In this document: positions 1 to 64,000 of the stretch, piece after piece | How the letters are laid out: each line of letters opens with the position of its first letter | Position numbering within the stretch: the first letter of the stretch is position 1 | Assembly (NCBI GenBank): GCA_963422645.2 | Contig: CAXXVO010000004.1 | Span: 160,001 to 224,000 of the forward strand | Reading direction: 5' to 3' | DNA from: Alphaproteobacteria bacterium | GTDB taxonomy: Bacteria > Pseudomonadota > Alphaproteobacteria > UBA828 | Length of the DNA: 64,000 nucleotides | Program-made: the position numbers and the translations under genes | Notes under the pieces: generated by a model | Seen by the model: only the letters and a program-made list of their open reading frames with translations | Told to the model about the DNA's origin: nothing | The model's database searches: none

Positions 1-737
1 AGCAGCGTCAGTCCCTCGATATTGGCGGGCACCGCCGCCCAGATGCAGGCCGGCTCGTCGAGGCCGGGGCTGAGCGCCGTCGACAGCGTGAAGAAGTGGC
101 TGATCGCACCGATGCTGCCGCAGGGCTTGGCACCGTAGAGAACGATGCCGTCGGGTCGCTCTTCGACGGCTCGGAGGCGCCCCGGCTTCTCGGCGGCCGG
201 GAGCCGCCGGTCCGCTTGAACGTCCGGAATGAGATCGGTGCTCATCAGGTTGTGTGCGCCGCTCAGCGCCACGAAATTCCGCGCGTTCTGCGCGTACTCG
301 GGATTCTCCCGCTCGATCTTGTCGGCGACGGCGAGGAAGCCGAGCGCCATCATGGAGCCGTAGTCGGGAGGGCGACCAAAAATCCCGAGAGTCTTGAGCG
401 TCATGATGCGGAGCGCCTCATGCTTTCGGCGCAGGTGCTCCTTATCGGTCGGTATCTGCCAGCCGATGGCGTAGCGATCGCCGTCGCCCGGCTCCACATA
501 GGTAAGCCGGTCCCGGACGTCCGGATCGAACTGCAAATCGAAGAGGTCCGCGATGTTGTCCACCGCGCGCGCGAGCTGTGGGTGGGCCGTCACATCCTCG
601 ATGAACTGGCCATTTGCGTCGACGATCCGCCGGCCGTCACGCAGACTCTCCTTGTATTGCTCGCCCGTCATGAGATGGGGCTCGGGCCCCGTCTTTAGCG
701 CCTCCTTCAGCTGGTGCAATCCGACTTCCGTCGCCAT
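1..737 (-). CDS. 4-hydroxyphenylacetate 3-hydroxylase (HpaB)-family flavin monooxygenase oxygenase subunit, partial (runs off window start)
   Basis: Absent from the ORF track; my manual minus-strand translation from ATG 737 gives MATEVG...LMTGEQYKESLRDGRR...DVTAHP...FGRPPDYG...VEERPDGIVLYGAK, typical HpaB N-terminal motifs; GGGAGAG RBS upstream. Confidence 0.75.
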   Translation of the reverse strand, partial: MATEVGLHQLKEALKTGPEPHLMTGEQYKESLRDGRRIVDANGQFIEDVTAHPQLARAVDNIADLFDLQFDPDVRDRLTYVEPGDGDRYAIGWQIPTDKEHLRRKHEALRIMTLKTLGIFGRPPDYGSMMALGFLAVADKIERENPEYAQNARNFVALSGAHNLMSTDLIPDVQADRRLPAAEKPGRLRAVEERPDGIVLYGAKPCGSIGAISHFFTLSTALSPGLDEPACIWAAVPANIEGLTL

Positions 738-1110
738 GGCCGGCTCTCCCTGTGTTGCGCGCGACCGTCGCGCGTGCCGCCGATCAAGTCGACGGAGAGC
801 GATCCCTTAAGTCTCGAACATCCGCCCCGGGGATTCGCGCGCACAAACCCGCGCCGCGGCTCTCCCCGACACGGGGAACTCCCTAGCCGATGCCGGCGGC
901 CATCGGCATCGGTCGATGAAGCGTCGGAGAGGACGCACTCCTGCCGAATACTCCAGCAAGTCCATGACGTTGCCAGCCCCCTTCGGGACTCTGGTCCGGA
1001 ACAGGACTACCCTTCAACAACTTTCGGCCGTTCGCCTCATCCGAACGGCGATGCGAAGGGGGGATGAACCATGGTCGGCTTGTAGTAACTGCCCAGGTTC
1101 TTGCTGTGAA

Positions 1111-1195
1111 AATTCTCTGGGATTCGGCACAACGCTACCCACGCGACGCCCGTGTGCTCCTCTGGGGTCGCCGGGTTTCACAGCTCACGATGCCC
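1111..1195. repeat. 85-bp direct repeat, left copy (IS1634 target duplication)
   Basis: AATTCTCTGG...GATGCCC identical to 3119-3203; single-copy in uninterrupted IS66-A elements. Confidence 0.95.
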
Positions 1196-1317
1196 CCTGA
1201 CTTCGACGGTTGGGCCGGATTTTGGCTGATCTCCCGTCTGGAGTTTTCTGCAAAGACAATGACTTAGAAGTTGCGGTGCGGTCAAGCCGCTTTGTAGTGC
1301 CTAGTAGGTATATGTGG

Positions 1318-1346
1318 TTGTCGATACCCCCGCCGCGCGCTACACT
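1318..1346 (+). promoter_or_regulatory. Putative sigma70 promoter of IS1634 transposase (likely leaderless mRNA)
   Basis: TTGTCG-N17-TACACT; GTG start 7 nt after the -10 box, no Shine-Dalgarno. Confidence 0.5.
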
Positions 1347-1352
1347 TTCCCC

Positions 1353-3008
1353 GTGTTCGTTCGCATCAAGACCACGCCCAACAGCCCGCGACGCTCGGTC
1401 CAGCTCGTCGAGGCCGTGCGCGACGGCGGCAAGGTCCGACAGCGCATCGTTCGCCACATCGGCGTGGCCATGGACGAGGACGAGCTCGAGCGCCTGAGGC
1501 AGCTCGGCGAGTACGTCAAGGCGAAGCTGGAGGACCAGCGCCAGCCTTTGCTGTTTGCGCCCGAGAAGATCGCAGACCAGGTGATCCGCGTCGGACGCCA
1601 GGGCGACGGCAAGCAGGAACTCCCGGTCGATCTCAAGCAACTCGAAGAGGAGCAGCGCCTGATCACTGGCGTCCACGAGGTCTACGGCGAGATGTACCGC
1701 CTGCTGGGCCTCGATGCGCTGCTGCCGCGATCGCGCTACCGGGCCTCGCACGACGCGCTGTTCCACGTGGTGATGGCACGCATCGCCAACCCCGACAGCA
1801 AGCGGGGCAGCGTGCGCCGGCTCGAGGAGGACTTCGGCGTGAGCCTTCCCCTTGAGAAGGTCTACCGCATGATGGACCAACTCGGCGCGACCGTGATCGA
1901 GCGTCTGCGCACGCAGGTGGGCGAGGCGAGCCGATCGCTGCTGCCGGAGCCGGTCGCGCTCCTCTTCTTCGATTGCACCACGCTCTACTTCGAGACCGCG
2001 GTTGAGGACGAGCTTCGCCAGCACGGCTTCAGCAAGGACGGCAAGCACAAGGACTCGCAGGTCCTGCTGGCATTGATGGTGACGCGCGAAGGGCTGCCGA
2101 TCGGCTACGAGGTCTTTCCCGGCGCCACCTACGAGGGGCACAGCCTGGTCCCGGTCTTGCAGGACATGCAGCGCCGCCACCAGGTGGAGCGCACGGTGTG
2201 CGTGGCCGACCGGGGCATGCTGAGCGCCGACAACCTCGACGCCATGGACACGATCGGCGGCGAGTACGTCGTCGGCGCGCGGCTGCGCAAGCTGCCGCTC
2301 GCGCTGCGGAAGCAGATTCTCGACCCGGGCACCTATGCCCCGCTGGAGGGCCCGGAGAAGCGCCGGGTCGGCGAATGGGAGCACAAGGGCCGGCGCCTGA
2401 TCGTCGTCTTCTGCCCCGTGCGCGCGCGCACGGACGCACACGAGCGCCGCAAGCAGGTGGAGCGCCTGCTCGACAGGCTGGCCCGCAGCGACAATCCGAA
2501 GGAGCTGCTCTCCAATCACGGGGCGAAGCGCTTCATCGCCGTCGAGGGCGAAGCCCGGCTCACGGTGAACCCGGAGAAGATCGCCGAGGCCGAGCGATGG
2601 GACGGGCTCGCCGGCGTCATCACCAATCTGCGCGACGCCAGCGTCACCGAAGTGATGTCTCACTACCACGGGCTCTGGCAGGTCGAGGAGAGCTTCCGGA
2701 TCACCAAGCACGACCTGCGGGTGCGCCCCATCTGGCACTGGAACCCGGACCGGATCCGCGCCCACATCGCCATCGCCTTCATGGCCTTCGCCTGCGTCCG
2801 CCACCTCGCCTACCGCGTCGCCATCCAGAAGCGGCGGATGTCCCCGGAAGTCATCCGCTCCGCCCTCGTCCACCGCCAATGCTCGGTCCTGCGCTGCCGC
2901 CAATCAGGCAACCGCTACGTCATCCCCTCCAAGCCGACACCGGCGGCGGAACAGATCTATGCGACCATGGGGCTGCCCCTGACGATCACCCCGTACCAGC
3001 TCGACTGA
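1353..3008 (+). CDS. IS1634-family DDE transposase
   Basis: LFFDCTTLYFE, GFSKDGK, VADRGM, YHGLWQVEESFRITKHDLRVRPIWHW motifs; start placed at GTG 1353 (MFVRIK). Confidence 0.93.
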   Translation: MFVRIKTTPNSPRRSVQLVEAVRDGGKVRQRIVRHIGVAMDEDELERLRQLGEYVKAKLEDQRQPLLFAPEKIADQVIRVGRQGDGKQELPVDLKQLEEEQRLITGVHEVYGEMYRLLGLDALLPRSRYRASHDALFHVVMARIANPDSKRGSVRRLEEDFGVSLPLEKVYRMMDQLGATVIERLRTQVGEASRSLLPEPVALLFFDCTTLYFETAVEDELRQHGFSKDGKHKDSQVLLALMVTREGLPIGYEVFPGATYEGHSLVPVLQDMQRRHQVERTVCVADRGMLSADNLDAMDTIGGEYVVGARLRKLPLALRKQILDPGTYAPLEGPEKRRVGEWEHKGRRLIVVFCPVRARTDAHERRKQVERLLDRLARSDNPKELLSNHGAKRFIAVEGEARLTVNPEKIAEAERWDGLAGVITNLRDASVTEVMSHYHGLWQVEESFRITKHDLRVRPIWHWNPDRIRAHIAIAFMAFACVRHLAYRVAIQKRRMSPEVIRSALVHRQCSVLRCRQSGNRYVIPSKPTPAAEQIYATMGLPLTITPYQLD

Positions 3009-3118
3009 CCGCCGACGAAACCCGGCCCGGTCTCGCAGCGCCGCCGGATGTAGTGCCTGGCCGGAAATGAGAACCGGCCAATTTCAAATACTTACGCGAA
3101 TCAACCGTCGAAGTCAGG

Positions 3119-3203
3119 AATTCTCTGGGATTCGGCACAACGCTACCCACGCGACGCCCGTGTGCTCCTCTGGGGTCGCCGGGTTTCACAGCTCACGATG
3201 CCC
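3119..3203. repeat. 85-bp direct repeat, right copy
   Basis: Identical to 1111-1195. Confidence 0.95.
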
Positions 3204-3360
3204 CTCTTGCGGACTGCGACCGGTAAGCTACCCCGATGTGGCCCGAAGTCCGCCCGCGCGACGGGCACCGATTTTCATTCTATGGGGTGGTCCAGCACGG
3301 CGTCGACCATGATCGTTTATGAGAATGGCTCCGCTGTTGGAGAACCCGTGCCAGGTGAGC

Positions 3361-4857
3361 TTACGCGCACTTGACGGTGGCGATGAGCCGATCCGATGGG
3401 CTGGTCAGGGCTTCGATGATATTCCAGCCCTGCTTTCTGGCGGTGGTGATGACGCTGCGCAGGATGGCGAAGTTCTCGGCCCCCTGCGCGGACCGGAAGC
3501 CCCCGGAGATCTTCTGGCGCAGCTTCATCATCCGAAGGTCGCGCTCGGCCTCGTTGTTCGTGAACCCGACCTCGAGGTCGATCAGGAACCGGAGCACCGC
3601 GCATTTGTGGTCGCGCAGCCTCAAGGCCAGATTGTGACCGATCCTTCGCTTCCGGCGCTTCTTCCTCTTGCCAGGCGAGAACGGTGGTTGGCTCTCGTGA
3701 AAGGCCAGCGCATCGGCGATGATCTCGTCGTATCGGCGCTCGATCAGCGCCACAAGCCTCGCCGGAACGGCGATATCCTTGTCCAGCGCGATGCGGGCGG
3801 CGCGATTGGCTCGGCGCAGGAGCTGCTGCATCCGCCGGGCCCAAGCCTCCCCTTCGATGTCCACCAGCGCCTGCAACTCCCGCAGGTGATGGGCGTTGCA
3901 CAGGCCGTGCTCCACCCCTTCCATCGCGAAGTACGGCTTCCAGTGATCGTGCACGACGATGCCGGAGACACCCGAGAGCAGGGCGCCGCGCTTGCCGCTG
4001 ACCCGGTACGCCGCCAGCAGCGGCGTGCAGATCACATGAAGCCACTGCGTCTGACCGCCGATCCGCAAGCCGGTCTCGTCCATGTGTTTCACCCGCGCCG
4101 TGCCCGCCGCCAGGTCCTGTATGTGCAAGGCCGCGTCCCGCAGCCGCTCGGCCGCCCTCTCGCTCATCGTCGCCAACGTCGCAGCCGTCACCGGCGCGCC
4201 GAAGAGCTCGGCCATCACCTGCGACAGCCGATCCTCCGGCAGGAAGTGAGCGTGCTGAAGGTAGACCGCCACCCCGGCAATGCGCGGGCCGTACTGCACC
4301 GGCGCCGACACCCCGTCGGGGAACGCCGCCCGGGTCACCGTCCCGCAATGCCCGCAGCACTTGGCATGCGCCCGGTGCTCGGTCACCTCCAGGGGGCTCG
4401 GCTCGGGCAGATCGAACACCTGGCGGGCGACGGGCGTTCCCGCCCTGGCCGCGTCCGAAAGCGGCGAACCGCATCCCTTGCAGGAAGCCGGGACGTGATC
4501 CTTCACCCGATCCGGGTGATCGGCGCGGCGCAGCGTCTTGCCCTTGTGGCCGGGCTGGCCACCGGGCTTGCGGCCCGATTTGCCGCGCAGGCTTCGGGTT
4601 CGCCGCTTCGAATTCGGCTTCCTCAGCCCATCGCTCGAAGGCGGCTTGCCGCTGTTGAGGCCGAGACGGCGCTCCAACTCCTCGATGCGCTCGACGAGAC
4701 GCGCGACTTGCTCTTCCAGCCGCGCGTTCTGCTGCCGAAGCCAGGCATTTTCCTCCCGAAGCCGGGCGTTCTCCTCCTCCAGGCGGGCGATCTTCTGCGC
4801 GGGCGTTTCGGGCGCTGCTCCCGTCGAAGGGCCGCGCGGCGACTCGGGATTGCTCAT
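3361..4857 (-). CDS. IS66-family transposase, copy 1 (498 aa, 3-aa in-frame deletion)
   Basis: Coiled-coil N-terminus, SKPPSSDG-like motif, KPGGQPGHKG, Cys zinc ribbon, HMDETG, LCNAHHLREL, FTNNEAERDLR. Confidence 0.95.
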   Translation of the reverse strand: MSNPESPRGPSTGAAPETPAQKIARLEEENARLREENAWLRQQNARLEEQVARLVERIEELERRLGLNSGKPPSSDGLRKPNSKRRTRSLRGKSGRKPGGQPGHKGKTLRRADHPDRVKDHVPASCKGCGSPLSDAARAGTPVARQVFDLPEPSPLEVTEHRAHAKCCGHCGTVTRAAFPDGVSAPVQYGPRIAGVAVYLQHAHFLPEDRLSQVMAELFGAPVTAATLATMSERAAERLRDAALHIQDLAAGTARVKHMDETGLRIGGQTQWLHVICTPLLAAYRVSGKRGALLSGVSGIVVHDHWKPYFAMEGVEHGLCNAHHLRELQALVDIEGEAWARRMQQLLRRANRAARIALDKDIAVPARLVALIERRYDEIIADALAFHESQPPFSPGKRKKRRKRRIGHNLALRLRDHKCAVLRFLIDLEVGFTNNEAERDLRMMKLRQKISGGFRSAQGAENFAILRSVITTARKQGWNIIEALTSPSDRLIATVKCA

Positions 4858-5036
4858 GTCGTTGTTGAGTCATTTCCCGAAATTCCCGTCAAGCCCTTTC
4901 CACCAACTCCGAACGAGAAACGCCTCAATCCACTGGCCCAAAATGACAAATCGTAACTACCCAGGTACCCCAATCCTGAGTTGAGGACGGTGATTATGGC
5001 GGCGGCCGCGGCCTGGTTCTGCCACCGCGATTGGTT

Positions 5037-5096
5037 CTTGACCTCATAGAGTTGCGGGACTATGGACTGCTCTCTCGCGTGACGGGAGCGGTCCAT
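5037..5096 (+). promoter_or_regulatory. Putative promoter plus RBS-occluding hairpin for the MTase-transposase unit
   Basis: CTTGAC-N17-CTATGG resembles the alphaproteobacterial RpoD consensus; 5062-5074 pairs with 5084-5096 (13 bp, 2 G-U), covering GGGAG and the AT of the ATG. Confidence 0.55.
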
Positions 5097-5760
5097 GGGG
5101 TATTTCGGCTCGAAGGCGACAGCAGGTCTGTGCCAAGCGCTGATTGCGCTGATGCCGCCGCACTCCGTCTACATCGAAAGCCACCTTGGGGGCGGGGCGC
5201 TGACGAAGCGCAAGCCGCCGGCCGTGCGTTCGATCGGCATCGACCGCGATGCGCAGGCGCTCGAGGCCTTCGTCTGCGACTACCCGGTCGATCTGGTTCA
5301 CGGCTGTGCCCATGACTTCCTGGCCTCGTTCCCGTTCCTGGGCCCGGAGCTGGTTTACAGCGATCCGCCCTATCTGCACGCGACCCGCCGCTCGGCGCAG
5401 CGCTACCGCTTCGAGTACGAGGAGGCCGGCCACGTCGCGCTTCTCGCGCTGCTCAAGGCTCTGCCCTGCCAGGTCATGATCTCGGGCCATCCGTCGGCGC
5501 TCTATGACGAGGTGCTGGCGGGATGGCGCCGGCTGGCGCTGCAGGTCACGACCCAGGGTCTGGTGCGAACCGAGGTCGTCTGGTTCAACTACGCCCCCGA
5601 CCGGATGCATTGGGCCAGCCACGCAGGCCGGAACTTCACCGACCGCCAGCGCATCAAGCGCAAGGCAGCCAACTGGGGCCGGCGCTACCAGGCCTTGCCG
5701 CCGGGCGAACGCCTCGCCGTGCTCGCCGCCATGATGGCCGTCGAGGCCGAAGACACGTGA
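5095..5760 (+). CDS. Compact N6-adenine DNA methyltransferase (Dam/D12-class-like)
   Basis: YFGSK (motif X), YIESHLGGGA (motif I, SAM binding), LVYSDPPY (catalytic motif IV), MISG. Confidence 0.85.
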   Translation: MGYFGSKATAGLCQALIALMPPHSVYIESHLGGGALTKRKPPAVRSIGIDRDAQALEAFVCDYPVDLVHGCAHDFLASFPFLGPELVYSDPPYLHATRRSAQRYRFEYEEAGHVALLALLKALPCQVMISGHPSALYDEVLAGWRRLALQVTTQGLVRTEVVWFNYAPDRMHWASHAGRNFTDRQRIKRKAANWGRRYQALPPGERLAVLAAMMAVEAEDT

Positions 5761-7025
5761 CGGTGTCGCACTGGCACGAAGACCTCGCCGCCCGTAACGA
5801 GGCCTTCTGCTGCCTGAAGGAGCTTCTCGAGCCATCATCCCTCGCAACCACTGTCGTCGTTGCCGTCCGGGAATGGGGGCAGGGGCTGCTGCGATCAGCC
5901 ACCGCGCTCGCCCGGGAAAATGCCGCACTCGAGCAGGAGAACGCGGCCCTGCGCGAGCGCATCGCCGAACTCGAGCGCAGCGCGGCCCTCAACAGCACCA
6001 CAAGCAGCAAGCCCCCCGCCAGCGACGGGCTCAAGAAGAAAAGCGGAGCCCAGAGGCGCACCCAAAGCCAGCGCGGAAAGTCCGGCGGGCCCAGTGGCGG
6101 CCAGCCCGGCCACAAGGGAACCACCCTCGCGCGGAGCGACAGCCCGGACCGTGTCGTCGATCACCACCCCTCCACCTGTTCCGGCTGTGGCGTCGAGCTC
6201 TCGGACGCCGACCGGCAAGGCGCGCCCGCCTGTCGGCAGGTCTTCGACGTACCCGAGCCGCAGCCTCTCGAGGTCACCGAACACCGCGCCCATCGCTGCC
6301 TCTGCGGCGCATGCGGCACGCTGACACGAGCCGCCTTCCCGCCGGGCGTCACCGCCCCGGTCCAGTACGGCCCTCGCATCACCGCTTGGGTGAGTTACCT
6401 GCTGTACGCCCAGTTCGTGCCCGAGAAGCGTCTGGCCGAACTCATGAGCGACATCTTCGCGGTGTCCATCTCCACTGCCACGATCGCCGCCATGGGCCGG
6501 CGCACAGCGCAGCGCTTCGAGGGCTTCCTCGACCATGTCGCCGATCTGATCCGCACGCAGGCGCCGGTCAAGCACCTCGACGAGACCGGCCTGCGTATCG
6601 CCGCCCGTACCCGCTGGCTCCATGTGCTGTGCACCCCGTTGCTCACCGTCCTGCGCATCGGCGAGGGACGCGGCGATGTCGAAAAGAACCTGAAAGGCAT
6701 CCTCGTCCACGACGACTTCGCCCCCTACTTCACCATCAAGGGCGTCCGCCACGGCGCCTGCAACGCACATCACCTGCGCGAACTCCAGGCCCTGATCGAC
6801 ATCGAGAAGGAGGAATGGGCGGCGAGCATGCACCGCCTGCTTCAGCGCGCGCGCAGGGCCGCCCGCTTCGCCCGTGAGAAAGACCGTCAAGTCCCCGCCT
6901 CCCTGGTGGCCCGCATCTCAAGGGCATGGGACCGTATCCTCGAAGAAGCCATCGCCTTCCATGAGGCCCAACCGCCGCTCCAGATCGCAAAGCGAGGGCG
7001 AAAGAAACGCCGCATCGGCCACAAC
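5757..7025 (+). pseudogene. IS66-B transposase, 5' part
   Basis: GTG overlaps the MTase stop (GTGA); LNSTTSSKPPASDG, GGQPGHKG, HLDETG, CNAHHLREL; ends at RRIGHN at the IR of the inserted element. Confidence 0.9.
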
Positions 7026-9542
7026 CTCAGACTTCCTGACCTCTGCTGATTTTAGGTGACACGAGCCGCGCGGATTCCGAGGCCCCGTCGATGTCGTAGA
7101 CTATGCGCAGACGGGTGCCGGGGAAGACCGTTTCGGTGGCGTTCAGGTCGCTCAGAACCGCATCGATCCAACGGTCGCAGGCGTCGTTTGCGAGGCCAAG
7201 AATGTGGACCCGCAGGAGGCCATTGCCAGGATCCGGCAGGATGTCGGCATCGGCGGTGAGCAGCGCTTGAAGCAGTTTCCGGGGATGGGGCTTGTGGCCC
7301 TGCGCCTGCATGACGGGAAGCATCATGCGGGTTTCGGCGCGGTAGGCGATCATCCGGATGACGTCGAGGAGGAGGCGCTCGCGCGCGGGCAAGGCATCGA
7401 GCTGCTCGGCTTCGTCGAGGTCGCCGGCCCGGCAGTGCTTGGGCGTCTCCCTGCGGCTGGCCCTGACGATGTCGCGGACATCCTGGAGGTCCCTGACTTC
7501 CCTCCTGAGTTCCGCCGTCGGCTGCTTCTTCCGGGCCGTGTCGGCGATGCGGTTGCGCAGGCGGCCAAGCTGGCGGTCGAGGCGATGGATTGCCTTGTCA
7601 TAGGCCCGCCGCAGCGGGTTGACGACCATGGCGGCGGGATCGAGAGGCTCGAGCTCGTGGGTCGGCAGGGCGTCGAGATTGAACTCGTCACGCATGTACT
7701 TGAAGAAGTTCTCCTGCGACCAGCGCGAGAACATGGCGCCCGCAACCTCAGCCATCGGCTTGTGCGGATCGGTGGTGATCAGCGGCACCTGACGGCCGTT
7801 GTCGAGCAGGCGGCGGATCTGGCGCACCCTGAAGCCGTTCGGCAACGTCACCGGCTTCTCAGCCAGCCGCATGGTGGCGCTGCCGTCCGCCGCCGGTCCG
7901 TGAATGGGAACGGTCATCGCGCCGAAGTCCTCGGCCGGCCAGTCCTCGCCCCTGAAGTTCTTGTGCCAGGTCAGGCAGGCGACGCCGCGCCTCGCCAGCC
8001 GGCGGAACAGATCCGGGCTCCAGCCCTCGCGGTCGAAGACCAGGGTGAGCGCCGGCTGGCCGGGATGCTCGGCGGTCAGGTCCGGCGCCCCGGCGCCAAC
8101 GATCCCAAGCTCCTGCAGCGCCGGCACCACGTCGGCTTCGATGGCCGCGACCATCTTCGGGTCCAGCGGCTTGTGCAGACAGAGCAGCGGCTTGCCGCCC
8201 AGAGCGTTGATCCAGTAGCTGGCGCTCGCCGGCAGGCACAGCTTCTCGCGCGAGACGAAGTGCTTGGGCAAGCGCCCCTTGCGGCCGGAGTAGACCTTGA
8301 CGTGCCCGTCGATGGCCAGCGTCGCCCAGAGCTCCGGCTCGTCGGCGCCTGCCAGCGCCTGGCAAGGGCGAGCTGCCACGCCCGCACGCCGGCCTCGTCG
8401 TCGGCGATGAGAGCGATCTTGCGGCGCAGCGTCTTGACCTCGGGGCAGCGATCGAGGCCGAGAATGGCGCCCCATTCGCCCGGCGCCTGGTAGCGCAGGC
8501 TCTCGGGGTTGCGCACCCGCGCCAAGGTCATGAAGGCCAGGAAGAGCAGGATCGTAGGCAAGCCGTAATAGCCCTTCGGCAGCAATGGCAGGAGACCGGT
8601 CTCGGAGAGAAGACCTTCCTTCAGCAGGGCCGGCAGGGCGGCGAGCACGCCGCCGAAGCGGACACCGCGGGCGGCGGCGGCGAACTGCGGTTCGACCGGC
8701 CCCGCCTGTCCACAACTGGCCAGAACCCGAGCCGGAACATCGCAAGTCGCACGCCCCATCGGCGCCTGCCGGTCCCGCCGATCGCGCGCGCTGCGATCCG
8801 TTTGCGGCTGCGCTTCCAGCCCCGGCGCCGTCTCCGGCCCCGGGGCACCGGTACTCTCTTCATCGACACGGCCTTCAGGAGCCGCACCCGCGTCAGGCGG
8901 CGCAGCCAGCGCTGAGCGTCCGGGCTCCCCATCCGCCTCCGTGTTGCCGATCAGTCCCTGACGGCGCCACTTGTTGACCGATGGCGCTGACACGCCGAGA
9001 ACCCGGGCCGCCGCAGAGCCGCTCAGGCCCGATGCCAGCAACGCCGTCGCCTTCTCCGCCAACTCCGGAGTGAACACCGACGGCCCGCGACCGCGCCGGG
9101 GCTTCATGAACCCCGCTTCGCCCTCGGCCAGGTAGCGCCGTCGTGCGCGCTGCACCGTCGCGCGCGAGACAGCGAAAGCGTCAGCCAGTTCCTGCGGCGA
9201 GACCGCGCTGATCGCCGCGAGGCGGCCGATCCGCAAGAGCATGGCCGTGCGGTCATCGGCGGCGTGGCTGTCAAAGGGAATGAGGTTGGAAAAGTAGGTG
9301 AAGGTGTCGTCCGAGATCAGGACGGCGAAGCAGCTGTTGCCGATCGAGACCGCCTCTGGAGGGCACATTGGGAGGGTACTGGGCATGGTTGAGACCGTGC
9401 AATTGGTATCAAATTATAATATCAGACCTCGGGCGCGACACCCAGCGAAAAACCGCCTGAAACAACCGAAATGTATCAGAATTCAAGGAGTTCCCGGCAC
9501 GCTGCCCAGAACAGCCAGCATCACGAGGTCAGGAAGTCTGAG
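7026..9542 (-). mobile_element. Unclassified 2.5-kb insertion sequence
   Basis: Perfect 18-bp IRs CTCAGACTTCCTGACCTC / GAGGTCAGGAAGTCTGAG; the same end recurs at 61011-61199; no TSD. Confidence 0.88.
7027..9386 (-). pseudogene. Large (~780 aa) putative DDE transposase with N-terminal HTHs, frameshifted near 8350
   Basis: ORF 8076..9386 gives two HTH-like segments; ORF 7027..8745 continues with LAIDGHVKVY, LVFDREGWSP, MFSRWSQENFFKY (D, D, E); stop lies within the IR. Confidence 0.8.
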
Positions 9543-9625
9543 GATATCGCCGTTCCGGCGAGGCTTGTGGCGCTGATCGAGCGCCGATACGACGAGATCA
9601 TCGCCGATGCGCTGGCCTTTCACGA
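9543..9625 (+). repeat. 83-bp fragment of the IS66-A transposase gene embedded in IS66-B
   Basis: Reverse complement of 3695-3777 (encodes DIAVPARLVALIERRYDEIIADALAFH). Confidence 0.92.
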
Positions 9626-9822
9626 ATAACGAGGCGGAGCGTGACATCCGTATGAACAAAGTGCATGAGAAGATCTCAGGCGGCTTCCGCTCCCCGCAAG
9701 GCGCCTGCAACTTCGCCGGAATGCGCAGCGTCATCGTCACCGCTCGAAAGCAAGGCTGGAACATCCTGCAAATCCTGGCGCACCCGGAACCGATGCAGCT
9801 GATCCCTATACTGCGCTCCTGA
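9619..9822 (+). pseudogene. IS66-B transposase, 3' part
   Basis: FTNNEAERDIRMNKVHEKISGGFRS...TARKQGWNIL, diverged from the IS66-A C-terminus. Confidence 0.9.
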
Positions 9823-10056
9823 ACTTCTCCGGCTCATCCTGAGTATCGCTGTCCTCTCATCTTGTTCGCGACGCGGCGTTCATCATCCTCTCGCGCTCAA
9901 GAGAGTAGGCACCCCCGCGGCGTGGGGGCGTTGACGCAAAAGGAACTGGCTTGTTCCATAAGAGAGAGGGGGTACCTGGGCAGTTACGACAAATCAGACG
10001 ACCTGGGCAGTTACGAAACGATAAAGCGGCCTTCGGGGGCCGGGGAGTGACGACCC

Positions 10057-10410
10057 ATCGGGCGGTTGACGACACATGTGCTTGACTTGACGTTGGGCAC
10101 GCCGGCGCGGGGATTGAAGCTGGAGCTTTGGCGCCTGGACGGCGCGGCGGCGGAGCGACTCAAGACGGTCGTGACGAACGACGATGGCCGGATTGAGGGC
10201 GCCCTGCTGGACGGGGAGGCCTTTGCCGCCGGGACCTACGAGCTGCGCTTCATGGCAGGCGACTATCGAAGGCGCGCGGGCGGGCCGCTTGCCGAACCGC
10301 CCTTCCTCGATGTCGTGCCGGTGCGCTTTGGTGTCGCAGATCCGCAAGGCCACTACCACGTCCCGCTGCTACTTTCCGCGTATGGCTACTCCACCTATCG
10401 CGGCAGCTGA
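10057..10410 (+). CDS. uraH: 5-hydroxyisourate hydrolase
   Basis: GRLTTHVLD, HYHVPLLLS, C-terminal YRGS signature; start ambiguous (ATC 10057 or TTG 10066). Confidence 0.95.
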   Translation: MGRLTTHVLDLTLGTPARGLKLELWRLDGAAAERLKTVVTNDDGRIEGALLDGEAFAAGTYELRFMAGDYRRRAGGPLAEPPFLDVVPVRFGVADPQGHYHVPLLLSAYGYSTYRGS

Positions 10411-10413
10411 GGC

Positions 10414-11901
10414 ATGACGCGCTCGTCGGTCCGGTTTCTCCACTGCGGCGAGGTCGTCGCTCTGACAGACGTCGGCGCGAACGAGACCCTCCTCGACTAC
10501 CTTCGGCTGCGCCGCTATGCCTGCGGCACCAAGGAGGGCTGCGCCGAGGGCGACTGCGGCGCCTGCACCGTGGCGCTCGGCACCCTGAAGGACGGCAGGC
10601 TGGAGTACGCGCCGGTCAACGCCTGCATCTGCCTTCTCGGCATGATCGACGGCAAGGAGCTGGTCGTGGTGGAAGACCTGGCCGGCTCGGGCGGCTCGCT
10701 GCATCCGGTGCAGGACGCGCTGCTCAGACATCACGGCAGCCAATGCGGCTTCTGTACGCCGGGCATCGTGATGAGCCTCTTCACGCTCTACCACGATGGC
10801 GGGCGCTGCGACCGGCAGGCGGTGAACGACGCGCTCGCCGGCAATCTCTGCCGCTGCACCGGCTACCGGCCGATCGTCGATGCCGCGCTGGAGGCGTGCG
10901 CCGGGACGCCCCGCGACGCATTCGCCGAGCGCCACGCAGCGACCGTCGAATGCCTGGCGGCGCTCGACGATGGCGAGGACCTCTTCGTCGGCGATGAGGC
11001 GACGGGCTTCCTTGCGGCGCCGGCCACGGTCGATGCCCTGGCCAGCCTCTACGCGCGCCACCCGGACGCGACGCTGGTCGCGGGCGCCACGGATGTCGGG
11101 TTGTGGATCACCAAGCAGATGCGGGCGCTGCCGAAGATCATTCACCTGGGAAGGGTGGCCGGTCTGGCGGAGATCCGCGAGACCGAGCAGGGTTTCCATT
11201 TCGGCGCCGGCGTCACCCATGCGCAGGCCGAGGCCGCCATGGCGGCGATCGATCCCGATCTCCTCGAGTTGTTTCGCCGCTTCGGCGGTAAGCAGGTCCG
11301 CGCGGTGGGGACACTTGGCGGCAACATCGCCAACGGCTCCCCGATCGGCGATTCGATGCCCGCCCTGATCGCGCTCGGCACGACGCTGCACCTGCGTCGG
11401 GGCGAGGCGACGCGGTCGATGCCGCTCGAGGACTTCTTTATCGACTACGGCAAGCAGGACCGGGCGGCGGGCGAGTTCGTGACCGGGATCGACGTGCCAC
11501 GCCTCGGCTCAGGCGAGGTCTTCCGCTGCTACAAGATCTCCAAGCGTTTCGATCAGGACATCTCCGCCCTGCTGGGCGCCTTCAGGTTCACCGTGGAGGG
11601 GCGCTGCGTCACCCACGCGCGTGCCGCCTTCGGCGGCATGGCCGCCACGCCCAAGCGGGCCGCCGCTACGGAAGCCGCCCTCAAGGGGCTCTGGCTTGAC
11701 GACCCGCATGAGCGGGACGGCGCCTGCGAGGCTCTGGCGACGGATTTCCAGCCCATCGACGACATGCGGGCCAGCGCGCGCTACCGGCTGGAGACGGCGC
11801 AGGCGTTGCTGCGCAAGGCCCTGCACGAGGCAGGCGGCGAGGCGAGCGCCGCGACCCGGCTCGTGGGCCTGCGGCCGGGGGAGGCGGAGCGTGCCGCCTG
11901 A
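10414..11901 (+). CDS. xdhA: Xanthine dehydrogenase small (2Fe-2S/FAD) subunit
   Basis: GTKEGCAEGDCGACTV, GSQCGFCTPG, LAGNLCRCTGYRPI, YKISKRFDQDIS. Confidence 0.96.
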   Translation: MTRSSVRFLHCGEVVALTDVGANETLLDYLRLRRYACGTKEGCAEGDCGACTVALGTLKDGRLEYAPVNACICLLGMIDGKELVVVEDLAGSGGSLHPVQDALLRHHGSQCGFCTPGIVMSLFTLYHDGGRCDRQAVNDALAGNLCRCTGYRPIVDAALEACAGTPRDAFAERHAATVECLAALDDGEDLFVGDEATGFLAAPATVDALASLYARHPDATLVAGATDVGLWITKQMRALPKIIHLGRVAGLAEIRETEQGFHFGAGVTHAQAEAAMAAIDPDLLELFRRFGGKQVRAVGTLGGNIANGSPIGDSMPALIALGTTLHLRRGEATRSMPLEDFFIDYGKQDRAAGEFVTGIDVPRLGSGEVFRCYKISKRFDQDISALLGAFRFTVEGRCVTHARAAFGGMAATPKRAAATEAALKGLWLDDPHERDGACEALATDFQPIDDMRASARYRLETAQALLRKALHEAGGEASAATRLVGLRPGEAERAA

Positions 11902-14224
11902 CCTTCTTCAAGCGGAGCAGCCCACGCGCGTTGACGACGACGGCGCGGTCGGCCGCGCGCTCGCCCATGACAGCGCCCTCGGGCACGTCCAGGGTACGGC
12001 GCGCTACATCGACGACCTTCCCGAAACGGCGGCGCTGGTGCATGTCGCGCCCGGATACGCCGCGCATGCCGCGCGCGGACGGATCGCCGCGCTCGACCTC
12101 GATGCGGTGCGGGCCGCGCCCGGCGTCGTGGCGGTTCTGACCGCCGCCGACATTCCGGGAAAGAACGACTGCAGCCCGGTCTTCGGCGACGACCCGATCC
12201 TCGCCGACGGCCGCATCGCGTTTCACGGCCAGGTGGTCTTCGCGGTGGCGGCGCTGAGCCGGGACGAGGCCCGCCGCGCCTGCCGCCAGGCCCGCATCAC
12301 GGTGGAGGAGGAGGAGCCTCGCGTCTCGGTCGAGGCAGGCCTCGACTCGGGCGAGATGGTGCTGCCCGACTACCAGTTCCTGCGCGGCGAGCCGGGCGCG
12401 GACTTGAAGCGGGCCCGGCATACCGCGTCGGGCTCCCTCCACGTCGGCGGTCAGGAGCATTTCTATCTTGAAGGGCAGGTCGCCCTGGCGCTCCCCGGCG
12501 AGGGCGGTTCGATGCACGTCCATTCGTCAACGCAGCATCCCTCCGAAATCCAGCACCTCGTAGCGGCCATGCTGGGGAAACCGGACGCGGACGTGGTGTG
12601 CGAATGCCGGCGCATGGGCGGCGCCTTCGGTGGCAAGGAGAGCCAGGCGGCGCAGTGGGCCTGCCTTGCCGCGCTCGCGGCGAGCGTGACCGGTGCGGCG
12701 GCCAAGATCCGCCTCGACCGCGACGACGACATCATCATGACCGGCAAGCGGCACGACTTCCGGGTCGACTACAGCTACGGCTGCGACGAGCGGGGGAGGC
12801 TGCTGGCGGTCGACGCCGCGCTCAGCGCACGCTGCGGCTACTCGGCCGATCTCTCCATGGCCGTCTGCGACCGGGCCATGTTCCATGCCGACAACGCCTA
12901 CTACTATCCGAGCGCGCGGATCCTTTCGCGGCGGGTCAAGACCGACACGGTCTCGAACACGGCGTTCAGGGGCTTCGGCGGCCCACAGGGCATGATGCTC
13001 GCCGAACAGATGATGGACGACATCGCCTGCCGGCTCGGCCTGGACCCGCTGGATGTGCGAAAGCGCAATCTCTACGGCCGCGGGCGGGACGTCACGCCCT
13101 ACGGCATGAAGGTCGGCGAGAACACCCTTTCCCGACTGGTGCGCGCGCTGGAGAAGACCTGCGACTACCGCGAGCGGCGCCAGGACATCGCGGCCTTCAA
13201 CGAGAGCAACCGCTTTCTCAAGAAGGGGATGTCACTCACGCCGGTCAAGTTCGGGATCGCCTTCACGCTGAAGCACCTCAACCAGGCGGGTGCGCTGGTG
13301 CACGTCTATACCGATGGCTCCGTGCTGGTGAACCACGGCGGCACCGAGATGGGGCAGGGGCTCCACACCAAGGTCGCGCAGGTCGTGGCGGAGGAGTTCG
13401 GCATCGGCTTCGACAAGGTGAGGATCACCGCGACGAAGACCGACATGGTGCCCAACACCACGCCGACCGCCGCGTCGTCCGGCTCCGATCTGAACGGCAT
13501 GGCGGCGAAGCGGGCGGCCGCCACGATCAAGGACCGCATGGCGGCCCTGGCCGGCCGGCTCTATCAGGTGCCCAAGGCGGAGGTCCGCTTCGCCGGCGGC
13601 ACGGTCACGGTCGGCAAGCGGGACATCCCCTTCGCCGAGCTGGCGAAGACCTGCTTCCTCGAACGGGTCTCGCTGTCTTCGACCGGCTACTTCGCGACAC
13701 CGAAGATCACCTGGGACCGTGCGTCGGCGAGCGGGCGGCCCTTCCTCTACTTCGCCTATGGCGCCGCCTGCTCGGAGGTGACGATCGATACGCTCACCGG
13801 CGAGATGCGGGTGGATCGGGTGGACCTGCTGCACGACGTCGGCAACTCGCTCAATCCCGCCATCGACATCGGCCAGATCGAAGGCGGCTTCGTGCAGGGC
13901 ATGGGTTGGCTCACCACCGAGGAGCTGGTGTTCGATGCCAAGGGCCGGCTCACGACCCACGCGCCCTCCACCTACAAGATACCGGTCGCGAGCGATGTGC
14001 CGGAGGACTTCAGGGTTGCGCTCTGGGAATCCAAGGGCAACAGGGAGGCGACCATCTATCGCTCGAAGGCGGTGGGCGAGCCGCCGCTCATGCTGGCGAT
14101 CTCGGTGTTCTCGGCGATCTCCAACGCCATCGCGAGCCTCAGACCCGGGCGGGTGCCGGCGCTCGATGCGCCGGCGACACCGGAAGCGATCATGCGCGCG
14201 ATCCGCTCCATGCAGGATGCGTGA
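11891..14224 (+). CDS. xdhB: Xanthine dehydrogenase molybdopterin-binding subunit
   Basis: GQEHFYLEGQ, RRMGGAFGGKESQ, TAFRGFGGPQG, SKAVGEPP; GTG start overlaps xdhA. Confidence 0.96.
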   Translation: MPPDLLQAEQPTRVDDDGAVGRALAHDSALGHVQGTARYIDDLPETAALVHVAPGYAAHAARGRIAALDLDAVRAAPGVVAVLTAADIPGKNDCSPVFGDDPILADGRIAFHGQVVFAVAALSRDEARRACRQARITVEEEEPRVSVEAGLDSGEMVLPDYQFLRGEPGADLKRARHTASGSLHVGGQEHFYLEGQVALALPGEGGSMHVHSSTQHPSEIQHLVAAMLGKPDADVVCECRRMGGAFGGKESQAAQWACLAALAASVTGAAAKIRLDRDDDIIMTGKRHDFRVDYSYGCDERGRLLAVDAALSARCGYSADLSMAVCDRAMFHADNAYYYPSARILSRRVKTDTVSNTAFRGFGGPQGMMLAEQMMDDIACRLGLDPLDVRKRNLYGRGRDVTPYGMKVGENTLSRLVRALEKTCDYRERRQDIAAFNESNRFLKKGMSLTPVKFGIAFTLKHLNQAGALVHVYTDGSVLVNHGGTEMGQGLHTKVAQVVAEEFGIGFDKVRITATKTDMVPNTTPTAASSGSDLNGMAAKRAAATIKDRMAALAGRLYQVPKAEVRFAGGTVTVGKRDIPFAELAKTCFLERVSLSSTGYFATPKITWDRASASGRPFLYFAYGAACSEVTIDTLTGEMRVDRVDLLHDVGNSLNPAIDIGQIEGGFVQGMGWLTTEELVFDAKGRLTTHAPSTYKIPVASDVPEDFRVALWESKGNREATIYRSKAVGEPPLMLAISVFSAISNAIASLRPGRVPALDAPATPEAIMRAIRSMQDA

Positions 14225-14233
14225 GGCGAGGCG

Positions 14234-15220
14234 ATGAAGACCTGGGCGACTATCGGCCGGGCGCTCCGCGATGAGCAGAGCTGCGCCATGGTCAGCATTG
14301 TCGATGCCAGGGGCTCGGCGCCCCGCGAACCAGGTGCGCGCATGGTCGTGCTGGCGGACGGCTCGTTCGCCGGCACCATCGGCGGCGGCACGCTGGAGTG
14401 GCAGGCGATCGAGCGCGCCCGCGCCGCGTTGGCGAAGGGTGCAGCAGACGGGGAAGCTCCTCCGGTGGGCCTCTCACGAATGGCGCTCGGCCCCGATCTC
14501 GGCCAGTGTTGCGGCGGCTCGGTGCGCATCCTGTTGGAAGTGTTCGCGCCCGGACGAGCCGTCGAGGTGCAGGCGCTCGCCGAGGCTGAATGCGCGGGGC
14601 TCTTCGCCACCGAGGGCCGCATCGCCGAGCGCTGCGTGGAGCGGACCATTCTGGATCGCGATTTGCCCGGCGGCGAAGACAGCCTGCTCGCGGCCGACGG
14701 ACGCCTGCTGGAGCGCTTCGGCACGCGGAAGCAGGTTCTGGCGCTCATCGGCGCCGGCCATGTCGGACGCGCCATGATCATCGCACTCGCGCCGCTCGAC
14801 TTCAGCGTGGTGTGGATCGATCCACGCAAGGACGAGTTTCCTGCCATCGTGCCGGGCGACGTGCGTGTCGTGGTGGCGGCGGAACCGGCGGCCGAGCTGG
14901 CCGCGGTGCCCGATGGCGCTTTCGTGCTGGTGATGTCCCACAGCCACGCGCTCGACTTCGACGTCGTCCTCGCCGCACTCAGGACGAGGCGGTTCGGCTA
15001 TGTCGGCCTGATCGGCTCGGCGTCGAAGAAGGCCCGTTTCATCAGCCGTATGCGGCAAGCGGGCCTGGCGGACGACGATATCGAACGGCTGGTCTGTCCC
15101 ATCGGAATCGACGGCATCGAGTCGAAGCAGCCGGCGGTCATCGCCGCGTCGGTGGTCGCGGACCTGCTGCGCCGCAGGGACGCGATGGTCGAGACGCACG
15201 GCGCGGAGGCCTCGTCCTAA
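14234..15220 (+). CDS. xdhC: Xanthine dehydrogenase accessory protein
   Basis: GSAPREPGARM, GTIGGGTLE, LGPDLGQCCGG, GAGHVG, CPIG. Confidence 0.94.
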   Translation: MKTWATIGRALRDEQSCAMVSIVDARGSAPREPGARMVVLADGSFAGTIGGGTLEWQAIERARAALAKGAADGEAPPVGLSRMALGPDLGQCCGGSVRILLEVFAPGRAVEVQALAEAECAGLFATEGRIAERCVERTILDRDLPGGEDSLLAADGRLLERFGTRKQVLALIGAGHVGRAMIIALAPLDFSVVWIDPRKDEFPAIVPGDVRVVVAAEPAAELAAVPDGAFVLVMSHSHALDFDVVLAALRTRRFGYVGLIGSASKKARFISRMRQAGLADDDIERLVCPIGIDGIESKQPAVIAASVVADLLRRRDAMVETHGAEASS

Positions 15221-15252
15221 GGACCCGCGGGTCCGGGACGAGCACCAGCGCC

Positions 15253-16823
<1,571 letters not shown>

Positions 16824-16827
<4 letters not shown>

Positions 16828-17882
16828 TCCTCAGGTTGGAAAGGCGCAGCCAGCGCTCGACGCTGATGGCGTTCTTGTCGCCGGTGCTGGCGATCGGAAT
16901 CACGCTCGCACTCGGCGCCATCATGTTCATGGCCTTGGGCTTCGATCCCGGCGAAGCGCTCTACATCTACTTTATCGATCCGCTGACCAGCGCCTGGTCC
17001 ATCGAGGAGGTGGTCGTCAAGGCCGCGCCGCTCATCCTGATCGGCGTCGGCCTCGCCGTCTGCTACACCGCCAATGTCTGGAACATCGGTGCGGAGGGCC
17101 AGCTTACGTTCGGCGCCCTCCTCGGCGCCTCCATCCCGATCTATTTCCCCGAGTGGCAGTCGCCGCTGGTCCTGATCCTCATGCTGGTTCTCGGCATCGC
17201 GGGCGGGGCGCTCTTCGCCGCGATCCCGGCGTTCCTGAAGAACCGTTTCTCCGCCAACGAGATCCTGACCAGCCTGATGCTCGTCTACGTTGCCCAGCTG
17301 CTGCTCGACTGGCTGGTGCGCGGGCCCTGGCGCGACCCCGACGGCTACAACTTCCCTCAGTCCATATTGTTCGAGGGCTGGCAGGTCATACCGCCTCTGG
17401 GCGAGGGACGGGTGCATATCGGCGCCATCTTCGCCATCGTCGCCGTCATCGTCGTCGCGTTCATGATGGGACGGACGCTGCGCGGCTTCGAGATCCGCGT
17501 CGTCGGCACCTCGCCGCGCGCCGGCTCATTCGCCGGCTTCAAAGGGAAGCGGGTGGTCCTGTTCTGCTTCATGCTGTCAGGCGCCCTCGCCGGGCTGGCC
17601 GGCATCTGCGAAGTCGCGGGCCCGAGCGGGCAACTGCAGCCGAACGTCTCCCCCGGCTACGGTTTCACCGCGATCATCGTCGCCTTCCTCGGTCGCCTGA
17701 ACCCGATCGGCGTGTTCTTCGCGGGCGTCCTGCTCGCGATCAGCTACATGGGCGGAGAAGGGGTGCAAGTGATACTCGGTATCTCCGACAAGACGACCCA
17801 GGTGTTCCAGGGCATGCTGCTCTTCCTCATCCTGGCCTGCGACACGCTGATCCGTTACCGCATCAGGCTCGTTAGGGCCTAG
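16824..17882 (+). CDS. Nucleoside/purine ABC transporter permease
   Basis: Polytopic hydrophobic protein; WNIGAEGQ, NEILTSLML, GYGFTAIIVAFLGRL. Confidence 0.92.
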
Positions 17883-17913
17883 AAGATGACGGCGGAGGTC
17901 TAGGAAGCGGTCG

Positions 17914-18834
17914 ATGGAAGCCCTTGAAGCCGTCATTCTGACGATCATCACGGCGTCCACGCCATTACTGCTGGCGGCGACCGGAGAGCTCGTCACGGAG
18001 CGCTCGGGCGTCCTCAACCTGGGCGTCGAGGGCATGATGATCATGGGCGCGGTCTGCAGCTTCGCCGCCGCCTTTACGACCGGCTCGGCGCTGCTCGGCA
18101 TTCTGGTCGGGCTCTACGCGGGCGTCGCAACCTCGATGCTCTTCGCCTTCCTGACCCAGACCTTGATGACCTCGCAGGTTGCGACCGGGCTGTCGCTCAC
18201 TTTGCTGGGCCTGGGGTTGTCCGGCCTGATCGGCGAGGGATTCACGGGGCTGCCCGGGGAGAAGCTCGAATCGATCCACATCCCCTTGCTCACCGACATC
18301 CCCTTCATCGGACCGATCCTCTTCGGCCAGGACATCCTGGTCTACGCCTCGCTCGCGCTGATCGCGGCCGTCAGTTACGTGCTCTTTCGCACCCGGATCG
18401 GCCTGGTCATCAACGCGGTGGGCAACAATCACCATTCCGCCCATGCCTTGGGCTACAGCGTGATCGGGGTGCGCTACGCCTGCATCGCCTTCGGCGGCGC
18501 CTGCTCGGGCCTCGCCGGCACGTACCTGGCACTTGCCTACACCACGCAGTGGATCGAGAGCATGAGCGCGGGCCGCGGCTGGATCGCACTCGCGCTGGTC
18601 GTCTTTTCCACCTGGCTGCCCGGGCGCCTGCTGATCGGGGCCTATCTCTTCGGCACGGTCTGGATCATGGGCCTCTACGTCCAGGGTCTGGGCGTCGGAA
18701 TCCCGTCGCAGCTATTGTCGTCCCTGCCCTACCTCGTCACGATAGTGGTGTTGGTGATCATCTCAGGGAACAGGTCATTGATCAGGGTGAACACGCCCGC
18801 AATGATCGGGCAACCGTTTGCGCCCGAGAGGTAG
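17914..18834 (+). CDS. Nucleoside/purine ABC transporter permease
   Basis: ERSGVLNLGVEGMM, GRGWIALALV, LPYLVT. Confidence 0.92.
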   Translation: MEALEAVILTIITASTPLLLAATGELVTERSGVLNLGVEGMMIMGAVCSFAAAFTTGSALLGILVGLYAGVATSMLFAFLTQTLMTSQVATGLSLTLLGLGLSGLIGEGFTGLPGEKLESIHIPLLTDIPFIGPILFGQDILVYASLALIAAVSYVLFRTRIGLVINAVGNNHHSAHALGYSVIGVRYACIAFGGACSGLAGTYLALAYTTQWIESMSAGRGWIALALVVFSTWLPGRLLIGAYLFGTVWIMGLYVQGLGVGIPSQLLSSLPYLVTIVVLVIISGNRSLIRVNTPAMIGQPFAPER

Positions 18835-18927
18835 AGGGGGGAGTGACGCCGCCGGTGCGCTACGATGTGCGTTGGCGGATTGAAGCGTTTGACTGTCTGG
18901 ACCCTTGCTGACGTGAAAGGAGACATC

Positions 18928-19998
18928 ATGAAGAAGCTCATAGGAATGGTCGCGCTCGCGCTGGCGATGACGTTCGCCGCGGGTGCCGCGTCCGCTGCCG
19001 ACAAGCTGAAGGTCGGCTTCATCTATATCGGACCCATCGGCGATCACGGCTGGACCTACGCCCATGACCAGGGCCGCCTCGCGGTCGAGGGGGCACTGGG
19101 TGACCAGGTCGAGACCGTGTACGTCGAGAACATCCCGGAGGGGCCGGATGCCGAACGCGCCATCGAGCGACTGGCGCGCCAGGATGTCGGGCTGATCTTC
19201 ACCACGTCCTTCGGCTACATGGACCCGACGATCAAGGTCGCCACGCGTTTTCCCGACGTGAAGTTCGAGCACGCGACCGGTTACAAGCAGTCCGAGAATG
19301 TCGCGACCTACAACGCGCGCTTCCATGAAGGCCGGTACGTCATCGGCCAGATAGCCGCGAAGACGTCGAAGTCGGGGATTGCAGGCTACATCGCGTCCTT
19401 CCCCATTCCCGAGGTCGTGATGGGCATCAACGCCTTCATGCTCGGCGCGCAGTCCATAAACCCGGACTTCAAGGTCAAGGTCGTCTGGGTCAACACGTGG
19501 TTCGATCCGGGCAAGGAAGCCGACGCCGCGAAGGTGCTGATCGGCCAGGGCGCCGACATCATCACGCAGCACACCGATTCGACGGCGCCCCTGCAGGTCG
19601 CCGAGGAAGAAGGCGTGCATGGCTTCGGTCAGGCCTCCGACATGATCCACTTCGCCCCCAAGGCGCAGCTGACGGCGATCATCGACGAGTGGGGCCCCTA
19701 CTACATCGAGCGCGCCCAGGCTGTGCTCGACGGGACCTGGGAGTCGGGAGACTCGTGGTCCGGGATGTCGGCGGGCACGGTCGTGATGGCGCCCTACACC
19801 AACATGCCGGATGACGTGGCCGCGATGGCGATGGAAACGGAAGCCATGATCACTTCCGGGGAGCTCAATCCCTTCGCCGGTCCGATCTACAAGCAGGACG
19901 GCATGCTGGCCGTGGCCGAAGGCGAGATCATGGACGACGGGACGCTCGCGGGCATCAACTGGTATGTCCAGGGCGTCGACGACACCTTGCCTGAATAA
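18928..19998 (+). CDS. BMP-family ABC substrate-binding protein
   Basis: Signal peptide; KVGFIYIGPIGDHGWTYAHDQGR, TTSFGYM, WFDPGKE; RBS AAAGGAG. Confidence 0.93.
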   Translation: MKKLIGMVALALAMTFAAGAASAADKLKVGFIYIGPIGDHGWTYAHDQGRLAVEGALGDQVETVYVENIPEGPDAERAIERLARQDVGLIFTTSFGYMDPTIKVATRFPDVKFEHATGYKQSENVATYNARFHEGRYVIGQIAAKTSKSGIAGYIASFPIPEVVMGINAFMLGAQSINPDFKVKVVWVNTWFDPGKEADAAKVLIGQGADIITQHTDSTAPLQVAEEEGVHGFGQASDMIHFAPKAQLTAIIDEWGPYYIERAQAVLDGTWESGDSWSGMSAGTVVMAPYTNMPDDVAAMAMETEAMITSGELNPFAGPIYKQDGMLAVAEGEIMDDGTLAGINWYVQGVDDTLPE

Positions 19999-20014
19999 GC
20001 CATTGCCAATACCG

Positions 20015-20058
20015 GCCGGCGCACCGGGCCTGCAACGCAGCAGGAACGGTGCGCCGGC
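20015..20058. terminator. Intergenic hairpin (stabiliser or terminator) after the BMP gene
   Basis: Perfect 12-bp stem GCCGGCGCACCG/CGGTGCGCCGGC, no U-tract. Confidence 0.5.
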
Positions 20059-20084
20059 TGACTTGAAGGCGAGGAGACACGCGC

Positions 20085-21263
20085 TTGGCCGCCTTCGCGC
20101 TCGACTGGCTCAATCTCCTGATTCGCTGGGCGCACATGATCGCCGGCATCGGCTGGATCGGCACCTCCTTCTATTTCATCGCTCTCGACGTCGCGCTGAA
20201 GAAGCGCGAGAAGATGAAGGAAGGCGTGCTGGGCACCGCATGGCAGGTGCACGGCGGCGGCTTCTACCATGTCGAGAAGTTCACCGTTGCGCCGAAGGAG
20301 CTGCCCGGCGACCTGATCTGGTTCAAGTGGGAAGCCTATCTGACCTGGTTTACCGGCTTCCTGCTTCTGGTCGTGCAGTTCTACCTCAGTGCCGGCACCT
20401 GGATGATCGACCCCGAGGTCCTGGACCTCGAGCCTTTGCACGCGGTCGGCATCTCGGTGGGGAGCCTCGCCGTCGGCTGGTTCGTCTATGACGGCCTCTG
20501 CCGCTCGACCGTCGGCAGCCGACCGACCCTGCTCGCCATCGCGGCATTTCTGTGGGTTCTCTTAGCGGCTTACCTCTACACCAACGTCTTCTCCGGCCGC
20601 GCCGCGTTGATCCATGTCGGTGCCTTCATCGGCACCCTCATGGCGGCCAACGTGTTCGCGGTGATCATTCCCAACCAGAAGAAAATCACGAAGGCCCTGA
20701 TAGAGGAGCGGGAGCCGGACCCCAAGTTTGGCGCCATCGGCAAGCAGCGCTCGGTCCACAACACTTATCTGACGCTGCCGGTGCTCGTGACCATGGTGGG
20801 CGGGCACTACCCGATGCTGTCCGCGCATTCCCAGGCCTGGCTGATCGTCGCCTTCGTCATCGTCGGCGGCGCCTGCCTGCGCCACGCCTTCATCCGCCAC
20901 GAGGCGGGCGTCCCCTTCGCCGGTTTCGCCTGGACCCTGCCCGTCATGCTGCTCGCGCTTGCCGCGGCCGTGTGGATGACCTCGCCCCAGCAGCGGGAGA
21001 CGCTGGATCTCGAGGTTTCGGACGTGGAGGTCATGGCCATCGTGGACAAGCACTGCGTGTCCTGCCACGCCGCGAGCCCGAGCCATGAGAGCTTCGACAC
21101 CCCGCCCAAGGACATCGTGCTCGAGACCATCGACGACCTGCACCGCCACGCGGAGCTGGTGGACAAATTCACGGTCCAGACCCGCACCATGCCGCTGGGC
21201 AACGAGACCGAGATGACCGACGAAGAGCGCGCGCAGCTCGGCGCCTGGATCGACGACAGGTAG
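20085..21263 (+). CDS. puuD: Membrane urate hydroxylase with C-terminal cytochrome c
   Basis: RWAHMIAGIGWIGTSFYF, VHGGGFY, WFKWEAY, IIPNQ, RSVHNTYLTLPV, CVSCH heme motif, MPLGN. Confidence 0.93.
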   Translation: MAAFALDWLNLLIRWAHMIAGIGWIGTSFYFIALDVALKKREKMKEGVLGTAWQVHGGGFYHVEKFTVAPKELPGDLIWFKWEAYLTWFTGFLLLVVQFYLSAGTWMIDPEVLDLEPLHAVGISVGSLAVGWFVYDGLCRSTVGSRPTLLAIAAFLWVLLAAYLYTNVFSGRAALIHVGAFIGTLMAANVFAVIIPNQKKITKALIEEREPDPKFGAIGKQRSVHNTYLTLPVLVTMVGGHYPMLSAHSQAWLIVAFVIVGGACLRHAFIRHEAGVPFAGFAWTLPVMLLALAAAVWMTSPQQRETLDLEVSDVEVMAIVDKHCVSCHAASPSHESFDTPPKDIVLETIDDLHRHAELVDKFTVQTRTMPLGNETEMTDEERAQLGAWIDDR

Positions 21264-21267
21264 GACG

Positions 21268-21801
21268 ATGGGCGGCAGGGCGGAGGACATGCTCCTCACC
21301 ATCGACGATCTCAACCGGATGGCCGTCTCCGAGTTCGCCGCGAGGTTCGGCGACGTGGCGGAGCATTCGCCCTGGGTCGCCGAGCGTGCCGCCGGCGCCC
21401 GCCCCTTTGCCGACCGTGGCGCGGTCGCCCAAGCCTTTGCCACTGCCCTGCGCGGCGCGGCGCGGGACGAGCAAGTGGCCGTGCTGCGCGCGCATCCGGA
21501 TCTCGCCGGCCGGGCGGCGGTCAGCGGCGAATTGGCCGAGGAATCCCGAAAGGAGCAGGCGGGCGCGGGCCTCGACCGGCTCACGCTTGCGGAATTCGAA
21601 CACTTCACAGCGCTCAATACGGCCTACAAGGAGCGCTTCGGGATCCCCTTCATCTTCGCGGTCAAGGGCGCGACCAAGGAGCTGATTCTCGCCGCCTTCG
21701 AAGAGCGTCTCGCCAACTGGCTGGAGGACGAGCTGAAGAACGCTATCGACAATGTCTGCCGCATCATGCGCTTCCGCATCGATGATCGGGTCGCGGGATG
21801 A
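21268..21801 (+). CDS. uraD: OHCU decarboxylase
   Basis: EHSPWVA, AHPDLAG, SRKEQAGAGL, LNTAYKERFGIPFIFAVKG; start may be 21289. Confidence 0.94.
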   Translation: MGGRAEDMLLTIDDLNRMAVSEFAARFGDVAEHSPWVAERAAGARPFADRGAVAQAFATALRGAARDEQVAVLRAHPDLAGRAAVSGELAEESRKEQAGAGLDRLTLAEFEHFTALNTAYKERFGIPFIFAVKGATKELILAAFEERLANWLEDELKNAIDNVCRIMRFRIDDRVAG

Positions 21802-23162
21802 CAACGGGCGCCGATGCCGCAGCACGGGTTCTGCGCGGCCGCACGGTGAGCTTCAGGAACGATCCCCGCGTGGTCGGCCCCGACCGGGCGATGCAGAGCC
21901 AGGACGACGGCGCGGTGGTCGTGGGCCAACGAGGCCGCATCCTGTGGCACGGCGCCTTCGCCGACCTGCCGCCGGAGCACGCCTTGGCTCCCAGCGAGCG
22001 CTACGACCGCGAGGTCATCCTGCCGGGATTTATCGACGCGCACGTTCACTTCCCGCAGCACCGCATGCTGGCGGCGCCCGCGCACGACCTGCTCGAATGG
22101 CTCGAGCGCTTCGCCTTCCCAGAGGAGGCGCGATACGCCGACGCGGACCATGCCGCAGCAGCGGCGGAGAGCTTTCTCAACAAGCTCGTGAGCCACGGCA
22201 CAACCAGCGCCCTGGTCTTCTCCTCGGTGCATGGCCAGGCGGCCGACTGTCTCTTTCGGGCGGCGCAGCGGCGCGGCCTTTGTCTGGCAACGGGCGCGAC
22301 CATGATGGACTGCAACGCGCCGCCGGCCGTGACTCGGGACGCCGAAACGAGCGCCCGGGAGAGCGCCGGGCTCATCGCGTCGTGGCACGAGGTGGATCGC
22401 CTGCGCTACGCGCTCACGGTGCGTTTCGCCGTCACGTCGAGCGAAGAGCAGCTTCGCGTGGCCGGCGAGCTCCTGGCCGACAATCCCGGTTGCCTGCTCC
22501 ACACGCATCTCTCGGAGAGCGTTGCGGAGATCGAGCTGGTGCAGCGGCTGTTTCCCTGGTCGAAGGACTACACCGACGTTTACGAGCGCTTCGGCCTCGT
22601 GGGCGAAAGCGCCGTCTTCGCCCACGGCATCCATCTCTCGGAACGCGAATGCCAGGCCCTGCACGACGCAGACTCGATGGTCGTCCTCTGCCCGACCTCG
22701 AACGCGTTTCTGGGATCGGGCCTGTTCGACATCGATAATCTGAGCGCGGCCCCGCGTCCGGTCAGGGTGGGCGTCGCCAGCGACATCGGCGGCGGCACCA
22801 GCTACTCCCTGCTCCAGACGCTTGCAGAGGCGTACAAGATTTCCCGGCTGAAGGGCTGCAGCTTCAACGCCTTCGACGGGTTCTACCTCGCCACCCTGGG
22901 CAACGCGCGCGGCCTCCGCCTCGATGCCGAGATCGGCACGCTCGATGCCGGCCGCTGGGCCGATGTCGTGGTCCTCGATCCGTGCGCGACGCCGGTGCTG
23001 GCGGCTCGCCAAGAGCTCTCGGAGAGCCTGGAGGACATGCTCTTCGCGCTGATGATGCTGGGCGACGACCGCGCCGTGCGGGCGGTCTACATCAAGGGCG
23101 AGAAGGTCGCCGGCCGGGATCGGGGCGACGGCGAAGGCCTTCCCCATGGTGAGTTTCGATGA
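21798..23162 (+). CDS. guaD: Guanine deaminase
   Basis: PGFIDAHVHFPQ, LLEWL, RFAVTSS, HTHLSE, CPTSNAFLGSG, SDIGGGTS. Confidence 0.93.
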   Translation: MTTGADAAARVLRGRTVSFRNDPRVVGPDRAMQSQDDGAVVVGQRGRILWHGAFADLPPEHALAPSERYDREVILPGFIDAHVHFPQHRMLAAPAHDLLEWLERFAFPEEARYADADHAAAAAESFLNKLVSHGTTSALVFSSVHGQAADCLFRAAQRRGLCLATGATMMDCNAPPAVTRDAETSARESAGLIASWHEVDRLRYALTVRFAVTSSEEQLRVAGELLADNPGCLLHTHLSESVAEIELVQRLFPWSKDYTDVYERFGLVGESAVFAHGIHLSERECQALHDADSMVVLCPTSNAFLGSGLFDIDNLSAAPRPVRVGVASDIGGGTSYSLLQTLAEAYKISRLKGCSFNAFDGFYLATLGNARGLRLDAEIGTLDAGRWADVVVLDPCATPVLAARQELSESLEDMLFALMMLGDDRAVRAVYIKGEKVAGRDRGDGEGLPHGEFR

Positions 23163-23926
23163 AGGCGCATGACGTCATGCGACCGGGACGGGTGGCCGTT
23201 GCTGCGCTCGGCGTCGCCGCGGTGCTGCTCTTTGCCGGACCTGGCGCCACCACGGCCGCCGACGACCCGTTCGCCGAGGCCCGCGCCGCCATGGTGCAGG
23301 CCGTTGCCGAGACGACTGAAGAGACCGCCGAGTGGATCGGCAAGACGGAGCTGGAGCCCCGGGTGATGGAAGCGATGGGGCGGGTGCCGCGCCATCTCTT
23401 CGTGCCGCCAGATCTGGAGGACCTCGGCTACCTCAACAGGCCGCTCCCCATCGGCTACGGCCAGACCATCTCGCAGCCCTACATCGTCGCGTTGATGACC
23501 GATCTGCTGGAGCCCGAGCCTGACCACGTGGCATTCGAGCTCGGCACCGGGTCGAGCTATCAGGCGGCGGTGCTGGCCGAGCTCGTGGCCGAGGTCTACA
23601 CGGTGGAGATCGTGCCGCCGCTCGCGGCGAGCGCCACGGACCGGCTCGATGCACTCGGCTACGACAACGTGACCGTACGTGCCGGCGACGGTTACCACGG
23701 TTGGCCCGAGCATGCGCCCTTCGACATCATTGTCGTCACGGCAGCCGCGAGCCACGTGCCGCCGCCCCTCATCGCCCAGCTCAAGCCGGGCGGGCGCATG
23801 GTGATACCGGTGGGCAGCCCCTTCCTCACTCAGCATCTGCTGCTGGTCGAGAAGGGGATGGATGGCGCCGTGACCAGCCGCCAGATTTTGCCGGTCATAT
23901 TCGTTCCGCTGACCGGCGGGCACTGA
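23159..23926 (+). CDS. pcm: Protein-L-isoaspartate O-methyltransferase with signal-peptide-like N-terminus
   Basis: VPRHLFVP, PLPIGYGQTISQPYIVALMT, ELGTGSSYQAAVLA, GDGYHGWPEHAPFD, QLKPGGRMVIPVG. Confidence 0.9.
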   Translation: MKAHDVMRPGRVAVAALGVAAVLLFAGPGATTAADDPFAEARAAMVQAVAETTEETAEWIGKTELEPRVMEAMGRVPRHLFVPPDLEDLGYLNRPLPIGYGQTISQPYIVALMTDLLEPEPDHVAFELGTGSSYQAAVLAELVAEVYTVEIVPPLAASATDRLDALGYDNVTVRAGDGYHGWPEHAPFDIIVVTAAASHVPPPLIAQLKPGGRMVIPVGSPFLTQHLLLVEKGMDGAVTSRQILPVIFVPLTGGH

Positions 23927-23932
23927 CGCAGC

Positions 23933-26404
23933 GTGACGGGCGAAGGGGCGGGCGAGAGAACGCAGGGCCCGTCCCGTCTCGGCGTCTTTATTGCCGTGGC
24001 GCTGCTGTCCGGCGGCGTGCTGGGCTACGAAATCCTGCTCGCGCGCCTGCTGGCGATCGTCCACTGGCACCACTTCGCCTACATGATCATCGCGGTGGCG
24101 CTGCTGGGTTTCGGCGCGGCGGGCAGCCTGGTGGCGGTGCTCCAGCGTCTGCTCCTCGCGCGCTTTCGCTGGGCCTTCGGAGCCGCCGCGCTGGGCTTCG
24201 GGGTGGGAGCGCCGCTGGCCTTCGCGCTCGCGCAGTCGCTCCCCTTCAACGCGCTTGAGATCGCGTGGGACCGCGCCCAGCTCGGCTGGCTCTTCGCTCT
24301 CTACCTCGTGCTGTCGCTGCCGTTTTTCAGTGCGGCGCTGGCCCTGGCACTGGCCTTTCGGGCGCACGCCGCGCGCGCCGGCGCGCTCTACCGCATGGAC
24401 CTGGTGGGCGCGGGCCTCGGCGCCCTCGGCATGGTCTTTCTGCTGGATGCGCTGCCGCTCGCCGATGCACTGAGGGCGGTGGGACTCTGCGGTGCCATCG
24501 CGGGTGGGGTAGTCCTGCTGTGGGGGAAGGGGCGACGACTCGCGCGGGGCGGCGCGCTGCTTGCGGTGTGTGCGGGGCTCACTCTGCCGGCGGCGCTCCC
24601 CGATCACTGGCTGCGCCCGCATCCCTCGCCCTACAAGGGGCTGAGCCTTGCGCTGACCGCGCCCGATGCCCGCATCGTGGCGGAGCGTCACGGCCCGCTC
24701 GGCTGGCTCGCTGCGGTGGAGAGCCCGATGGTGCCGTTCCGCTACGCCCCCGGCCTCAGCCTCATGGCGCCCGCCGGCCCGCCGGAACAGGTCGGCCTCT
24801 TCACCGACGGCGGCGCGCCCAGCGCGATCACCCGCGCCGACGCCGACCTGCGTTATCTGGAAGCCGAGACCGCCGCGCTCCCCTACCACTTGGTGGACCG
24901 CCCGCGCGCGCTGGTGCTGGGCGCCGGCGGCGGGGCCGAGGTGCTGCGGGCGCTGCGCCACGGCGCCAGCGCGGTCGACGCGGTGGAGCTCAATCCGGAC
25001 GTGCTCGATATCGTGCGCGACGTACTCACGGGCGCGCCGGGCGGCCAATGGGGGGGCGAGAGCGTCCGGACGCATGCGGCCGACGCCCGCAGCTTTGCCG
25101 CGCGTTCATCCGAACAGTGGGACCTGATCCAGATCGCGTTGGTGGATTCCTTCAGCGCTGCGGCGGCGGGCGTACACGCGCTCGACGAATCGTTGCTCTA
25201 CACGGTGGAAGCGTTAGAGACCTTCCTGGATCGCCTTGCGCCGGGGGGTGTGCTCGCCGTCACCCGCTGGCTCAAGCTGCCGCCGCGGGATTCGCTCAGG
25301 TTGCTCTGGACGGCGCGGCAGGCACTGGAGGGGCGGGGTGTCGCCGATCCGGCATCGCGACTGATCATGATTCGCGGCTGGAAGACCACGACGCTGGTGA
25401 TCGGGGGCGGGCCATTCGGTGAACGTGCGATCGAGGGCCTGCGCGCGTTTGCCGAGGCGTACGCGTTCGACCTGGTCTGGTATCCGGGAATCGTCGAGGG
25501 CGACGTCAACCGTCACAACCGCCTGGCTGCGCCCGAGTTCTATCGCGGTGCCGCTGCTATTCTGGGCCCCGACCCGGAGGGCTTCGCGGCCCGCTACAAG
25601 TTTATGCTCAGGCCCGCGACTGACGACCGGCCGTTCTTCTTTCACACGCTCAAGTGGTCGACGCTACCCGAGCTGCTCGCGTTGCGCGCGCAGGGTGGGC
25701 TGCCGCTGATCGAATGGGGCTTCGTGATCCTGGTCGCAACGCTGGTGCAGGCGTCGATTGCCGCGATCCTGCTGATCCTCTTGCCCTTACTCGCGCTCCG
25801 TACCCCCCGCGAGTCAGGTGCGCAGACGCCCGCCCGCTGGCGCGTCGTGCTCTTTTTTGCGAGCCTGGGATTGGCGTTCCTCTTCGTCGAGATCGCCTTC
25901 ATGCAGCGTTTTGCGGTGTTTCTCGGGCATCCGCTCTACGCCATCGCGGTGGTGCTGGCCGGTCTGCTGGTCTTCGCCGGCTTGGGCGCTGGCGCGACCG
26001 ACCGCCTCGCGCGCCTTGCCGGTCGTCGGCCGCCCATCGTGATCGCGGCGGCCGGAATCATCATCGTCGGCGGCGCCTATCTCGGCCTCCTGCCCTGGGT
26101 GTTCGAGGCGGCGCAGGGATGGCCGACTGCTGCGCGCCTCGCCGTGGCGCTCGCGCTGCTCGGGCCCATCGGCTTCCTTCTGGGTATGCCCTTCCCGCTC
26201 GGTCTCAAGGCGCTCGGCGCCCGGGCGCCTGCGCTCGTGCCCTGGGCCTGGGGGATCAACGCCTGCGCCTCGGTGGTGAGCGCGTCGCTCGCGACCTTCA
26301 TCGCGCTCCATATCGGCTTCACGCCCGTGCTCGGCTGTGCTTTGGTGCTCTATGTCCTCGCCGCGGCCTTCCCGCCGCAGATGGCAGGCGACGCCCATCG
26401 TTAG
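23933..26404 (+). CDS. Polytopic membrane protein with central spermidine-synthase-like SAM-binding domain
   Basis: Hydrophobic N- and C-terminal blocks; LVLGAGGG, AVELNP, DARSF, LYTVE, PATDDRPFF, WAWGIN. Confidence 0.8.
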   Translation: MTGEGAGERTQGPSRLGVFIAVALLSGGVLGYEILLARLLAIVHWHHFAYMIIAVALLGFGAAGSLVAVLQRLLLARFRWAFGAAALGFGVGAPLAFALAQSLPFNALEIAWDRAQLGWLFALYLVLSLPFFSAALALALAFRAHAARAGALYRMDLVGAGLGALGMVFLLDALPLADALRAVGLCGAIAGGVVLLWGKGRRLARGGALLAVCAGLTLPAALPDHWLRPHPSPYKGLSLALTAPDARIVAERHGPLGWLAAVESPMVPFRYAPGLSLMAPAGPPEQVGLFTDGGAPSAITRADADLRYLEAETAALPYHLVDRPRALVLGAGGGAEVLRALRHGASAVDAVELNPDVLDIVRDVLTGAPGGQWGGESVRTHAADARSFAARSSEQWDLIQIALVDSFSAAAAGVHALDESLLYTVEALETFLDRLAPGGVLAVTRWLKLPPRDSLRLLWTARQALEGRGVADPASRLIMIRGWKTTTLVIGGGPFGERAIEGLRAFAEAYAFDLVWYPGIVEGDVNRHNRLAAPEFYRGAAAILGPDPEGFAARYKFMLRPATDDRPFFFHTLKWSTLPELLALRAQGGLPLIEWGFVILVATLVQASIAAILLILLPLLALRTPRESGAQTPARWRVVLFFASLGLAFLFVEIAFMQRFAVFLGHPLYAIAVVLAGLLVFAGLGAGATDRLARLAGRRPPIVIAAAGIIIVGGAYLGLLPWVFEAAQGWPTAARLAVALALLGPIGFLLGMPFPLGLKALGARAPALVPWAWGINACASVVSASLATFIALHIGFTPVLGCALVLYVLAAAFPPQMAGDAHR

Positions 26405-26428
26405 CATCAGCCCCTGGAGAGACCGGCG

Positions 26429-27129
26429 ATGAAGTTCCTCGTGCTCCAGCACATCGACATCGAGCATCCGGGCATATTTCGCGACTTCATGCGCGAAGAC
26501 GGAGTCGCCTGGGATGCGGTCGAGCTCGACGAGGGCGAGGCGATCCCGTCTCTAGAGGGCTACGACGCGCTGATTTCCATGGGCGGGCCGATGGATGTCT
26601 TCGAGGAGGAGGCGCATCCCTGGCTTGCAGACGAGAAGGTGGCCATTCGCGAGGCCGTGGCGGAACGCGAGATGCCCTTCCTCGGCGTCTGCCTGGGCCA
26701 TCAGCTCCTCGCCGATGCGCTCGGCGGCCGGGTGGGAACCATGGCCGAGCCCGAGGTCGGCATCATGACGGTCGACCTCACGGAAGCGGGGCGAGCGGAC
26801 CCGCTGCTCGCCGGGCTCGATTCGACCGTGACCTGCTTGCAATGGCACGGCTGCGCGGTGACCGCCATGCCCGAGGGCGGCGTCAGCCTTGCGTCATCGC
26901 CGCTCTGCGCGGTCCAGGCCTTCCGGGGGTCGGGCGCCACGCCTACGGGCTGCAGTATCACGTGGAACTGACGCCGACGACGGTCTCCGACTGGGGCGCC
27001 GTACCCGCCTACCAGGATTCGCTGGAACGGGCGCTGGGCTCCGACGGTCTCGCGCCCTTCGAGGCAGAGGCCGCGCGAAACATGCCGTCCTTCAACCGCG
27101 ACGCCCGCATCCTTTACGATAATTTGTAA
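26429..27129 (+). pseudogene. Type 1 glutamine amidotransferase, frameshifted and 3'-clipped by IS66-A
   Basis: MGGPM, LGVCLGHQLLA, QWHG, then YGLQYHVE in another frame after G5 at 26925-26929; original end FMELVRSP* displaced to about 30682-30708. Confidence 0.85.
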
Positions 27130-30100
27130 CTGCCCAGGTTCTTGCTGTGAAAATTCGTAACTGCCCAGGTTCTTGCTGTGAAAATTCTCTGGGATTCGGC
27201 ACAACGCTACCCACGCGACGCCCGTGTGCTCCTCTGGGGTCGCCGGGTTTCACAGCTCACGATGCCCCTCTTGCGGACTGCGACCGGTAAGCTACCCCGA
27301 TGTGGCCCGAAGTCCGCCCGCGCGACGGGCACCGATTTTCATTCTATGGGGTGGTCCAGCACGGCGTCGACCATGATCGTTTATGAGAATGGCTCCGCTG
27401 TTGGAGAACCCGTGCCAGGTGAGCTTACGCGCACTTGACGGTGGCGATGAGCCGATCCGATGGGCTGGTCAGGGCTTCGATGATATTCCAGCCCTGCTTT
27501 CTGGCGGTGGTGATGACGCTGCGCAGGATGGCGAAGTTCTCGGCCCCCTGCGCGGACCGGAAGCCCCCGGAGATCTTCTGGCGCAGCTTCATCATCCGAA
27601 GGTCGCGCTCGGCCTCGTTGTTCGTGAACCCGACCTCGAGGTCGATCAGGAACCGGAGCACCGCGCATTTGTGGTCGCGCAGCCTCAAGGCCAGATTGTG
27701 ACCGATCCTTCGCTTCCGGCGCTTCTTCCTCTTGCCAGGCGAGAACGGTGGTTGGCTCTCGTGAAAGGCCAGCGCATCGGCGATGATCTCGTCGTATCGG
27801 CGCTCGATCAGCGCCACAAGCCTCGCCGGAACGGCGATATCCTTGTCCAGCGCGATGCGGGCGGCGCGATTGGCTCGGCGCAGGAGCTGCTGCATCCGCC
27901 GGGCCCAAGCCTCCCCTTCGATGTCCACCAGCGCCTGCAACTCCCGCAGGTGATGGGCGTTGCACAGGCCGTGCTCCACCCCTTCCATCGCGAAGTACGG
28001 CTTCCAGTGATCGTGCACGACGATGCCGGAGACACCCGAGAGCAGGGCGCCGCGCTTGCCGCTGACCCGGTACGCCGCCAGCAGCGGCGTGTGACCGCCA
28101 CCCCGGCAATGCGCGGGCCGTACTGCACCGGCGCCGACACCCCGTCGGGGAACGCCGCCCGGGTCACCGTCCCGCAATGCCCGCAGCACTTGGCATGCGC
28201 CCGGTGCTCGGTCACCTCCAGGGGGCTCGGCTCGGGCAGATCGAACACCTGGCGGGCGACGGGCGTTCCCGCCCTGGCCGCGTCCGAAAGCGGCGAACCG
28301 CATCCCTTGCAGGAAGCCGGGACGTGATCCTTCACCCGATCCGGGTGATCGGCGCGGCGCAGCATCTTGCCCTTGTGGCCGGGCTGGCCACCGGGCTTGC
28401 GGCCCGATTTGCCGCGCAGGCTTCGGGTTCGCCGCTTCGAATTCGGCTTCCTCAGCCCATCGCTCGAAGGCGGCTTGCCGCTGTTGCCGCTGTTGAGGCC
28501 GAGACGGCGCTCCAACTCCTCGATGCGCTCGACGAGACGCGCGACTTGCTCTTCCAGCCGCGCGTTCTGCTGCCGAAGCCAGGCATTTTCCTCCCGAAGC
28601 CGGGCGTTCTCCTCCTCCAGGCGGGCGATCTTCTGCGCGGGCGTTTCGGGCGCTGCTCCCGTCGAAGGGCCGCGCGGCGACTCGGGATTGCTCATGTCGT
28701 TGTTGAGTCATTTCCCGAAATTCCCGTCAAGCCCTTTCCACCAACTCCGAACGAGAAACGCCTCAATCCACTGGCCCAAAATGACAAATCAGACGACCTG
28801 GGCAGTTACGAAAATTCTCTGGGATTCGGCACAACGCTACCCACGCGACGCCCGTGTGCTCCTCTGTGGTCGCCGGGTTTCACAGCTCACGATGCCCCTC
28901 TTGCGGACTGCGACCGGTAAGCTACCCCGATGTGGCCCGAAGTCCGCCCGCGCGACGGGCACCGATTTTCATTCTATGGGGTGGTCCAGCACGGCGTCGA
29001 CCATGATCGTTTATGAGAATGGCTCCGCTGTTGGAGAACCCGTGCCAGGTGAGCTTACGCGCACTTGACGGTGGCGATGAGCCGATCCGATGGGCTGGTC
29101 AGGGCTTCGATGATATTCCAGCCCTGCTTTCTGGCGGTGGTGATGACGCTGCGCAGGATGGCGAAGTTCTCGGCCCCCTGCGCGGACCGGAAGCCCCCGG
29201 AGATCTTCTGGCGCAGCTTCATCATCCGAAGGTCGCGCTCGGCCTCGTTGTTCGTGAACCCGACCTCGAGGTCGATCAGGAACCGGAGCACCGCGCATTT
29301 GTGGTCGCGCAGCCTCAAGGCCAGATTGTGACCGATCCTTCGCTTCCGGCGCTTCTTCCTCTTGCCAGGCGAGAACGGTGGTTGGCTCTCGTGAAAGGCC
29401 AGCGCATCGGCGATGATCTCGTCGTATCGGCGCTCGATCAGCGCCACAAGCCTCGCCGGAACGGCGATATCCTTGTCCAGCGCGATGCGGGCGGCGCGAT
29501 TGGCTCGGCGCAGGAGCTGCTGCATCCGCCGGGCCCAAGCCTCCCCTTCGATGTCCACCAGCGCCTGCAACTCCCGCAGGTGATGGGCGTTGCACAGGCC
29601 GTGCTCCACCCCTTCCATCGCGAAGTACGGCTTCCAGTGATCGTGCACGACGATGCCGGAGACACCCGAGAGCAGGGCGCCGCGCTTGCCGCTGACCCGG
29701 TACGCCGCCAGCAGCGGCGTGCAGATCACATGAAGCCACTGCGTCTGACCGCCGATCCGCAAGCCGGTCTCGTCCATGTGTTTCACCCGCGCCGTGCCCG
29801 CCGCCAGGTCCTGTATGTGCAAGGCCGCGTCCCGCAAGCCGCTCGGCCGCCCTCTCGCTCATCGTCGCCAACGTCGCAGCCGTCACCGGCGCGCCGAAGA
29901 GCTCGGCCATCACCTGCGACAGCCGATCCTCCGGCAGGAAGTGAGCGTGCTGAAGGTAGACCGCCACCCCGGCAATGCGCGGGCCGTACTGCACCGGCGC
30001 CGACACCCCGTCGGGGAACGCCGCCCGGGTCACCGTCCCGCAATGCCCGCAGCACTTGGCATGCGCCCGGTGCTCGGTCACCTCCAGGGGGCTCGGCTCG

Positions 30101-30675
30101 GGCAGATCGAACACCTGGCGGGCGACGGGCGTTCCCGCCCTGGCCGCGTCCGAAAGCGGCGAACCGCATCCCTTGCAGGAAGCCGGGACGTGATCCTTCA
30201 CCCGATCCGGGTGATCGGCGCGGCGCAGCGTCTTGCCCTTGTGGCCGGGCTGGCCACCGGGCTTGCGGCCCGATTTGCCGCGCAGGCTTCGGGTTCGCCG
30301 CTTCGAATTCGGCTTCCTCAGCCCATCGCTCGAAGGCGGCTTGCCGCTGTTGCCGCTGTTGAGGCCGAGACGGCGCTCCAACTCCTCGATGCGCTCGACG
30401 AGACGCGCGACTTGCTCTTCCAGCCGCGCGTTCTGCTGCCGAAGCCAGGCATTTTCCTCCCGAAGCCGGGCGTTCTCCTCCTCCAGGCGGGCGATCTTCT
30501 GCGCGGGCGTTTCGGGCGCTGCTCCCGTCGAAGGGCCGCGCGGCGACTCGGGATTGCTCATGTCGTTGTTGAGTCATTTCCCGAAATTCCCGTCAAGCCC
30601 TTTCCACCAACTCCGAACGAGAAACGCCTCAATCCACTGGCCCAAAATGACAAATCAGACGACCTGGGCAGTTAC
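27126..30675 (-). mobile_element. IS66-A copy 3 (outer); +1 frameshift at ~29836 in transposase 29055..30561
   Basis: IRs at 27126 and 30675; TSD GATAATTT at 27118-27125 and 30676-30683. Confidence 0.95.
27157..28809 (-). mobile_element. IS66-A copy 2 (inner), inserted into copy 3; net 235-bp internal deletion at ~28092
   Basis: IRs at both ends; TSD GAAAATTC at 27149-27156 and 28810-28817; 1653 bp versus 1888 bp. Confidence 0.95.
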
Positions 30676-30704
30676 GATAATTTCATGGAGTTGGTGCGCA
30701 GCCC

Positions 30705-31817
30705 TTAGGCGGCGCCTCCCGGCGGCCGGTCCGGAACTGTCGGCGGCGTGCCGAGGGGGCTGAGCCAGGTGACGTGGCCCATCTTGCGGCCGTCCCGGGT
30801 CTCATCCTTGCCGTAGAGGTGGAGGTGCGCGGCCGGGTCCGCGGCGAGCGCCCGCCAGCGCTCGACATCGGCACCGATCAGGTTCTTCATACAGGCGTTG
30901 GCGCGCCCTGCCGTGGAGCCGAGCGGCAGGCCGCAAATGGCGCGGATATGCTGCGCGAATTGGCTGGTCTCGCAGCCCTCGATGGTCCAGTGGCCCGAGT
31001 TGTGGACGCGGGGGGCGATCTCGTTGACCAGCAGCCGGCCGTCCTCGGTGAGAAAGAGCTCGACGCAGAGAGCGCCCACATGGTCGAGCGCCTGGACGAC
31101 GCGCTCGGCGCCCTCTCGCGCGGCCTGCGCGAGAGCAGGGGGTATGGCGGCCGGTGCCAGAGTCACGTCCAGGATGCCGTTCACATGGCGGTTCTCGACC
31201 GGATCGAAACTTGCGACCTGCCCGTCCGAAGCGCGGGCCACGATCACCGAGACCTCGCGCTCGATGGGCGCGAAGGCTTCCAGGATCGCGGGCCGGCTGC
31301 CCAGGGTATCGCGCCAGGCCACGAGCAGATCATCGCCCGCAGTCAAGACGACCTGACCCTTGCCGTCATAGCCGAGGATCTGGGTCTTGAGCACCGCGGG
31401 CCGGGAAATACGCGCATCGGCAGCTGCGTTGTTGGCGCCAACCTCAACCGCCGCATAGGGCGTCGTCTCCAACCCAAGGCCGCGCACGAAATCCTTTTCG
31501 GCGATGCGGTTCTGGGCGACGCGGAGCGAGCGGGCGCCCGGCCGCACCGGCACTCGCTCCGCCAGCCGTTCGAGTGCCGATGCCGGCACGTTCTCGAACT
31601 CGGTGGTGACGACATCCACCGCGGCGCCGAAGGCGTCGAGAGCCGCGTCATCGTCGTAGGCTGCTGCGGTCTCGGCGGCTGAGACCTGCGCGGCCGGGCC
31701 GCCCGGCTCGGGTGAGAAGATATGGCAGCGGTAGCCGAGAGGCGCGGCGGCGATCGCCAGCATCCGGCCGAGCTGGCCGCCGCCGAGGATGCCGATGGTG
31801 GAGCCCGGCGCGATCAC
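30705..31817 (-). CDS. purK: N5-carboxyaminoimidazole ribonucleotide synthase
   Basis: IGILGGGQLGRML, TEFENVP, GYDGKGQ, NEIAPRVHNSGHWT, HLYGK, GRKMGH. Confidence 0.97.
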   Translation of the reverse strand: MIAPGSTIGILGGGQLGRMLAIAAAPLGYRCHIFSPEPGGPAAQVSAAETAAAYDDDAALDAFGAAVDVVTTEFENVPASALERLAERVPVRPGARSLRVAQNRIAEKDFVRGLGLETTPYAAVEVGANNAAADARISRPAVLKTQILGYDGKGQVVLTAGDDLLVAWRDTLGSRPAILEAFAPIEREVSVIVARASDGQVASFDPVENRHVNGILDVTLAPAAIPPALAQAAREGAERVVQALDHVGALCVELFLTEDGRLLVNEIAPRVHNSGHWTIEGCETSQFAQHIRAICGLPLGSTAGRANACMKNLIGADVERWRALAADPAAHLHLYGKDETRDGRKMGHVTWLSPLGTPPTVPDRPPGGAA

Positions 31818-31821
31818 GGGA

Positions 31822-32313
31822 TCAGGACTCCGGGGTTTCGGCGACCGCAGCGGTCTGATTGGCGCGCCACGCGTCGAGCGCGGCGGCCACGCGCTCATCC
31901 CCGAGGGCCACGATCGCGGCGGCGAGCAGGGCCGCGTTGACCGCGCCGGCGCGCCCGATGGCGACCGTGCCGACCGGCACGCCCGCCGGCATCTGGACGA
32001 TGGAAAGCAGGCTGTCCATGCCCTTCAGGCTCTTGCTCTCGACCGGGACGCCGATGACGGGCAGCGGCGTCATCGAGGCGGTCATGCCGGGCAGATGCGC
32101 AGCCCCGCCCGCGCCCGCGACGATTACCTTGAGGCCCCGCGACCGCGCTTCCTCGGCGTACGCAACGAGCCGCTTGGGCGTGCGGTGAGCGGAGACGATG
32201 CGCGTTTCGACCGGGACGCCGAGCGCTTGCAGGGTCTCGGCCGCATGGCGCATGGTCTCCCAGTCCGACTGGCTTCCCATGATGATCCCGACCGCTGCGG
32301 TGGTCTCGCTCAT
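31822..32313 (-). CDS. purE: N5-CAIR mutase
   Basis: [36 protein letters not shown]. Confidence 0.98.
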
Positions 32314-32398
32314 GGCGCTCTCCCTTTCCGGCTCACAAAACCTGGCGCGGCGTGCTACTTTACTGCCGGCAAGCGGTCGCGGGCAGTGCCCGGGCCGC

Positions 32399-32427
32399 CT
32401 TCACAGCTCCGGTGCGGCGTGCTATAG
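32399..32427 (+). promoter_or_regulatory. Putative RpoD promoter of rpsU
   Basis: CTTCAC-N17-CTATAG, close to the alphaproteobacterial CTTGAC-N17-CTATAT consensus. Confidence 0.45.
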
Positions 32428-32477
32428 AGCCGCCCGCCCAGGAATGAAACCCGTCAGCGAGGAAGGGAAACAGTCAT

Positions 32478-32681
32478 TTGGTCCATGTAGTCGTACGCGA
32501 AAACAATGTCGATCAAGCGCTGAAAGCCCTCAAGAAGAAGATGCAGCGCGAGGGAATTTTCCGGGAAATGAAGATGCGCCGCCACTACGAGAAACCCTCG
32601 GAGCGGCGGGCGCGGGAAAAGGCAGAGGCGGTCCGCCGCGCCCGGAAACTCGCACGCAAGCGCGCTCAGCGGGAAGAATAA
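32478..32681 (+). CDS. rpsU: 30S ribosomal protein S21
   Basis: [27 protein letters not shown]...[18 protein letters not shown]. Confidence 0.97.
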
Positions 32682-32683
32682 TT

Positions 32684-34571
32684 GTAACTGCCCAGGTTCT
32701 TGCTGTGAAAATTCTCTGGGATTCGGCACAACGCTACCCACGCGACGCCCGTGTGCTCCTCTGTGGTCGCCGGGTTTCACAGCTCACGATGCCCCTCTTG
32801 CGGACTGCGACCGGTAAGCTACCCCGATGTGGCCCGAAGTCCGCCCGCGCGACGGGCACCGATTTTCATTCTATGGGGTGGTCCAGCACGGCGTCGACCA
32901 TGATCGTTTATGAGAATGGCTCCGCTGTTGGAGAACCCGTGCCAGGTGAGCTTACGCGCACTTGACGGTGGCGATGAGCCGATCCGATGGGCTGGTCAGG
33001 GCTTCGATGATATTCCAGCCCTGCTTTCTGGCGGTGGTGATGACGCTGCGCAGGATGGCGAAGTTCTCGGCCCCCTGCGCGGACCGGAAGCCCCCGGAGA
33101 TCTTCTGGCGCAGCTTCATCATCCGAAGGTCGCGCTCGGCCTCGTTGTTCGTGAACCCGACCTCGAGGTCGATCAGGAACCGGAGCACCGCGCATTTGTG
33201 GTCGCGCAGCCTCAAGGCCAGATTGTGACCGATCCTTCGCTTCCGGCGCTTCTTCCTCTTGCCAGGCGAGAACGGTGGTTGGCTCTCGTGAAAGGCCAGC
33301 GCATCGGCGATGATCTCGTCGTATCGGCGCTCGATCAGCGCCACAAGCCTCGCCGGAACGGCGATATCCTTGTCCAGCGCGATGCGGGCGGCGCGATTGG
33401 CTCGGCGCAGGAGCTGCTGCATCCGCCGGGCCCAAGCCTCCCCTTCGATGTCCACCAGCGCCTGCAACTCCCGCAGGTGATGGGCGTTGCACAGGCCGTG
33501 CTCCACCCCTTCCATCGCGAAGTACGGCTTCCAGTGATCGTGCACGACGATGCCGGAGACACCCGAGAGCAGGGCGCCGCGCTTGCCGCTGACCCGGTAC
33601 GCCGCCAGCAGCGGCGTGCAGATCACATGAAGCCACTGCGTCTGACCGCCGATCCGCAAGCCGGTCTCGTCCATGTGTTTCACCCGCGCCGTGCCCGCCG
33701 CCAGGTCCTGTATGTGCAAGGCCGCGTCCCGCAGCCGCTCGGCCGCCCTCTCGCTCATCGTCGCCAACGTCGCAGCCGTCACCGGCGCGCCGAAGAGCTC
33801 GGCCATCACCTGCGACAGCCGATCCTCCGGCAGGAAGTGAGCGTGCTGAAGGTAGACCGCCACCCCGGCAATGCGCGGGCCGTACTGCACCGGCGCCGAC
33901 ACCCCGTCGGGGAACGCCGCCCGGGTCACCGTCCCGCAATGCCCGCAGCACTTGGCATGCGCCCGGTGCTCGGTCACCTCCAGGGGGCTCGGCTCGGGCA
34001 GATCGAACACCTGGCGGGCGACGGGCGTTCCCGCCCTGGCCGCGTCCGAAAGCGGCGAACCGCATCCCTTGCAGGAAGCCGGGACGTGATCCTTCACCCG
34101 ATCCGGGTGATCGGCGCGGCGCAGCGTCTTGCCCTTGTGGCCGGGCTGGCCACCGGGCTTGCGGCCCGATTTGCCGCGCAGGCTTCGGGTTCGCCGCTTC
34201 GAATTCGGCTTCCTCAGCCCATCGCTCGAAGGCGGCTTGCCGCTGTTGCCGCTGTTGAGGCCGAGACGGCGCTCCAACTCCTCGATGCGCTCGACGAGAC
34301 GCGCGACTTGCTCTTCCAGCCGCGCGTTCTGCTGCCGAAGCCAGGCATTTTCCTCCCGAAGCCGGGCGTTCTCCTCCTCCAGGCGGGCGATCTTCTGCGC
34401 GGGCGTTTCGGGCGCTGCTCCCGTCGAAGGGCCGCGCGGCGACTCGGGATTGCTCATGTCGTTGTTGAGTCATTTCCCGAAATTCCCGTCAAGCCCTTTC
34501 CACCAACTCCGAACGAGAAACGCCTCAATCCACTGGCCCAAAATGACAAATCAGACGACCTGGGCAGTTAC
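32684..34571 (-). mobile_element. IS66-A copy 4, apparently intact (1888 bp)
   Basis: 14-bp IRs; TSD GAATAATT at 32676-32683 and 34572-34579. Confidence 0.97.
32952..34457 (-). CDS. IS66-family transposase (501 aa, intact)
   Basis: Same motifs as copy 1, uninterrupted. Confidence 0.96.
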   Translation of the reverse strand: MSNPESPRGPSTGAAPETPAQKIARLEEENARLREENAWLRQQNARLEEQVARLVERIEELERRLGLNSGNSGKPPSSDGLRKPNSKRRTRSLRGKSGRKPGGQPGHKGKTLRRADHPDRVKDHVPASCKGCGSPLSDAARAGTPVARQVFDLPEPSPLEVTEHRAHAKCCGHCGTVTRAAFPDGVSAPVQYGPRIAGVAVYLQHAHFLPEDRLSQVMAELFGAPVTAATLATMSERAAERLRDAALHIQDLAAGTARVKHMDETGLRIGGQTQWLHVICTPLLAAYRVSGKRGALLSGVSGIVVHDHWKPYFAMEGVEHGLCNAHHLRELQALVDIEGEAWARRMQQLLRRANRAARIALDKDIAVPARLVALIERRYDEIIADALAFHESQPPFSPGKRKKRRKRRIGHNLALRLRDHKCAVLRFLIDLEVGFTNNEAERDLRMMKLRQKISGGFRSAQGAENFAILRSVITTARKQGWNIIEALTSPSDRLIATVKCA

Positions 34572-34644
34572 GAATAATTCCCGACCAGCGTCCGCAATAG
34601 CCCGGAATATCCGGGCCGACCGAGACGCACCTTTTCGATTCCGA

Positions 34645-34687
34645 CGCCTTCGCCGCTCCCTTTCAAGGAAGGGGCGGGGCGACGGCG
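34645..34687. terminator. GC-rich hairpin between convergent rpsU (before IS insertion) and iorB-like gene
   Basis: Imperfect stem CGCCTTCGCC-GCTCCCTTTC / GAAGGGGC-GGGGCGACGGCG. Confidence 0.35.
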
Positions 34688-34726
34688 AGGGCCGTCAAGA
34701 CCCCCGCCGCCTACCCCTGAGTTCTG

Positions 34727-37021
34727 CTACGCAGACTCGAGCTGATCGCCGATCGGCAGGTTCCGAATGCGCTTGCCGGTGGCGTTGTAGATCGCGTTGA
34801 CCAGCGCCGGCGTGTAAGGCGGCACACCGGGCTCCCCGACACCGCAGGGACGCAGATGCGTGAAGTCCTCCACGATGTGCACGCGCACGTCGAGAGGCGC
34901 ATCGTCCATGCGGGTGATCGTGTAGTCGTGGAAGTTGCTCTGGTCGACCGCCCCCTGGGTGGTGGTGATCTGCCCATGCATCGCGACCGAATGGCCGTAG
35001 ATGGCCGCCCCTTCCATCTGCTTCCGCACACCCTCCGGATTGACGTAGCGGCCGCAGTCGATCGCCATGTCGACCTGGGGGATGTGAAGCGAGCCGTCGT
35101 CCCGCACCACGACGTGCACGGCCGTTCCCACGTAGCTGTGGAAGCTGCGGTGACACGCGATTCCCAGGCCGTGACCGGCAGGCAGCGCCTTGCCGTAGCC
35201 CGATTTCTCGGCCACCACCCGCAGCACGTTGGAGAGCCGCTTCGGCATGATCGGCCAGTCTTCGATCGAGTCGCCGTAGTTCCAGTGGCCTTCCACGCCG
35301 TCCTGGGTCAGGTCCATGACGTCCGCATCGCCGATGAGCTCAAGCAGGAACTCGACCGGGTCGCGACCGGCGGCCTCCGCCAGCTCGTTCGCGAAGCAGT
35401 TCATGGCGAACGCGTGCTGGATGTTGTTGACCGAGCGGTACCAGCCGACCCGGATCATGGCGTCGGCTTCGCCGTTCTCGATGCGGAGGTTCGGCACCTG
35501 GTTATAGGGCGTGTCGATGAGGCCGAGCCCGTACTCGAGCGGATGGCCGGTCCGCATCTGAGGCGCCCAGAGCGCGATGAGCGTGGGCCACGCGCCCGAA
35601 TGATGCCACGCCGTGACATTGCCCGAGTCGTTGAGCCCCGCCTTGAGCTTGTGGGCGCTCGCGCAGTGGTAGTAGCCCTGCTGGATCTCGTCCTCGCGGG
35701 TCCACTGCACCCGCACCGGGGCGCCGATCTTGCTGGAAAGGATCGCCGCTTCGCACGCGAAGTCCGGCTTGGACTTGCGACCGAAGCCGCCACCCAGCAG
35801 CGTCACTTCACACTCGACATCCGTCTGCTCGATGCCTAACGCCGCCGCCACGTACTGCCGCACCGAGTTGGGCGCCTGGGTCGAGGTCACGACCTTGACC
35901 GGCATCCGGGTGGCGTCGGCCAACGCGACCGGCGGCTCCATCGGCGTGTGGATGAAGTAGGGCACGAAGTACTCGGCCTCGAGCACTTGAGCCGCCGAGC
36001 CCAGCGCCTCGTCGACGTTGCCCCGGTCGCGGACGACGTGGCCGCCGGCGCGCGCCGAGGCCTTGAGCTCGTCGTTGTACGTGCTCGAGTCGTGCTTGAC
36101 GTTGGGGCCGCCATCCCACTCGATGACGAGCCTGTCGCGCCCCTCCATCACCGACCAGGTGTTGGTGCCGATTACAGCGATGCCGCCGAGGGCGTGGAAC
36201 TCCGCGGGCTTGTCGTCGGGAAGCGCCGGAATCTCGATCACCTGCTCGACGCCCTGAACCTTGAGCGCCTCGCTGGCGTCGAAGGACTTCACCTTGCCGC
36301 GGTACACAGGAGAGCGCGCCACGACGGCGATCTTCATGCCGGGAACGCTGATGTCGGCGCCGTAGGTCGCACCACCGGTGCTCATGTCGTAGTTGTCGAC
36401 CACCGGCATGTCGCGGCCGATGTACTTCCACTGCGATTTGTCCTTGAGCTTCGGCGCGGCGTCACCGGTGGGCACCGCGATGTCGGCCGCTGCATCCACC
36501 ACCTCGCCGAAGTCGAACCACTGGCCCGTGCCGGAGTGGTAGAGGCGATGGTCTTTGGCATAGACCTCGCTGGGATCGACGCCCCACTTCCTGGCCGCCG
36601 CCTGCTCCAGCACATAGCGGCCGGCGGCGCCCAGCTCACGCATGACTTCGAAGTGGTGGCGGGTGCTGCGTGAGCCGTCGGTGTTCTGCTGATCCTTGCC
36701 GGCGGGGTCGAACTTGGTCTCGTCGCCGGGTGCCTGCCAGATCTTGACCCGCTTCCAATCGGCTTCGAGCTCGTCGGCCAGGATCATCGGGATGCCGGTG
36801 CGCACGCCCTGACCCATCTCGGAGCGGCTGCACGTGAGGGTGACCGTTCCGTCGTCCGAAATCTCGACAAAGAGATTGGGCTTGACCGAGTTGCCGTTGG
36901 ACTGGCCGCGGGCCGTCGAGATCAGGGAGCCGGAGGTGGCGTTGGCGCCGAGCACGAAGGCGCCGGTGACGCCGGCGGACTTCAGGAAGGTGCGCCGGCT
37001 GATGTTCTCTATGCCGAACAT
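34727..37021 (-). CDS. IorB-like molybdopterin oxidoreductase large subunit, Tat-exported
   Basis: SRRTFLK Tat motif, RSEMGQGVRT, LADELEADW, TDGSRS, LLGGGFGRK, GVGEPGVPP. Confidence 0.9.
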   Translation of the reverse strand: MFGIENISRRTFLKSAGVTGAFVLGANATSGSLISTARGQSNGNSVKPNLFVEISDDGTVTLTCSRSEMGQGVRTGIPMILADELEADWKRVKIWQAPGDETKFDPAGKDQQNTDGSRSTRHHFEVMRELGAAGRYVLEQAAARKWGVDPSEVYAKDHRLYHSGTGQWFDFGEVVDAAADIAVPTGDAAPKLKDKSQWKYIGRDMPVVDNYDMSTGGATYGADISVPGMKIAVVARSPVYRGKVKSFDASEALKVQGVEQVIEIPALPDDKPAEFHALGGIAVIGTNTWSVMEGRDRLVIEWDGGPNVKHDSSTYNDELKASARAGGHVVRDRGNVDEALGSAAQVLEAEYFVPYFIHTPMEPPVALADATRMPVKVVTSTQAPNSVRQYVAAALGIEQTDVECEVTLLGGGFGRKSKPDFACEAAILSSKIGAPVRVQWTREDEIQQGYYHCASAHKLKAGLNDSGNVTAWHHSGAWPTLIALWAPQMRTGHPLEYGLGLIDTPYNQVPNLRIENGEADAMIRVGWYRSVNNIQHAFAMNCFANELAEAAGRDPVEFLLELIGDADVMDLTQDGVEGHWNYGDSIEDWPIMPKRLSNVLRVVAEKSGYGKALPAGHGLGIACHRSFHSYVGTAVHVVVRDDGSLHIPQVDMAIDCGRYVNPEGVRKQMEGAAIYGHSVAMHGQITTTQGAVDQSNFHDYTITRMDDAPLDVRVHIVEDFTHLRPCGVGEPGVPPYTPALVNAIYNATGKRIRNLPIGDQLESA

Positions 37022-37023
37022 TG

Positions 37024-37476
37024 TCAGACCTCCTCTGCCGCTGTGCGGACCGCCGCGAAGATCCGCTGGTAGGTGCCGCAGCGACAGATGTTGCCGGCCA
37101 TGCCGTCCACGATCTCTTCGTCGCTGGGGTCGGGGTTCTCGTTGAGCAGCGCCGCCGCCGACATGATCTGCCCGGACTGGCAGTAGCCGCATTGCGGCAC
37201 ATTGTGCGCGCGCCACGCCCGCTGCACGGGGTGGTTGCCGTCTGCGTCGAGACCCTCGATGGTGGTCACGTCCTTGCCGTCGGCCTCCGATACCGGAGTG
37301 ACGCAGGAGCGGACGGCCTCACCGTCCACGTGCATGGTGCACGCGCCGCAGAGCGCTGCGCCGCAACCGAACTTGCTCCCGGTCAGTCCGAGCTCGTCTC
37401 GGACATACCAGAGGAGCGGCATGCCAGAATCGCCGTGGAATTGGCGACTGACGCCGTTGATCTTCATTGAAATCAT
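37024..37476 (-). CDS. IorA-like (2Fe-2S) small subunit
   Basis: [43 protein letters not shown]. Confidence 0.92.
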
Positions 37477-37538
37477 CGACCGTCTCCCATGCTCGCTGAC
37501 CGCCCCCGAACCGGGCGATCCTACGTGGACGGTAGACT

Positions 37539-37569
37539 AGAGCGTTTCCGTTTCAGACGGAAACGCTCT
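37539..37569. repeat. Perfect intergenic inverted repeat
   Basis: AGAGCGTTTCCGT-ttcag-ACGGAAACGCTCT (13-bp arms). Confidence 0.7.
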
Positions 37570-37693
37570 TGCCTGGATAGCTTTCCGCGGTCACGGCTCG
37601 CGTTTCGTCAAGCCGTTGGATCTGAGGCTCCGAGCGAAGGGAATGGCCGCAACGACCGTTGCGATGTCGAGTTATTCGGATGCGGCACAGGGG

Positions 37694-39076
37694 TCAGAGG
37701 GACTTGACGATTGCCTCGATCATCTTCTTGGCGTCGCCGAAGAGCATCATCGTGTTGTCCCGGTAGAACACCGGATTGTCGATGCCGGCGTAGCCGGGCG
37801 CGAGCGAGCGCTTGACGAAGAGCACTGTCTTGCAGAGCTCCACATCGAGGATCGGCATGCCCGCAATCGCGCTCTGCGGATCGGTCTTGGCCACCGGATT
37901 GACCACGTCGTTGGCGCCGACCACGAAGGCGACATCGGTGTTCGGCATGTCGCTGTTGATGTCCTCGAGCTCGAAGACCTCGTCGTAGGGGACATTGGCC
38001 TCGGCAAGGAGCACGTTCATATGGCCCGGCATTCGGCCGGCTACCGGGTGGATGGCGTAGCGCACGTCGACGCCTTCCTTCTGAAGCATGGCGGCCATCT
38101 CGCGCACGGCGTGCTGGGCCTGAGCCACGGCGAGGCCGTAGCCCGGCACGATCACCACCGAGCCTGCGTTGCGCATGATGAAGGCGGCGTCGTCGGCGCT
38201 GCCCGCCTTGTGGGTACGGTCCGCCGCCGTGAGAGGCTTCGAGGAATCGGTGCCGAAACCGCCGAGGATCACGCTGATGAAAGAGCGGTTCATGGCGCGG
38301 CACATGATGTAGCTCAGGATCGCGCCAGCCGAGCCCACCAGCGCACCGACCACGATGAGCACCGTGTTCTCCAGCGTGAAGCCGATACCCGCGGCCGCCC
38401 AGCCCGAGTACGAGTTCAGCATCGAAATCACGACCGGCATGTCGGCCCCGCCGATGGGGACGATCAGCAGCACGCCGAGGAGCAGGGCGAGCCCGGTCAT
38501 GGCCCAGAACACGCTCTCCTGCTGCTCGGTGGAAAAGACCGCGCCGAGGGCGACGATCGCGATGATGATCGCGAGATTGAGCAGGTGCTGGCCGCGAAAG
38601 ACCAGCGGCGCGCCGGTCATCAACTCCTGAAGCTTGGCGAAGGCGACGACCGAACCGGTGAAGGTGAGCGCGCCGATTACCACGCCGAAGCTCATCTCGA
38701 TCCGACTCACCAGTCTGATGTCGCCGGGCATGCCGATGTGGAAGGTCTCGGGCGCATAGAGCGCGGCGCCGGCAACCAGCACGGCGGCGAGCCCCACCAG
38801 GCTGTGGAACGCGGCCACCAGCTGGGGCATCGCGGTCATGCGGATGCGGAGCGCGATCACCGTGCCGATCAGCCCGCCGACGGCGATACCGACGCCGATC
38901 CACAAGTAGTCCTCGATCCCCGGCTGGCCGAGGGTCGTGCCGATGGCAATCACCATGCCGGCGATGCCGAAGATGTTGCCGCTGCGCGCGGTCGCGGGCG
39001 ATGAGAGGCCGCGCAGGGCCATGATGAAACAGACACCAGCGATCAGATAGAGAATCGCTGCCAAATTGGATGTCAT
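37694..39076 (-). CDS. pntB: NAD(P) transhydrogenase beta subunit
   Basis: MTAMPQLVAAFHSLVG, IGGADMPVVISMLNSYSGW, HPVAGRMPGHMNVLLAEA, GANDVVNP. Confidence 0.97.
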   Translation of the reverse strand: MTSNLAAILYLIAGVCFIMALRGLSSPATARSGNIFGIAGMVIAIGTTLGQPGIEDYLWIGVGIAVGGLIGTVIALRIRMTAMPQLVAAFHSLVGLAAVLVAGAALYAPETFHIGMPGDIRLVSRIEMSFGVVIGALTFTGSVVAFAKLQELMTGAPLVFRGQHLLNLAIIIAIVALGAVFSTEQQESVFWAMTGLALLLGVLLIVPIGGADMPVVISMLNSYSGWAAAGIGFTLENTVLIVVGALVGSAGAILSYIMCRAMNRSFISVILGGFGTDSSKPLTAADRTHKAGSADDAAFIMRNAGSVVIVPGYGLAVAQAQHAVREMAAMLQKEGVDVRYAIHPVAGRMPGHMNVLLAEANVPYDEVFELEDINSDMPNTDVAFVVGANDVVNPVAKTDPQSAIAGMPILDVELCKTVLFVKRSLAPGYAGIDNPVFYRDNTMMLFGDAKKMIEAIVKSL

Positions 39077-39088
39077 TGAGCGCGCCGC

Positions 39089-39391
39089 CTACTTCTTCTT
39101 CTTGAACATCGAGAGCATGCGCTGTGTGACCGTGAATCCTCCGAATATGTTGACGGCTGCAAGGCCGACGGCAACTCCACCAAGAATCTTGGCGAGGACG
39201 CTGCCCTCGGCCGGCGTCACGGCCAACAACGCGCCGACGATGATCACGCTCGAAATGGCGTTCGTGACCGAAATCAGCGGCGTGTGCAGCGCGGGTGTCA
39301 CGCTCCACACGACGTAGTATCCGATGAACACCGCGAGCACGAAGACCGTGACCGCGATGACCAGCGGATGCAGCGCGAGCACGTCCTCCAC
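39089..39391 (-). CDS. pntA: NAD(P) transhydrogenase alpha subunit, membrane part
   Basis: [31 protein letters not shown]. Confidence 0.95.
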
Positions 39392-39393
39392 AG

Positions 39394-40545
39394 TTAGATA
39401 TCCCCGCCCTCGAGCGCCGGATTCACTACCGCGCCGCCCTTGGTCAGCAAGGCTCCCCGTATCACCTCGTCCTCCCAGTCGATGTCGAGCGAGCGGCTTT
39501 CCTGATTGATCATGGGCTGGATGAAGTTGAACAGGTTACGCGCATAGAGCGTGCTGGTATCGACTGGGACTCGCGCCGGGTAGTTGGCGTGGCCGATGAT
39601 CGTGACCCCGTGGCGCAGGACCACCTGGTCGAAGGCGCTCAGCGCGCAATTGCCGCCGCTCTCGACGGCCAGGTCGACGATTACCGAGCCGGGCTTCATG
39701 TCCTTCACCATCGCCTCGGTGATCAGTTCCGGGGCGGGCTTGCCCGGTATCTGCGCCGTGGTGATGCAGATGTCCTGCTTGGTGAGCGTCTCGTGGATGA
39801 GCGCGGCCTGACGATCCTTGTATACGTCGCCCATTTCCTTGGCATAGCCGCCTGCAGTCTCGGCGTCGCCGGCGTCGGCATCGACCGAGATGAACTTGGC
39901 GCCCAAGCTCTCGACCTGTTCCTTGACGGCAGGGCGCACGTCGAAGGCGGAAACCAGCGCGCCCAGCCGCTTGGCCGTCGCGATCGCTTGAAGACCGGCA
40001 ACCCCCGCGCCGAGCACGACGACCCGCGCCGGAGCCACGGTGCCGGCTGCCGTCATCATCATGGGCAGGATGCGGCCGAAATGGTCGGCGGCGTCGATCA
40101 CCGTCTTGTAGCCCGCGATGTTGCTTTGCGAGGACAGCGCATCCATCGACTGCGCGCGGCTGATGCGCGGGATCAGCTCCATCGCGAAGGAGGTAACGCC
40201 GTGGGCGGCGTAGCGCGCGACCTGCTCGCGCTGCTGCAGCGGGGCAAGCAGCCCCACCAGCACGGCGTCCGGCTTCAACAGCGAAAGCTCATCGGCCGCG
40301 TTTCCGTCACAGAGCGGCGCGCGGACCTTGGTCACGAGATCGGCCTCGCCGTATACCGCCTTCGCGTCGACGACGATGTGGGCGCCCGCTTCTGTCAGCG
40401 CTTCGTCCGACATTTGAGCGCCGGCGCCGGCGCCACTCTCCACCAGCACGTCGACGCCCAGAGCCGTGAATTTCTTGATCGAATCCGGAGACGCGGCAAT
40501 GCGGGTCTCACCCGGGACAATTTCCTTCGGGACCCCGATCCTCAT
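39394..40545 (-). CDS. pntA: NAD(P) transhydrogenase alpha subunit, NAD-binding part
   Basis: [39 protein letters not shown]. Confidence 0.95.
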
Positions 40546-40672
40546 GCGCGCATCGACTCTGACTCTCCAGGAGCGGCGCCACAATGCCCCGCCCGATGCG
40601 GTTTGCCAAGGCTCGGTTCGCGCCTTCTCACGGAAGCTTGAATGGGTGTCGGAGGCGGCGGCGCGGGGGTTG

Positions 40673-42019
40673 TCAGGCGGCCTCGGGCAGGCCGCAATTT
40701 TTCAGCGCAGCGGCCTGACGACGGTTCAGCAGAGCAGTGTCGAAGCCTTCGATCAACGCCTCGTAGAGCTGGTGCCAGTTGAGCTCGGCCTTGAGATGCA
40801 GGTAGACCGAGCCAAGGCCGATCGCCGAGCGGTCGATCAGCACGAACTCGCGCGGCGGCGTGACGCCGCCGAGGCGCCGTATCTCTCGATGGACTTTTGC
40901 CGCAACCGCGCCGCCGTAGCGGGCGTTGCCGGACTCGTCGATCATGCGGGTGCGGTCGTCCAGCAGCGGCCCGTATATGTAGTTGGCCCAAATGTTGAGC
41001 GCATCCACCATCTCGTTCGACAGGTCGGTGAAACCCCAAGTCTCGTAGGCGTGTACTGCAAGTGCGCGATTGTCGTCGCGGACCGCGTGGTAAAGGTCGA
41101 TCACGCCCTGCACGAAGCGGCCTCCGAACACGCGGATGCAGCCGTAATCGAAGAGATTGACCGTGCCGTCGGGGCGCACCGTGTAGTTGCCGAGGTGCGG
41201 GTCGCCGTGGAGCACGCCATAGCGGTAGAAGGGCACGTACCAGGCGTCGAACATGTGGCGCGCGATGGCGTTGCGCTGCTCGGCCGGGGCCTCCTTGAAG
41301 TCGAGCAGGGGGGCGCCTTCGAGCCAGTTCATGGTGAGCAGTCGCCCGGTCGACAGCCCGGCTTCCACCACCGGCACGTGAACGCTCGGATCGTCGCGCA
41401 GCATCTCGGCGTAGAGGGCCATGTGGCGGGCCTCGCGCTCGTAGTCGAGCTCTTCGCGGAGCCGCGCCGCGATCTCGGCGTGGATCTCTCCGGTGTCGAT
41501 GGCCCGGTCGTAACGGGCATAGATGGCGAAGATCAGCTTGAGCTGGCGGATGTCGGCCGCCACCGCCGACGCCATGTCCGGGTATTGCAGCTTGCAGGCG
41601 AGCGGCGCGCCGTCGTGCCCTGTGGCGCGGTGCACCTGGCCGAGGGAGGCGGCGGCGGCGGCTTCCACCTCGAACGCGGCGAAGGCCGAACGCCAGTCGG
41701 GGCCCAGTTCGCTCGCCATGCGTCGCTTGACGAAGCTCCAGCCCATCGCAGGTGCCCGCGATTGCAGGGCGCCGAGCGCGTCGGCGTACTCTTCGGGCAG
41801 GCCTCCGGGGATGGTGGCGAGCAGCTGGGCGACCTTCATCAGCGGCCCCTTGAGGCCGCCGAGGGCGCGCTTGAGCTCTTCGGCGTTGCGTTCCCGATCG
41901 GCGGGCAGGCCGAGGTAGCGCTGGCCCGCCATGCGCGCCGCGATTCCGCCCACCGAGGTACTGACCCGCGCATAGCGGCGCACCCGCCCCGTCAGCCTGT
42001 CGTCTTCGCGATCCGGCAC
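40673..42019 (-). CDS. ABC1/UbiB (AarF)-family atypical kinase
   Basis: LKGPLMKVAQ, AAAASLGQVH, KLQYP, EELDY, HGDPHLGN, DYGC. Confidence 0.92.
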   Translation of the reverse strand: MPDREDDRLTGRVRRYARVSTSVGGIAARMAGQRYLGLPADRERNAEELKRALGGLKGPLMKVAQLLATIPGGLPEEYADALGALQSRAPAMGWSFVKRRMASELGPDWRSAFAAFEVEAAAAASLGQVHRATGHDGAPLACKLQYPDMASAVAADIRQLKLIFAIYARYDRAIDTGEIHAEIAARLREELDYEREARHMALYAEMLRDDPSVHVPVVEAGLSTGRLLTMNWLEGAPLLDFKEAPAEQRNAIARHMFDAWYVPFYRYGVLHGDPHLGNYTVRPDGTVNLFDYGCIRVFGGRFVQGVIDLYHAVRDDNRALAVHAYETWGFTDLSNEMVDALNIWANYIYGPLLDDRTRMIDESGNARYGGAVAAKVHREIRRLGGVTPPREFVLIDRSAIGLGSVYLHLKAELNWHQLYEALIEGFDTALLNRRQAAALKNCGLPEAA

Positions 42020-42180
42020 GATTGGCGCCTCTGTGCTTGCTACCCGGCGGTCAGGGCCGCGTTGCGGCGCGCCACCCCATTCGATAAATCATAGCATCGA
42101 CCCTGTTTGCTGGCCGCATGGGTGCGGCAAACGCGGCGCGGGGCGGGGCGGGCCTGGCCCAGGAGCAGCGGGAGAAGCGA

Positions 42181-43194
42181 ATGCTGGAGAAATTCGAACG
42201 CTATCCGCTGACCTTCGGCCCGACGGCCATCGAGAAGCTGGATCGGCTCTCCGAGCATCTGGGCGGCGCGGTCGAGCTCTACGCCAAGCGCGACGATTGC
42301 AATTCGGGCCTCGCCTTCGGCGGCAACAAGATCCGCAAGCTCGAGTACATCGTGCCCGATGCCATCGCCTCCAATGCGGATACCCTGGTCACGATCGGCG
42401 GGGTGCAGTCGAACCACACGCGCCAGGTCGCAGCGGTCGCCGCCAAGCTCGGCATGAATTGCCGCCTGGTTCAGGAGAGCTGGGTGCCCTTCGAGGACGC
42501 CGTCTACGACCGGGTCGGGAACATCCTGATGAGCCGAGTGATGGGGGCGGAGATCGAGCTGGTCGACGAAGGCTTCGACATCGGGATTCGGGAGAGCTGG
42601 GAGCGGGCGCTCGAGGACGTGAAGGCGAAGGGCGGGAAGCCCTACGCCATTCCGGCGGGCGCCTCGGTTCACAAGTTCGGCGGGCTCGGCTACGTCGGCT
42701 TCGCCGAGGAGGTGCGAGCGCAGGAGCAAGAGCTCGGCATCAGGTTCGATTACGTCATCGTCTGCACCGTCACCGGCTCCACCCACGCCGGCATGCTGGT
42801 CGGCTTCGCGAAGGACGGCCGCGCCGACCGGGTCATCGGAATCGACGCGTCGGGAACGCCGGCACAGACCCGCGCGCAGGTGATGGAGATCGCCCGCAAC
42901 ACGGCGGAGCTGGTGGAACTCGACCGCGCCATCGCGGACGACGATCTCGTCCTGCTCGAGGACTACGCCTATCCCGCCTACGGCGTGCCCTCGGCTGAGA
43001 CCAACGACGCGATCCGCCTCGCAGGGCGCACGGAAGGGATGATGACCGACCCGGTCTATGAGGGGAAATCCTTGCAGGGCATGATCGACCTCGTGCGGAA
43101 GGGGTACTTCCCGCCGGGGTCCAGGGTTCTCTACGCCCATCTCGGCGGCGTGCCCGCCATCAACGGCTACAGCTACATTTATCGCAACGGTTAG
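42181..43194 (+). CDS. acdS: 1-aminocyclopropane-1-carboxylate deaminase
   Basis: [44 protein letters not shown] and YAHLGG (E/L residues distinguishing it from D-cysteine desulfhydrase). Confidence 0.95.
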
Positions 43195-43239
43195 ATTTCG
43201 TCGGCAGCGCTGCCCAACGGTTCCAAGCAGGAGAGTGTC

Positions 43240-44061
43240 ATGGCCGCTCAACGCGTCGGTGCCTATGTCGAGGTCGCCCCCGGCGTCGACATCTACTACG
43301 AGGACGAGGGGGAGGGGCCTGCGCTGGTCCTGATTCCCGGCTGGACCTTCACCACCAGGGTCTTCGACCATCAATTCGCGGCGTTTTCGGATCGCTACAG
43401 GGTGATCTCCTTCGACCCGCGTAGCCACGGCCGCTCGACCGTCACGAGCGACGGCAACAACTACGCCACGCAAGCGGCCGATCTCGCCGTGCTGCTCGAT
43501 CACCTGAAGGTCGAGACTCCGATCCTGGCGGGCTGGTCTGCCGGCTCGTTGACCGCATGGCACCACGTCCGCAATCGCGGCACGGACGGAATTCGTGGCC
43601 TCGTCTCCATCGACATGCCGCCGCTCGGGATGAGCTACGACCAGAGCGACTGGGTCGAAGGCGCGATCGATGCTCTGGCCGGGTTCTTTCAGGGGGTGCA
43701 GACTGCGCAAGGCCAGCGCGGCGTCGTCACTTGGTATGCCGACAACATCATGATCGAAGGCGAGATGTCGCCGGAGGTGACCGCCTGGATTGTCGAGCAG
43801 TCGCTCGCGACGCCGCCGCTCATCGCCGCCAATCTCATCGCCGACGTGTGCTTCGCGAACTACCTGGAGGAGGCGAAGCAGGTGGACGCGAGCATACCGT
43901 CGATCTTCTACGTCGCCGACCACTGGGCCGAGACCGCCAAGCCCTTCCTGGCCAAGCATTGCCCCAACGCGCGCGTCGAGGCCTTCGGCGGGCACATGAT
44001 GTTCTGGGAGTATCCCGAGCGGTTTAACGAGAGTTTTTCGGAGTTCCTTTCAGCCCTCTGA
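43240..44061 (+). CDS. Alpha/beta hydrolase
   Basis: IPGW, FDPRSHGRS, GWSAG nucleophile elbow, GHMMFWEYPERFN. Confidence 0.85.
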   Translation: MAAQRVGAYVEVAPGVDIYYEDEGEGPALVLIPGWTFTTRVFDHQFAAFSDRYRVISFDPRSHGRSTVTSDGNNYATQAADLAVLLDHLKVETPILAGWSAGSLTAWHHVRNRGTDGIRGLVSIDMPPLGMSYDQSDWVEGAIDALAGFFQGVQTAQGQRGVVTWYADNIMIEGEMSPEVTAWIVEQSLATPPLIAANLIADVCFANYLEEAKQVDASIPSIFYVADHWAETAKPFLAKHCPNARVEAFGGHMMFWEYPERFNESFSEFLSAL

Positions 44062-44072
44062 CCCCAACGGGG

Positions 44073-44531
44073 CTACCGCTCGACGATGGTGACGTTCCCG
44101 ATCCAGCGCTGCTTGCGGCGTGCGAGCCGGCCGGGGACATCCTCCGCCTCGTAGTCGGCGATGGGGACGGAAGCCCGGTTCACGTCAAGCGGCGGCTCCA
44201 GCAGGTTCGAGTTGAGGACCGAATAGAGGCGCCCCTCCATCTCGCAAACAGCCGCCGCGATCACGCCGCAGCGGCTGCAGACGAGGAAAGTCGCGGTCTC
44301 GTGGCCGAAGGCGTAGCGGCTCACACGGTCGGGCTCGGCCAGCGTGATCGTGAGCCGACCCGATGGTGCGGAGACGTAGAGGCTGCCGTGCTTCTGGCAG
44401 AAGCTGCAGCCGCAATGGCGCGGGGAGAGGGGGGTGTCGTCCTCCACCTCCAGCGCAACCCCGATCGCGCCGCAATGGCAGGCGCCTTCCGAAGTCTTTT
44501 CCACCAAACTCCTCCCTCCCTTCGTCGTCAC
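44073..44531 (-). CDS. GFA/CENP-V family Zn-binding protein
   Basis: GACHCGA, CGCSFCQKHG, CSRCGV. Confidence 0.85.
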   Translation of the reverse strand: MTTKGGRSLVEKTSEGACHCGAIGVALEVEDDTPLSPRHCGCSFCQKHGSLYVSAPSGRLTITLAEPDRVSRYAFGHETATFLVCSRCGVIAAAVCEMEGRLYSVLNSNLLEPPLDVNRASVPIADYEAEDVPGRLARRKQRWIGNVTIVER

Positions 44532-44626
44532 GGCGCATTTGCATCGACCCGCAATGCGTCTCTTGCGTAGCGTCGCGCATTCGCCTTATGCCCGTAAAGT
44601 CGACAATCTCGGACCGGGAGCCATCG

Positions 44627-45469
44627 ATGAGCCGCAACGACACGACGGGCGCGCCGACGCCCACCTACACCATGGGCTACGGCCCCGAGTTCCAAAAAAT
44701 GCTCGAACGCAGGAACGCGGCGGACTGCGCCGCCCATCTGCTGCCGCACCTCGAGCCCGGCATGCGCCTGCTCGACCTCGGCTGCGGCCCCGGTACGATT
44801 TCTGTGGGGCTGGCGGATGCCGTCGCGCCTGGCGAGCTGCGAGGCATCGACATGGAGGCCTCGCAGATCGAGATGGCCAGCGCGGCCGCCAAGGCCGGCG
44901 GCCACGACAACGCGGTCTTTCAAGCCGGGGATGCGACCGAGCTTCCCTTCGATGATGCGACTTTCGACGTGGCCCACTGCCACGCCCTGCTCAACCATGC
45001 TCCCCGCACGCAGGCCGTACTCGCCGAGGTGAAGCGGGTGCTGAAGCCCGGCGGTCTCTTCGCCGCGCGTGAGGTGTTCGGCGACTCGTCGTTCTTCGAG
45101 CCCGCGCGCGATCTGGGCGGCATCAGCGGCGACACGGTGTGGGCGACCTTCCTCAAGCTGCTTGCGGCCAATGGCGGCCATCCGCAGATGGGCCGCGAGC
45201 TGAAGCGCGCCTTCTTTGACGCCGGGTTCACGGACGTGCGCGCAACCGCCTCCTTCGAAACCTACGACACGGCCGGCGACCTCGCCTTTCTTCACGGCCT
45301 GATTGTCGGCTGGTTCTTCTCGCCCCTCACCATGGAAAGGGCGATGAAGCACGGGCTGGCGAGCCAGGAACAGTTCGACCGGTGGCGCAGATCACTCGAC
45401 GCTTGGGTGAACGAGCCCGGCGCATTCGCAGCCTTCGCCTGGGGTGAGGCGATCGGGCGGAAGCCCTAA
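44627..45469 (+). CDS. Class I SAM-dependent methyltransferase
   Basis: LLDLGCGPGTI, GDATELPFDDATFD, RVLKPGG. Confidence 0.9.
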   Translation: MSRNDTTGAPTPTYTMGYGPEFQKMLERRNAADCAAHLLPHLEPGMRLLDLGCGPGTISVGLADAVAPGELRGIDMEASQIEMASAAAKAGGHDNAVFQAGDATELPFDDATFDVAHCHALLNHAPRTQAVLAEVKRVLKPGGLFAAREVFGDSSFFEPARDLGGISGDTVWATFLKLLAANGGHPQMGRELKRAFFDAGFTDVRATASFETYDTAGDLAFLHGLIVGWFFSPLTMERAMKHGLASQEQFDRWRRSLDAWVNEPGAFAAFAWGEAIGRKP

Positions 45470-45479
45470 CCCTACGCGG

Positions 45480-47540
45480 CTATACCAGCGTCACGCGGTA
45501 GTTGCCGAGCGGGTCGATGACGGCTTCCGCGTCCTCGGGAACGAGGACCGTGGTTGTCGCTTCCTCGACGATGGCGGGGCCCGCGATCGTGGCACCGGGT
45601 GCGAGGTCGTTGCCGCGATAGACCGGTACCGTCTCGGGCGCATCCCGGCCGGGCAGGTGGACTTGGCGCGTGCCGTGGGGCTCGGCCGCCCCCGCCATTG
45701 CCGCGCCTTCCGCCGGTGCGAGATCGGCAGCGGCCGGTCCGATGGCCCGCACCTTCCAGGTGGTGAATTCGACCAGGTCGTTCTCGTTCTTGATCGTGTA
45801 GATGCGCTCGTGCATCCGATGGAAGCCGTCCGCCAGCCCGGCCACGTTGTCGGCGGCGAGCGCGCCGTCCGTTGTTGCGAAGGGCACCTCGATCTCCCAT
45901 GACTGATACTGGTAGCGGCCGAGATAGGCGTACTCGAAGCGCTGATCGGCTTCGGCGATGCCCGCGCGGGCGAGGAAGGCGCGGCCCCGCTCGACCAGCG
46001 TGGCCAGCACCCCGTTGACTCCCTCGACGTCGAAGCGCGCGGCGTCGGTCACCAGCGTCCCGGTCTCCTCCCACACGATGTCGGAGATCAAGCCGCCGAA
46101 GGCGCTTAAGCCGGCCGAGAATTTTGGCACCATGTAGCCCTTGATGCCGAGCACCCGCGCCATCTGGCCCATATGCACGGCGGTCGCCCCGCCGCCGGCC
46201 ACGAAGTAGCTCTCGCGCGGGTCGATCCCCTCCTGCACGGTGATGTCCTCGATGGCGGCGATCATGGTGTGATCGACCGTGCTGGCGATGGTGCCGACCG
46301 CCGCTTCCGCCGCCGCCTTGTCGAGCCGCATCCGGCCGCCGAGGAAGTAGTCGGGGTCGATGATGCCGAGCACCACGTCGGCGTCCGTCACGGTGGGCCG
46401 GGTGCCGCCAAGCCCGTAGCAGGCGGGACCGGGGTCCGCGCCCGCGCTCTCCGGCCCCACGCGGAGCAGTCCGCCCGCGTCCACGTGGGCGATGGAGCCG
46501 CCGCCCGCCCCCACCGAGCGCACGTCGACCTTGGGGATGCCCAGCATGTCGAACTCGGTCAGCATCGCTTCGGGCGATATGACGAGCTGCCCGTCCCGCA
46601 CCGCGGAGACATCGAACGAGGTGCCGCCCATGTCGACGACCACGAGATCGGGCGCGTCTGCGAGCCGCTTGGCCGCGACCGGGGCCAGCGTCGGCCCGGA
46701 CATCACGCTGTAGATCGGCCGCTCGGCGATTTCGTCCGGCGGCATCATGCCGCCCAGGCAATTCGCGATCATCAGCTCGTTGCCGTAGCCGCTCTCCCTG
46801 AGGCCCCCATCGAGCGCGTGGACGTAAGCGCTCACCACCGGCCGGAGCGCGGCGTCGATTGCGGCGGAGACGGCGCGGCGGTACTCGCGGGCGATGGGGT
46901 TGAGCCGGTGGCTGAGGGTCACTGGGATCTCGGGCCAGGCCCTCCGCACAATCTCGCCCACGCGCCGCTCGTGGTCGCCGTTCACCACCGACCAGAGCAG
47001 GCAGACCGCGACCGCCTCCACGCCGATCTTCTGGAAATCCTCGACCGCCGCGAGCACGTCGCCTTCCGCGAGCGGCGTGTGCTCCGCGCCGGCGGCATCG
47101 ATCCGCCCGCGCACGCCGCGCGTCCGAATCCGGGGCACGAAGGGCTCGGGGTAGGTGAGGCGCCAGTGGAAGGGTGGTTTGCGGGGCGCCTCGCGCAGCG
47201 TGAGAATGTCGCGGAAGCCGTGGGTGCAGATCAGCCCCACGGTCGCGTGCTTGCCTTCCAGCAGCGCGTTGGTCGAGACCGTGGTGCCGTGGACGATGCG
47301 CGCCACCCGCGCCATGAAGTCGGGGAGTTCCAGCCCGTAGCCCTCGGCCGCCAGTCCCAGCGCGTTCATGAAGCCCTGCTCGAACGCAGACGGCGTTGAC
47401 GGCGTCTTGAAGATGCGCAGACGCTGGTCCGAATCTGAGCCTTGTTCTCCGCGCGCGTCCTGCGCGACGACGCAGTCGGTAAAGGTGCCGCCGATATCGA
47501 TACAGACCCGGAAATCTCCGGGCGGGGGTGCAGCGGCCAT
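45480..47540 (-). CDS. Hydantoinase A/oxoprolinase family protein
   Basis: IDIGGTFTD, HGTTVSTNA, SGP, DMGGTSFD, GAGGGS, SAGADPGPACYG, PTVTDA. Confidence 0.92.
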   Translation of the reverse strand: MAAAPPPGDFRVCIDIGGTFTDCVVAQDARGEQGSDSDQRLRIFKTPSTPSAFEQGFMNALGLAAEGYGLELPDFMARVARIVHGTTVSTNALLEGKHATVGLICTHGFRDILTLREAPRKPPFHWRLTYPEPFVPRIRTRGVRGRIDAAGAEHTPLAEGDVLAAVEDFQKIGVEAVAVCLLWSVVNGDHERRVGEIVRRAWPEIPVTLSHRLNPIAREYRRAVSAAIDAALRPVVSAYVHALDGGLRESGYGNELMIANCLGGMMPPDEIAERPIYSVMSGPTLAPVAAKRLADAPDLVVVDMGGTSFDVSAVRDGQLVISPEAMLTEFDMLGIPKVDVRSVGAGGGSIAHVDAGGLLRVGPESAGADPGPACYGLGGTRPTVTDADVVLGIIDPDYFLGGRMRLDKAAAEAAVGTIASTVDHTMIAAIEDITVQEGIDPRESYFVAGGGATAVHMGQMARVLGIKGYMVPKFSAGLSAFGGLISDIVWEETGTLVTDAARFDVEGVNGVLATLVERGRAFLARAGIAEADQRFEYAYLGRYQYQSWEIEVPFATTDGALAADNVAGLADGFHRMHERIYTIKNENDLVEFTTWKVRAIGPAAADLAPAEGAAMAGAAEPHGTRQVHLPGRDAPETVPVYRGNDLAPGATIAGPAIVEEATTTVLVPEDAEAVIDPLGNYRVTLV

Positions 47541-49334
47541 CTAGGCCTCGGCCCCGCCCTTGCGCGCCTGCCGGAACCGTGCGGTCTCCTCCGCGTCCAC
47601 CTCGTGCGCGATGCCGTCGGCGGCGCGGCGCAGCGCAACGGCGTAGACCTCCGTCGCCTTCTCGGGGCTGAGCCAGCCGTTGTCCACCGCGCGCGCGACC
47701 GCTGCCGGATCGCGCCGCGTGGGATCGCCGTAGCCGCCGCCGGCTGTGGTGACGAAGCGGAACATCTCGCCCGGCGCGCAGCGCTCCTCGTGGAAAGAGG
47801 GGAGGGTGACGAGGGTGCCGTCGGCTGTGCGTTTCTGGTTGACCGAGGGCGCGCCGTCGCTGCCGCCGCGCACGCCCTTGGACGGGTAGGTGTCGCCGTC
47901 GCTGCAATAGACCGCGGTCATCTCGCCAGCGACGGGGCCGTATACGGCGAGCGTGCCCGGCGCGCCGTCCCACTCGCCGTGGCCGAGCGTGTCAGTGGCG
48001 AGCTCACGGCACTCGAAGTGGATGGGGAACATGCTTTCGTCCACCTCGGTAGGTGAGAGGATCTGCATGCCGCCGTCTACCGGCCCGCCGTAGGTGACCC
48101 AGCCGTCGTGGCCCGGCAGTCCCGGCCCGCCGCCGAAGCCGATGAACATCTGGTTGACGTAAGTCTGGCCGTCGCGGCGCGGGTCCTCGCCCGAGATCAC
48201 GGCGAGGCCGAGCGCCTGCTGATAGCCGCCCTCGGCCATGCCATGGGTGGGCCCAATCTGGGCGAAGCAGCAGGAGACCGCGTTGACCAGCTGGTCGGTG
48301 ACATTGGTGGTGGCGACCGAGGTGCCGACGGGATAGCGCGGCCGGCCGACGATGCAGCCATCGCGCAGTAGCACCCGGATGCGCCGCGCGCTGCCCTCGT
48401 TATGCGGGATGGTGTGGTCGATGTTGTAGAAGACGCCGGCTCGGCAGGCGGCGATGGAGCAGGTCTCGCTCAGGTTCAGTCCGCTTGGGATGCAGTCGAT
48501 ATTGTCGCGCACATCCACCGTGATCATCGCCTCGTCGGGATCGACCGTCACCTGCGCCCGGACCGGAATCCCCTCGTCGGCGACGCCCGGCAGCGGATCG
48601 TGCCGGTTCTCGTAAGACCAGGTGCCCGCCGGCAGCGTCCTGATTGCGGCGGCGGCGCGGCGCTCGCCATAGGCCATCCAGGCCTCGACGAATTCGGCGA
48701 TGGTCTCCGGCCCGTGTTTCTCGACCAGCTCCTTGATCCGGCGCTCCGCCGTGCGGCAGGCACCTACCTGGGCCAGATAGTCGCCGTACCAGAGGTCGGG
48801 CACCCGCACCTTGATCTTGGCCATGCGGATGATGTCGCGGATCTCCTTGTAGCCCCGCTCCACGCGCACACCGGGGAAGTGCAGCCCTTCCTCGTAGATG
48901 GTCTTGGCGTAAGGCAGGTAGGTCGACGGGATCGGCGCGCCGACATCGGCGTGGTGAGCGCGCGAGACGGTCCAGAAGAGCGGCTTGCCGTTGAAGAACA
49001 CCGGCACGCAGAGCGTCAGGTCCGCGTGGTGCGTGACGCCCGTGTAGGGGCAGTTGTTGAGGAAGGCGTCGCCCTCCTCGATGTCGTCGAAGAGCTCGGT
49101 GAGCGGCCGGGTCGTGAGGTCGATCGCCGCCGCGTGCACCGGGATGCACTCCTCGATGCAGACCAGCCGGTGGTCGTAGGTGAGGATGGCGCAGGACATG
49201 TCGCGCGCGATCTTGATGACGCCCGACTTGCTCGCGCGCAGCACGCCGTTGCTCATCTCGCGCAGGATGGCGCCGAAGCGGCTGGAGAGCACCGAGAGCA
49301 GCATCGGGTCGAAGTCCGGTGCTGCGGCCGACAT
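47541..49334 (-). CDS. Hydantoinase B/oxoprolinase family protein
   Basis: RDMSCA, GDAFLNNCPYTGVTHHAD, RAHHADVGA, EEGL, AGGGYGDP; start uncertain. Confidence 0.9.
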   Translation of the reverse strand: MSAAAPDFDPMLLSVLSSRFGAILREMSNGVLRASKSGVIKIARDMSCAILTYDHRLVCIEECIPVHAAAIDLTTRPLTELFDDIEEGDAFLNNCPYTGVTHHADLTLCVPVFFNGKPLFWTVSRAHHADVGAPIPSTYLPYAKTIYEEGLHFPGVRVERGYKEIRDIIRMAKIKVRVPDLWYGDYLAQVGACRTAERRIKELVEKHGPETIAEFVEAWMAYGERRAAAAIRTLPAGTWSYENRHDPLPGVADEGIPVRAQVTVDPDEAMITVDVRDNIDCIPSGLNLSETCSIAACRAGVFYNIDHTIPHNEGSARRIRVLLRDGCIVGRPRYPVGTSVATTNVTDQLVNAVSCCFAQIGPTHGMAEGGYQQALGLAVISGEDPRRDGQTYVNQMFIGFGGGPGLPGHDGWVTYGGPVDGGMQILSPTEVDESMFPIHFECRELATDTLGHGEWDGAPGTLAVYGPVAGEMTAVYCSDGDTYPSKGVRGGSDGAPSVNQKRTADGTLVTLPSFHEERCAPGEMFRFVTTAGGGYGDPTRRDPAAVARAVDNGWLSPEKATEVYAVALRRAADGIAHEVDAEETARFRQARKGGAEA

Positions 49335-49515
49335 GGTGCCGCCGCCGACGGTGATCGTATCGGATGCGGGGGAGGGCAGGTCTTCCATGGCGGCTATCCC
49401 CGAAGGGCCGGCACGGGCTGCGCCGGGCGCTGGCGAGCTTGCCAAATTCTCGCCGCGGCGTCCATCGGGCCAGCCCGCATCCGGGATTCAGCGGGATAAA
49501 ACGGGATCGTGTTGG

Positions 49516-50352
49516 CTAGGTGCGGTGCTCGGTCAGGCCCGTGCCCTGGTAGACGATGCGGCGGTGATTGAGTTCCGTGCGCTTGTGGAACTCGACCGTG
49601 ACCGGGTCGAAATCGCGGGCCGGCGTCGGCTCGTGCTCGAAGTAGCCGAACCTGTCCTCGCCTCTGACCAGGGTCGCGCTGTCCCAGTCGGAAAGAGTCT
49701 GACGCGCGTCGGGCGGCATGTAGCGAATGGCGATCCCGATGCGCCGGTCGTCGCTGCGGTTGGGGTGAGAGGCATGCGCGAGGCGGTACGCGAAGAGCGC
49801 CGCCTCGCCGGTGCCGACCTCCATGTTGACGGCTTCGGCTTCGTCGATCCCCGCGCTGATCTCCTGGCCGCGGGACAGCATGTTGTCGTCGTGCCAGGTC
49901 TCGCGGTGCGGCAGCCTGGGGCCGAGGTGGCTGCCGGGCATGAAGCGCATGCAGCCGCTCTCCACCGTCGCCGGCGAGAGGGCCACCCACGCGCTGACCA
50001 GGTGGTCCGTATCCAGGCCCCAGTAATTGCTGTCCTGATGCCACGAGACGTACTGGGGCGAGTGCGGCTCCTTGATCCACCATTGGCTGGTCCAGCAAAT
50101 GATGTTGGGGCCGATGAGGTCCTCCACCGCATCCAGAATGCGGGGGTTGCGGACCAGGTCCGTCATCCAGCGCAGGAGCAGATGGCCCTTGATGCGAAAT
50201 GTGCCCTTGAGAGGTCCTCCGTGTTCCGACTCCAGGCACTCCAGCGCGCCGCGCATCGCGGCCGCTTCACCCGGCTCGAACAGGCTAAAGGGCTTGCAGT
50301 AGCCGTCCCGCCTGTACTGCTCGATCGCAGCCTGTGTCAGCACCTTGGGCAT
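49516..50352 (-). CDS. Phytanoyl-CoA dioxygenase (PhyH) family Fe/2-oxoglutarate enzyme
   Basis: WHQD, WVALS, GCMRFMPGSH, HASHPN, RRIGIAIRY. Confidence 0.9.
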   Translation of the reverse strand: MPKVLTQAAIEQYRRDGYCKPFSLFEPGEAAAMRGALECLESEHGGPLKGTFRIKGHLLLRWMTDLVRNPRILDAVEDLIGPNIICWTSQWWIKEPHSPQYVSWHQDSNYWGLDTDHLVSAWVALSPATVESGCMRFMPGSHLGPRLPHRETWHDDNMLSRGQEISAGIDEAEAVNMEVGTGEAALFAYRLAHASHPNRSDDRRIGIAIRYMPPDARQTLSDWDSATLVRGEDRFGYFEHEPTPARDFDPVTVEFHKRTELNHRRIVYQGTGLTEHRT

Positions 50353-50473
50353 CGCACTTGTTTCTCCGGAATCGGCACGAATGGCAACCCCCACGAACAC
50401 GCGCACGTTCGGCTCCAGCACGGGCCGCCGACGCACAAGGGGTCAGGTCATCGGGCGCGGCAAGGAAGCCGGG

Positions 50474-51829
50474 TCAAAAGACCTTGGGTATGAAGAGGTG
50501 CGGGATCTCCTTGCTGTAGCGATCCCAGTCGGCGCCGTATTTCCTCTTGCAGCGGGCGATGTCGCGGGCCGCGCGATGAAGCAGCATCAGTACGAAGAAC
50601 GCCACGTACAAGTAAGGCAGGAAGTGATCGAAGCCGCAGATCAGGCCCCACGACAGCGCCATGAGTACGTCTGCAGTGTAGTGGGGCTTGCGGGCGTAGC
50701 GCCACCATCCGTCGACGAGCAGCTTTGAACCGGCCTTGGTATCCAGGTAGCGGGGATTTTCGAGCGTGCCCCAGGGCAGCTGCGGGAACGCCTTTCGCCT
50801 CACAAACGAGCCGTTGAGCTGCATGCGGAAGCGATTGCGCTGGCTGTTCGCCGTATCCCACACGTAGTAAGCGCCGATGAGGAGGGCGAAACAGAACGCC
50901 GTGTAGGAAATCGAGAGCTCGAAGGGCGGGCGGGACGCGATGTACATGGCGCTGAAGCAGTAGACGAAAGGCACCCCTGCCAGGTTCCAGAAAACCAGCA
51001 TCCAGCCCCACTTCTCGTGGAAGATGTCCCACGTCGTGGGGATGCACTCCTCGCCTTTCATGCAGGCGTTGGCGTAGAGGAAGTGCGCCACCAGCATGAA
51101 GATCATGGGCGTGCTGACCGTGCCGTAAGTGGCGTGCTGGTGGGCGGCAGCGCTCGCCGTGAGCAGAAAGAGCGTTAGCCACGAGACGCGAATCTCCGCC
51201 CACATCTTCAGGTCGAGCATTCCGATGCGCGGGTTGAGCCACGCCCCCATGAAGAAGTCGTGGAGGACGTTGCCCGCCCTCCGCTCCGCGTTGCCCGTGA
51301 CCCGTGCGCCGACGTAGACGCCGATTGCGATCGCGTTCGCGGTGATCATCGCGGCGACCATGAACGCGCCGAATTGCTCGTAGATCGTCTGCAAGGGGAA
51401 GATGCCCGTGACGTGCAGCACGGCGACGCCGGCCAGCGTCAGCCACCAGGCCGTGATCCCATTGCAACGGTAGACCAATCGCCGGCCGCCGCGCGATGGG
51501 ATCGGCAACCCCTTGATCTCCAGTCCCGGAATGAGGGCGGCCATCAATCCTTCTGTGGCCAGGAACCCCCAATAGATTGCGAACGTGCTCCAGGACGGCA
51601 CTGCGTGCTCAACGATGTGCTCCCAGATTTGCCCGAGGAAGGGCCCCACCTCGGAGAGACTCGCCGGATAGAAGAGGGCGCCGTCGTGAAAACGCCACGC
51701 GACCCAGAGATAGAGCATCAACGCGTGCGAGAGCGTGATGACGACGGCCGCACCGATCGGGCCGCCGAACTCGCGCGCGGCTTCGGTGCTCCTGTCCGCA
51801 GTCGCGGGGCTGGTCGCTGCGTCTGGCAC
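50474..51829 (-). CDS. ERG4/ERG24-family sterol reductase, ERG4-like
   Basis: EFGG, DFFMGAWLNPRIG, DLKMWAEIR, KGEECIPTTWDIFHEKWGWML, TANSQRNRFR, LLVDGWWRYARKPHYTAD, HRAARD..C..KYGADW..Y. Confidence 0.9.
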   Translation of the reverse strand: MPDAATSPATADRSTEAAREFGGPIGAAVVITLSHALMLYLWVAWRFHDGALFYPASLSEVGPFLGQIWEHIVEHAVPSWSTFAIYWGFLATEGLMAALIPGLEIKGLPIPSRGGRRLVYRCNGITAWWLTLAGVAVLHVTGIFPLQTIYEQFGAFMVAAMITANAIAIGVYVGARVTGNAERRAGNVLHDFFMGAWLNPRIGMLDLKMWAEIRVSWLTLFLLTASAAAHQHATYGTVSTPMIFMLVAHFLYANACMKGEECIPTTWDIFHEKWGWMLVFWNLAGVPFVYCFSAMYIASRPPFELSISYTAFCFALLIGAYYVWDTANSQRNRFRMQLNGSFVRRKAFPQLPWGTLENPRYLDTKAGSKLLVDGWWRYARKPHYTADVLMALSWGLICGFDHFLPYLYVAFFVLMLLHRAARDIARCKRKYGADWDRYSKEIPHLFIPKVF

Positions 51830-51968
51830 GGCTCCCTCTGTGTAGGGGATCTTCTCAACTAGCCGTTTGGCAGAGCAATCTCAATCCGGCCGTTGGCCGC
51901 GCCTGCGTTGCACGATGCCGCTGGCTCCCGGTACGGCTCTCGGCCGTGACCGTGGTGAGAACTGCGAG

Positions 51969-53633
51969 CTAAACCAGGTTGCGGAGGGATGCGAGGTCGA
52001 AGGCGTCGTCTACGTCCAGCCAGTGGCCGGTGACGTAGAGCACGTCGATGGCCGCGCCCTGGGCGATGAGGCGGGCCAGGAGCTCGGGCAGGTCGGCGGC
52101 ATCGAGGCTGCCGTCCTTGCTCATGGCATCGAGCGCGCCCCGCACCAGGGTGGCGCCGGTCTCGGTCAGCCTGGTGAGGCCGATGAACTCGCCGTGGGCG
52201 GACTCAGGCTCCGCTGCATCGCTCCCGATCGCCTCCAGCGTCACGCGGTCGTCGTCTAGATAGCTGCCGGTGAAGGGCCGCGAGCAGCGCACCCAGTCGA
52301 CCGTGCGGTCGGGGGAGCGGGCACTGTCGCTACGGCGCCTGGCATCCACCACCGTCACGATGTCGCCGTCGGCGGCGAGCAGGCCGTCCAGCACGTGCCG
52401 GCGGAAGAGGATGTCGCCGTAGGAGACCAGGCAGGGCCCGCGGAGACTGTTGCGGGCGCAGGCGAGGGAGGCGGCCTCGCCGGTCTCGTCGAAGCGATCG
52501 TTGTCCACCGCCTCGATGCCGGCGAGGTCGATCGCGTCCTTGCGATAGCCGCGCACCACCGTTACGTCCCGCAGTCCGCTCCGGTTCAAGGTTCGCAACA
52601 GGCGTTGAATCAGGGGCTCGCCGCGCACGTCGATCATGCACTTGGGGCGTTGCTCGGTGAGCGGGCCGAGCTTTGCGCCGCGCGAGGCGGCAAGCAGAAT
52701 CGCGCGGGGGCCGCCGCCGGCGGCGAGATAGCGGGCCTCGGCCGCGGCGAGCTCCGCCTGGCCCGTGAGCTCGAACACCTCCCGCACCGGCGCGATCTCT
52801 TCCTCGACGGCGTTGAGCGATTCGCTCTCCTTGATGGCCTGACAGACCGAGCGCATCGCGGAGACCGCTGCGCGCATGTTGTGGTTGGCCCAGATCACCA
52901 TGGAGACGCCGGCGTCGCGGAAGGTCTGCGTCGGCGTGCGGTGATACATGGTCGGCACGATCACCACCGGCGCGCGGCCGCCCCAGGATTCGCAGAAGCC
53001 GGTGATCTCGTCAGCGGTCGCCTTCTTGGAGTGGATCAGCAGCGCGTCGGCGCCGGCCTCGTGATAGGCCTCCGCGCGGCGCAGCGCCTCGTCCATGCCC
53101 CAGCCGGCGATCAGCGCCTCGATGCGCGCGACGATCTGGAAGTCGTCGTCGCTCTGGCTGTCCTTGCCCGCCTTGATGCGGCCGCAGAACTCGTCCACGT
53201 CCGCGAGCGGCTGGTTCTCGCCGATGAAGGAGTTGGTCTTGGGGAAGAGCTTGTCCTCAATGCAGACTCCGGCGATGCCGCGCTGGCAGAGCTTCTTCAC
53301 CAGGCGGCGCACGTTGTTGAAGTTGCCGTAGCCGGTGTCGCCGTCCACGAGGATGGGGATCGTGGTGGCGTCGGCCATGAACTCCAGCATTTCCAGGACC
53401 TGGGTCCAGGAGGCCTCGTTGTTGTCGCGAACGCCGAGCGCCGCCGACATCGAAAGGCCTGAGGCCCAGATGCCCTCGAATCCGGTCTCCTCCACGATCT
53501 TGGCGGAGAGGCCGTTATGCGCCTCCATGATGAAGGCAAGCGCTGGGGCCTGCAGCAGGCCGCGCAGCCCCGCGGCCTTCGAGAGCGGCTCACTCTGCGC
53601 GTCGGCGCTGCCGACGGGTAGTCTTTTCGCCAT
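51969..53633 (-). CDS. pepM: Phosphoenolpyruvate mutase fused to C-terminal nucleotidyltransferase
   Basis: [38 protein letters not shown] (EDKxxxxxNS signature); C-terminal LAASRG...PKCM, GY, YGD. Confidence 0.94.
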
Positions 53634-53840
53634 GGGAAATCGCCGGTTCGTCGCCGGTTCGTCCATGAACCTGCGGTATCACGATGATATAAAAGGGTAA
53701 CGACAAGCCGGTGCCGATGCAATGCGGCGCCCTGTTCTTGTTCCTGTTTGGGTGCCCGCCACAAGACGATGCACCGGAAGCGACGCGGTCAGAGTCGTCG
53801 CGGGGACGCTCTCCGGTGCGACCAACAGAGACGGAGCCGC

Positions 53841-54995
53841 ATGCCACCGAACGATCGAGACACCAGCCGCGACCCCATCGCCTTCATCGACCTGGGCGCG
53901 CAGTACCGGCGGCTCAAGGCGGATATCGATGCCGGGCTCGCGCGGGTGCTCGAGGACGGCCGCTTCGTCCTGGGCCCGCCGGTTGTCGAGCTGGAGACGG
54001 CGCTGGCCGCGCGCGCCGGCGTCGCCCACGCCCTCACCTGCGCGAGCGGCACCGACGCCCTTCAGATCGCATTGATGGCCGAGGGGATCGGGCCGGGCGA
54101 CGCGGTCTTCGTCCCCGGCTTCACCTTTCCCGCGACGGCGGGCGTGGTGGCCTTGGTGGGCGCATCGGCGGTCTTCGTCGATGTGGTCGAAGAGAGCTGC
54201 ATGATGGATCCCGCCGACCTCGCCGCGCGAATCGCGCGCGTAAGGGCGGAAGGGCGGCTCACGCCGAAGGCGGTGATCGCGGCGGATCTGTTCGGCCAGG
54301 CGGCGGACTACGACGCGCTCGCGCCGCTGGCCGCGGAGCGGGGCCTGCTGCTGATCGACGACGCGGCGCAGAGCTTCGGTGGGGCGAGCGGCGGCCGCCC
54401 GGTGGGCGCGCTGGCACCGGTCACCACCACCAGCTTCTATCCGGCGAAGCCCCTCGGCGGCTACGGCGACGGCGGGGCGCTCTTCACCGGCGACGGGGAG
54501 CGGGCGGCGCGCTGGCGCTCGATCCGCCAGCACGGCCAGGGCGAGGGCAAGTACGACATCGTCCGCGTCGGTCTCAACAGCCGCCTCGATACCCTCCAGG
54601 CCGCGGTTCTGCTGGTCAAGCTCGCCGCCTTCGATGCCGAGATCGACGCGCGCGAGCGGGTCGCGGTGGCATACGAGTCGGTGCTCGCCGGGGCAGTCGG
54701 GTTGCCGGGGCGGCTGCCGGCGCGGCGCTCGACCTGGGCGCAGTACACGATCCGGCTGGAAGGGCGCGACAAGGTTCAGGCGGCCCTCGCGGCGCAGGGG
54801 ATCCCGACCGCGATCCACTACCCCGTTCCGATGCACCTGCAGCCGGCCTATCGTGAGTACGGCGAGGGCCCCGGCTCGCTCCCGGTCAGCGAGCGCCTCA
54901 GCCGGCAAGTGCTGTGCCTGCCGATGCACGCCGATCTCGACGAGTCTACGGCAACGCGCATCGCGCTGGCCGTGCGAGACGCAGCGGCCGGGTGA
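53841..54995 (+). CDS. DegT/DnrJ/EryC1/StrS sugar aminotransferase
   Basis: FIDLGAQY, SGTDAL, DDAAQSFG, SFYPAKPLGGYGDGG, NSRLDTLQAA, IHYP. Confidence 0.93.
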   Translation: MPPNDRDTSRDPIAFIDLGAQYRRLKADIDAGLARVLEDGRFVLGPPVVELETALAARAGVAHALTCASGTDALQIALMAEGIGPGDAVFVPGFTFPATAGVVALVGASAVFVDVVEESCMMDPADLAARIARVRAEGRLTPKAVIAADLFGQAADYDALAPLAAERGLLLIDDAAQSFGGASGGRPVGALAPVTTTSFYPAKPLGGYGDGGALFTGDGERAARWRSIRQHGQGEGKYDIVRVGLNSRLDTLQAAVLLVKLAAFDAEIDARERVAVAYESVLAGAVGLPGRLPARRSTWAQYTIRLEGRDKVQAALAAQGIPTAIHYPVPMHLQPAYREYGEGPGSLPVSERLSRQVLCLPMHADLDESTATRIALAVRDAAAG

Positions 54996-55014
54996 CGGCG
55001 TGCCGACACGTGTC

Positions 55015-56226
55015 ATGAGCCAGGGGCCGGCGCCCGCCGAGGCCACCCGCTGGGACATCGTGCTGATGGCCCTGGGCGCTGGCATCCTCGCCGGCTTTCA
55101 GGTCGGCAAGGTGCCGCCCGCGCTGCCGGTGCTGCGCGAGAGCCTGGGCCTCGACCTCGTCACCGCCGGCTGGCTCACCTCGATCTACTACGGGATCGGT
55201 GCCGCCGTCGCCGTCGCGGTGGGTCTGATCTCCGATCGCGTGGGCCCGCGCCGGCTGATGCTGGTGGGCTTGGCCTTCCTCAGCGTGGGCAGCCTGATGG
55301 GCGGGCTGGTGAGCGGCAGCACCTGGCTGCTGGTCGCGCGCTTCATCGAGGGCTTCGGCTTCGTGGGCATCACGGTGACCGCACCAAAGCTGATCGCCAC
55401 GGCCGCGCGCCCCCGCGATCACGGGCTCGCCTTCGGCATCTGGGGCGCCTACATGCCGATCGGGATGGCGATCGCCATGCTGATCGCGCCGGCGCTGCTC
55501 GATACCATCGGCTGGCGCGGCTTCTGGCTGGTGAGCGCCGTGCTGGTCGCGCTCTTCATGGCGGCGCTCGGCTGGAGCCTGCATCCGCGCCGCTGGCCGG
55601 TCGCCTTCGACGCCCAGGCTCTCGATTGGCCCGGCGTGCGCGAGACCCTGGTGCGGGCCGCTCTCTGGCTCTTCGGTCTCTCGTTCGCCCTCTACACGCT
55701 GCAGTGGTTCGCGATCACGGCCTGGCTGCCGACCTTCCTGATCGAGACGCAGGGGCGCAGCGCGGCTGGAGCTGCGATCTGGGGCGCGATGGTGGTGGCA
55801 GCCAACGCCTTCGGCAACTTCGCTGCTGCCTGGCTGATGTACCGGCGCGCACCGCGCTGGGCGCTGACCGGGATCGCCTTCTGCGCCATGGGCGGCTCGT
55901 CGGCCGGGATCTTCCTCTCGGGCACGTCTGGCGACCTCAAGATCGTGCTCGCCTTCGTGTTCAGCGCGGTCGGCGGCCTGCTGCCGGCGGCGGCAATCGC
56001 CGGTGCCGCCGCCCACGCGCCGCGCGCTGCCTTCGTCGCCATGGCCAGCGGCTTCGTGGTGCAGGGGGCGGCAATCGGCAGCCTCTTGGGTCCCCCGGTG
56101 ATGGCCGCCGCCGTCGAGGGCCTCGGCGGCTGGGCTGCCTCCTGGTGGGTGATGCTCGCGGTCTCGGGCGCCGGTCTCGGCGTCGTGGCCGGTCTGATCG
56201 CAACCGACCGCCGCCCCCGCATCTGA
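55015..56226 (+). CDS. MFS transporter
   Basis: About 12 hydrophobic segments, GLISDRVGPRR (motif A), GKVPPALP. Confidence 0.88.
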   Translation: MSQGPAPAEATRWDIVLMALGAGILAGFQVGKVPPALPVLRESLGLDLVTAGWLTSIYYGIGAAVAVAVGLISDRVGPRRLMLVGLAFLSVGSLMGGLVSGSTWLLVARFIEGFGFVGITVTAPKLIATAARPRDHGLAFGIWGAYMPIGMAIAMLIAPALLDTIGWRGFWLVSAVLVALFMAALGWSLHPRRWPVAFDAQALDWPGVRETLVRAALWLFGLSFALYTLQWFAITAWLPTFLIETQGRSAAGAAIWGAMVVAANAFGNFAAAWLMYRRAPRWALTGIAFCAMGGSSAGIFLSGTSGDLKIVLAFVFSAVGGLLPAAAIAGAAAHAPRAAFVAMASGFVVQGAAIGSLLGPPVMAAAVEGLGGWAASWWVMLAVSGAGLGVVAGLIATDRRPRI

Positions 56227-56350
56227 TCCCGCTCGCTGTAGCCGAAGCCCTCTGCTCGATGCGCCGGCAGGGAGCGGCCGTTGACAGACCCGCGCGCGGT
56301 GTCCATTGATCGCTTTGGCATTCGACGCGACGACGCGACGGGAATTCGAC

Positions 56351-57007
56351 ATGCTGACCTTCACCGAAGAGATACTGCTCCTGCTGCTGGACGACGAGGA
56401 CGGCACCTTCGTGCCGATCTCGAAGGCCAACCTGGGGTGCGCCATTGGCGGTGCCGTATTGATGGACCTGGCCTTCGCCTACCGCATCGACACCGACCCG
56501 CAGGCGCTCGTGGTTACCGACCCGACGCCGACCGGCAACCCCATGCTCGACGGCACCCTGGCAAAGATCGTTGCGCACGAGGGCGACTCGGATACGCGGG
56601 CCTGGATCAGGGTGCTGTCGGTCGAAGATGCGCCCGCCATCCGCGAGCAGGCGCTGGAAAGCCTCGTCGCGCGCGGCATCGTGCAGGTGCGCGAGCAGAG
56701 GGTGATGTGGGCCTTCCGCATGCGCCGCTATCCCACGATCGACGGCAACGTGGAGCAGGAGGTCAAGCTGCGGATCGGGGAGGTCCTGTTCTCCGACGAC
56801 ATCCCCGACCCGCGCGACGTCGCCCTGATCGGCCTGGTGGATGCCTGCGACATTCTAGGCGACATCTTCTCCGGCAAGGACATGGAGCAGTGCCGCCCGC
56901 GCGTCGAGCAGCTGCGCAAGATGGACCTGATCGGCCGCGAGCTAGCGAACGCGATCTCCGACATCGAGCATACCGTGGCGATGGCGCTCTCGGGCGCGCC
57001 CTACTAA
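56351..57007 (+). CDS. GPP34/GOLPH3-family protein
   Basis: MLTFTEEILLLLLDDEDG, GAVLMDLA, PTGNPMLD, RRYP, PDPRDVALIGL. Confidence 0.8.
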   Translation: MLTFTEEILLLLLDDEDGTFVPISKANLGCAIGGAVLMDLAFAYRIDTDPQALVVTDPTPTGNPMLDGTLAKIVAHEGDSDTRAWIRVLSVEDAPAIREQALESLVARGIVQVREQRVMWAFRMRRYPTIDGNVEQEVKLRIGEVLFSDDIPDPRDVALIGLVDACDILGDIFSGKDMEQCRPRVEQLRKMDLIGRELANAISDIEHTVAMALSGAPY

Positions 57008-57048
57008 CTCGAAAGATGCACTGACGCGGGGGCCGCCCCGTCCATTCG

Positions 57049-57083
57049 TTGACAACCCTTATTGATACGTTATCTTGTAGCGC
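57049..57083 (+). promoter_or_regulatory. Sigma70 promoter with overlapping probable Zur box
   Basis: TTGACA-N16-TATCTT; GTTAT-CTT-GTAGC at 57069-57081 resembles GTTAT-N3-ATAAC. Confidence 0.5.
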
Positions 57084-57148
57084 AATAGTATTTCATATCG
57101 ATCATCCTGCCTTCGGGCGACCGAACCAACCCGCGATGGAGTGGTGAC

Positions 57149-58738
57149 ATGCGCTACAAGATGCTCCTTGCCGCAAGTGCCGCGACTGCGGCCTTCGGGG
57201 CCACCCTGACACCGCCTCCGGCACAGGCCCAATCGGATACCGACACGCCGATGGCGGCCATTCTCGCCGTCGAGATTGCGACGCTGCGGGAGCAATACGA
57301 AGCGCGCATCAGGGCGCTGGAGGAAAAGCTCGAAGCGCTGCAGTCGAGGGTCGGCGGCGAGGCGCCGGACCCTCACGATCATGGCGCCCATGACGCTCAC
57401 GATGATCATGGCGCTCACGACGATCGTGACACTCACGGCCACGGCGAGGAAATGGCCGAGCACGACGACCATGGGGCCATGCTCGAGCCGGAAATCGGCG
57501 CGGTGCTCCGGGGCATGTTCACCTCCTTCTCGGCCGAAGAGTCGGAGATCGCCGGGTTCCGCTTCGGCCACGAGAGCGAGCGCGCGCCGGAAGGCTTCTC
57601 GGTGGGCCATAGCGAGCTGAGCCTGTCAGGCGATGTCGGCAACGCGGCGCGTGCCAGTCTCGTGCTCGGCATTGGCGCTCACCCCGGCGAGCCGGCGGAG
57701 CTCGAGCTCGAAGAGGCCTATGTGCAGACGCTGCCGGGATTAGGCTTGACCGAGAACTTCACCGTGTCGGCGGGCCGCAAGCTGTGGTCGTTCGGCTATC
57801 TCAACGAGCGTCATTCGCACGAAGACGACTTCGCCGACCGCCCCTTGCCCTACCGGGCCTTTCTGGACGGCGCCTTCAACGACGATGGCATCCAGCTCTC
57901 GCTCGCGTTGCCCGGCGCTGTTCGCACGGAGATCGGCGGCGGCCTCTTTCGTGGCGACGATCGTCCCTTCGGCGGGTCCGACAACGGGCGCCGGGCGCTC
58001 TCGGCCTATGCACGGATCGGCGGAGACCTGGGCAGCGACTCGTCATGGGGCATCGGGGCCTCCCTCCTGAGTGGAGAGGTTGTGGGCGGCGGCCACGCGC
58101 ACGACGAGCACGGGCATGACGACGAGCACGACGAGGACATGGATCATCATGATGAGGAAGACCACCACGACGACGAGATGGACGACCACGACGATGAGCA
58201 CGACGGCGAGATGGACGACCACGACGACGAGCACGCTGACGAACACGACCACGACGATGAGATGACCCCGGCGTCGATCTTCTCCGACGGCGTGTTCAGC
58301 GGCGACCGCGCGCTCTTCGGAACCGACATCCGCTTTGCCTGGGCGCCGACGGGCAATGCGAGGCAGAGCGAAGTGATCCTCCAGGGCGAGTATCTCTGGC
58401 AGACCGACGACGGCGTCTACACGCTGGAGGACGATGAGATGGAGGAGCACGAGCTGACCGCCGATGGCAGGAGCGCCGGGTGGTATGCGCAGGCGGTCTA
58501 CAAGTTGGCGCCCCAGTGGCGGATCGGCGCGCGCTATGCGCGTCTTGTCCCGCCGAGCGCGGCGCACGTCGATCACGAACCGAGCGCGCTCGCCGTCATG
58601 GGCGACTGGACCAGCGACCGGTTCGGGCAACTGCGCTTGCAGTACAACCGGGAATCGCTGGCGCACGGCGCGGAGGACGATCAGATCGTCCTGCAATACA
58701 CGGTGAGCCTGGGCGGGCACGGCGGCCACGACCACTGA
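57149..58738 (+). CDS. His/Asp-rich outer-membrane beta-barrel, probable zinc-regulated metal uptake protein
   Basis: Signal peptide, coiled coil, ELEEAY, FGYLNERHSH.DDFADRPLPY, GWYAQ, LRLQY, C-terminal SLGGHGGHDH; His/Asp tracts at ~57374-57474 and ~58094-58263. Confidence 0.75.
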   Translation: MRYKMLLAASAATAAFGATLTPPPAQAQSDTDTPMAAILAVEIATLREQYEARIRALEEKLEALQSRVGGEAPDPHDHGAHDAHDDHGAHDDRDTHGHGEEMAEHDDHGAMLEPEIGAVLRGMFTSFSAEESEIAGFRFGHESERAPEGFSVGHSELSLSGDVGNAARASLVLGIGAHPGEPAELELEEAYVQTLPGLGLTENFTVSAGRKLWSFGYLNERHSHEDDFADRPLPYRAFLDGAFNDDGIQLSLALPGAVRTEIGGGLFRGDDRPFGGSDNGRRALSAYARIGGDLGSDSSWGIGASLLSGEVVGGGHAHDEHGHDDEHDEDMDHHDEEDHHDDEMDDHDDEHDGEMDDHDDEHADEHDHDDEMTPASIFSDGVFSGDRALFGTDIRFAWAPTGNARQSEVILQGEYLWQTDDGVYTLEDDEMEEHELTADGRSAGWYAQAVYKLAPQWRIGARYARLVPPSAAHVDHEPSALAVMGDWTSDRFGQLRLQYNRESLAHGAEDDQIVLQYTVSLGGHGGHDH

Positions 58739-58818
58739 GGCTTCCCGACGCGCCGCTGGAGGGGGAAGCAGGCATCGTCTAGCATCCGAACGGGACTGAT
58801 CCCGCGCGGAGGCTGGCC

Positions 58819-59673
58819 ATGATCCTTCTGACCGGGGCGACCGGGACGACCGGGACGCCGACGGTCGCGCAGCTGCGCGCGACGGGCCGGCCCTTCCGCA
58901 TCATGAGCCGCGACGTGGCGCGCGCGAGGCGGCAGTTCGGCGAGGACCTCGACTATGTCGAGGGCGACTTCGCGCGGCCCGAGACCCTCGCCGCCGCGTT
59001 CGAGGGGATCGAGACGCTGTCGCTCCTCTGCGCCTTCTCCGAAGCGATGGTCGAGCTTGAGCTGAACGCGGTGGAGGCCGCAAAGCGCGCGGGCATCCGC
59101 CGCATCGTCAAGATGTCGGCGATCAAGGCCGCGCCCGACGCGCCCACCACGATCCGCCGCTGGCACGGCGAAATCGAGCAGCGCATCAATCAGTCCGGCA
59201 TCGCCTACACCCACCTCTGGCCCAATGCCTTCATGCAGAATTTCCGCCGCTTCGCGCCGCTCATCAGGGAGCGCGGCGAGTTCTACGCGCCGGTGGGCGA
59301 CGCCCGGATATCGCTGGTGGAGATCGAGGACGTGGCCGCGGTGACGGTCGCGGCGCTGGCCGACGACGGTCACGAGGGCGAGACCTACGAGATCACCGGG
59401 CCGGAGGCGATCTCCTATGCCGAATGCGCGGCGATCCTCTCGGAGGAGCTGGGCCGGGAGGTGCGCTATGTCTCGGTCAGCGACGAGGACGCGCGGGCCG
59501 CGCTCGCCGAGGCCGGCATCGGGCCGAAGGCGGCGCATGCGCTGGTCGAGATCGACGGCCTCTTCCGCACGGGCTTCGGGGCGCCGGTGACGGACGTGGT
59601 CGAGCGGGTGACCGGGCGCGCGCCCCGCGACTTCCGCACCTTCGCGCGCGAGAACGTGGCGCTCTTCCGGTAG
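58819..59673 (+). CDS. NmrA-like/atypical SDR oxidoreductase
   Basis: ILLTGATGTTG, PNAFMQN, DVAAV, YEITGPE. Confidence 0.88.
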   Translation: MILLTGATGTTGTPTVAQLRATGRPFRIMSRDVARARRQFGEDLDYVEGDFARPETLAAAFEGIETLSLLCAFSEAMVELELNAVEAAKRAGIRRIVKMSAIKAAPDAPTTIRRWHGEIEQRINQSGIAYTHLWPNAFMQNFRRFAPLIRERGEFYAPVGDARISLVEIEDVAAVTVAALADDGHEGETYEITGPEAISYAECAAILSEELGREVRYVSVSDEDARAALAEAGIGPKAAHALVEIDGLFRTGFGAPVTDVVERVTGRAPRDFRTFARENVALFR

Positions 59674-59686
59674 GGGCGGCGAGGCG

Positions 59687-60598
59687 ATGACCGACACCTC
59701 CTATCCCCGCGACATGGCGGGCTACGGGCGGCACCGCCCGCATCCCCGCTGGCCCGGCGACGCGCGCATCGCCGTGCAGTTCGTCATCAACTACGAGGAA
59801 GGCGCGGAGAACAGCATCCTCCACGGCGACGCCGGCTCGGAGACGCTGCTGACCGAGTTCGGCTTCGCCGAGTCCCGCGTCGGCGAGCGGGCGCTCCCCA
59901 TCGAGTCGATGTACGAGTTCGGCAGCCGCGTCGGCTTCTGGCGCCTGCATCGGCTCTTCACCGAGCGCGGGGTGCCGGTCACGATCTTCGGCGTCGCCAT
60001 GGCGCTCGCCCGCAACCCGGACGCGGTCGCCGCGATGGTGGAGGCGGACTGGGAGATCGCGAGCCACGGCTATCGCTGGATCGACTATCACGCCCTGCCC
60101 GAGGCCGAGGAGCGCGCGCACATCGAGAAGGTCATCGCGATCCAGCAGGGGCTGACCGGCACGCGCCCGCTCGGCTACTTCCTCGGCCGGCGCAGTCCCA
60201 ACACAGTGCGCCTCGTGGCGGAGGAGGGGGGCTTCCTCTACAGCCAGGATTCCTACGCCGACGAGCTGCCCTACTGGGTGGAGGAGGCCGGCCGGCCCCT
60301 GCTGATGATCCCCTACACGGCGGACCACAACGACCACCGCTTCGCGACAGCGCCGGGCTTCGACTGGGGCGAGCCCTTCTTCGCCTACCTGCGCGACGCC
60401 TTCGACGTGCTCTACGAGGAGGGCGCCGAACAGCCCGGCATGATGAGCATCGGCCTGCACAGCCGGCTGGTCGGCCGGCCCGGCCGCTTCGCCGCGCTCA
60501 GGCGCTTCGTTGACCACGTGCTCGCCCACGACCGCGTCTGGCTCTGCCGCGGAATCGACATCGCCCGCCACTGGCGGGAGCGGGGGGACGGGCCGTGA
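59687..60598 (+). CDS. puuE: PuuE-type allantoinase (polysaccharide deacetylase fold)
   Basis: YPRDMAGYG, WPGDARIAVQFVINYEEG, ESMYEFGSRVGFWR, ASHGYRW, YADELPYW, SIGLHSRLVGRPGR. Confidence 0.85.
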   Translation: MTDTSYPRDMAGYGRHRPHPRWPGDARIAVQFVINYEEGAENSILHGDAGSETLLTEFGFAESRVGERALPIESMYEFGSRVGFWRLHRLFTERGVPVTIFGVAMALARNPDAVAAMVEADWEIASHGYRWIDYHALPEAEERAHIEKVIAIQQGLTGTRPLGYFLGRRSPNTVRLVAEEGGFLYSQDSYADELPYWVEEAGRPLLMIPYTADHNDHRFATAPGFDWGEPFFAYLRDAFDVLYEEGAEQPGMMSIGLHSRLVGRPGRFAALRRFVDHVLAHDRVWLCRGIDIARHWRERGDGP

Positions 60599-60725
60599 GT
60601 GGTATTGCCCCAACTTCGTCTAAGATCGGGCTGCCAGTTGCAACATCAGCGGTGCGTCGGTATCAATGACACATCCTGAGCAGTAAGTGTCTAGGAATCA
60701 TTGAAGCGACACGTCGGAACTAATC

Positions 60726-61010
60726 ATGATTGATCCAGGAACTTCTGTCGGTATTGCTATTGGGGCTTTTGCAGCCAAAGACGTGATAACGAAATTATTG
60801 GGTCCAACCGCGGAATATTTCGGTGAAGGGCTCCGCGGAATTGTAGAAAAAAGAGTCGAGACACTGAACATAATTCTCTCTCGAGCAGTTGAGAAATTGG
60901 GAAGCAAAATTGAGGAGCCGGGCGTAGTACCTCCGAAAATTCTCAAGGAAGTGATTTCTGATGGCTCATTTGCCACTGAGCAGGTAGAAATTGAATACTT
61001 CGCGGGTATA
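60726..61010 (+). pseudogene. Low-GC gene truncated by IS end; resembles Abi-alpha/DUF4393 family
   Basis: AT-rich codons; LGPTAEYFGE...VPPKILKEVI.DGSF...EYFAGI then runs into the IR at 61011. Confidence 0.5.
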
Positions 61011-61199
61011 CTCAGACTTCCTGACCTCGTGATGCTGGCTGTTCTGGGCAGCGTGCCGGGAACTCCTTGAATTCTGATACATTTCGGTTGTTTCAGGCGG
61101 TTTTTCGCTGGGTGTCGCGCCCGAGGTCTGATATTATAATTTGATACCAATTGCACGGTCTCAACCATGCCCAGTACCCTCCCAATGTGCCCTCCAGAG
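61011..61199 (+). mobile_element. End fragment of the unclassified IS (IR, promoter region, first 11 codons)
   Basis: Reverse complement of 9354-9542. Confidence 0.92.
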
Positions 61200-61318
61200 T
61201 GTTGTTAAGCGTGGAAAAGTGACCCCCTATTGGGGGTGATCGGCGTCCAAAATTGACCCCCTTGGATTTGTGTCCATGAACACACCTCGTCGTTTGGACG
61301 GACGGGGTGGTGGGGGAG

Positions 61319-62833
61319 ATGCTGGTTGTGGAAACGATCGCGAAGATCCGTCGGGATCATCTGGTGAAGGGCGTTCCGATCAAGAAGCTCGCCCGGGATT
61401 TGAGGGTTTCCAAGAACACGATACGCAAGGTGGTGCGGGGCGATGCGACCTCGCACAGCTACGAGCGCAAGATCCAGCCGATGCCGAAGCTTGGGCTGTG
61501 GGTGGAGGAGCTTGAGCGCCAGCTGAAGGCCAACGAGAAGAAGGCACGCAAGGATCGGCTGTCTCTTCTGCGGATTCATGAAGACCTTGTGTCGCTGGGC
61601 TACAAGGGCGGCTATGACGCGGTTCGCCGCTATGCCAGGGCCTGGCGGCGCCGGTGGCGGCTGTTGTCGCCGGCGCAGGCCTATGTGCCGCTGATCTTCG
61701 ATCCCGGCGAGGCCTACCAGTTCGACTGGAGCCACGAGTACGCGCGTCTGTCGGGCGCGACGACCAGGGTGAAGGCGGCGCACATGCGGCTGTGCCACAG
61801 CCGGATGTATCTGGTCCAGATCTTTCCCCGCGAGAGCCAGGAGATGGTCTTCGAGGCGCACGAGCGTGCCTTCCGCTTCTTCGGCGGGGTCTGCCGGCGG
61901 GGCATCTACGACAACATGAAGACGGCGGTGAGCACGATCTTCGTGGGCAAGAAGCGGGACTACAACCGCCGCTTCCAGGAGCTGTGCTCGCACCATCTGG
62001 TGGAGCCTGTGGCGTGCACGCCAGGGGCTGGCTGGGAGAAGGGGCAGGTCGAGAAGCAGGTGGGTGACCTTCGCGGCCGCCTGTTCGTGCCCATCCCGCG
62101 GGGCCGCTCCTACGCCGAGATCAACGAGTGGCTGATGGATCGGTGCATCGAGGACGCCAAGAAGCATCCGCATCCGACAATCCCGGGCAAGACGGTGTGG
62201 CAGGTGTTCGAGGAGGAGCAGCCCTTCCTGATGGCGTATCGCGGCCCCTTCGACGGCTTCCATGCCAGCGAGGTGTCGGTCTCGAAGACCTGTCTGGTGC
62301 GCTTCGACAACAACCAGTACAGCGTCGCGGCCCGCGCCGTCGGCCGGCCGGTGGACGTGCGGGCCTATGCCGATCGGATCGTCATCCGCCAGGACGGCGA
62401 GACCGTTGCCGAGCACCCCCGCAGCTTCGGGCGCGGCCGGTTCGTCTACGATCCGTGGCATTACGTGCCGATCCTGACGCGGAAGCCCGGCGCGCTACGC
62501 AATGGCGCGCCCTTCAAGGACTGGCAGTTGCCCAACGCGCTCGGCCGCCTGCGAACCCGGCTCGCGGGCCACGACGACGGCGACCGGCAGTTCGTCAAGG
62601 TGCTCGCGGCGGTGCTGGAGGACGGACTGGAGGCGGTTGAGGCGGCCTGTGCCGAGACGCTCGACTGCGGTGCCTGCAGCGCCGACGTGGTGCTCAACAT
62701 CCTCGCCCGGCAGCGCCAGCCGGCACCGCCGGCAATCATCCCGACGCCCGAGGGCCTGCAGCTTCGCCACAAGCCGGTAGCCGACTGTCAGCGCTACGAC
62801 AGCCTGAGGGAGGCCGGTCATGGAGCGTCATGA
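61319..62833 (+). CDS. istA: IS21 transposase
   Basis: N-terminal [37 protein letters not shown]; start could be 61307. Confidence 0.95.
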
Positions 62834-63548
62834 TGTGCTGGAGATGATGACCCAGCTGAAGCTCGCAGGTATGCGCGCCGCTTACGACGACATCCTTGCC
62901 GACGGGCTCAAGCGCCGCCATCCGGTGCAACAGATCATCGGTACGCTGCTGCAGGTCGAGATCGCCGACAAGAGGGCCCGCTCGATCAAGTACCAGATGG
63001 CCTCCGCCAAGCTGCCGACGGTCAAGGAGCTGGCCGACTTCGACTTCGCCGCCTCGCCGGTCAACGAGCCCCTGATCCAGGAGCTCGCCGGCGGCGGCTT
63101 CCTCGAGGGCAAACGCAACATCGTGCTGGTCGGCGGCACCGGTACCGGCAAGACCCATCTCGCCGTCGCCATCGCGCGGTCCTGCATCCGCAAGGGCGCG
63201 CGCGGCCGGTGCTACAACGTCGTCGACCTGGTCAACCTCCTCGAGGCCGAGCTTCGCGCCGGACGCCAGGGCCGCACTGCAGACCAGCTCGTCCGCCGCG
63301 ACTTCGTCATCCTCGACGAGCTCGGCTACCTGCCCTTCGCCCAGGCCGGTGGGCAGCTGCTCTTCCATCTGATGAGCCGGCTCTACGAGCGCACCTCGAT
63401 CGTCATCACCACAAACCTCGCCTTCGGCGAATGGCCATCCGTCTTCGGCGACCCCAAGATGACCACAGCGCTGCTCGATCGCCTCACCCATCATTGCGAG
63501 ATCATCGAGACCGGCAACGAGAGCTGGCGCTTCAAGAACCGCTCCTGA
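62820..63548 (+). CDS. istB: IS21 AAA+ helper ATPase
   Basis: [38 protein letters not shown]. Confidence 0.96.
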
Positions 63549-63750
63549 CCCGCCGCCGGCCTCCCTTGCGGCCCGGTTGCCCCGGTGGGCCAACAGGGAC
63601 CCCCCACGCGGCTTCGCTCCGCGTAGCGCAGGGCGCCACACGAAGCCGCGCGGGTCCCCCCTATTGGCTACCGGGACAACCTCCGCCGTGCCACTCAGGG
63701 GGGTCAATTTTGCACGCCGATCGGGGGTCAGTATTGAAAGCCGATTGACA

Positions 63751-64000
63751 GACCGGCAAGGCGCGCCCGCCTGTCGGCAGGTCTTCGACGTACCCGAGCC
63801 GCAGCCTCTCGAGGTCACCGAACACCGCGCCCATCGCTGCCTCTGCGGCGCATGCGGCACGCTGACACGAGCCGCCTTCCCGCCGGGCGTCACCGCCCCG
63901 GTCCAGTACGGCCCTCGCATCACCGCTTGGGTGAGTTACCTGCTGTACGCCCAGTTCGTGCCCGAGAAGCGTCTGGCCGAACTCATGAGCGACATCTTCG
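63751..64000 (+). mobile_element. Internal part of a second IS66-B copy (runs off window)
   Basis: Matches 6210-6459. Confidence 0.92.

Follow-up and report, generated by a model that had tools for sequence, protein, structure and literature searches.

An IS66-family insertion sequence carrying a Dam-like methylase gene, and a putative promoter-methylase cassette shared among insertion sequence families

Positions 4953-9987 of the window (the whole stretch of 64,000 nucleotides that was analysed) hold, with very little room for doubt, a copy of a 2508-bp insertion sequence (IS) of the IS66 family, which lacks tnpA and tnpB, has a DNA methylase gene in first place and an overlapping transposase gene in second, and was inactivated in this copy by a later IS and a recombination scar. 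The methylase, together with an operator-like promoter, is a fixed, selected leading gene in elements with transposases of at least three families. The usual view of insertion sequences is that they carry only the genes needed to move, and to our knowledge control of transposition by methylation is known only via host Dam. The initial annotation knew of no characterised example, and a search of the literature likewise gave no published IS, of the IS66 family or otherwise, that regularly includes a methylase of its own (a mention in ISfinder, TnPedia or supplementary data is possible).

Structure, state and copies of the element

The element as first proposed, with inverted repeats and an 8-bp target duplication, was found in the sequence in all its parts (Table 1). 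The arms of the repeats span 21 nt if taken at 4951-4971 and 9969-9989 (95% complementary; repeat length 19-21 nt), and the duplication GACAAATC, read from the sequence, was later confirmed. Terminal repeats starting with GTAA and an 8-bp target duplication are typical of the IS66 family. The truncated transposase ORF of the window matches PF03050 (DDE_Tnp_IS66, 5.7e-26) and the NCBIfam IS66 transposase model NF033517 (195.3 bits, cut-off 180), and it scores slightly below the cut-off for zf-IS66 (PF13005, 24.2 bits against 27.3, E 4.7e-5); the intact ORF has 512 aa. A family search of the ORFs of the element gave neither tnpA nor tnpB, the methylase being the sole ORF ahead of the transposase gene, and the 2508-bp element holds no nuclease-like ORF; its left flank is another IS and its neighbours are transposases, in agreement with the earlier view that the methylase has no nuclease partner. 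The overlap noted between the two genes (GTGA) was also seen: the methylase stop TGA (5758-5760) overlaps a GTG at 5757, the start of the IS66 transposase frame. This junction (GTGAC) is kept in 10/10 alpha-type lineages examined, and in most lineages a GAGG lies 4-6 nt ahead of the GTG, within the 3' end of the methylase gene.

IS66 elements without tnpA and tnpB are reportedly grouped as ISBst12-type (by ISfinder and by Gourbeyre and co-workers in 2010). The element shares with them a single transposase of the DDE_Tnp_IS66 type, in which an N-terminal coiled region is present and a possible zf-IS66 scores below cut-off, as well as GTAA repeats of about 20 bp and the 8-bp duplication, and differs from them in the upstream methylase gene with its own putative promoter and in the stop/start overlap. 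In canonical IS66/IS679 elements (tnpA-tnpB-tnpC) a single operon begins with accessory genes and ends with the transposase gene, and stop codons overlap the starts that follow. Accessory genes thus lead in both, but here the leading gene encodes a Dam-fold enzyme that is unrelated to TnpA and TnpB and is common to non-IS66 elements.

Table 1. Features of the methylase-bearing IS66 element in the window
Feature	Positions	Strand	Remarks
Left target duplication GACAAATC	4945-4952	.	Within older IS66 element A
Left terminal inverted repeat	4953-4971	+	Starts with GTAAC; identical in 36 copies
Putative promoter region	5038-5066	+	TTGAC 5038-5042, CATAG 5045-5049, N10, CTATG 5060-5064, putative -10 box TATGGA 5061-5066
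5' leader hairpin	5069-5089	+	Predicted folds; 3' arm with GGAG ahead of methylase start
Dam-like N6-adenine DNA methylase	5095-5760	+	221 aa; without Dam target-recognition domain
IS66-family transposase gene, 5' part	5757-7028	+	Element positions 805-2076; GTG start overlaps methylase stop
Foreign 2.5-kb IS (element C)	7027-9543	-	Transposase_29 (PF21804), two overlapping ORFs; splits transposase gene; boundaries to about 2 nt
Element-A-type transposase patch	9544-9607	+	Replaces 52 bp of element; identity to 3695-3779 spans 9541-9625
IS66-family transposase gene, 3' part	9608-9822	+	Element positions 2129-2343
Right terminal inverted repeat	9969-9987	-
Right target duplication GACAAATC	9988-9995	.
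Second copy, 5'-truncated	63751-64000	+	Element positions 1258-2508; without methylase gene; runs past window edge

The copy in the window is dead, because element C (a 2.5-kb IS with a PF21804 gene, 7027-9543) cuts its transposase gene at about 7027, and it is unable to transpose by itself. In addition, 52 bp have been swapped for a patch with the exact sequence of a neighbouring IS66 element, the methylase-less element A. The entire methylase-bearing element sits within that same neighbour, 19 bp from its end, as seen by comparison with 5/5 other copies of A. The second copy that had been reported at 63751 is indeed the same element, which starts there, but it is truncated at the 5' end and lacks the methylase gene. 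None of 24 sequencing runs is listed as RNA; from one that may be RNA a lone contig of 166 nt was obtained (6661-6826), and two further runs gave none, which is uninformative on expression.

Elsewhere in the genome (5.9 Mb, 67% G+C) the element is intact and numerous. There are 36 uninterrupted copies (2507-2511 bp, at least 99.7% identical), a perfect 8-bp target duplication flanks 22 of them, and a further subfamily is about 86% identical; tblastn with the methylase gave 92 matches in this genome, and such numbers are well in excess of chance. The insertions target AT-rich 8-mers. The methylase gene is intact in 36/36 uninterrupted copies. In the same genome the methylase-less element A has 81 full-length-like copies and element C 67 full ones, and given these higher copy numbers the methylase cassette is dispensable for the expansion of an IS.

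The methylase and its relation to Dam

The earlier reading of 5095-5760 as a DPPY-type methylase lying inside the element agrees with the 221-aa ORF found there, in which the SDPPY motif places DPPY at residues 90-93. Motifs of the Dam/D12 class are present (DPPY as motif IV, the glycine loop of motif I, and an N-terminal G-x-K). In an alignment of 54 sequences D90, P91, P92, G32 and H23 never vary and G5, K7, G34 and Y93 hardly do, and DPP[YFW] is found in 167 of the 174 length-filtered homologues. Family models recognise the protein poorly: no Pfam family was matched at E <=0.01, and the scores for PF02086 (12 bits, cut-off 22) and TIGR00571 (21.1 against 114.85, residues 85-150 only) are both below cut-off. 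A profile of the methylase matched DpnM (1.7e-8) in two parts, chain residues 17-73 and 183-266, with only about 20 query residues between them, so that the match skips the Dam recognition domain. The structure model (pLDDT 90.7) agrees with this: the helical target-recognition domain between motifs III and IV is absent from it, and its residues 1-168 cover DpnM chain residues 15-284. The best structural matches were DpnM (Z 17.5, rmsd 2.4, 149 residues aligned), Mcbe1 (17.5), T4 Dam (17.1) and E. coli Dam (16.7), with generic methylases at 14.3 or less, and Foldseek also matched the Dam fold (E about 5e-7). By this model the catalytic core has the Dam fold; as the recognition domain is missing, the enzyme is of interest as a possible tool for m6A of low specificity.

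The initial annotation had set the idea of an IS that brings its own methylation beside the general use of CcrM rather than Dam in alphaproteobacteria. A genome-wide search for the Dam family found two other, true members (none of the IS-borne copies was among them), and since the host carries these two genes, a missing Dam is not the rationale.

Dam-related DPPY enzymes with a degenerate recognition region are also carried by another kind of transposable element, the Mu-like prophages; PMC3299994 describes Hia5, Hin1523 and Nme1821 as non-specific adenine methylases. Hia5 is a protein of 281 aa in which DPPY is near residue 194 and residues 80-170 or so make up a divergent recognition region; in the present protein, of 221 aa, DPPY is at 90-93 and such an insert is missing. 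By that description the two are set apart.

The cassette in other insertion sequences and its ancestry

In 72 of the 80 related loci (24 assemblies from several phyla) an IS66 transposase gene lies directly downstream of the methylase. With the gene intact in all 36 copies here and so placed elsewhere, the initial annotation was right to take the methylase as an integral part of the element, tied to the transposase, and the one-off capture against which it had set this idea is not what was found. Its further suggestion that the methylase stands in for tnpA and tnpB specifically in IS66 did not hold, because the cassette also occurs in IS701-family and IS4-like elements. Six loci have it within an IS701-family element, a shared 2785-bp (2.78 kb) unit with 19-nt inverted repeats at both ends, the transposase of which matches NF049999 (309 bits, cut-off 170) and PF13546 (4e-27), and on one metagenome contig the methylase is paired with an IS4-like transposase through an ATGA overlap. 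The methylases of two IS66 lineages are 66-72% identical, compared with only 29-33% for their transposases. The methylase gene is ahead of the transposase gene and on the same strand throughout the partner families seen, which are three IS66 lineages, IS701 and IS4-like. Translational coupling is not universal, because the two genes are separated by 20 nt in the gamma-type and by 67 nt in the IS701-type. Passenger genes of the so-called transporter IS (tIS) are said, in reviews by Siguier and Chandler, to be usually lineage-specific and to be placed anywhere; both kinds of element have an extra gene inside the inverted repeats, but here it holds the same leading position across several IS families.

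In the phylogenetic tree the IS-borne methylases form one clade (100/100, 22 rows) on a long stem (0.6 changes per site), nested among methylases of phages and plasmids. The homologues comprise 3704 clusters at 90% identity, with identities of 69% or more throughout the best 120. Among 400 sampled genomes of the phylum there was no member of the IS clade, and only 2 distant matches (44-47% identity) turned up. The wider family stands alone on plasmids (134 of the 196 matching PLSDB records are conjugative), including upf31.0 of IncP-1, and adjoins gpA-like genes on viral contigs of the P2-like kind. Neither an IS66 nor an IS701 transposase was nearby in any of the 80 viral loci or of the 2 plasmid loci inspected. 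These orphan methylases, among which upf31.0 is termed a site-specific methylase in PMC6266692, are homologous over residues 1-206 or more (43-56% identity) and share the compact architecture, but they are stand-alone. Putative promoter, leader and methylase make up a portable cassette of about 730 bp. It descends from orphan methylases of P2-like prophages and conjugative plasmids, and two or more deep lineages of IS66 have acquired it, as have an IS701-family and an IS4-like element.

Selection on the enzyme is indicated by dN/dS values of 0.11-0.30 in 55/55 methylase pairs from lineages that differ by dS 0.1-1.4, and the IS-borne methylases are thus under purifying selection. It could be argued that the gene is a neutral hitch-hiker that was captured once and spread with the element, and since the copies within this genome are near-identical, their intactness alone says little. 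This explanation is hardly credible, however, in view of the purifying selection across lineages, the presence of the cassette in at least four transposase backbones, and the number and closeness of the homologous clusters given above.

The putative promoter carries a conserved palindrome. TTGAC-N2-YATAG-N10-CTATG precedes 70 of the 76 IS-borne methylase starts (6 miss the strict pattern), and of the 70 YATAG-N10-CTATG units in the genome, against 2-4 expected by composition, 69 are at methylase starts. The half-sites are fixed, with free variation in the N10 spacer; perfect symmetry is seen in 17 of 33 distinct promoters, among them those with the co-varied pairs TATAG/CTATA and CGTAG/CTACG. 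Two loci (L195 and L196) have the left half-site only, and two others (L194, a solo methylase, and L185) have neither. Among the phage and plasmid relatives the unit was found in 2/56, the closest of either kind: a tandem array of four lies upstream of the phage one, and two units lie upstream of the plasmid one. Apart from the methylase, no protein recurs in all these contexts of the palindrome. A leader hairpin is predicted, by folding each sequence, in nearly all of 24 leaders, with arm sequences that vary by lineage, and RNAalifold on the promoter-leader alignment gave only the CATAG/CTATG pairing, with no informative covariation. The symmetric 5-mer pair could instead be a weak hairpin. 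A sigma-70 consensus scan of 4900-5900 returned no promoter, and the proposed -10 box TATGGA has 3/6 consensus positions.

Promoter, leader hairpin and methylase ORF travel together between elements, as would be expected if only the promoter, the leader and an upstream ORF were selected, the latter as a translation ramp for a transposase gene without signals of its own, and if the activity of the enzyme were irrelevant; the GAGG ahead of the GTG in most lineages fits as well. But irrelevant activity should have let the catalytic residues decay, which the low dN/dS and the retention of DPP[YFW] contradict, and we regard such a borrowed promoter as improbable.

Possible roles of the methylase

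In IS10/Tn10 and IS50/Tn5, methylation by host Dam in the transposase promoter keeps the transposase low and ties it to replication; the methylase there is that of the host, the site is GATC and the ends are also marked. The present element brings a methylase of its own, which has no Dam recognition domain, and there is no shared site at its ends. Looked for in the same way, a candidate target in the transposase promoter is the conserved palindrome, which overlaps the putative -10 box.

The initial annotation had also considered that the methylase marks the ends or the target DNA; the transposase would then read the mark. The control of IS10 and IS50 by Dam is a precedent for this, and the insertion into AT-rich 8-mers in a genome of 67% G+C would agree with a marked target. 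The marking of ends is not supported by the element, in which the palindrome occurs once, in the putative promoter, and never in the termini. The alpha IS66, gamma IS66 and IS701 partners share no motif in their termini, and three unrelated transposase families would all have to read one mark, so that we consider this role very improbable. GTAC was examined as a terminal target and rejected: it is present in the alpha-type left repeat and the IS701-type repeats and absent from gamma-type and several right repeats.

A more serious alternative is that the methylase is useful cargo, an orphan anti-restriction or host-protecting enzyme, presumably as in its plasmid and prophage ancestors, kept because methylation of the genome or of the carrier DNA benefits the host or the vehicle, with the transposase merely borrowing its promoter and the palindrome regulating the methylase alone. 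Its relatives do stand alone on conjugative plasmids and in P2-like viral contigs, its catalytic motifs are invariant, and Dam-like enzymes of Mu-like prophages protect DNA from restriction according to PMC3299994. Cargo, however, needs no set position, and the methylase is always upstream and co-oriented in every partner family seen, with a conserved stop/start overlap. Moreover, a single copy would be enough for protection, yet the gene is intact in every uninterrupted copy, and a chromosomal IS would gain little by anti-restriction. On balance we find this explanation rather unlikely.

The uptake of the methylase cassette by unrelated IS families suggests instead control over the timing of transposase production. 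The reading that we prefer, at somewhat less than an even chance, is that the cassette may be a self-regulated expression unit that throttles the downstream transposase. The target of the methylase would be YATAG-N10-CTATG, which follows the -35 box of the methylase's own promoter and extends over the -10 box. There the enzyme would bind as a dimer, methylate adenines in the invariant TAG...CTA cores (one candidate is the -11 adenine of the -10 box), or do both, and would thereby shut off its own transcription. As the half-site centres are 15 bp apart, two subunits would lie on opposite faces of the helix, which is unusual for a dimeric repressor. The transposase would inherit this control because of the shared message and the proposed translational coupling.

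On entry into a cell without the methylase a burst of expression would be expected, followed by a shut-off that depends on copy number and is possibly lifted briefly after replication. Such behaviour would resemble that of IS10 under host Dam, or that of IS1 and IS2, which are limited by small repressors. Any methylation of adenines across the genome would then be incidental or bring a further benefit, possibly anti-restriction. Taken as a whole, this scenario of an exchangeable epigenetic switch ("zygotic induction" in a naive genome, then copy-number-dependent, replication-gated shut-off through the methylase on TAG-N12-CTA including the -11 adenine) is possible but doubtful, and less probable than throttling as such. 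If the cassette does regulate the transposase, it would represent a new, exchangeable way for an IS to limit itself and to sense a new host; if it acts as such a switch, it would be the first known case of a DNA methylase that an element encodes to regulate its transposition, on a module traded among IS families. For the reading of methylomes, strong m6A unrelated to restriction-modification is to be expected wherever a genome expresses 50-90 copies of an orphan methylase. In uncultured bacteria from the sea and from sponges, methylase-bearing elements can number in the dozens per genome.

Structure of the element and its neighbours in the window

The insertion sequence (IS) of the IS66 family at 4953-9987 carries a methylase gene followed by a transposase gene, and the arrangement described in the initial annotation, a methylase gene inside the inverted repeats and the 8-bp target duplication with its stop codon overlapping the transposase start, was present in all its parts. 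The transposase ORF matched the Pfam families DDE_Tnp_IS66 (5.7e-26), DUF6444 and, with a score short of the family cut-off, zf-IS66, and scored 195 bits against the NCBIfam IS66 transposase model (cut-off 180). Since the element shares the DDE transposase, the inverted repeats and the target duplication of the IS66 family but has no tnpA/tnpB, we take it to group with the single-transposase IS66 elements. The transposase frame is also open for 78 codons 5' of the GTG (5523-5757), over the 3' end of the methylase gene, which may be due to chance in DNA of 67% G+C.

Features of the methylase-bearing element and of its neighbours A and C (window positions)
Feature	Position	Strand	Remarks
Element A, transposase	3361-4857	minus	498 aa, single transposase
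Element A, rest beyond the insertion	9996-10014
Target duplication	4945-4952 and 9988-9995		GACAAATC, flanks both element ends
Inverted repeats of element 4953-9987	4951-4971 / 9969-9989		21 nt, 95% complementary
Methylase ORF	5095-5760		221 aa, with SDPPY
Transposase ORF	from 5757		GTG start, within methylase stop
Element C	7027-9543	minus	Transposase_29 (PF21804) gene
Element C, overlapping ORFs	7027-8745 and 8076-9386	minus
Element C, inverted repeats	about 7027-7043 and 9527-9543

The element entered an older, methylase-less IS66 element (element A) 19 bp from the end of A; all five other A copies examined run unbroken through GACAAATC to the terminal ...CCTGGGCAGTTAC. The genome holds 81 full-length-like copies of A, and the left part of the copy in the window departs from the others near 3120. 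Compared with an intact reference copy from the same genome (2508 bp; methylase at 143-808 and a 512-aa transposase at 805-2343), element positions 1-2076 correspond to 4953-7028 and positions 2129-2508 to 9608-9987, and a 2.5-kb IS, element C, lies between the two parts. The patch adjoining C is 100% identical to window positions 3695-3779, within the neighbouring transposase gene. Because C insertions in simple form are present at the same points in both the methylase-bearing element and the neighbouring type, and because the reciprocal flank combination was found at C15:337954-340471, this scar is most readily explained by two C copies recombining, with a short-homology junction formed afterwards. 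Element C is present in 67 full, near-identical copies and had no match among the NCBIfam transposase families; NTA comes first in the right flank of most copies, which suggests a short, TA-containing target. The second copy of the methylase-bearing element that had been placed at 63751 does exist, spanning element positions 1258-2508, but it is 5'-truncated, lacks the methylase gene and continues past the window edge. In a run labelled as sponge metagenome, a variant about 94-95% identical to all 2074 bases of 4953-7026 was seen on two contigs.

Copies, spread and transposase partners

Searched by tblastn with the methylase, the 5.9-Mb genome gave 92 matches; identity was 97-100% in some 50 of them and 84-87% in some 27. 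The element is present in 36 uninterrupted copies (identity at least 99.7%), and all of them keep the methylase frame intact, a check on other copies that the initial annotation had asked for. Read at fixed length, 28 of the 36 give an open transposase frame; the remaining eight are 2510-2511 bp long, with small insertions that may break it. A perfect 8-bp duplication, mostly an AT-rich 8-mer in this genome of 67% G+C, flanks 22 copies. The other 14 lack a matching duplication, and some of them form reciprocal pairs (e.g., a copy with GAATACAT as its left and GGAGAGTC as its right flank, and another with the two exchanged; swapped-flank copies include C9:531722-534228 and C6:391794-394300), which points to inversions or translocations through recombination between copies in an IS-laden genome. 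Within the genus, the gene was found in 3 of 20 genomes (1, 16 and 2 matches), among further relatives in 1 of 20, and none of 400 sampled genomes of the phylum contained a methylase of the IS-borne clade; its distribution is patchy and comes in bursts.

Protein clusters homologous to the methylase were numerous (3704 of 4951 candidates at E <=0.001; at the level of 50%-identity clusters, 5554 at E <=0.001 and 553 at <=1e-30), and the best 120 were all at least 69% identical and about 220 aa long, many on contigs of 1-3 kb. In one database protein of 236 aa (P0126) the first ~150 methylase residues are fused to an IS66 transposase C-terminus; it probably arose from such an element by internal deletion. 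Genome contigs yielded 142 stretches with a relative; we retained the 80 best, which belong to 24 assemblies (titled Alphaproteobacteria, Paracoccaceae, Thalassobaculaceae, Gammaproteobacteria, Ectothiorhodospiraceae, Tectimicrobiota, Dehalococcoidia, Binatia and Pontiella). An IS66 transposase gene lies directly 3' of the methylase gene on the same strand in 72 of these best 80, an association that the initial annotation had put forward for scoring, although kin and multiple copies are not independent and the count of weight is that of distinct partners.

Several such partners were found. Eleven of the 72 loci (L080-L090) belong to a second IS66 lineage (gamma-type), in which the methylase is 68-70% and the transposase 27-32% identical to that of the window. 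Six loci from three assemblies, one with three copies (L069, L070, L073-L076), have no IS66 gene: their methylase, 82-84% identical to ours, lies within a common 2785-bp unit that ends in 19-nt inverted repeats of its own and encodes an IS701-family transposase of 490 aa (PF13546, 4e-27; NF049999, 309 bits, cut-off 170). This carrier has a third, divergently oriented ORF of up to 176 aa (L069 3472-4002, minus strand) that is kept across the six loci and had no Pfam match. At the remaining two loci (L067, L072) solo methylase genes follow a degenerate IS66 left end amid IS debris. Metagenome contigs, queried with a 68%-identical cluster representative, gave 19 loci: the methylase gene overlaps (ATGA) that of a 426-aa DDE_Tnp_1 (IS4-like) transposase in L187, a third IS66 lineage (490 aa) occurs in L188 and L189, L194 is a solo gene, the partners in L184 and L197 matched no family, and the others include more gamma-type pairs. 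The earlier structural interpretation of the methylase as a component of the element, coupled to the transposase, is borne out and generalised to further IS families.

The methylase, its origin and its exchange between carriers

No Pfam family matched the methylase at E <=0.01 (12 bits against the D12 model, cut-off 22), and TIGR00571 gave 21 bits (cut-off 115). A profile of 54 homologues matched DpnM (1.7e-8) and the E. coli and T4 Dam proteins. Each match is split in two: the N-terminal G-x-K and the glycine loop correspond to DpnM 17-73, and DPPY with the later motifs to 183-266; about 20 residues stand in place of the ~110-residue Dam recognition domain. H23, G32, D90, P91, P92, H113, G131, G178 and R184 are invariant in the 54 homologues, and G5, K7, E28, G34 and Y93, among others, nearly so. 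The AlphaFold model was of high confidence (pLDDT 90.7, pTM 0.84) and aligned best with DpnM (Z 17.5, rmsd 2.4, 149 residues) and Mcbe1 (17.5), followed by the Dam proteins of T4 (17.1) and E. coli (16.7). Generic class I methylases scored about 3 Z units lower, and Foldseek agreed; two long basic C-terminal helices (181-199 and 203-220) had no match in the profile or structure searches. We read the protein as a presumably active N6-adenine DNA methylase of Dam fold, possibly of low specificity. It would work like the Dam-type enzymes, but since it scores below the family cut-offs and has no recognition domain, we call it Dam-like rather than a member. The host has two full-length Dam-family genes (PF02086; C16:163107-163820 and C8:99660-100373) and a CcrM-like PF01555 gene (C6:258191-258919), so the element supplies no function that the host lacks in kind.

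Relatives also occur on plasmids and in phages. PLSDB held 196 matching records, all below 60% identity and 134 of them conjugative, including IncP-1 plasmids on which the gene is annotated as upf31.0 or DNA methylase; PMC6266692 describes upf31.0 as a site-specific methylase. Both plasmid loci inspected have a stand-alone methylase gene. The best IMG/VR matches are at most 52% identical, on contigs of about 35 kb, with a P2 gpA-like protein, portal and baseplate genes as neighbours; none of 80 viral loci contained an IS66 or IS701 transposase.

A maximum-likelihood tree was built from 65 proteins (two too-short sequences left out, viral sequences picked by length). In it, the 22 IS-borne and solo sequences grouped in a single clade (100/100) with a long stem (0.6), which falls within the phage and plasmid sequences and has the viral locus L093 as sister (80/77). 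Inside the clade, a gamma-type group (99/89) was separated from a group of the lineage studied here (alpha-type), the IS701-type and the solo genes (100/99). All 55 pairwise comparisons among 11 methylase genes gave a dN/dS of 0.11-0.30, similar to that of the transposase within lineages (0.10-0.30). Between alpha- and gamma-type IS66 elements, methylase dN is about 0.2 and dS about 1.1, against a transposase dN of about 0.9, and between alpha- and IS701-type elements methylase dS is just 0.4-0.65. Given these distances, the cassette (promoter, palindrome, leader and methylase gene) has been exchanged between carriers and is much younger than their divergence.

The palindrome of the putative promoter and a candidate autoregulatory unit

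In every type the gene is preceded by the block TTGAC-N2-YATAG-N10-CTATG (window 5038-5064), its ten central bases variable. The strict block was found at 70 of 76 IS-borne starts, the misses being five near-misses and one contig edge. The 33 distinct promoter strings, drawn from 96 starts that had 100 nt or more of upstream sequence, include 17 of perfect symmetry, among them TATAG/CTATA (2) and CGTAG/CTACG (1); the rest carry one mismatch (ten strings), two (four) or three (two). The genome contains 70 units, 69 of them at methylase starts, where composition predicts 2-4, with one unit per element and none at the element ends. A unit was present in only 2 of 56 phage and plasmid relatives, the two nearest the IS clade; the P2-like viral contig L093 has four tandem CATAG-N10-CTATG units before the methylase gene (3340-3500), and there are two at the Xanthomonas plasmid locus L091, an arrangement that looks like an operator array. 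For nearly all of 24 sequences, folding predicted a leader hairpin 3' of the block; its arms vary in sequence between lineages, and its 3' arm contains the GGAG before the start codon. The stop/start overlap is kept in 10 of 10 alpha-type lineages, mostly with GAGG a few bases 5' of the GTG.

We infer that the methylase acts on the palindrome, because it is the sole protein common to all its contexts (phage, plasmid, three IS66 lineages, the IS701 element and the IS4-like element). The palindrome would fill the spacer and -10 region of a putative cassette promoter with the transposase gene downstream in the same operon, and in the simplest model an autoregulated unit of this kind would set transposase expression, allowing a burst in a naive cell and then shutting it off by binding, by methylating the putative -11 adenine, or both. 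We prefer this mechanism but hold it tentatively, at somewhat short of an even chance: a consensus promoter scan found nothing, the half-sites are oddly spaced for a dimer, one of them is missing in some lineages, and methylase-less elements multiplied as well or better (81 and 67 copies versus 36). Passenger genes in ISs are known, as is Dam control of IS10 and IS50; in the literature that was searched, we found no description of a methylase that is encoded by the element itself, regularly stands as its first gene and is shared, along with its operator-like promoter, between IS families.

Element C sits exactly between the palindrome half-sites at C10:125347-127863, C10:208619-211135 and C5:569419-571935. 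All three insertions are in copies of the 86%-identity subfamily (flanks ...TTGACTGTATAGGT / C / TTATCTCGCCTATGGG...), and there the methylase and transposase genes are cut off from the -35 box.
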